Below, piece after piece: positions 1-27,045 of a stretch of DNA of 27,045 nucleotides (within the stretch, counting starts at the first letter, position 1; each line of letters begins with the position of its first letter). The stretch is from Candidatus Heimdallarchaeota archaeon. Its GTDB lineage: Archaea; Asgardarchaeota; Heimdallarchaeia; Heimdallarchaeales; Heimdallarchaeaceae. A model generated the notes under the pieces. The model had not been told where the DNA came from. It searched no databases and worked only from the letters and a program-made list of their open reading frames with translations. The translations under genes were made by a program, and so were the position numbers. The stretch covers positions 1 through 27,045 of the forward strand of contig JABCTC010000046.1 in the NCBI GenBank assembly GCA_018238545.1. The letters run 5' to 3'.

Positions 1-63
1 TGTATCAAAAAATTGATGAAAGAATAGTTCTATTAATTCTGTGATATCTAAGGAGGTTATTTA

Positions 64-168
64 ATGAGTGAAAAAAGAAAAAGTTATCCAAAAATAAATG
101 AATTTGAAGAAGAAATAGAAAGAATTTGGACTACAAAAGTTAAAGCAGATTTAGAAAATAATTATTAA
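64..168 (+). CDS. small hypothetical protein (34 aa, MSEKRKSYPKINEFEEEIERIWTTKVKADLENNY) or 5' part of a disrupted gene
   Basis: Read by hand: SD AAGGAGGT at 50-57, ATG at 64, TAA at 166-168; charged, helix-like composition. Below the ORF-track cutoff. Confidence 0.45.
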   Translation: MSEKRKSYPKINEFEEEIERIWTTKVKADLENNY

Positions 169-370
169 CTCAGCTAGTAAACCTACATCTAAAAAAGCAA
201 ATAAAAATAAATGAGAAAGAGATTGGAAGGGGAAGACTTTACACTGACCGAATTCACATGGATGGGTAGAAAGTGGAAAGGAAAAAATCATTGTCAGTTA
301 TATAAGCATTGGGGAAGCTGAAAGGTCAATAGTAAAAAAAGAAAAAAAATAAGCTATGAAAATAAACTTT

Positions 371-1387
371 CTATTTATTCTTCTTTCTAATATTAGCTGC
401 TATCATAACAAGAGGAATAACAAAAATAGTGAGAATGGATATATAGTTTATTTGAAATTCAGCTATTGTTACTAAGGGTGATTCACCAAGTGGATAGAGA
501 TCAACAGAACTAGCAGAACCATCAATTGCGTAGTTTCCAGTACCAATCCATTCATTCCAGTAATTACCAACGTTCATTAAAGGGTCATACCAAGTATTGT
601 TAACACCATCATCGTACCCCTGAGAGCTTCCACCTAAATTGTTGTTAACAAAGGCATTGTTATGGATAATGTTATCTTTTGACGCAGAGCCCATGAAGAT
701 TCCGTGTTCATAACAATCCCGTATGTAATTGTATGAAAAAACGCACGATTCTGTTTCCCAGAATGTGACTCCCTTATCATTGTTATGAAGAGTGTTGTTA
801 GTAACAGTTAAAAAACTAGAGCCATACATTTGCACTCCTTCCCATCCAAGATTATTGCAAGTGTTATTTATTATTGCTGAATAACTACAAAGTGATACTT
901 GAATACCTATATACTCGTTATTACTACAACTGTTATTCTCAACAATTGAATTATCAGTACTTTCTAGACAAATGCCATAATAATTATTGATACACGTATT
1001 GTTGATTATAGTGACTGTTCCATTCGCTACATTATCCACAAAAATACCATTGTAGTATGCATCAATGTAACAATCTTTAATTACAAAATGTTTTGTTGTG
1101 TATGTTACACAGATTCCGTCCTCATTTGTAGATGTGATGTTGTAACCTTCAATAATGTAAGGGTTTTCTGATGTACCCTCTCCAGGGAAACCATAATGAG
1201 TAAAATTATCATCATGAGTTATTTTGATAGGAGTGTGAGGAGTATAAAAGAAAGATATACTATTGCTATTTTGTTGATTACTAATGGCAGTTGTAGTCAT
1301 TGAGTTTATTCCCATGGTTAATATTAGAACAAAAAAAATAATCGAAAGTCCTTTTGTTAGTTTACAAGAAATATTGTCCGTTTTCAA
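371..1387 (-). CDS. NosD/right-handed parallel beta-helix surface protein with C-terminal membrane anchor
   Basis: Hydrophobic N-terminal signal; FPGEGTSENPYIIEGYNI cap; repeated I.NNxCxNN..GI units; GNYW...D.YPL motif; ends AEF + TM helix + RKKNK. TTG start. Confidence 0.88.
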   Translation of the reverse strand: MKTDNISCKLTKGLSIIFFVLILTMGINSMTTTAISNQQNSNSISFFYTPHTPIKITHDDNFTHYGFPGEGTSENPYIIEGYNITSTNEDGICVTYTTKHFVIKDCYIDAYYNGIFVDNVANGTVTIINNTCINNYYGICLESTDNSIVENNSCSNNEYIGIQVSLCSYSAIINNTCNNLGWEGVQMYGSSFLTVTNNTLHNNDKGVTFWETESCVFSYNYIRDCYEHGIFMGSASKDNIIHNNAFVNNNLGGSSQGYDDGVNNTWYDPLMNVGNYWNEWIGTGNYAIDGSASSVDLYPLGESPLVTIAEFQINYISILTIFVIPLVMIAANIRKKNK

Positions 1388-1665
1388 TTTTTACCACTAA
1401 AGTATAGTACTTGCTTAAAATTATAGACACTGACATTATAACTTTTACTCCTTGTAACAGGAAAAAGATTTGTTATTTTACTAATTTTTCATAATCACTA
1501 CTTCAATCCATGAATTATATAATAAGATCTTGACTGTAGTTTTCCGATAGTACAGTAATGAACAAATCTTGCCAGGGAGGGGGAGAAATAAAGTAATAAG
1601 CATTTTTTATGCTTTTCTAATCTAACCATTATTTTCTGTTTAATTTTTCAAAAAGTTTGAAACAC

Positions 1666-1698
1666 TTTTTTTTTCTTCTTCTTCTTCTTCTTCTTCTT
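1666..1698. repeat. T9 followed by (CTT)8 microsatellite
   Basis: Directly visible: tttttttttcttcttcttcttcttcttcttctt. Confidence 0.9.
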
Positions 1699-1754
1699 AA
1701 TATGTATTAAAATTAAAAACTAAGAATGAAAACAAAGCTTAAAGAAATTCACAT

Positions 1755-2333
1755 TTACTCCTCTAATATTGGTTGTTCCCCCAATACTTGCAAGGATAGT
1801 CTCAAAGAAGACAAAGAAAGAATAGAGCAGAGGATGAAAAGAATCTTATCTAGAATACTAAAAGTTAACGAAGAATGAAGTTCTATGAGTTCTTCCATCA
1901 TGCCTATTAATCTTTTTGCTTTTACTTTTCTAGCTTTTATTAGCATTTTTAACTGATTTACTGCACCTAATTTTATTGGAGCGAAATCGAAAAGATCTCT
2001 GACCAATGTATGTGTAGGATACATGTATGGAGCTAGAAACAATCCCTTGTCTTCTATGAATTTATCTAGATACACTGCCATAACGGGTTCATTCTTCATA
2101 CCTACATCTTCAGTATAACCATAAGTTGATTGAAAAACGTCAAGTGAGATTCCTTTCCCCGCTTCTTTAACCCCTGAATGTTGCAGTATCCTTGGAGTTT
2201 CAAGAGCTCCTGCAGATAGAATAATATTCTTCCCATATACTTTGCTAGTTGAACCATTAGTAGTTATACTAACCCCTACTACTTTTCCGTTCTCGTGCAA
2301 GACTTTCCTTACTTCGGAATTAAGAAGAAGCAT
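1755..2333 (-). pseudogene. GMC-family FAD oxidoreductase fragment
   Basis: EVRKVLHENGKVVGV...IILSAGALETPRILQHSG...AGKG is the central GMC segment. There is no N-terminal GxGxxG or C-terminal catalytic region, and the last 46 aa after LIGMM (~1896) look unrelated. Confidence 0.75.
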
Positions 2334-2366
2334 TTGTTCTACAAAGTACTTTCAATTCCTCAACTG

Positions 2367-3326
2367 CTATTTTTCTGATTTTTGCAAATACTCTCTTCCT
2401 CTAATTAGAAGATAAATTACAAAGAACAGAATAAGAGACATCCCTAGCAACCATGTAATTGAAATGATTATATTCCAAACTTCCTGAACTAGAAAAATAC
2501 AGTTTCCTCGCTGATAGGAAATAAAATACTCTGTACCCACCCATGATAGTCCTATAAGAATAAGTCTCAGAATGCTTGTTGGTAATATCTCAAGTATAGC
2601 TTTTTTCTTCATTATTATTGGTCGAATGAAACTAATAATAGATACGAGAGCGATCAGAATAAGAAATAGTATTGTTGAGAAGTGGACATTACTTACTAAT
2701 CCCAGTCCACATCCATATCCTGTATTGGGATAAATAATTGGTAAGGTAGAATAGAACAATAAAACTACAATAACTAGCAATATTTCATAAGCAATATATG
2801 AAAAAGTTTTCCATAATTTGGCAGAAAATGTCTTTAAAGTTTGAAACCTAAAAATCTCATGCAGTTTAGTTTGCTTTATGTTTTTTACAATTAGGTAAAT
2901 AAGCGGTAGAGCTAAGAAACATGGAAGAGCAATAAAGGAGTGAATCGTTACCCAAATGCGATAGTTAATACAGAACTTTTCAAACCAGTTAATTAAATAA
3001 TACAAACCTAATAGAGCCATTATTAGGTTTACTAAACGCTGATTCAAGAATAGACGTTTATGTCTTTCATCTTGTATTTTATTGAATAGAAAATATAGGA
3101 AGACGAGAATAGAGAAAACATTGAGAAAACTAATTATTACTATATCAAAAACTGATATTCTGGTTGGTACCACCATAATGCATCCAACAGGAACTACTCT
3201 TAGAATAAATTTTAAGAGAAATCCAGAAATCAAGAATGTCAATACCAACTCTGCAATATTTGCAGTACCTTTGAAACTTCTTAGCACTATTACTTCCACA
3301 TCCTTCAGATATAAACCAACCCACAA
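2367..3326 (-). CDS. multi-pass integral membrane protein of unknown function
   Basis: About 8-9 hydrophobic segments in two similar halves. The true start may be a downstream GTG (VLRSFKG) after GAAGGATGTG. Confidence 0.7.
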   Translation of the reverse strand: MWVGLYLKDVEVIVLRSFKGTANIAELVLTFLISGFLLKFILRVVPVGCIMVVPTRISVFDIVIISFLNVFSILVFLYFLFNKIQDERHKRLFLNQRLVNLIMALLGLYYLINWFEKFCINYRIWVTIHSFIALPCFLALPLIYLIVKNIKQTKLHEIFRFQTLKTFSAKLWKTFSYIAYEILLVIVVLLFYSTLPIIYPNTGYGCGLGLVSNVHFSTILFLILIALVSIISFIRPIIMKKKAILEILPTSILRLILIGLSWVGTEYFISYQRGNCIFLVQEVWNIIISITWLLGMSLILFFVIYLLIRGREYLQKSEK

Positions 3327-3689
3327 TGCCTATTAACATTTTTGGTTAAATAATAGATAATGCTCTCAACACCGTAGTCAACTAATAAACCACGTATTTC
3401 CTTAATATACATCTGAAAATTAAGCCAATTATCAATCATTGAAAGTGCTTTTTTGTATCTTCCCATCTTATCCATAATACTCAAAAGGAAATCATAAGCA
3501 CTTAAAATTCTTTTCTGCTAGTTTTCTTACTATCAAGATAATTTATTGAAGGATCGTGAAGAAATTACTAAAGTGATAGAATCACTTTTACTCAATATAG
3601 ATAAAGGAAAATATTATTCACCTTGAACAGTTTATTTTTGGTATAAAATTAAAATGAGATTAGTGAATTAACTTCACTTTTTTATCTCT

Positions 3690-3866
3690 TTAATAGCCAT
3701 AAAACATTGAATTATAATTAGCTCTTATTCGAGATTTGTTAATATTCTTATGTGTTATCTGGCCATTTCTTCTATGTAGTTTTGTATGATTCTTTTTTAG
3801 TTTTGATCTAGGTTCATAGAAGCGAATACCTAAACCAAGAATCTTCTTATTATTTTGTGTTGCCAT
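3690..3866 (-). CDS. small ORF or truncated gene divergent from the HTH_10 regulator
   Basis: GTGAT SD-like site precedes ATG at 3866 (MATQNNKKILGLGIRF...). The C-terminal half looks low-information, so it may be a remnant. Confidence 0.3.
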   Translation of the reverse strand: MATQNNKKILGLGIRFYEPRSKLKKNHTKLHRRNGQITHKNINKSRIRANYNSMFYGY

Positions 3867-3968
3867 ATTTATCACAAGAATACATACTCTTTCACACGAA
3901 TAAGTCTTTATGTGTCATACGACGGGCATTTAAAAAGGATTATAAATAACTAGCTTAAAAATATCTTA

Positions 3969-4631
3969 ATGATCAGAAGTAAGATTGCAATTAGTACAAC
4001 TCATTATTACTCATGTGAGGTTACAAAGAAGCTTCCTGTTCGAATTACTGTATTAACAGTTAAAGGACCAGAAGGTCTGGGTTTTGCTGAGGCTTTAGAT
4101 AAGAAAAAAGAAACCCTTGATGAGTATGTTAAGCTAATGAAGAAGTCTAATCAAATCAGTAAATTTAGAGTCACGCATAAGACTCCTACTATGTACTGGA
4201 ATAAAAGTAAACATAAGCTTGATTTCCCTTCTATTAACGATTCTATTTTAGAAAGCGGAAGCATGACTATATTACCAATTATTATAGAAAATGGGATTCA
4301 GTATCACAATATTCTCTCTCCTAGTGCGGAAAGTTTTAGGAAATTGTTAACATATTTAAAGGAAAGATTTGCTGATGTTGACATAAGAGCTCTATCATCT
4401 AAACCTACTGAAACTCTACAAGATTTCTTGACTGACAAGCAATACGAAACATTGATGCTTGCTCATAGAAAGGGATATTACAAAATCCCTAGGAAGATCA
4501 CTCTTGAAGAAATAGGGGAAGAATTGGGTGTTAAGAGAGTTGCATGTCAAGAAAGAATACGAAGAGCAGAACAAAAAATCATTGATTATTATGTAAAAGA
4601 TAGTTTGTTTGGTGAATATGAATTCAGTTGA
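3969..4631 (+). CDS. bacterio-opsin activator (HTH_10) family transcriptional regulator
   Basis: C-terminal LTDKQYETLMLAHRKGYYKIPRKITLEEIGEELGV...ERIRRAEQKI matches the archaeal HTH_10 signature. Confidence 0.92.
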   Translation: MIRSKIAISTTHYYSCEVTKKLPVRITVLTVKGPEGLGFAEALDKKKETLDEYVKLMKKSNQISKFRVTHKTPTMYWNKSKHKLDFPSINDSILESGSMTILPIIIENGIQYHNILSPSAESFRKLLTYLKERFADVDIRALSSKPTETLQDFLTDKQYETLMLAHRKGYYKIPRKITLEEIGEELGVKRVACQERIRRAEQKIIDYYVKDSLFGEYEFS

Positions 4632-4727
4632 TTAATTGATATTTACAAAAAGAAGAAGAAAATAGTAGCAGTTATATCACAAGTGTTGACATAGTATTAT
4701 AAATGTTTATGGCAGTATTTCTTCATA

Positions 4728-5819
4728 ATGTCACAAAGAAATCTAATTAGTATCACTTTCCTTCTAATTACAAGTATTTTCATACTTCAGCCACTAACTT
4801 CCAATAGTTTGGCAGAAAATACTATTGATACCCATATTTCCTCTTCATGTACGATTTTTACTGCTACAATTGGCGATACTGTTTATTTTGGTAACAATGA
4901 GGATTACAAATACAATAATGCTTACAGATGGTATATTCCCGCACAGAACGTTTCAACACAATATTTTGGTATTAAGGAAATATATGGCTCTGTCTTCTTT
5001 GGTTTCGATAACAACAATGATTCTAATGTAGATGGCTGGGAACAAGGAGGGATGAACGAGCATGGATTATGTTATGATGGTAATGGTCTCCCCGATGTTC
5101 CATTAAATCTTGATCCACTTGCTTCGTATCCTTACACTCCCAATGCTCTTGCTCAAGTTTTATGGGATTGTAAGAATGTAACAGAAGTTATCACTTGGTA
5201 TCAGGATATTAAATGGAGTGGCTCTTTTGGGGGCCAAATCCATTATGCAGATAGTACTGGAGATGCTGTAGTTGTCGGTGTTAATTCTACAGGCCAATGG
5301 GTTTTTACCAGGATCGAGACTGCTTACCTAGTTTCAACCAACTTCAATCTAGATAATGTTACACATGGTCATTACCCTTGTGATAGATATAATACAGCGA
5401 CACAAATGCTAGGAGATATAACAGCTGAAGAAGATTTGACAGTCTCTACATGTGCAAATATACTCCACGAAGTTCATCAGGAAGGAACTTATGCTACTAA
5501 GTATAGTAACATCTGTGATCCTGTCAATCTAGACTTTTACTTCAACTGTGGAGAAAACTTCACAGATAGTGAGAAATTCAATCTTATAGACAAACTTGCT
5601 GAAACAGAATCATTTGAGGAAGAAGATAGCTTCTTTGGAGTTACAGGTGTAACTGAAGGAGTTTTAGTAAGAACAGAGAAGATTGATATTCAGTATGAGA
5701 CAGAATTGGAAACAGAAGAAACAAGTGGACTGACTATTTTCACTGTTTTAGTAGGTATTTCATTTTGTGTAGTAATGTACTCAATATTTAGAAAGAGAAG
5801 AATTACTTCTTCTTTTTAA
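4728..5819 (+). CDS. secreted, membrane-anchored Ntn-hydrolase (choloylglycine hydrolase / C45 / NAAA-like)
   Basis: Signal peptide, then S-CTIF..G..YFGNNED with the N-terminal nucleophile Cys; GGMNEHGL; STNF...CDRY; C-terminal ETSGL + TM + RKRR. Confidence 0.88.
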   Translation: MSQRNLISITFLLITSIFILQPLTSNSLAENTIDTHISSSCTIFTATIGDTVYFGNNEDYKYNNAYRWYIPAQNVSTQYFGIKEIYGSVFFGFDNNNDSNVDGWEQGGMNEHGLCYDGNGLPDVPLNLDPLASYPYTPNALAQVLWDCKNVTEVITWYQDIKWSGSFGGQIHYADSTGDAVVVGVNSTGQWVFTRIETAYLVSTNFNLDNVTHGHYPCDRYNTATQMLGDITAEEDLTVSTCANILHEVHQEGTYATKYSNICDPVNLDFYFNCGENFTDSEKFNLIDKLAETESFEEEDSFFGVTGVTEGVLVRTEKIDIQYETELETEETSGLTIFTVLVGISFCVVMYSIFRKRRITSSF

Positions 5820-7254
5820 CTTTCTTTACAGCTCTAATCCCAGTGATAATTCCTATAATTGTCCCTAAAATGAAAGTTATTCCTGTTCCAATGAAAAAGT
5901 GCCAACCATTTTGAGATAAAGCAGAAGAGACGCTAACCATCACTATTCCAACAAAGAAATTTAAATTCCCATCTAAAAATTCTAGAAACGTTCCTATTGC
6001 TTCAAACCCTTCTCCTTTACCTTTCATTCGGATCAGTGTATCTACAAATATCCAACCAGCAAGCCCCCATATCGCGCTCAAATTGCTTATACAGAAAGTT
6101 TGATTGGGACTAAGTAGATAGAACATCGCGTTTCCTAAGAAACCAAATCCAAGATATACTATTGGGAATATCCATTTTGGAAAAGTTCTTTCCATTCTTC
6201 TTCCATAAACAAATAGACACCACAAAAATGTAAACAAAACAACTATTCCAGAATATATTTGTAAACCAGGTATTGAGGATAACCAACTTATATCATCCAA
6301 AAATGATGAACCATAAGTATAGAAAACACCTGTAAAAATATGCCAGAAGCCACTTTCTACAACTGCTGCATTGCTCTGAGCTGAGAGATTTGCATAACCT
6401 CCATTCATTGAATAAACGATTATGAAAGTCAGAATATATGCAAAAACAAATGAGAGTGTTAACCAGTAATTTTTGAAAGAGCTCTTGATAGGTGTGAGAA
6501 TTTTCTTGTGGAAGAAACCTGTTTTAACAAATTTATAACCTAGTTTTTCAGCTTGTTCATAATCTTTCTTAGCATCATCAAATTTACCCATTTTAACATA
6601 AACATCAGATCTTGTTTTATAGAAAACATTGTTTGAAGGGTCTAGTTCTATTGCGCTGTTGATGTGTTCAATTGCATCCTCCAGTTTCTCTTGTTCTGAA
6701 TAAATAATCGCTATATTTGCATGAGCCCAGCTGCTCTGATCATTGAGCTTAAGAGCATCCTCAAAATCGCTAAGAGCTCGGTTATACTCTTTGAGATGCA
6801 TCAACGCTCCTCCTCTATTGTGGAAAAACTGTGCTTCATTTTTCTCATATTGAAGGGCTTTATCAAAATATTTCAAGGCTTTTTTCATCTCTACTCTTTG
6901 ATAATAGACGACACCTATATTTTCATATCCCCAAGCATTTTCTGGGTTGAGCTCTATAGATTTTTCATAATTCTTTACTGCCTTATCGAATTTCTTTGTG
7001 CTAAAGTATACATTAGCTAGATTGTGGTGAAACAGATAATTAGTGTTATCAAGTTCTATAGCTTTATTTAGATCAGCTAATGATTTAGCAAACTTATTTT
7101 GTTCAAAATAGATTCTACCTCTATATCCCACAGCTCTAGCATTATTTTGATCTAGTTCTATTGCTTTAGTATAGCTAGCAAAAGCTTTGTCTTTCTCTCC
7201 ATTCTTATAGAAATCAATACCTTCTTCAACAAGTTCTTCAGCGTCTTGACTCAT
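5803..7254 (-). CDS. TPR-repeat protein fused to a C-terminal rhomboid-like membrane domain (catalytic motif degenerate)
   Basis: About 7 TPRs in aa 1-240 (A...rG.....A...Y.KAIEL.P). Then rhomboid-type motifs GFWHIFTGVF, LFVYGRRMER, IVYLGFGFLGN, SAIWGL, but no GxSG. Overlaps the convergent gene by 17 bp. Confidence 0.82.
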   Translation of the reverse strand: MSQDAEELVEEGIDFYKNGEKDKAFASYTKAIELDQNNARAVGYRGRIYFEQNKFAKSLADLNKAIELDNTNYLFHHNLANVYFSTKKFDKAVKNYEKSIELNPENAWGYENIGVVYYQRVEMKKALKYFDKALQYEKNEAQFFHNRGGALMHLKEYNRALSDFEDALKLNDQSSWAHANIAIIYSEQEKLEDAIEHINSAIELDPSNNVFYKTRSDVYVKMGKFDDAKKDYEQAEKLGYKFVKTGFFHKKILTPIKSSFKNYWLTLSFVFAYILTFIIVYSMNGGYANLSAQSNAAVVESGFWHIFTGVFYTYGSSFLDDISWLSSIPGLQIYSGIVVLFTFLWCLFVYGRRMERTFPKWIFPIVYLGFGFLGNAMFYLLSPNQTFCISNLSAIWGLAGWIFVDTLIRMKGKGEGFEAIGTFLEFLDGNLNFFVGIVMVSVSSALSQNGWHFFIGTGITFILGTIIGIITGIRAVKKVKKKK

Positions 7255-7424
7255 TTTAGGTTCTCCAGATTAATACTGAACAGAAATTTGTATCCTCTTT
7301 TACATTTAAAGATAGTGCAAAAATTTTTCTAAGTTATGGTAGATTAATCTCAATAATATTTAATAACAAGATATAGCATTCTAATACTGTAATATATAAT
7401 AGCTAATTTTAGGAATGAACTAAC

Positions 7425-8582
7425 ATGAAAAAAAACAATCTAAAAATATCTATAATGCTAATTTTATCTCTATTAGTTTTTTATAATATATCTGCAAATA
7501 CAAACCTAACAAACCCATTGGCTTCAACATCTTCAACTATACCACCCTCCCTACCAGTGTTAGAAGATCTGGTTGATGCATTACCTATGACCATCGACAA
7601 TGATGTTGATTTTGAAACTTATGGATTCCCAGGAGATGGTTCAGTAGGCGATCCTTATCGTATAGAAAATTACAATATCACTACTAATGGTGATTATTGT
7701 CTTAATTTTGGCGGTTATACTACTAAACATTTCATCATTCAGAATTGTTATCTTAAGACAGATACTAATTATGCTATCTACTTTGGTAAATATCAAGATA
7801 TGGCTGAAGATACTATTAATGTTGAAAGTAACATAATAATCTCTACAGGTAATGATGCTCTCAAAATTGATGGGGCAATAGGAGGTAAAATTCAAGAAAA
7901 TTTCTTGATTGGTTTTACTGCTAGTTTGACACTTAGATCTAATTTTACTTATGTAAAGGATAACATGTGTTATTCAGAAATAGGTATCCATGTTCTTGAT
8001 TCTTATGGAGTTAAATTAGAAAGAAATGCTTGTAACGAAACTACTGGGACAGGAATAAGAGTGGAGAACTCAAATGAGATTACAATAACTCATAATAATT
8101 GTTCGAATAACGCTGGTACTGGAATTACAGCTGAAAATAGTCTTAATTTAACTATTTCTAATAACTACCTTAGGCACAATTTCTATGGTATGTGGATTTC
8201 GGGTTCATCAGGTAGTCTAATTACTAACAATCTTTTTGATTCTAGTACATCATACGGATTAACTATGACACTTTCTATAGGAACGAATAAGATATATCAT
8301 AATGCATTCTATGATAACAATCTTGTAGGAACTACAGTACAAGCATTGGATAACTCTGGTGAACAATGGTTTGATGAGGTGTTAGAAGAAGGGAACTTTT
8401 GGAATGATTTGAGTGGTGCGTCTAGTAGCTATTCTATAGATGGATCCGCTGGTTCTGAAGACCCTTATCCTTTAGATTTTGTTCCAGAGATTTCTGAATT
8501 TACTAGTGGTTACATATCATATCTCATGGTTACAATATTCTTAGCAATACCATTAGTTGTATATAGTAAAAAGAGGAAATAA
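7425..8582 (+). CDS. NosD/right-handed beta-helix surface protein with C-terminal anchor (paralogue of 371..1387)
   Basis: Signal peptide; YGFPGDGSVGDPYRIENYNIT; TTKHFIIQNCY shared with the paralogue; GNFW...DPYPL; ends VPEISEF + TM + KKRK. Confidence 0.9.
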   Translation: MKKNNLKISIMLILSLLVFYNISANTNLTNPLASTSSTIPPSLPVLEDLVDALPMTIDNDVDFETYGFPGDGSVGDPYRIENYNITTNGDYCLNFGGYTTKHFIIQNCYLKTDTNYAIYFGKYQDMAEDTINVESNIIISTGNDALKIDGAIGGKIQENFLIGFTASLTLRSNFTYVKDNMCYSEIGIHVLDSYGVKLERNACNETTGTGIRVENSNEITITHNNCSNNAGTGITAENSLNLTISNNYLRHNFYGMWISGSSGSLITNNLFDSSTSYGLTMTLSIGTNKIYHNAFYDNNLVGTTVQALDNSGEQWFDEVLEEGNFWNDLSGASSSYSIDGSAGSEDPYPLDFVPEISEFTSGYISYLMVTIFLAIPLVVYSKKRK

Positions 8583-8605
8583 TTTCCTTTTTCTCTATTT
8601 TCTAT
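8582..8605 (+). terminator. oligo-T archaeal terminator
   Basis: Pyrimidine tract tttcctttttctctattttc directly after the stop, in a convergent gap. Confidence 0.5.
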
Positions 8606-8698
8606 TCCAAATATTATTTTCTTTTTAGAATATAATCTGCACACACAAACTCAATTAGATTACCTTCTCATCCATCTGAACAATTACGCTTGAGATAT

Positions 8699-9862
8699 TT
8701 ATTTCTGTTTGAAATATGCTTCCATTCTATCAAACGCCTTATTGATTTCCTTCTCTGGAACGCAGAATGACAATCTTAGATGACTTTCTCCTGTTGGTCC
8801 AAAAGCTATTCCTGGTGTTGTTGATACTTTTGCTTCTCTTAACATTCTTTTACAAAATGCCGATGAGTCTTTCCCTTCTTCTAATTCTATCTTTGGGAAC
8901 ATCAAATACGACCCGCCAGGTTTATTATAGCTGAAAACATTATCAAGATTATCCAATCTATCACACATTAAATTTCTTGTAGCCAAATAGTGATCTCTAA
9001 ATTCATTTACGCATTTCTGTGATCCTTTTAACGCTGATATTGCTGCGTATTGTGAAACTACTGGGGCACATATTGTTAGAGGTATGTGCGTTTTGGTTAT
9101 ATGTGGAATTAATTCTTCATCAGCATGTAAATACCCAATCCTCCATCCTGTCATCGCATAGGTTTTTGTAAAGGTATAACAGCTTATAGCTTTCTTTCTC
9201 ATCTCAGGTATTGATGCAATGCTGAAATGTTTGTGATCATCAAACACGAAATATTCATAGGCTTCGTCTGTGATTATCATTAGATTATGCTCTAGAGCTA
9301 TCTCTGCTAATTGCCTCAACTGTTTTTCTGGAAAAACTGTTCCTGTTGGATTATTTGGTGAACAATAGATTATTGCTTTTGTCTTCGGTGTTATTGCTTT
9401 TCTTATTCCTTCTATATCCAAAGCATAGTTCTCTTCTTCGATTAATGGTACCATTACAGGTTTTCCAGATGCTAACCTAACCAATCTGATATGTGTAGAG
9501 TAAGTTGGTGAAGGTAAAATTACTTCATCTCCTGGATCTAGAATAGCAAAAACAGCTGCACATAAACCTTCTATTGCTCCAACTGTTGTAATTACTTCTG
9601 AAATACTAGTTTTTACAGCATTGTCTCTACCAAGTTTCTTTACAATCTCTTGTCGTAATTCTACTAATCCAGCGCTAGTTGTGTAACCTCCTACAAGACC
9701 ACTTTTTATTGCGTCAATAGCTCCTTCTTTAATGTGTTCAGGTGTATCTGATGTTGGTTTAGCCCAAGAAAGAAATGCTACATCATCTATTTCTTTTGAT
9801 AACCTTGTCATCTCATGGATTGCTGATTTTTTTATTCGTAAAATTTTTTCCGATATTCTCAT
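8699..9862 (-). CDS. PLP-dependent aminotransferase class I/II (aspartate aminotransferase-like)
   Basis: GYTTSAGLVELRQEI, SPNNPTG, DEAY, TFTKTYAMTGWRIG (Schiff-base Lys), PGIAFG...HLRLSF. Confidence 0.95.
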   Translation of the reverse strand: MRISEKILRIKKSAIHEMTRLSKEIDDVAFLSWAKPTSDTPEHIKEGAIDAIKSGLVGGYTTSAGLVELRQEIVKKLGRDNAVKTSISEVITTVGAIEGLCAAVFAILDPGDEVILPSPTYSTHIRLVRLASGKPVMVPLIEEENYALDIEGIRKAITPKTKAIIYCSPNNPTGTVFPEKQLRQLAEIALEHNLMIITDEAYEYFVFDDHKHFSIASIPEMRKKAISCYTFTKTYAMTGWRIGYLHADEELIPHITKTHIPLTICAPVVSQYAAISALKGSQKCVNEFRDHYLATRNLMCDRLDNLDNVFSYNKPGGSYLMFPKIELEEGKDSSAFCKRMLREAKVSTTPGIAFGPTGESHLRLSFCVPEKEINKAFDRMEAYFKQK

Positions 9863-10103
9863 TATATTCTTTCTTCCCTACAATCTCAAATATACCGAGT
9901 ACAATTTTTAAATATTTCCGAGTTTTTTCCTTCTTCTCTATTTTTATCTCCAGAAACTGGAATTAGAAAGAAAAGAATATTTCATCACTTATCTGACTGC
10001 ATGAATTTCATTTTTCACTTTCAAGATTGACCCTTCCTTTTAGTCAAACTACAATCTGTTCTTACAACTATTTGTAAATAAGTATCTGTAACTGTGGAAT
10101 TAA

Positions 10104-10122
10104 AAAAGAGAAGGTTTATATA
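10104..10122 (+). promoter_or_regulatory. BRE + TATA promoter for 10256..10909
   Basis: Purine-rich aaaagagaagg immediately followed by TTTATATA (10115-10122). Confidence 0.6.
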
Positions 10123-10255
10123 AATGTTAGATGCACCATCTTTCATTCGTCCTACTGAAATAAGTTTACTTCGATATTCAACAAAGAAAAATGTCTATAT
10201 GATATCTATCTCAACAATAAACAGTATTTCTATCGACGAAAAGGATGTAATTTAA

Positions 10256-10909
10256 ATGACTGATCAAGAAAAAAAAGGCTTTAAATGGCCATGGGATTAT
10301 TTCCACTTTCAGACAAAAGGGCGTGGATCTATCTTCGCAAACGCTGAAAAAGGTAAGTTTATGTCTGTTACTTATTTTGCTGAATGGCTGATATTATGGT
10401 TTTCATTATTGATGACTGCATTTGTTTCGGTAATTGCAGGAGCTTTGGGTGGAAACTTAACAGCTGGATGGTATTTCGCGACCTTAGGTGTTGGATTTGT
10501 CGTCTCAATACCTGTTGCGTGGTTCTTCTTTGTCTTTATTATTGGACCATTAACAATGAGTATGGTACAATATGATTTCAGAGCAGATTTCAGAGCAAAG
10601 AGTTCAAAAGAACTTATGTTTTCAAAGAAATCAGGAAAGTTCTGGATTTGGGGTATTTTAGTAGATACTATGATTGTTGCCCCCATAACTCTAGTTGTAC
10701 CATTCTTCACAGGAATGATAGTGGGTGGTCATACAGCAGCGGAATCATGGATAGAAGCTACAGATGTGGGTAACTTCTTCAGAAACTATGCAGTAGCTTG
10801 GGTTCTAGCAATAATTATCATCATCTTTCTGCTATGGTTCCTAAAAGCTCAGCTTGGTCCTAACAAGAAATTAGTTGCAAGAATGCAAGCACAAGGACCT
10901 CCAAAATAG
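10256..10909 (+). CDS. small integral membrane protein with two-fold internal repeat (DUF2798-like, tentative)
   Basis: About four TM segments in two pairs (LMTAFVS..GWYFATLGVGFVVSIPVA / IVAPITLVV..FFRNYAVAWVLA); SD AAGGATG; T-tract after the stop. The family call is tentative. Confidence 0.7.
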   Translation: MTDQEKKGFKWPWDYFHFQTKGRGSIFANAEKGKFMSVTYFAEWLILWFSLLMTAFVSVIAGALGGNLTAGWYFATLGVGFVVSIPVAWFFFVFIIGPLTMSMVQYDFRADFRAKSSKELMFSKKSGKFWIWGILVDTMIVAPITLVVPFFTGMIVGGHTAAESWIEATDVGNFFRNYAVAWVLAIIIIIFLLWFLKAQLGPNKKLVARMQAQGPPK

Positions 10910-10917
10910 AAAGTACA

Positions 10918-10944
10918 ATTTCTTTCCTTTTCTTCCCTTTTTTT
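10918..10944 (+). terminator. oligo-T archaeal terminator
   Basis: ttctttccttttcttcccttttttt just after the 10909 stop. Confidence 0.6.
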
Positions 10945-10990
10945 GTAGAAAAAACATTTAATATCATTCTTTTATTTACTATATGATAAT

Positions 10991-12109
10991 ATGAATAAAA
11001 CTGATATTAAACCTAAGCCAAAACTCTCTTTCTTTCTTAAAAATCTTGGATTGCTTTGGAAATTAAAAAGAGCTAATAGAAAGGTTGGTGAGGATTTTGT
11101 TAATGCCAATAAGAAACTTCTAGAACCTATATATCCCGTCTCTGAAGGTAACAAAGGACCTATGGAAGAAGGTATGATTTATGTTATGTTTAACTCTGAA
11201 GGAAAAGAAAATCTAGATAAGATTGATACTGTTTTCAGATTTTTCTGGGTTGATTCTCCTTCTCTTCGTTTATCTGTTCTCGATTCCTATATTGTTTCAG
11301 AAAAATTTTCTTCTAGACAATGGGAAAAATTTTACCAAAAAGGAGTATTGCTTAACAAATCAAAAAATCGTTATCACCAAGAAGTTGCTGAGCCTGAGCT
11401 TGATTTTCTTATTGATGGTACCTGGGATGAAGGATATACCTTTGAGTTCCATGATAAAAAACTAGATATGAAAGCTAAATTGACTTATACTTCTCTTACC
11501 CCCAAGGGCATATTAGTTTATTATAATGGTAGAATGGCTATTACTCCTTCTATGGCACAAGAATTCTATGATAGTTTTGCTTTCAAAGTTACAGGAGAAT
11601 TTATCGTAGAGGGAAAGAAAGTAGAAATTAAAAATGGGAGAGGAATTATTGAACATGGGACAGGTATTTTCTCTATTCTAAATATCTACGATTGGCAATG
11701 GCTTAATTTGCAATTTCCAGAAGGATCAATCCATTTATTCTATCATTCTCTAGATATAAAGGACGAAGGAATATTCGAATCAGGAGAAGGTGCTTTAGTT
11801 ATGGATGATGAATGGTTCCATTTTCAACCATATGACTTCATGATAGAAGAAGTAGGTTATTCTGAAGATGAGAATATACCCTCCAAAGTACCAACCGAGT
11901 GGAAAGTAACTGGGGGAAAAGATGAGACGGGTAATCCTCTTTTAATCTTAAAAGTTACATCTAAAGCAAAAATATCTTGGATTGGTCAACTTGGCAAAGA
12001 GAACCAATTTATCACTAATTACGTTTTAACTGCTGAAGGTACTTGGAAAGGAAAGAAGATAAAAGGAAAAGGAACTATGGAGAATATAATGCATAGAATA
12101 ATAGAGTAA
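10991..12109 (+). CDS. AttH/CrtC/tocopherol cyclase-like double beta-barrel protein
   Basis: KVTGEFIVEGKKVEI.NGRGIIEHG, YDWQWLNLQF, KVPTEWKV and GTWKGKKIKGKGTME are typical of the AttH-like fold. Substrate unknown. Confidence 0.7.
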   Translation: MNKTDIKPKPKLSFFLKNLGLLWKLKRANRKVGEDFVNANKKLLEPIYPVSEGNKGPMEEGMIYVMFNSEGKENLDKIDTVFRFFWVDSPSLRLSVLDSYIVSEKFSSRQWEKFYQKGVLLNKSKNRYHQEVAEPELDFLIDGTWDEGYTFEFHDKKLDMKAKLTYTSLTPKGILVYYNGRMAITPSMAQEFYDSFAFKVTGEFIVEGKKVEIKNGRGIIEHGTGIFSILNIYDWQWLNLQFPEGSIHLFYHSLDIKDEGIFESGEGALVMDDEWFHFQPYDFMIEEVGYSEDENIPSKVPTEWKVTGGKDETGNPLLILKVTSKAKISWIGQLGKENQFITNYVLTAEGTWKGKKIKGKGTMENIMHRIIE

Positions 12110-12174
12110 ACAATCACTTCTCTCTCTACTTCTATTGCGAACTTTCTCTGATATAATTCTCATAAAGAAAGGAG

Positions 12175-13356
12175 TTAAAGAAGATTTAACTCTTTATGTT
12201 TTTCCGCTATTTTTTCTGCCATTATGTCTAATGCTTTGAAAGATTCTTCTTTTGGATGACCTTTGACATAAACAGGTTCTAAAATCTCAACTTCCTTCAA
12301 TCCTGGCACCATGTTGACAACTTGATCTATAGTCTTTGTAAACCATCCATAAGAACCAATAACTGAAATTAGTTTAATTTTTGGTTTCAGGGCATTTAGT
12401 AGATAGGCTGCATACACAGCTAAAGGATGAGGACCTGCGTGAACTGTTGGAGTGCCAAGAATCACAGTAGCTGCATCAACTAAAGTTATAGCAAGTTTAC
12501 CTATATCTACAACAGCTAAATCAAACTGATAGACTGTCACACCTTTTTCTACTAGAGCACCAACTAAGTATTCTACCATAATCCTTGTACTACCGTGCAT
12601 AGATACATAAGGGATAACTACAACATTTTTTGGCTTGTCTGAAATCCAATCTTCATAAGCATCTATTATGAAAGAGGGTTTGTCATAAATAGGTCCATGA
12701 CTAGGAGCTATCAGTTGGATTTCCAGTTTATTTACTTTATCAATATTTTTTCGAATAATTTTGCTAAACGGCATCATTATCTCAGCAAAATATCTTTTAG
12801 CGGCTTCATAGACTAATCCCTCATCTCTAACATAGAGATCGGTTGTTGCAACATGTGAACCAAAGAAGTCACAAGAAAAGAGTATTTTATCTTCTACAAG
12901 GTAGGAAACCATTGTTTCTGGCCAATGAACCCAAGGAGTATGGATGAATTTTAATGTTTTATCACCTAAAGAGATTTCCTCTCCGTCTTCTACAATCTGT
13001 ATCTGTTCTGGAGAAATCAATAAGTGATCTAGCAACATTTCCTTTCCTTTTTTAGTTGCGAGAACTATAGCAGATGGATACTTCTTAAGAACAGCTGGTA
13101 TAGCCCCTGAATGATCTTGTTCTGTATGGTGAGATACAATATAATCGATTTTTTCAACATCTTTCAACTGGGAGAAAAGTGTATCTGTCATGCTTGGTTC
13201 TATGGTGTCAAGCAAAACGGTTTTTTCACTTCCTTGAATCAAATAGGAATTATAACTAGTTCCATCAGGAAGAGGTATAAGAGAATCAAATAACCGTCTA
13301 TCCCAATCTATTCCACCTAACCAATAAACATTATCGGTTATTTTTCGTTTATTCAT
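12175..13356 (-). CDS. fprA: flavodiiron protein, FprA family (O2/NO reductase)
   Basis: GTSYNSYLI, SHHTEQDHSG, HWPET, SCDFFG and APSHG diiron ligands; flavodoxin domain YVSMHGST...GSYGW. Confidence 0.95.
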   Translation of the reverse strand: MNKRKITDNVYWLGGIDWDRRLFDSLIPLPDGTSYNSYLIQGSEKTVLLDTIEPSMTDTLFSQLKDVEKIDYIVSHHTEQDHSGAIPAVLKKYPSAIVLATKKGKEMLLDHLLISPEQIQIVEDGEEISLGDKTLKFIHTPWVHWPETMVSYLVEDKILFSCDFFGSHVATTDLYVRDEGLVYEAAKRYFAEIMMPFSKIIRKNIDKVNKLEIQLIAPSHGPIYDKPSFIIDAYEDWISDKPKNVVVIPYVSMHGSTRIMVEYLVGALVEKGVTVYQFDLAVVDIGKLAITLVDAATVILGTPTVHAGPHPLAVYAAYLLNALKPKIKLISVIGSYGWFTKTIDQVVNMVPGLKEVEILEPVYVKGHPKEESFKALDIMAEKIAEKHKELNLL

Positions 13357-13477
13357 GTGAAATACAAGGAATGGCAGTATTTAACTTATTCTCAATGACA
13401 TCTTATATCAAGGTTTTAAATTGGAAAAAGTTAAAGAGTATTTGATGAACCTTTCTTAATTATTCTCAACTCATAAA

Positions 13478-13966
13478 CTATGATTTCTGTTTTTCTAATT
13501 CCATTTTTAGTTCTTCATTATAGTCTGCTCTACTAGAATCATATTTTTTAGCTTCATCTGGATCTGCCAAGTTATCCCAATAGTGCTTATAATTGCTGGG
13601 GATGTCTTGAATATTTTTGTGATTTAGTAAATAATTAGTTGGCATTGGGTGAGTTCCTATTTCTACCTTCACTCCTATGTTCTTCTCAATGTGATTCTTG
13701 AAAACATCTATATTGGGACATGGAGGGTATCCTGCTAACATGCCAGTTGCAAAATGTATAACGTCTACACCATAATTCTTCATTCCTGAAGCAACGTATT
13801 CTATATTTCCACCTGGACATCCGCCACAAGTTGAGTAACCTATTACTTCTACTTCCTCATCAACATATTTCTTAAAAGCTCCATCTCGCTCTCTAACTGC
13901 TCTGAAGCATTTACCACCATTACAAGTATTGTAGCGATCACAAATAATAATTCCAATTCTTTGCAT
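13478..13966 (-). CDS. CGGC domain-containing protein
   Basis: IGIIIC..CNGGKC, TCGGCPG, IHFATG...PPCP, GTH pattern. Confidence 0.93.
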   Translation of the reverse strand: MQRIGIIICDRYNTCNGGKCFRAVRERDGAFKKYVDEEVEVIGYSTCGGCPGGNIEYVASGMKNYGVDVIHFATGMLAGYPPCPNIDVFKNHIEKNIGVKVEIGTHPMPTNYLLNHKNIQDIPSNYKHYWDNLADPDEAKKYDSSRADYNEELKMELEKQKS

Positions 13967-14093
13967 CTTAAATCAATGTAACAATTTTTTCAAATATTTT
14001 AAACCTTATTCAACAACTTTGCTGATTAGAACATCAAAGAAGTAGTGAACAATGTTTACTCCCTCTTCCAGTAGAATAATTATCTAGTAAAGC

Positions 14094-15386
14094 TTATTTT
14101 GATTCGCATATGGAATTTAGCGTTTTAAGAAAACCTCTTACTTCTTCCAGAGTATTATATTGTACCAAACTTATTCGCACAACTTTTTGTTTTTCATGTA
14201 AATCTTGTGCTAGTGAATAGAAATGACCTGAACGAGCAGCTATTCTTCCCTCATCCCATAAACGTTTTGCAACTTCTTCACCTGAAATACCCTCAACATC
14301 AAAGGAAAACGTTGGTACTCTCTCATTTAATCTCTGACTATCTGTCAAACCGTATACAGTTACACCGGGCATGTTTAATAAACCAGGAACTTCCTCAAAT
14401 CCCTTCAAAACTGCTAATGATAATCCAATCTCATTTTGTTGTATCGCATCCATAGCGATTTTCAGAAAACGTCGTCTTCCTTTAAATTCGGTAAACTTCC
14501 CACTATATTGCTGTTGCACTTCCCTTCCAATCCATTCTAGATGATCAACTACAGCACTAAATGCAGCAAAGAAAGCTTGATTTCTTGTCCCCCACTCATA
14601 TTTGCCCGGAGCTGTAGTTGGTGCAGTTTTTACTTTGAAGGGTCTAAGAGCCTCAAGGTACTTTTTCTTACCATAGAGAAAACTTCCATGCGAGCTGAAA
14701 ATTTTATAAGTGGAAAAAACTAGAAAATCACAATTTAATTCTTGAACATCAATTATACCATGCATTATCTGATGAACAGCATCAATGAAGTAGTATGCAC
14801 CAGCTTCTTTAGCCATTTTTCCGATTTCTTCTAAAGGACTTTTTGTACCTAAGAAATTGGATGCAGCAGTAATTGTAACAACCTTGGTATTTTCATCTAT
14901 CAACCCCTTTAAGTGCTCTAGGTCAATTGTTCCATCTTTCATATTCACTCTGGCATAACGAACTTCCTTTATTTTTCCTTGATCCTTGAGTTCTTCCCAA
15001 GGACTAACATTAGTATAGTGTTCATAGTCTGTAGCAACTACATTCTCTATTCCAGTAAATTCTTTGCCTAAGGCATAACTAATGTTGAAAACTAGTGAAG
15101 TAGCTGATTCACCAGAAATAATATTTTCAGGAGATGGGGCATTAAGCAAGTCTGCTACAGCTTGTCTTCCTTCGCGAATGATTTTCATTGCTTGTTGAGA
15201 TTCATCAAAAACACCACCAATATTGGCACTGAAATTAATCCGTGCATCGTGTTCAGCTTTTGCAGCTTGTTTCAAGACTAATGTCCCTGTTCCATTATCA
15301 AAAAAGGATCTGTTATTTCCATTAAAATCTACAGCTGACTGAGGAAAAGCTGCTCGTATTTTTTCTACTAACTCTTTACTAAACAT
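14094..15386 (-). CDS. class V aminotransferase, cysteine desulfurase-like protein (VC1184-type, no catalytic Cys)
   Basis: IRAAFP..FFDNG.GT, ASNFLGT, DAVH, FSTYK (PLP Lys), E.GT; RSGHFY in place of R.GxxC. Confidence 0.9.
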   Translation of the reverse strand: MFSKELVEKIRAAFPQSAVDFNGNNRSFFDNGTGTLVLKQAAKAEHDARINFSANIGGVFDESQQAMKIIREGRQAVADLLNAPSPENIISGESATSLVFNISYALGKEFTGIENVVATDYEHYTNVSPWEELKDQGKIKEVRYARVNMKDGTIDLEHLKGLIDENTKVVTITAASNFLGTKSPLEEIGKMAKEAGAYYFIDAVHQIMHGIIDVQELNCDFLVFSTYKIFSSHGSFLYGKKKYLEALRPFKVKTAPTTAPGKYEWGTRNQAFFAAFSAVVDHLEWIGREVQQQYSGKFTEFKGRRRFLKIAMDAIQQNEIGLSLAVLKGFEEVPGLLNMPGVTVYGLTDSQRLNERVPTFSFDVEGISGEEVAKRLWDEGRIAARSGHFYSLAQDLHEKQKVVRISLVQYNTLEEVRGFLKTLNSICESK

Positions 15387-15616
15387 CAGTGATCATCCTA
15401 TGTAAAAAACCCCTTTATGGACAGAAGAGATAAGCCTTAGATTTGAAGTTTTTGGTTTTCAAAAGTTCATGGTGGAATTGACTTTTGATCTCAATATATT
15501 AAAAACACAAGATAAATAAAGTATAAGGAGAAAAAAAAGTAGGAAGTCTCTGTGCAAATTGTGTTTCAAGAGACAAAGGAATTTCGTCTCGAAATTTCAC
15601 AATCTCCAAGAGATTA

Positions 15617-15637
15617 GGGGAGGATTATTCCTCTCCC
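15617..15637 (-). terminator. GC-rich hairpin 3' of the 16-aa peptide gene (U-tract further on at 15531-15538)
   Basis: GGGAGAGGA-ATAA-TCCTCCCC begins 12 nt after the stop codon; two more hairpins and a T8 tract follow. Confidence 0.5.
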
Positions 15638-15648
15638 ACTCCTTCTAT

Positions 15649-15699
15649 TTATGGTGGCCAGAATTCTGGCTCGTCTGGGTCTCCTTGTGGTCCGAACAT
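15649..15699 (-). CDS. 16-aa Pro-rich acidic peptide MFGPQGDPDEPEFWPP
   Basis: SD AAGGAGGTG at 15717-15709, 9-nt spacer, ATG at 15699, TAA at 15651-15649. GC-rich island with a 3' hairpin; TTTAAATA box upstream at 15855-15848. Confidence 0.6.
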   Translation of the reverse strand: MFGPQGDPDEPEFWPP

Positions 15700-15821
15700 C
15701 CTTACATACACCTCCTTGTGTTACTATTGTATGGAAGACAACAAGGAGAAATCTTCTATGTCAAAAAGGGTGAAAAACAAATTGTATCTTATCTTCAGGC
15801 TGTAAGATGCCGTTCTAATTG

Positions 15822-15872
15822 TCGGATATTCTTACCCGATACTCCAATATTTAAAGGAAAATCGTTAAATAA
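15822..15872. promoter_or_regulatory. back-to-back divergent promoters with a candidate operator
   Basis: Minus-strand TTTAAATA (15855-15848); plus-strand GGAAAATCG-TTAAATAA (TATA 15865-15872), 23 nt before ATG 15896, implying a leaderless mRNA; imperfect inverted repeat TCGG-N10-CCGA at 15822-15839. Confidence 0.5.
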
Positions 15873-15895
15873 AGCAAAAAACTCCACAATTTGCC

Positions 15896-17386
15896 ATGTC
15901 TGGCATTACAAATCAGAATCTTGTAATTAGGTTGGAGGAAGCGGATAAAATCTTGGAAGATGATTACGCTCAATTCCATAGTGTTATAGTTGACAATAGT
16001 ATTCAATCTGAATCTCCGTTGTGGGACATAGCCTGTTTTCTGACCTATTTTGAGCTTTCACCTAAATCAGTAAAAAAGCAAAAATGGGTGGAGTACTGGT
16101 TCAAATTCAGTAAAACAAGAAAATACAAGAATCTCGTTTATATGGTTCCAGCTAGCTACGTTGCATTATCTGATTTGCGTAAAGCTAAAGACTTCTTCGT
16201 CAATCTTCTAGAACAAAGCAGACGATCAATGAAAGAGTTGGCATGGGAAACTTTCCTCTCTATTTTTTATCAATTCAGAGCATCTGTTAAGCCCTCATTT
16301 AATAAAAGAGAATTTGCTGTGTTCAAGACAATTCTAGATAGACAAACGATGGTTTCAAGCGAGCTTAAAGATTATTTAGACATTGATCTCTCCAATATTT
16401 CAAAGTATAAGAACATCGTAGGATCAAAGAGAGTCTTACATCAAGGCATCTCTCTAAATTATCATAAACTTGATCTTTCAGTATATGGTTTGATGTTTGA
16501 ATACCCTCTGACAAACGATATTGATCTTTTCTCTAAATTGTCGAAAAGTGTGTTTTTTCATTCCTTGTATACTGGAAATGTTGGGTGCAGATCCTCTCTC
16601 TCGTATTTCGTTGCACCAAGGTTTGAAAAAGTAGAAAATGACTTAAGAAAATTATCAAAGAGAATATGCGAAAATAATCATGTCCCTTACTCTCGTGTTT
16701 TACGATTTCTAACCGAAACTAGATTGAAGTCATTTAATTGTAACATATACGATTTTAAGACTGGAAATTGGAAACTCAATCCTCAAAATCTTCAGTTTAC
16801 TCTTCAAGATTATGATTCAAGATTAGTTGAGTCAGTACCTATACTAACTCGCGATTTTGAGAAGTGTGACTATGAAAAATTAAGATTGAATAAAACAGGT
16901 CTTGATATCTTAAATCACATTCTTGCAAACAAACACTTATCGATAAGGGATATAGTTAGTGACCTTGGATTGGCAGAAAAAGAAGTAAAGAAGCAAGTTG
17001 ACAAACTTCGAAAAAATGACTTGTACAAGTTGCGATACAACCCTTTATTCGTATTTGGCTTAAAACACATTATCTTATTTTTACGTGATTTTCATGAAAA
17101 TCAGCATGAGATTCATAAGACTCTGTCCTTCTTCCCAGAAGTGTTTAGTGAACAATATGTATCTGAAGGAAAAAATGGTCTTTACATTGTCCTTAGGGTT
17201 CCTTATGAGCTTGTAGTTGATGCAATTGAGTCTCTTACAGACTTTTTTAAAGGAAAAATAGAGAATCTTTTCATCGTTGACCAAATGATTACAACAAGAT
17301 ATCAGTTGCCTGTAGATAAATATGAAACAGTTTTTCAAGAGTGGAAGTACTCTTCTGAAGATATCCTGGGAGCTGATTTTAAGTGA
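15896..17386 (+). CDS. tandem Lrp/AsnC-like winged-helix transcriptional regulator with an extra N-terminal domain
   Basis: Two HTH + linker units: FNKREFAVFKTI...SELKDYLDIDLSNISKY...LNYHKLDL and LNKTGLDILNHI...SIRDIVSDLGLAEKEVKKQVDKLRK...FGL, each followed by an alpha/beta domain ending in W-K-hydrophobic. Confidence 0.75.
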   Translation: MSGITNQNLVIRLEEADKILEDDYAQFHSVIVDNSIQSESPLWDIACFLTYFELSPKSVKKQKWVEYWFKFSKTRKYKNLVYMVPASYVALSDLRKAKDFFVNLLEQSRRSMKELAWETFLSIFYQFRASVKPSFNKREFAVFKTILDRQTMVSSELKDYLDIDLSNISKYKNIVGSKRVLHQGISLNYHKLDLSVYGLMFEYPLTNDIDLFSKLSKSVFFHSLYTGNVGCRSSLSYFVAPRFEKVENDLRKLSKRICENNHVPYSRVLRFLTETRLKSFNCNIYDFKTGNWKLNPQNLQFTLQDYDSRLVESVPILTRDFEKCDYEKLRLNKTGLDILNHILANKHLSIRDIVSDLGLAEKEVKKQVDKLRKNDLYKLRYNPLFVFGLKHIILFLRDFHENQHEIHKTLSFFPEVFSEQYVSEGKNGLYIVLRVPYELVVDAIESLTDFFKGKIENLFIVDQMITTRYQLPVDKYETVFQEWKYSSEDILGADFK

Positions 17387-18837
17387 AAGAAATCTATTTG
17401 ACATTCTATCAATTTATACCGTTAATAGAAATAGCTTACTCACACGAATTGCGAGATCACTTGAAATTCTTAGCTGAAGGAAACACCACATCTAAAACCA
17501 TTGAGAAAAGTTATAAAAACAAAAAGATTTGTGAAACTTCAGAAGACATTAAAACTGCTTTTCTTTCAACTTACAGCGATTTGAGATGGTCTTGGTATGA
17601 TGATGGTTATAACTATTACAGAAATTTTCGAAGTTTCATTTTTCAAAACCAACCACTGAGGCCACTTGTTCCAATAATTTCTAGAACAATTAAATGGAAG
17701 AGAACTCCAACAGTAGATTCTAAAATTGTTTCAACAAAAAAAGCCGAGTTGTCACCAATTTTAATTGGTCGTTCGATAAAAAAAATTATCCTCACAAAAA
17801 CTGATAAGAATGTTAGAGATTTTGAATCGAATCTGAAATTATTGCTCCGTTTCTGCAATGAGAGTAAAATCAAAGAAAAAATGTCTTTTCTAAATGGCGT
17901 ATTCAAGGATACAAGTGCTATAAGTATTCAAGATTCAGATATTATCACAATCATTGAGACAGATCCACAAACGTATAAGAATCTTGATTTTGCAAATCAG
18001 AAAATAAATCGAGTATATTACGGTGGAATAGAGCTTTTTGTTCACGATATGAAACAAGTTTATGTTATTTACAAAGAAAAACCACCAAAGGTACTCAGAA
18101 AGAGAGTAGAGAAGATTGTTTCTTTAGTTTTCAGTTTGAAATTCCTTATTCAACGTGCAACATATTTATTGAGCACCGACTTATTGGAAAATCTGGGGAT
18201 TAGAACCGTCTCAAACGTTCTAGAATACTTTCTATCATCTTTAAATCCCTCAATTTATTCTTCTCAAAATATACCAAATTTGCTACCAAAACATTACCAA
18301 AGAATGCTATTCAAATCACTTTGTAGAAAGATGAACCTTCTAAATAATTTTTCAAATCTTTTTGAAAAAATCAAGAAAAAGATACTGGATATGCCAGCTT
18401 ATGAAGCAAGTTTCTTTTTCAGGAAGAAGAATATTTTTACAAACGATTTAAGAGACAAAGTTATTCTTACTCTCGCTGAAGAACCAGAGCCTAAATTATC
18501 GGTGCAGGAAAGGCTGATGTTGGACTTTTTTGTTGATCAATATAAGAAAGAACTTGAAAATGATCCCCTGTATGATTTCAAAGTCCAAAGAGAGGAAACT
18601 TTAGGGACTATGACTAGAAATATTGTCAGAAAAAACATTAACACTTGGTTAAAAGATAAAGGCTTTCCAAAAAATACTTTTACAGATAACGAGTTGAAGA
18701 AAGCCCCAGTAGCAGATGTAATAAGTAGGTTAAATAAGAAGGACTTGATAATCATCGCCCCTGTGGAAAAGGGAAGAGTAGAGCTTCATTTGAGCTTAAA
18801 TGAAACAAACAAATTTATAGAAAAATTATTGCTGTGA
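17383..18837 (+). CDS. hypothetical protein with probable C-terminal winged-helix domain
   Basis: GTGA 4-bp overlap with the upstream gene; C-terminal LSVQERLMLDFF...VADVISRLNKKDLII..VEKGR.ELHLSL resembles a wHTH. N-terminal 360 aa not recognised. Confidence 0.7.
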   Translation: MKEIYLTFYQFIPLIEIAYSHELRDHLKFLAEGNTTSKTIEKSYKNKKICETSEDIKTAFLSTYSDLRWSWYDDGYNYYRNFRSFIFQNQPLRPLVPIISRTIKWKRTPTVDSKIVSTKKAELSPILIGRSIKKIILTKTDKNVRDFESNLKLLLRFCNESKIKEKMSFLNGVFKDTSAISIQDSDIITIIETDPQTYKNLDFANQKINRVYYGGIELFVHDMKQVYVIYKEKPPKVLRKRVEKIVSLVFSLKFLIQRATYLLSTDLLENLGIRTVSNVLEYFLSSLNPSIYSSQNIPNLLPKHYQRMLFKSLCRKMNLLNNFSNLFEKIKKKILDMPAYEASFFFRKKNIFTNDLRDKVILTLAEEPEPKLSVQERLMLDFFVDQYKKELENDPLYDFKVQREETLGTMTRNIVRKNINTWLKDKGFPKNTFTDNELKKAPVADVISRLNKKDLIIIAPVEKGRVELHLSLNETNKFIEKLLL

Positions 18838-18976
18838 AACACACTTTTATTTATCTAATCCCATCAAACTATCCTCAAGCATTCATGGTAATTTTTCAAT
18901 GATTTTTTACAATATTGAGACAAAAAAATCCTCTTTATAATAGACCCCATTCTCTATAAATCAAGTGAGTGATTTC

Positions 18977-19117
18977 ATGTCTTACCTAACTCCAGTAATT
19001 TACGGTCACAATTTAGTGATAGGGGAGGGAGTCATGTTGACTACGGGAGACATTGGAAGAACTATACCCGAGGGAGTTTCATTTTATTCAAGATGTGGAG
19101 TAATGGAGGTAGGTTGA
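18977..19117 (+). CDS. 46-aa small protein MSYLTPVIYGHNLVIGEGVMLTTGDIGRTIPEGVSFYSRCGVMEVG
   Basis: TTTATAA box at ~18934, SD GAGTGAT, ATG at 18977, TGA at 19115-19117, 1 nt before the next ORF. Confidence 0.5.
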   Translation: MSYLTPVIYGHNLVIGEGVMLTTGDIGRTIPEGVSFYSRCGVMEVG

Positions 19118-19118
19118 G

Positions 19119-19445
19119 TTGATTGATTTAGAATGGAGAATGAAAATGGGAAAAAGTTACCAGTTTTACTGTAAAGAATGCGAATTAAATATGATCCTAT
19201 ATGAAGGTATCAAGTACAAACCAGATGATACTTCAATAAATTATTACTGCTTTAAATGCAACAAAATATCTTATCATGATACTTGTTTAGATTGCGGAGA
19301 TAAACTGTATTACTCTATTGAGATACCCAAGAAAAAACGAAAGATGCCCACTTCTTCTGATCAACCTATGGAAATCAAACTAGCATGTCCAAAATGTCGT
19401 TCTAAAGAAACTATTCTCACAAAAATCGGTGAATGGGTGCGTTGA
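19119..19445 (+). CDS. multi-CxxC zinc-ribbon protein
   Basis: Four CxxC pairs (CKEC, CFKC, CLDC, CPKC). The start may be an ATG about 21-27 nt downstream. Confidence 0.8.
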   Translation: MIDLEWRMKMGKSYQFYCKECELNMILYEGIKYKPDDTSINYYCFKCNKISYHDTCLDCGDKLYYSIEIPKKKRKMPTSSDQPMEIKLACPKCRSKETILTKIGEWVR

Positions 19446-19572
19446 AAGTTTGTAAAAAAGCTATTAATTACCTTTGTAATGCTAGCAAACAGATTTATTA
19501 AATTGTCTGATTTCAAAATAATCTAAAAAGAAGAAACACTCTTCCTTTTCTTTTATTTTCTGTATTATTGCA

Positions 19573-20451
19573 TTATTCAAGCTTAAATTTCTCATAGTTA
19601 GGATATAATGTGACCATTGCTGCCCCTTTACCTACAGAGTTAACAATTGCAGGAGGAATTTTCCAGACAAAACAATTTTTCACTTGTTTCACTTTTCTTA
19701 CCTCTGCTTCTAGAATTTCAGCTTTATTTCTGTCATTTGCATGAGATATAATTAGATCATATACTATCTCATCTGACATCTTCATTTCTATTTCTTTTAT
19801 TATTTTCTTCAAAGCACCTTTGAATCCTATCCCTCCTCCAAACCCTATAACACCTTCATCTAATGGTATATGATATATCGGTTTTAATTTCAGTGTTCTT
19901 GTTAGTAAAGACATGTGAACACTTTTCTTCACTTTACCAGATTGGAACAATGTCGTGAAATCTTTTGAAAAACCAATTGTGTAAATATGTGGTTTAACTT
20001 CATCAAAATAGCTCTTAATTTCCTCAATACTTTTGTTTTCTTTCAGCATTTTTTGTGCATATAGAACAAAAGCAGCTTGACTAGCTCCTGCATATTGGGT
20101 GGGATAGAATTCGATCTTGATTTTATCTTTCATCTTCTTAGCCGCAAGACGTACAGAGTTAACTTGGTTTGATGTTTTAGGTGTCATAAATGGATAAAAA
20201 ATCGTATCATATTTGTCTTCCTCTGCTTGTTTCAACACAATTGAAGCGTCGTTAGGAGAAGCAAAACTTGTTTTAGGGGCAGGATTAATCAGATGTAGGT
20301 TTTCAGTAAATTCCTCTCTCTCTATCTCTGTTATTTCCTTTTTATACCCCTCTTTGTATTCTACTAATATTTCTAAAAGAGCTATTCTGTGTTCCTCTAA
20401 GTATTCTTTAGGTATAGTTGAGGTTGAATCTGTTAGTATTAATATTTTCAT
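19573..20451 (-). CDS. degV: DegV/FakB family fatty-acid-binding protein
   Basis: ILTDST, PKTS.ASP, L.QSG+V, LKLKPI, IISHAND, VGKGA motifs. Confidence 0.9.
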   Translation of the reverse strand: MKILILTDSTSTIPKEYLEEHRIALLEILVEYKEGYKKEITEIEREEFTENLHLINPAPKTSFASPNDASIVLKQAEEDKYDTIFYPFMTPKTSNQVNSVRLAAKKMKDKIKIEFYPTQYAGASQAAFVLYAQKMLKENKSIEEIKSYFDEVKPHIYTIGFSKDFTTLFQSGKVKKSVHMSLLTRTLKLKPIYHIPLDEGVIGFGGGIGFKGALKKIIKEIEMKMSDEIVYDLIISHANDRNKAEILEAEVRKVKQVKNCFVWKIPPAIVNSVGKGAAMVTLYPNYEKFKLE

Positions 20452-20669
20452 TTGAGACGATATTTGCGGAACACCATTACTTTTAAAGATTACTAATTAA
20501 ATAATAGTTCTTCTAATTAATTATATATTTATCCTATTGCATTTTTGAAAAAAGTGAATCCAATTTACATTTTGATGGATTTGAAATAACTTATTCTTCT
20601 TATTAAGGATAAAACAAAAGTGGAATAATTCCCTGATCCATTTTGTTTTTAATTTCACTCATAACTACT

Positions 20670-20713
20670 AGTAAGGTTAAAAAGAAAAGAAGAGGAAGTA
20701 GTTTATTTTCCTC
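20670..20713 (-). terminator. hairpin + U-tract terminator
   Basis: Minus strand GAGGAA-aataaactac-TTCCTC followed by ttcttttcttttt. Confidence 0.55.
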
Positions 20714-20732
20714 ATTCTTATTTGCTTCCACT

Positions 20733-20822
20733 TCAAGTGTATTGTATGATTTTGTGCGGTGTTTTTGCATAGTTTGACCTTTTTGAGATTTTAGTGTTAG
20801 TATTCTGGGATTTTAACTTCAT
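20733..20822 (-). CDS. putative 29-aa basic small ORF (MKLKSQNTNTKISKRSNYAKTPHKIIQYT)
   Basis: TTATAT box at ~20870, palindrome AAGTCT-tt-AGACTT in the leader, terminator just downstream; SD weak. Confidence 0.3.
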   Translation of the reverse strand: MKLKSQNTNTKISKRSNYAKTPHKIIQYT

Positions 20823-20925
20823 TTTTCTCAACAAAGTCTAAAGACTTCGTAAAATATAGTTAACATATAATTTAATGAATACTTTGTAGTAAGTATTATG
20901 CAACTGTTTTACAACTATTAATTAA

Positions 20926-21140
20926 AATAAAGGGGGCATGTGTTCATGTTGAATACATGCCCTATGACATGAATTTTGTACAAATTCTTTAGAAGTGCCT
21001 GAGCACATCATGGGGACGCCACTTACCCTCCTACACCGCCCACAGCTTCTTGCAAAGATGCTTACGGTTCGCTTTGAGGTTTTTGTTGGATGTAGCCCCG
21101 AGGATCACTATGGGACTAGTGCATAGCTACAATCCTTCAA
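20926..21140 (-). ncRNA. candidate structured non-coding RNA, unknown family
   Basis: 76/150 GC over 20991-21140 (hand count) in AT-rich intergenic DNA; five consecutive hairpins; TTTAAATA at 21167-21160; last hairpin followed by a U-rich tail. Confidence 0.6.
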
Positions 21141-21452
21141 CATATGAGCTACACTGGTCTATTTAAACACCAAAAGAATGTACAGAAAGAATGTTATAAT
21201 CTGGATTGAAATCACCATATTACAGGCTCTTAAAAAATCGGAACTTTCAAATTGGAATATGCAGATTTACTTCAAGTTTTTGTTCTTTAAATTCTTGCCA
21301 CTATGTTTTATTTAACATGAGATCTACATCTAACCTTGTTGGCTTTTTTCAGTTTTGCAAATGCATCCTGATTTAGTTAAAAATTAAGAATAAAAAATAA
21401 GAAAAAGTTCTAGATTCTCACCTAGAAAAAATAAAGGTTGTTGAAGTTAGTA

Positions 21453-21656
21453 TTATTCAACAATTGCTACGTTTACAGCTTGTGATCCTCTGTCGGTATC
21501 TTCTAAGTCATAAGTAACTTTTGTCCCTATTTGAAGAGCGTAAAAGTCTCCAGTAACTCCAGAAGAATGGAAAAAGATATCTTTTTCTGCGTCTTCTTCA
21601 TTTTCTATAAAACCATAACCTTTATCGGTCATTACTTTTTTAATAGTTCCTTGCAT
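21453..21656 (-). CDS. csp: cold-shock domain protein
   Basis: RNP1 KGYGFI, RNP2 DIFFH, C-terminal G.QAVNV; SD GAGGA. Confidence 0.95.
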   Translation of the reverse strand: MQGTIKKVMTDKGYGFIENEEDAEKDIFFHSSGVTGDFYALQIGTKVTYDLEDTDRGSQAVNVAIVE

Positions 21657-21860
21657 TTTAGTTTTCCTCTTATGGATTTATCACGTTTCGAAAGGTGTGA
21701 TGTCCTTCTTAAATAAAAAAGAGTAATATCAAATATTAATTTTAATTAAAGCTTGAAGTTTCTAATTTATTTACGGTTGTTCTTTTGGGAAATCATTAAT
21801 AAATTTGTGCATAATACTTATTTTTTGTTAAAAGAGGTAGGGATGAAGTATGGGGTAGTT

Positions 21861-21959
21861 TTAGAGGTTTCCTCTATAATAAACTACTGATTTCATAGCT
21901 TCGTATTTCATCTTTTTGATTGCTTTCTCGATTTTCATGTTTTGTATTTTTCTGTTCAT
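21861..21959 (-). CDS. 32-aa basic small protein MNRKIQNMKIEKAIKKMKYEAMKSVVYYRGNL
   Basis: SD TAGGTG, ATG at 21959, TAA at 21863-21861; amphipathic pattern; upstream TATA-like box and palindrome. Different frame from track ORF 21874..22101. Confidence 0.55.
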   Translation of the reverse strand: MNRKIQNMKIEKAIKKMKYEAMKSVVYYRGNL

Positions 21960-22017
21960 TTTTTACACCTAACCTAACATCACTATCCCTTTTAAAAAGG
22001 ATTGAACACAGAAAGAG

Positions 22018-22032
22018 GTCACAAGTTGTGAC
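22018..22032. promoter_or_regulatory. palindromic operator candidate GTCACAA-G-TTGTGAC
   Basis: Perfect 7-1-7 inverted repeat directly 3' (minus strand) of TTATTTAT at 22040-22033. Confidence 0.55.
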
Positions 22033-22100
22033 ATAAATAACAAAAATCATGAAAAACAGCTTGAGAGGCTTTAGATTCTTTATTTTGTTATTCACCTCCA

Positions 22101-22284
22101 AAGCTCAAAAATAAAGCTGGGGAGCTAGTAGAAAGAATCAAGGATGATCTACTAGCAGAAGGTGTTTTCAGTAGGTTACAATGTAGGCAAAGGATTACTC
22201 AGATTATTACCACCTCTAACAATGAATATTAAAGAAATACAGTTTCTGAAAGAAAAAATGATAAATGTTTTTGGCAATATATGA
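22101..22284 (+). pseudogene. C-terminal remnant of a class III aminotransferase (ArgD-like), frameshifted
   Basis: KLKNKAGELVERIKDDLLAEGVF, a one-base shift near 22170, then VGYNVGKGLLRLLPPLTMNIKEIQFLKEKMINVFGNI*. LR..PPL is the class III C-terminal signature. Confidence 0.75.
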
Positions 22285-22388
22285 GATGTTTATAGTCCAG
22301 GAAAGAAAGATATAGCATAACTCATTCATTATGTTGTGTTTCAGAAACTTAATGAAAAAAATTGAAAAATGAGAAAAAAAGTTGAAAA

Positions 22389-23360
22389 CTAGTTCATCTT
22401 ATTTCTTTTTTTCTTGTTATATAAAATTACAGTTGGCACAATAAGTAAAGAAAGTAGAGTATAACTGAAGTTAATAGGAGTTCTGATAGCCGAAGAGCCA
22501 CCTTTCCTGATTCTATGTTCCTCCTCACATTTGATTAAACTTTCATCAGTTGTTACTTCATACGATAGTGTGTAATCATATGCGATCAAAGTTCCACCAT
22601 CAGAATATTCTAAGGCTACATTAACTAGGTATTTACTGTAGGGGAAATATGAATATATATCTTCTATATAATCATATTCTATTTCATATATATAGTTAGA
22701 CAAATCAAAAGTCATAGACCATTTTGTAGAGGAGTTAGAGATACTGAACGGTGTTTGTTCTGTATCACTTATTCCCATTATTTTATATGATGGTATGGCA
22801 TCCAAGAAGTCTCCTAAAGTTATTTCATCAGTTGTATAATCGTGTGTTACAGTATCTACAACTTGGGTTCTATCTCCTAAAACCTCCAAATTTGTGTTGA
22901 ATAATTCCCAATCTGGTTCTACGAAGTATCTTATATTTTCAAAATCAGCTTGAAATTCAACTAGTATATTTCGACTATTTTCCTCATCCCATCTGTAGTT
23001 GTGATAGAAGAAGTTGCTTGCGTAATAGGTGCTCATTAAATCAGCATCAAAATGGAAAGTAAGCGTATTTTCATTACCAGAATCATATTTAGCTTCTACT
23101 TCTACTTCTTTTGTTGATTCAAAGATATTTGTTATCGTGTACATCCTTTCTTCTTCTTCTATAATTTCAAATTTATATGAAAGATCTTCTGATAAGGATG
23201 TATAACTAAACTCTCCATTCATAACCATCCCAAACACATATACATCATCCTCATACCAGTCTCTAACTATTGCTGCTGAACCAGGAAGTATTAAACTAAC
23301 TGATAAAACAGTTAGAAGAGCACAGGTTATTGTCGTATGCACGAATTTTTTCTTAAGCAT
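22389..23360 (-). CDS. secreted acidic surface protein with C-terminal anchor (paralogue of 23353..24381)
   Basis: Signal peptide; shared RDWY, F.EPDWE.FNTN, EITLGDFLD.I.SY.IMG, SNSSTKWS..FDLSN; ends TPINFSY + TM + KKKR. Confidence 0.85.
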   Translation of the reverse strand: MLKKKFVHTTITCALLTVLSVSLILPGSAAIVRDWYEDDVYVFGMVMNGEFSYTSLSEDLSYKFEIIEEEERMYTITNIFESTKEVEVEAKYDSGNENTLTFHFDADLMSTYYASNFFYHNYRWDEENSRNILVEFQADFENIRYFVEPDWELFNTNLEVLGDRTQVVDTVTHDYTTDEITLGDFLDAIPSYKIMGISDTEQTPFSISNSSTKWSMTFDLSNYIYEIEYDYIEDIYSYFPYSKYLVNVALEYSDGGTLIAYDYTLSYEVTTDESLIKCEEEHRIRKGGSSAIRTPINFSYTLLSLLIVPTVILYNKKKRNKMN

Positions 23361-24381
23361 TTTTAATCACTCCTGGCTTTGGTCTTTTTTTCTTCTTCGA
23401 GAAATAGAGTAGAACAGGCAGAATCATTAAAGACAATAGAGAATAACTGAAGTTAGAAGGTGTTTCAACTGCTTCAAATCCCCCTTTTTGAATAATTACA
23501 CTATATACTTCTTCTTCTACTGCATCATCTGTTGTCACTTCAGTAATAATGTTATATTCAAACAAATTGAGTGTTCCACCTTCTGTAAAATCTAAAGTGT
23601 AACTGACTGTATACGTACTATAGGGGAAGTAAGAATCGACATGAGTCCCACATTCTCTTTTATAAATGACGTTTGATAAGTCAAAACTGAAAGACCATTT
23701 TGTTGAAGAATTAGATAAAGTAAACTGTGAATCAACTGTATCTCTAACACCCATAATATCATAAGAAACAATAGAATCTAGAAAATCACCAAGAGTTATT
23801 TCATAGGTTGTCCAAAGACCATCTGTTACTATATCAACTATCTGAGTCCTGTCAAGCAATCTTCCCATATTTGTGTTGAATATTTCCCAATCAGGTTCTA
23901 TAAAGAAGACCATATCGAAATAATGCATGTCAAAATCTGTTAACACTAACCTATCACCTTTTTTATCCCATCTATAGTCAATATCGAAGAGGGAATCTGC
24001 TAATAAACCACTAATTACTCCTGCATCAGTATATCCATCAGATTCTCCCGTACCAATACCTGCAATTGTCATGTTTGCAACTAGTTCATGGTTAATCGAA
24101 TCAATACTTATTATATCAAATCTTATTTCCATCTCCTCGGAACAATATCCAAAGCCCTCAAGTGCATCAATTGTTGTTATAGTTGTTATAGATTCTGACC
24201 AGATTAATGCATATTTGACAGAGGTGCCGACATACCAATCTCTAGTAGCAGCTGAGCTATGTAAACTACTGTTAATCATTAATATAGTTATTAAAATGGA
24301 AATGAAACTGAGTTTCGTTAAATGATTTCTAATCATTTCAATTACCTTGTGAAGATATTGTGAACTTATTCTGTTGAGCAC
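23353..24381 (-). CDS. secreted acidic surface protein with C-terminal anchor (tandem paralogue)
   Basis: Same motifs as its neighbour; ends TPSNFSY + TM + KKKKR; overlaps the next gene by 8 bp. Likely start is ATG 24336 (MIRNHL) after AAGGT. Confidence 0.85.
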   Translation of the reverse strand: MLNRISSQYLHKVIEMIRNHLTKLSFISILITILMINSSLHSSAATRDWYVGTSVKYALIWSESITTITTIDALEGFGYCSEEMEIRFDIISIDSINHELVANMTIAGIGTGESDGYTDAGVISGLLADSLFDIDYRWDKKGDRLVLTDFDMHYFDMVFFIEPDWEIFNTNMGRLLDRTQIVDIVTDGLWTTYEITLGDFLDSIVSYDIMGVRDTVDSQFTLSNSSTKWSFSFDLSNVIYKRECGTHVDSYFPYSTYTVSYTLDFTEGGTLNLFEYNIITEVTTDDAVEEEVYSVIIQKGGFEAVETPSNFSYSLLSLMILPVLLYFSKKKKRPKPGVIKNA

Positions 24382-24490
24382 TATTAAGAGTTGTGCATAA
24401 TTTGAGTTTATTGAACGTAGATACTTTTTAATCAGGTTAATAAATTAAACTAAAACTTTTGACAGCTAACCAAATAAAGGAAAAAACAGG

Positions 24491-25678
24491 CTATTTTTGC
24501 CACAAAGTCCAGCCATATTCTCTTGCAATACTATTCATAATCTCGCTTTGTAATAATTCTCCTCTAATTCCATTTGTGATTATAATTGCACCTTGTCCAG
24601 TTTCGGCACAAATGATTGGTAAACATGTAGCTCCTGGCCAATTTGTTCCAGGATGAGTGAAAAACTTATTCTTTCCATTATCTATAATAAATATACCTAA
24701 CCCTTGACCTGTCATACCGAAGAACTTTGTAGGGTCTAGATCTAATGCTGGTGTTACCATTTGTTCTATTATCTTCTGCTTGAAAAAGCTGTTTTCTTCT
24801 CCTCTCAAAGTATTCATAATGTCTATGTAAAATTTGCTCAAATCTAGAGCTGTTGTTATTAATCCTCCTTGAGCATAAGCTGTAGGATGTAATCCTGTTT
24901 CTTTTGCTTCACCTTCTTGATCGTGAGGAACTATCAATCGTTGTTTTACTTCCTCTGTTGGATATTTGAATGAACTGTTTTCCATACCTAAAGGTTGGAA
25001 AATCTGCTCATCGACTATATCTGGAAACGATTTCCTTGCAATATCTTCTAACAACAGTTGAACTAGAATATACCCATAGTTCGAATATGCGTGATTATTT
25101 CCTGGTGTGAAATCTACTGAAAAAGGATCAGAAAGGGAAGGCTTTTCTCCTTTAAACATCTGTGTCAAAGTTGGTGCTGAGTTAGGTTCTGAACTGAAAC
25201 CTCCATTAGGACCATTGATTCCTGCTCTATGGGATAAAATATGTCTTAGTGTTACTTTTGATCTTTCTGTAAATTCGCCCTCTGGAATCTTCCAAGATGT
25301 TAATCTATTGTTTACATCCTCATCCAATTCTAACAATTCTTTATCTACAAAACTTAATGCTGTTACTGCTGTGAATGATTTAGATGTAGAACCGACTTCA
25401 AGTAATGTGTCTAGTGTTATGGGTTCGGTTGTTCTCACATCCTTTACTCCAAAGCATTTTATCCATTCTAATTCATAGTTGTTGATAACCGCAACACAGA
25501 CTCCAGGAACATTATAGTGCTTCATTTTCTCTAGAATAGTTGATTTTTCTCCAGAAAAAGAAAATCGACCATCAAAGTTAAAATTTAAGATATTTTCTTC
25601 TACTCTTTGAATTCTGTTCTTAGATTCCTCACTTGTACCATCAATAATTAGCAAGGTATTATCTTCTAGAGTATCCAT
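24491..25678 (-). CDS. serine hydrolase, beta-lactamase class C / AmpC-like family
   Basis: SxxK (GSTSKS), LRHILSHRAG, YxN (AYSNYGY), FQPLGM, HPG. No signal peptide. Confidence 0.93.
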   Translation of the reverse strand: MDTLEDNTLLIIDGTSEESKNRIQRVEENILNFNFDGRFSFSGEKSTILEKMKHYNVPGVCVAVINNYELEWIKCFGVKDVRTTEPITLDTLLEVGSTSKSFTAVTALSFVDKELLELDEDVNNRLTSWKIPEGEFTERSKVTLRHILSHRAGINGPNGGFSSEPNSAPTLTQMFKGEKPSLSDPFSVDFTPGNNHAYSNYGYILVQLLLEDIARKSFPDIVDEQIFQPLGMENSSFKYPTEEVKQRLIVPHDQEGEAKETGLHPTAYAQGGLITTALDLSKFYIDIMNTLRGEENSFFKQKIIEQMVTPALDLDPTKFFGMTGQGLGIFIIDNGKNKFFTHPGTNWPGATCLPIICAETGQGAIIITNGIRGELLQSEIMNSIAREYGWTLWQK

Positions 25679-25745
25679 ACAGACGAGAAAGTATTGATAT
25701 TTATAAAACTAATCAAATAAAGAAAAAAGAAGAAGAAAATGAAAA

Positions 25746-27045
25746 TCAGAGAAGTATCTCTATCCAATACGCGGGATGATCTGATTGTCCTTCCTCTATA
25801 TAATGTGCTTGGATGATTATGAAACTAGGTCGTAAGAAGATATGATCTATTCTGTCCTCTGCTGCTGTTCCATATCTTAATTGCCAAGAATCAGCTAATC
25901 CTGCACCAATGGTTATGTTGTATTCAGCTGAGTGAGCTCGGAAATTGAAATCTCCCATATAGATAACATCAGCTAAACCAGATGTTCTGCTGACCATCTC
26001 TTGCGCTTGATAGATTGTAGTGATGTCTTCATCACCAGAAGGATGATTGACAAACACGTTGAAAACTCGAGATCCAACTGTGATTTGAGCTTGAGCTGAT
26101 CCTACTTGTTCTTCGTCACTATAAGCAAAGAAGGAAAGAGCATTAGAGATAGGGAACTTTGAGAGAATTGCACAACCATATGTGTTCGTAACCGTCTTTG
26201 GACCATAGTAAGAGTACATGTTCAGATTAGAGGCAAAGTATCTTACTACATCCATGTTTCCACCTGAAATTCTGGTAGGATCACACTCTTGTAATCCAAT
26301 GATATCGGGGTTAATTTCTCGGATGAGATCTAATTGACCATCATAGTTCCAATCTCCTGAAACATTGATTCCTTGCTGAATGTTATAAGTTAATATTGTA
26401 AGAGATGTCTTCCCTTCAGCAGAATAGCTGGGTCTAGGTGTTGTGAGAACAGCTCCTGTAATTGTTCCTATAAGAATAATTCCGAATACAACACTTACTC
26501 CTATCTTTGAATTACGCTTCTTAACCAACTTGTCAAGTTTCATTGAAGATGGACCAATAATCAATGTTGTTGCTGAAAGCAGAAAAGCTGGTATAAAGAA
26601 GGCTAACCAATATTGATCCCTAAACGCGAAGCTTATGGGCGGAAGATATCCCCATACGTTTGGTAGCACTTGAACAAAGAGCATTATTATGATAAATAAT
26701 CCACCAATTGTGAAGCTACCTCCAATTTGTGAAGGTTTAGGTTTCAAATTGACAATCTCTCTCACAAGGAATATGAAGTTTAAATAAATAATTGGAGAAG
26801 TAAGTATAGCAAATGCAAGTGGTATATGGTGGAACCACTGAGTTGCAGGTGCTAATAATGGAAAAGCAGCTGGATCATTTGTGAAGAAAATTTGATGGAC
26901 AAGTACAGTCATGGTAAGTGATATTGCAAAAAATGCATTCCAAAGTGCTAGCATCCAAGATTTCAGATAGTTGATGAAATCAGGTTTCCATAACATGACT
27001 CCAATAAAAACTCCCAACATACTAACTATCCCAACTACAATTCCT
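25746..27045 (-). CDS. multi-TM membrane protein with C-terminal EEP (endonuclease/exonuclease/phosphatase) domain, Cwh43/PGAP2IP-like; 5'-partial
   Basis: Frame is open to the window edge (GIVVGIVS-M); TM helices then TYNIQQG, PDIIGLQE, GCAILSKFPI, MGDFN, RIDHIF, SDH. Confidence 0.88.
   Translation of the reverse strand, partial: GIVVGIVSMLGVFIGVMLWKPDFINYLKSWMLALWNAFFAISLTMTVLVHQIFFTNDPAAFPLLAPATQWFHHIPLAFAILTSPIIYLNFIFLVREIVNLKPKPSQIGGSFTIGGLFIIIMLFVQVLPNVWGYLPPISFAFRDQYWLAFFIPAFLLSATTLIIGPSSMKLDKLVKKRNSKIGVSVVFGIILIGTITGAVLTTPRPSYSAEGKTSLTILTYNIQQGINVSGDWNYDGQLDLIREINPDIIGLQECDPTRISGGNMDVVRYFASNLNMYSYYGPKTVTNTYGCAILSKFPISNALSFFAYSDEEQVGSAQAQITVGSRVFNVFVNHPSGDEDITTIYQAQEMVSRTSGLADVIYMGDFNFRAHSAEYNITIGAGLADSWQLRYGTAAEDRIDHIFLRPSFIIIQAHYIEEGQSDHPAYWIEILL

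Follow-up and report, generated by a model that had tools for sequence, protein, structure and literature searches.

A conserved 16-codon gene forms, with two winged-helix genes, a previously undescribed and probably CRISPR-linked cassette of Asgard archaea

We found that a 16-codon gene in a 27,045-nt stretch of DNA from a Heimdallarchaeaceae archaeon (the window) is, judged by its sequence conservation, real, and that together with the neighboring genes A and B it constitutes a previously undescribed cassette of Asgard archaea. This cassette usually adjoins CRISPR immunity genes and probably switches them, although the window copy has none close by. The small gene, which the first-pass annotation had proposed as a hidden minus-strand ORF, was recovered at 15649–15699 (16 aa plus TAA) and encodes an acidic, Pro-rich, Trp-containing micro-peptide with conserved orthologues. 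Gene A (15896–17386, plus strand, 496 aa) encodes a tandem Lrp/AsnC-like protein and gene B (17383–18837, plus strand, 484 aa) a protein with a C-terminal winged helix, the two overlapping by GTGA as annotated. Our preferred reading, to which we assign a probability of roughly 0.45, is that the peptide may act inside the cell as a ligand and so switch the control that A and B exert over a divergent promoter. Topic searches at the level of titles and abstract openings returned no description of such a cassette, and neither "Lrp" nor "HTH" is present in the main text of the Heimdallarchaeum genome paper.

The near-perfect Shine-Dalgarno (SD) sequence claimed for the peptide gene was confirmed, since a strong SD (15709–15717, minus strand) lies 9 nt before the ATG and is complementary over 8 nt to the 3' end of the genome's own 16S rRNA. 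This 9-mer occurs 11 times in the 3.6-Mb genome, and when the intergenic region was shuffled 20,000 times, the combination of SD, ATG and short ORF appeared in 16 of the randomized sequences. The predicted SD-led Pro/acidic/aromatic ORF divergent from A was found at homologous loci across Asgard lineages, with the GGAGGT(G) SD kept in 13/13 genus-level peptide loci and SD-led orthologues remaining divergent from A down to ~20% identity of A. Comparison of reading frames indicated that these loci conserve protein rather than nucleotides: the N-terminal half of the peptide varies freely, while 10 of the 13 variable sites in the C-terminal core, which carries the conserved motif D-P-x-x-P-x-W-P, are third codon positions. 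Under a fixed filter, and with duplicates removed by hand, a divergent peptide was detected beside 19 of 30 core-clade A genes and 18 of 43 broader-family genes, against a background of 16/1478 (1.1%) other genes in the window's own genome. An adjacent peptide was lacking at 8 of 31 core-clade A genes and present at all 19 A genes of the tree that have B next to them and whose upstream DNA could be read, and the pattern SD-ATG-DDP matched seven times in 30 family genomes, each time beside A or B. The very small size of the ORF would fit its having arisen by chance within conserved regulatory DNA, but this prospect is negligible and has largely been refuted: changes are biased to third positions, the SD keeps its spacing, the enrichment over background is ~60-fold, and both Heimdallarchaeia and Thorarchaeia conserve the ORF. 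Acidic Pro/Trp peptides of a second family occur in the same genome, beside TPR proteins.

Structural comparison upheld the assignment of A as tandem Lrp-like and of B as winged-helix-tailed. The model of A (AF2 pLDDT 89) comprises an aromatic-rich helical N-domain (about aa 1–130) followed by wHTH-RAM-wHTH-RAM, giving two predicted copies of the wHTH plus RAM fold that defines Lrp/AsnC proteins. HTH_24 was the sole Pfam family above cut-off, the HTH_AsnC-type profile reaching 14.7 bits against a cut-off of 27. Single Lrp/AsnC proteins aligned to A with Z 7–8, and the best structural match was the siroheme decarboxylase NirDL, itself Lrp-derived (Z 15.7, rmsd 5.0, 289 aligned). This match would also suit A being a NirDL/AhbAB-like enzyme with the peptide as its substrate, a RiPP-like precursor. 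We consider this very improbable: A and NirDL share a common fold at only 11–12% identity, their match arising because both have the tandem-Lrp architecture, and the highly conserved helix-turn-helix residues of A, together with a conserved palindrome, point to a DNA-binding protein. No nir/ahb genes were recognized beside A, and no cofactor, tailoring or export genes recur there. A TPR-like receptor domain was absent from A in both the AF2 model and Pfam, the N-terminal region of B being poorly modelled. In one genome, three tandem-Lrp paralogues of ~370 aa without the N-domain have no peptide. Complex prediction for one orthologous locus (L049) gave a score of 0.02 with its cognate A, a value that speaks neither for nor against binding, the query being a natural 40-codon in-frame ORF in which the last 16 residues are the peptide and the preceding 24 are probably untranslated.

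Gene B is present in 23 of 399 Asgard genomes and is dispensable in one sub-clade. Its winged helix (aa 363–484) matches that of archaeal Orc2/Cdc6 (Z 9.0, rmsd 2.9, 90 aligned), and the overall AF2 pLDDT is 61, with the N-terminal ~360 aa lacking a reliable model. B belongs to no Pfam, PADLOC, PHROG or NCBIfam family, and searches of its N-terminal region by Foldseek and against PDB sequences, the atlas and PADLOC returned no significant match, only weak CorA-soluble-domain rows, a null result that does not amount to a demonstration of a new fold. Profile comparison of A with B was not significant (E 0.09, probability 0.6%).

Between the divergent genes, an imperfect palindrome at 15820–15841, with consensus TATCGGGTAA-N2-TTACCCGATA, forms a candidate operator. 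At least 11 genus-level loci have it, the sister pair L008/L010 lacks it, and it was not seen at CRISPR-linked cassette copies; its spacing from the peptide ATG is almost constant, and that from the TATA box of A is 23–35 nt. The TATA box of the A-B operon lies at 15865–15872 (plus strand), and a TTAAATAA/TTAATAAA box, found in 10 of 11 loci at 20–24 nt ahead of the ATG, makes it likely that A, starting at 15896, is leaderless, as the first-pass annotation had suspected. The TATA box attributed to the peptide gene (TTTAAATA, 15855–15848) fared differently, being altered in the three closest orthologues and not conserved. The palindrome itself stood as present and conserved, whereas its claimed placement between that box and the peptide's start site consequently lost its support. 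The site was the top-scoring one in its own genome under a matrix that includes it, and the genome-wide scan yielded no convincing regulon there. One candidate site was observed on C56, near short tandem-Lrp paralogues.

The hairpin reported 3' of the peptide gene was real and had been understated, as it belongs to a conserved multi-helix RNA of ~115 nt (15533–15647, minus strand; MFE −40.4 kcal/mol, z −4.99) that lies beyond the peptide stop. In this RNA, a closing helix meets a short hairpin and a long bulged hairpin in a three-way junction; a pseudoknot is needless, because the nested junction accounts for the covariation. Of 25 consensus pairs, 10 changed on both sides, with 93.5% of cells paired, and 0 of 500 shuffles scored as high, although the sequences fall into about three related groups. 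The model found strong matches in nine genomes, one per genome and always at the cassette locus, all nine having served in building it, plus one weak extra match (E 6e−4); no Rfam family corresponds to it. The T8 tract was located as annotated (15531–15538, minus strand) and is a likely transcript end, T-rich tracts also following the RNA in orthologues. A putative leader hairpin with an anti-SD-like loop (15733–15756, minus strand) was seen by eye only in the closest relatives (L019–L022 and L036) and not in the L023 group.

With such an RNA present, the functional element could be the act of translation or the transcript rather than the peptide, either as a CreT-like RNA or as a ribosome-arrest leader rich in Pro. 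The Pro-stop or Trp-Pro-Pro-stop endings of many orthologues resemble bacterial arrest motifs, and the strong SD, mini-ORF and stable stem-loop match the layout of CreT, which has these same three elements; the hairpin directly after the stop is, moreover, kept even in distant copies. We give this explanation small odds, as Pro-stop is not invariant, no rare-codon pair is conserved, the downstream gene varies freely with cas genes often on the opposite side, and L008/L010 keep the peptide with the full RNA lost or truncated. A role as leader peptide for the downstream cysteine-desulfurase-like gene was rejected because that gene adjoins only in the window and L005. The cassette also resembles CreTA and solitary repeat units, which likewise combine a strong SD with a mini-ORF and a stem-loop in the vicinity of cas genes, and one hairpin shows weak similarity to a CRISPR repeat (E 0.66, below the Rfam threshold). 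A CRISPR-repeat/CreTA reading was nevertheless rejected: the peptide sequence is under selection here, the repeat-like handle differs among orthologues, and the 10-nt match to the start region of A is not conserved in them.

CRISPR-Cas of type I-B, I-D or III surrounds or adjoins the cassette in 12 related loci, a context that, like the structured RNA, the first-pass annotation had overlooked. This recurrence holds for the family and not for the window copy: no cas operon or CRISPR array was found in the window genome (91.8% complete), and neither occurs in the vicinity of the cassette in the four relatives closest to it. The window A is nested among CRISPR-linked copies in the tree, and we infer that the window copy is an orphan, a detached member of a CRISPR-linked family, in which peptide, RNA and palindrome were retained. 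Thorarchaeial relatives of A often occur with an HFX_2341/DUF6293 CARF-like wHTH gene. The position of the peptide is fixed relative to A/B and not to the cas operon, and action in trans is therefore favored. The peptide might instead be an output whose expression A and B merely control, its target being a Cas complex, the ribosome or a proline-motif reader. The strong SD and protected 3' end suggest an abundant product, the peptide gene directly precedes the cas operon in three loci, the palindrome is spaced more constantly from the peptide gene than from A, and the second Pro/Trp family beside TPR proteins would fit as well. We judge this unlikely, since the peptide stays intact even without cas genes nearby and accompanies A across types I-B, I-D and III, whose effector complexes differ.

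Under the preferred reading, in which the peptide is an intracellular ligand, peptide, A and B would form a transcription-control cassette that ancestrally regulated CRISPR-Cas or other defence genes. A would be a single-chain Lrp pseudo-dimer, and it would bind the palindrome that separates the divergent promoters, probably together with B. The peptide would be made at a high rate, owing to its strong SD and structure-protected mRNA, would remain intracellular and unprocessed, and would use its D-P-x-x-P-x-W-P motif to bind A, with the aromatic-rich N-domain as the most plausible site. Binding would alter promoter occupancy and close a feedback loop, so that the peptide level would report the cell's own gene expression. 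In favor of this reading are the linkage of the peptide to A, the protein-level conservation of its motif, the lack of a peptide at the paralogues without the N-domain and the CRISPR-linked loci. Against it stand the missing cas operon and array in the window genome, the core-clade A genes with no peptide beside them, the palindrome's lack of a convincing regulon, and the origin of the N-domain correlation in three paralogues of a single genome. The known ligands of Lrp/AsnC RAM domains, moreover, are single amino acids rather than peptides, a precedent that also speaks against a peptide ligand.

The analogy drawn earlier with SHP/Rgg and other RRNPP pairs of Bacillota held for gene layout, with a tiny peptide gene divergent from its regulator and a candidate operator in between, and failed for peptide chemistry and receptor fold. 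The regulator here is a tandem Lrp protein, there HTH-TPR; the peptide here is acidic, Pro-rich and without export or processing signal, there hydrophobic; and the second wHTH gene, structured 3' RNA and CRISPR/defence context are additional here. An intercellular signal (quorum or lysis alarm), exported, re-imported and activating A as in SHP/Rgg, is consistent with the divergent layout and with a variable N-half ahead of a conserved C-terminal core that opens with an acidic residue, much as mature SHPs are the conserved C-terminal part beginning near such a residue (PMC3679016); a few distant homologues (L105, L126) even have a hydrophobic N-terminus. We find it rather unlikely, however, because the window peptide (GRAVY −1.23, net charge −4) has no hydrophobic stretch and does not resemble a hydrophobic precursor with an export signal, and no exporter, protease, importer or tailoring enzyme recurs beside the cassette in the annotated loci.

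A shares wHTH plus RAM architecture with Lrp/AsnC proteins (FFRP; PF0864, ST1022, PH1519), and its duplication in one chain with NirDL (4CZC), but differs in its extra ~130-aa aromatic-rich N-domain, 10–17% identity, scores below Pfam AsnC cut-offs and linkage to a peptide gene rather than amino-acid metabolism. Among transcription factors of defence loci, Csa3 is CARF-wHTH and CapW/BrxR carry WYL domains. Like them, the cassette places DNA-binding genes at divergent promoters of CRISPR-Cas/defence operons; the candidate ligand here is a co-encoded peptide, not a nucleotide or nucleic acid, and no CARF or WYL domain was matched by Pfam in A or B or by PADLOC in B, whose N-region lacks a reliable model. 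To our knowledge, hardly anything has been described of the regulation of antiviral systems in Asgard archaea, and the control of transcription factors by peptides is not established in archaea; we know of no prior peptide-ligand control of an Lrp-fold regulator or of archaeal immunity, of which micro-peptide switching, if true, would be the first case. The cassette offers a small testable set, namely a synthesizable 16-mer, a regulator that folds well and a candidate operator of 22 bp. It also reveals that the prokaryotes most closely related to eukaryotes hold a large class of micro-genes that have escaped annotation and consist of proline/tryptophan motifs such as eukaryotic adaptor domains read. 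It is possible, if doubtful, that Asgard archaea at large switch CRISPR-Cas and other defence genes by means of acidic Pro/Trp linear-motif micro-peptides that stay in the cell, where tandem-Lrp proteins and, in parallel, TPR proteins read them.

In the orphan copy, the apparent targets would be only the cassette itself, B and a ~100-aa Cys-rich zinc-ribbon gene (19140–19445, plus strand; start ambiguous among 19119, 19140 and 19146). This gene matched no family over cut-off. It is an accessory neighbor within the genus, lying 3' of B in the window clade and 3' of the peptide gene in the L007–L010 clade.

Reading of the sequence recovered the minus-strand 16-aa ORF (15699-15649) with its SD sequence reported in the first-pass annotation, together with the T8 tract (15538-15531, minus strand), the palindrome (15820-15841) and the GTGA overlap between the 496-aa gene A (15896-17386, plus strand) and the 484-aa gene B (17383-18837, plus strand); peptide gene, A and B are here termed the cassette. 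The SD sequence pairs over 8 nt with the 3' end of the host's own 16S rRNA, its 9-mer occurs 11 times in the host genome, and 16 of 20,000 shuffles produced an SD-ATG-short ORF combination. At least 11 loci conserve the palindrome; its spacing to the peptide start is near-constant, and the TATA box of A lies 23-35 nt from it. The TATA box previously ascribed to the peptide was altered in the three closest orthologues; the conserved box in this intergenic region is that of A, and in 10 of 11 loci it precedes the ATG of A by 20-24 nt, making the proposed leaderless start of A plausible. Elsewhere in the host genome, the palindrome matrix also matched strongly at G000:C56:6836-6860, a site flanked by two 370-aa tandem-Lrp paralogues and immediately 5' of a gene for a secreted protein.

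Homologues of A and B came from Heimdallarchaeota/Heimdallarchaeaceae, and searching the opposite strand upstream of A, as the annotation had proposed, revealed that SD-led short ORFs recur. Within the genus, wherever the DNA upstream of an intact same-clade A homologue was readable, an SD-led ORF of 15-18 codons lies on the opposite strand ~180-245 nt upstream of A, down to 38% A identity. Exceptions to the pairing in the genus were locus L001, where a TnpB/Cas12f-like insertion (L001:13-1443) stands directly upstream of A in place of its promoter region, and L014, a frameshifted second A copy lacking the peptide, 12 kb from an intact cassette (L014/L175:4237-5800, genome G023). The C-terminal core of the peptide is conserved and its N-terminal half variable, with 10 of the 13 variable sites in the core falling at third codon positions. 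Much remoter A homologues, from Thorarchaeia and further Asgard families, likewise have related peptides beside them. One fixed filter for a divergent Pro/acidic/aromatic ORF within 900 nt, devised after the peptides were known and applied to related, hence non-independent, genomes, scored 19 of 30 de-duplicated core-clade A genes (closer relatives of A) and 18 of 43 broader-family genes, against a background of 16 among 1,478 long ORFs of the host genome. On this comparative sequence evidence the 16-codon peptide gene is real and conserved, and a chance ORF is extremely unlikely. The family ranges to a homologue with a signal-peptide-like hydrophobic N-terminus (L105 in genome G088) and a 26-aa doubled W-P form (L096 in genome G082).

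The confident structure model of A (pLDDT 89) comprised a helical N-domain, where invariant Trp, Tyr, Phe and Pro residues cluster, and then two wHTH-RAM units, with good conservation of the first recognition helix. Its best structural match was the tandem-Lrp-fold NirDL (Z 15.7, 12% identity), followed by single Lrp/AsnC proteins; A thus shares the Lrp fold without being a standard member of the family. The host genome also encodes three shorter tandem-Lrp paralogues, which have neither the N-domain nor a peptide. B ends in a winged helix (Z 9.0 to the archaeal Orc2 WH), and its N-terminal region received no fold assignment. Present in 23 of 399 Asgard genomes, B is accompanied by the peptide at all 19 tree A genes with adjacent B and readable upstream DNA. 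Two sister loci retain peptide and A and lack B, the palindrome and the full 3' RNA, a loss that is a single event. Both A (residues 84-180) and B (residues 300-470) run from a P-x-x-Y motif through helices to a winged helix; this arrangement could hint at a shared module, and the profile match between these segments was non-significant (E 0.09). At another locus (L196:329-5078, G004:C37), A stands in three tandem copies with neither peptide nor B.

The 115 nt 3' of the peptide stop folded far more stably than shuffles (z -5.0). Its consensus, drawn from ten sequences in about three related groups, is a three-way junction in which both bases have changed at 10 of 25 pairs, and no Rfam family was found for it. 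Strong matches to the model were single-copy, at the cassette locus and inside the genus, and distant cassette copies keep a simpler hairpin immediately 3' of the stop. We infer that this RNA protects the 3' end of the transcript; that translation or the RNA is itself the active element appears rather unlikely. A weak model match (L065, G017:C18:21447-21514; E 6e-4) lies in a genome where A was not detected.

CRISPR-Cas genes surround or adjoin the cassette, whole or split, in 12 related loci: type I-B in H. aukensis (L162, L189, L168), type I plus III (L164), type I-D in Thorarchaeia (L169, with L170, L171 and L173 assigned from similarity to L169 and from arrays), Cmr (L092) and others (L166, L167, L199). 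The peptide gene comes first ahead of the cas operon in L162, L189 and L164, and in Thorarchaeia and L168 the cas genes lie downstream of A-B with the peptide directed away, so that peptide position is fixed relative to A/B and not to cas. That the peptide is an output of the regulators is unlikely. Further copies adjoin OLD-like ATPase-nuclease, mad8/DndF-like or CARF genes. An HFX_2341/DUF6293 CARF-like wHTH gene is a frequent neighbour in Thorarchaeia (L110:2339-3034, L090:3187-3915 and other loci), placed between the peptide and a broader-family tandem-Lrp gene or right after the latter.

No CRISPR-Cas, OLD-like, mad8/DndF-like or CARF gene was found near the window cassette or those of its four closest relatives, and the host genome (91.8% complete) yielded neither a cas operon nor an array, only one Cas1 fragment and a weak match to a probable Cas5. 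The sole array-like feature in a crude scan was a four-copy repeat of 76-78-bp period (G000:C26:36261-36510) that looks tandem rather than CRISPR. In a tree rooted at the midpoint only, the window's A is nested inside CRISPR-linked copies, so the window's copy would most simply descend from a cassette that once belonged to a defence locus and became detached from it. The window holds an intact orphan cassette, with peptide, RNA and palindrome all conserved. Downstream of the peptide gene, a cluster of a cysteine-desulfurase-like aminotransferase, a CGGC-domain protein and a flavodiiron (FprA-like) gene (12175-15386, minus strand) is linked to the cassette in close relatives only.

Building on the observed conservation, folds and neighbourhoods, we tentatively favour, at a probability of about 0.45, an intracellular switch in which the peptide acts on A/B control of the divergent promoters. 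A, probably with B, would bind the palindrome; the peptide would be highly translated and left unprocessed, its C-terminal motif would bind A, and peptide-bound A would alter control of the divergent promoters and any attached cas operon, in a presumed direction and on a presumed trigger. A peptide serving instead as an enzyme substrate is very unlikely. The likeness to streptococcal SHP/Rgg systems drawn in the annotation held for gene layout (PMC3679016), but two defining features are missing, as A has no TPR fold and there is no hydrophobic exported precursor; a secreted signal is a rather improbable role for the peptide. The cassette resembles Csa3- or WYL-type defence regulators in genomic context, but no CARF or WYL domain was detected. 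No description of it was found in the portions of the literature covered by our search, where it is apparently undescribed. On host contigs C10, C68 and C86, at least 10 acidic Pro/Trp peptide ORFs of 22-27 aa and YDP...PP.W.P type (for example L052:283-351, 5537-5608 and 5728-5796) adjoin ~530-aa TPR-like genes; these are a second peptide family of similar chemistry with a different partner fold.

Follow-up and report, generated by a model that had tools for sequence, protein, structure and literature searches.

A GC-rich stretch between csp and degV in the genome of a Candidatus Heimdallarchaeota archaeon belongs to a 238-bp dispersed element that is probably a non-autonomous derivative of a TnpB-only insertion sequence, encoding a stand-alone omega-RNA (reRNA) that TnpB would use in trans. 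Stand-alone omega-RNAs of OMEGA systems were reportedly described by Altae-Tran et al. in 2021. The window analysed here, the whole stretch of 27,045 nt, is positions 1–27,045 of contig JABCTC010000046.1 of this genome (G000). The stretch had been proposed to hold an orphan, possibly novel host RNA; a mobile-element end, which the original prediction had itself said would remove that novelty, is what we found, in a repeat present in many copies.

A dispersed repeat with constant limits

Comparison by blastn within the genome and with its relatives places the repeat at window positions 21200 to 20963 on the minus strand, with the same limits in every copy; these are uncertain by 1–3 nt because target and element have (A)TA in common. 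The unit begins at 21200, 33 nt upstream of the start originally given. The predicted GC-rich island is there, at 47–53% GC in 100-nt windows from 20950 to 21100 against 20–33% around it, although the flagged interval as a whole has 44% GC rather than 51%; the spacer minus the element has 27%. The 238 bp contain no ORF. This copy sits between csp and degV, oriented towards degV. Its neighbours are a bacterial-type cold-shock protein in a Heimdall archaeon (CSD, 67 aa, 21453–21656) and one of several DegV paralogues (19573–20451; 5 matches in the same genome).

The genome contains at least 8 copies of the element, and a 301-nt query finds about a dozen matching places there; 20 of the 59 related genomes add many others. 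Near-full copies by blastn lie on contigs C42 (95% identity), C40 (92%), C109 (85%) and C114 (85%), and on C43 there are a 5′-truncated copy of 155 nt (97%) and, over 171 nt, a match to a diverged copy (82%). Halves of the element stand at the ends of contigs C6 and C37, indicating that the repeat breaks the assembly. Dozens of further copies occur in related Candidatus Heimdallarchaeota metagenome-assembled genomes (MAGs), many of them across at least 12 genomes, with sharp, identical ends and unrelated flanks. From these we built an alignment of 48 distinct copies (A1) and a covariance model of the RNA part of the element (R1). The features of the window copy are as follows.

20963–21200, minus strand: whole repeat unit, a protein-less non-autonomous element (blastn; 48 copies aligned; unrelated flanks)
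21196–21199, minus strand: TTAT at the left junction, conserved target and likely TAM, followed by an invariant A at 21195 (A1)
21179–21198, minus strand: TATAACATTCTTTCTGTACA, the left terminal inverted repeat, whose 20 nt are 75% complementary to 20963–20982
21160–21171, minus strand: GGTG-TTTAAATA, a BRE/TATA-like box lying ~25 nt ahead of P1, with TTTAAATA itself at 21167–21160 as predicted
20963–21140, minus strand: predicted omega-RNA scaffold of about 178 nt (R1 matches 21144–20963, 206.8 bits)
21088–21135, minus strand: helix P1, lower part 21135–21125/21097–21088, upper part 21121–21117/21110–21106
21012–21101, minus strand: homology to the final ~90 nt of tnpB ORFs (nhmmer positions 44–137)
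21036–21067, minus strand: helix P2, CCG/CGG closing pairs and inner hairpin 21061–21055/21048–21042
20992–21028, minus strand: two conserved hairpins, GGGUAAG..CGUCCCC (21028–21012) and GAUGUGC..GCACUUC (21009–20992)
20963–20987, minus strand: right end and right inverted repeat, made up of a GAAUU..AAUUC hairpin around TGTACA and of CAUGUCAU(A) after it
20943–20962, minus strand: putative guide position, the 20-nt flank GGGCAUGUAUUCAACAUGAA outside the repeat (known omega-RNA layout; unique in the genome)
20924–20962, minus strand: originally predicted hairpin P5 and TTTATTTT, in unique flank, a possible stop for read-through transcripts (outside all repeat matches)

Ends, target and empty sites

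All copies begin after nTTAT with AA(C/G)... and terminate at ...TTTGTACAAAATTCATGTCAT(A), the right end reading ..TGTACAAAATTCATGTCATA. Columns 4–8 of A1 are T41, T46, A46, T48 and A47 of 48, and column 3 is variable. The two ends form an inverted repeat of 20–21 nt with 75–86% complementarity, the higher value coming from a repeat search of copy L004 (86% over 21 nt). A hairpin is present at the right end and none was seen at the left end. The right end is near-invariant and its changes are G–U only, so that it offers no covariation evidence; hairpin P4 of the original prediction (GAAUU/AAUUC) is present there, but it never covaries and coincides with the right-end DNA motif.

Two presence/absence pairs show the insertion itself. 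The site occupied in G016:C99 is empty in G000:C52, and that occupied in G021:C160 is empty in G000:C63. The empty site in C52 reads tcaTTTATAggtact and keeps TTTATA; its occupied counterpart reads tcaTTTATA[..]ATGTCATAggtact (tcaTTTATAGCATG...ATGTCATAggtact), and the second pair reads similarly. In neither pair is there a target duplication beyond the shared (A)TA (n = 2; within (A)TA the exact junction is ambiguous). The empty site can be parsed as TA..TA, which with the inverted ends would suit an IS630/Tc1-type MITE and its TA target-site duplication; however, conservation of the flank is confined to the left side, and the homology of the RNA to tnpB points in another direction. The element is thus mobile now or was formerly.

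An empty site for the window's own copy was not recovered: in the closest relative, a Candidatus Heimdallarchaeota MAG (G021) whose DegV is 92% identical, the csp–degV spacer has diverged, the contigs end in adapter, and no copy of the element lies at the matching distance from csp. The adapter (Illumina, AGATCGGAAGAGCGTCGTGTAGGGAAAGAGTGT...) occupies L103:1–44 (G021:C342) and L101:1–48 (G021:C355), an assembly artefact that makes those contig ends unusable for synteny. Just beyond csp, on its downstream side, the same relative carries about 1.6 kb (L103:248–1867, G021:C342) that is absent at window 21341–21355.

Some copies are orthologous between species, and some show decay. An internally deleted relic of about 100 bp (G000:C45:48222–48324) stands where G010:C139 (L051) has a full copy, and a decaying 5′-truncated copy is common to L029:3604–3652 (G000:C86), L151:1922–2068 (G010:C120) and L016:1501–1644 (G047:C96), each time next to the same gene and followed by the same right flank. 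These three genomes represent two different families (G047 belongs to the other one), and the insertion seems to be older than their split.

A promoter-like box and covarying helices

Upstream of P1, the TATA-like box (GGTGTTTAAATA) is conserved, reading TTTAAATA or TTTATATA in 39 of the 48 copies and preceded by GGTG or GGTA in 38. In full-length elements the GGTGTTTTTATA box that precedes tnpB aligns with it. GGTG-TTTAAATA would be the promoter of the RNA.

The consensus structure, obtained with RNAalifold and inspection, has seven helices and was curated by hand for the covariation test. In the curated structure 97.2% of cells are paired across the 48 copies, against 34–50% when the 3′ partners are slid. 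Changes on both sides of a pair occur in 13 pairs, compared with a shuffle mean of 6.5 (0 of 500 shuffles reaching that number), and in 60 cells compared with 18 in shuffles; one-sided G–C to G–U changes preserve pairing on the minus strand. The secondary structure is therefore conserved, as an omega-RNA requires, with controls far lower. Folding energy is unexceptional (z = −2.1 on either strand for the flagged interval, −1.15 for the RNA part), and support for the structure comes from covariation, not from single-sequence folding.

P1 was found as predicted (21135–21126/21096–21088 with an inner CACUA/UAGUG stem) and shows compensatory changes GC to AU (×8), CG to AU (×21) and CG to UA (×3/×2). 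The inner hairpin of P2 is likewise present, with both-sided changes in 4 of 7 pairs and one U·C mismatch in the window copy, but the outer CCUC/GAGG pairing is not kept across the 48 copies. Nor is the predicted P3 (AAGUG/CACUU); the hairpins GGGGA..UCCCC and GUGC..GCAC are conserved and covary instead, at pairs 187:198 (GC/UA/AU) and 210:216 (CG to UA, ×4). The window copy has mismatches both in P2 and in the GGGUA..CCCC hairpin. P5 (20962–20934) and its U-rich tail exist, but in unique flank outside the repeat.

The RNA has no match in Rfam at the gathering score, with chance-level matches only at E ≤ 10 (SCARNA15, SNORD107), and ARAGORN found no tRNA, in line with the original prediction. 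Given the conservation of the promoter box and the covariation in the helices, a structured, independently promoted ncRNA on the minus strand is plausible; what falls away is its standing as a novel or orphan RNA of the host.

Homology to the 3′ end of tnpB

The omega-RNA of TnpB is encoded by the 3′ end of tnpB together with the right end of the transposon. The element has a 57-nt match to contig C76 of the same genome, inside the 3′ end of a 419-aa ORF (Pfam Cas12f1-like_TNB and OrfB_IS605) whose identity as TnpB is backed by PF07282 and PF01385; a sequence search of TnpB against the PDB gave no match. The genome has 11 full-length TnpB paralogues and many fragments; its TnpB copies retain the ..NADVNAA.. 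RuvC-III motif. An HMM of the RNA part (nhmmer) matches about 24 of these genes or fragments at their 3′ end, over the final ~90 nt. The core of the element also keeps a decayed coding remnant with conserved in-frame stops, KSEP*ASL*EDVGGVGG, which tblastn finds against TnpB residues 388–409 in sister copies.

Matches to R1 fall into two tiers. Mini-element copies score 160–220 bits; the second tier, at 50–61 bits (E 1e-13 to 1e-18), covers positions 1–183 end to end and corresponds to the tnpB 3′ end plus right end in this genome and its relatives, adjoining a TnpB ORF in 6 of 6 checked loci. An omega-RNA, which had been set aside in the original prediction, is thus the best match, collinear with the tnpB 3′ end and right end; by homology the scaffold comes from these parts, tnpB itself having been deleted here. 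Both kinds of element share one order of parts: a hairpin in the ..NADVNAA.. stretch (P1), AAAGCGAnCCG, a hairpin, GGGCGGnGUAGGAGG, two further hairpins, CUAAAGA, the end hairpin and CAUnUCAU(A). Full-length elements also have TTAT at the left junction, ..TCAT at the right junction and the same promoter-like box before tnpB. The shared ends, the box and the homology to the tnpB 3′ end identify the element as a tnpB-deleted derivative. The TnpB clade was found in every genome with full mini-element copies, although this counts for little because the genomes are kin.

No parent element that combines tnpB with precisely this right end was met in the genomes searched. Across 185,579 species genomes the 31-nt end motif has 40 exact matches, every one in a Candidatus Heimdallarchaeota MAG and not one behind a co-oriented tnpB; matches to the left end only or the right end only all lie at contig ends or in short relics. 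Intermediate covariance-model matches (76–95 bits) are gene-less decayed copies only, and copies that blastn matches only from position ~61 are diverged subfamilies with no tnpB link. The RNA also has a second subfamily, diverged and likewise gene-less, at L124:1501–1707 (G018:C71); it scores 95 bits to R1, ends in ..AAATCTCATCATA and lies between unrelated ORFs.

Relation to resident and known elements

The closest resident relatives are TnpB-only (IS1341-type) elements such as G000:C76:203–1462 and about 10 full-length paralogues, which have the same junctions and box, the same blocks AAAGCGAnCCG and GGUAGGAGG, and the same hairpin order. They differ in their lower scores to R1, in an end motif of TTGTCTT/AAGACAA where the mini-element has TGTACA, and in a P1 that is a short hairpin within the RuvC-III coding stretch. 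Its 3′ half and extended P1 set the mini-element scaffold apart from the tnpB-linked scaffolds of the genome, so that recognition of it by a resident TnpB is putative only. The TnpB-only elements, which have no internal transposase gene, form a large expansion in this genome, with TnpBs of 410–425 aa and 22 matches at E ≤ 1e-60 (C76, C8, C73, C43, C63, C82, C62, C48, C119 and others).

Among known systems the element most resembles PATE-like derivatives of IS200/IS605. Like these, it has no ORF, many copies, conserved left and right ends with variable flanks, scarless insertion 3′ of a short T-rich motif (seen in two empty sites only), a scaffold collinear with the tnpB 3′ end and right end, a flank as putative guide, and tnpB genes elsewhere in the genome. 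Unlike them, it has an archaeal host and a TATA-type box fused directly to the scaffold, and its ends are 20-bp imperfect inverted repeats around a shared AT/TA rather than subterminal hairpins at both ends without terminal inverted repeats. Nor was a tnpB-bearing twin with the same right end found.

A Y1 transposase (PF01797) was found neither in the genome (92% complete) nor in any of the 24 genomes of the genus, so that no Y1 TnpA with matching ends was found that could act in trans. Canonical IS605 elements occur in sister genera only (L148, L149 and L150, at G024:C8, G028:C94 and G024:C4), with TTAC...TCAA ends, a 140-aa Y1 TnpA and a ~420-aa ORF of TnpB length, so called by length alone; the tnpB 3′ end of these elements gave no match to R1. 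IS607 elements with a serine-recombinase TnpA and TnpB are present in the genome itself, and their integration at a shared core dinucleotide would fit the AT of the target and both ends; their own ends (ACTGTAAGC.../...ACGTGTGT), however, are unrelated to those of the mini-element. Two such 2.75-kb IS607-type elements lie at G000:C71:11420–16006 and C82:16739–21325, with ends ACTGT.../...ACGTGTGT, and the genome has 7 resolvase-domain matches. A dimeric recombinase, too, would be compatible with inverted ends and with an AT present in the target as well as at the ends. Since no transposase with matching ends was found, we do not assign a mobiliser: the element would work like a PATE, and strict membership of the IS200/IS605 PATEs is not established.

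A proposed mode of action

The proposed working of the element follows by analogy with IS200/IS605–IS607 TnpB systems. Nearly the entire tnpB ORF would have been lost, so that only a left end carrying the TATA-type box, the final ~90 nt of the ORF and the right end are left, and this deletion would have brought the promoter directly ahead of the omega-RNA scaffold. Transcription would then run through the scaffold into the flank, whose first ~16–20 nt (from 20962 downward, GGGCAUGUAUUC...) would serve as the guide. The layout is consistent with this: a sharp right end is followed by unique flank, and TTAT(A) marks the left junction and is seen in the empty site too. TnpB from full-length elements elsewhere in the genome may bind the RNA in trans, and the complex may cut the element's own empty site, TTAT(A) plus flank, whereupon recombination would restore the copy. 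In the IS200/IS605 model the omega-RNA guide is the DNA just past the right end, TnpB cleavage of the TAM-flanked empty site leads to the element being copied back, and PATE-like elements without an ORF often encode omega RNAs that require TnpB in trans (Meers et al., PMC10055086).

Alternative explanations

The RNA-like folds of a mobile mini-element might instead be relics or DNA transposition signals, the remains of a dead omega-RNA in a MITE. The right-end hairpin and inverted ends, which never covary and are DNA-level features, would fit such a reading, as would the missing partner tnpB with the same right end, the visible decay of several copies and the ordinary folding energy. We nevertheless think it unlikely, given that internal helices far from the ends stay paired through the 60 double changes, that the G–U pairs work on the minus strand only, that most copies keep the promoter box, and that the conserved single-stranded blocks AAAGCGAACCGUAAGC and GUAGGAGG are common to tnpB-linked scaffolds. 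An unrecognised enzyme or pathway, host-encoded or TnpB-dependent, could also move the mini-elements and the TnpB-only elements that share their TTAT/TCAT, AT-centred inverted ends, in a genus where neither a Y1 nor a matching serine transposase was found; scattered over the genome, the mini-elements would then supply a single TnpB clade with guides in trans. This we rate as quite unlikely.

A family of host small RNAs that has multiplied with no transposon link, whether H/ACA-like, the option named in the original prediction, or another guide or regulator, is very improbable. The window copy does resemble an archaeal H/ACA sRNA in having a hairpin with an internal loop followed by (A)ACA, and its own TATA box and lack of an Rfam match would agree; but ACA follows P1 in only 30 of the 48 copies, the others having ACG, AUA or AAA, and no K-turn is evident on inspection. 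Such a family would also have to account for sharp transposon-like ends, a TTAT target, inverted repeats, empty sites, homology to the tnpB 3′ end and assemblies that break inside the element. There is equally little to be expected of a domesticated, TldR-like use, in which the guide would direct a (dead) TnpB to a host promoter such as that of degV or csp. Apart from the position of the copy between these genes, pointing towards degV, the data speak against it: guide candidates of 12–20 nt match only their own flank in the genome, the closest relative has no copy at the corresponding distance from csp, and the TnpB copies keep their RuvC-III motif.

Discussion

The preferred reading, a tnpB-deleted element whose omega-RNA would serve TnpB in trans, places this RNA among things already known: it is a well-conserved stand-alone omega-RNA mini-transposon and not a new class of RNA. 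A false lead to a new ncRNA is thereby removed, and in its place stands a well-defined archaeal example of a stand-alone omega-RNA element, for which 48 copies are aligned, a covariance model is available, and both the ends and empty sites are defined. The movement of these TnpB-type elements where no matching transposase was found is of wider interest. As the repeat breaks assemblies, its description is useful for annotating Asgard MAGs, and it can guide the choice of TnpB/omega-RNA pairs.
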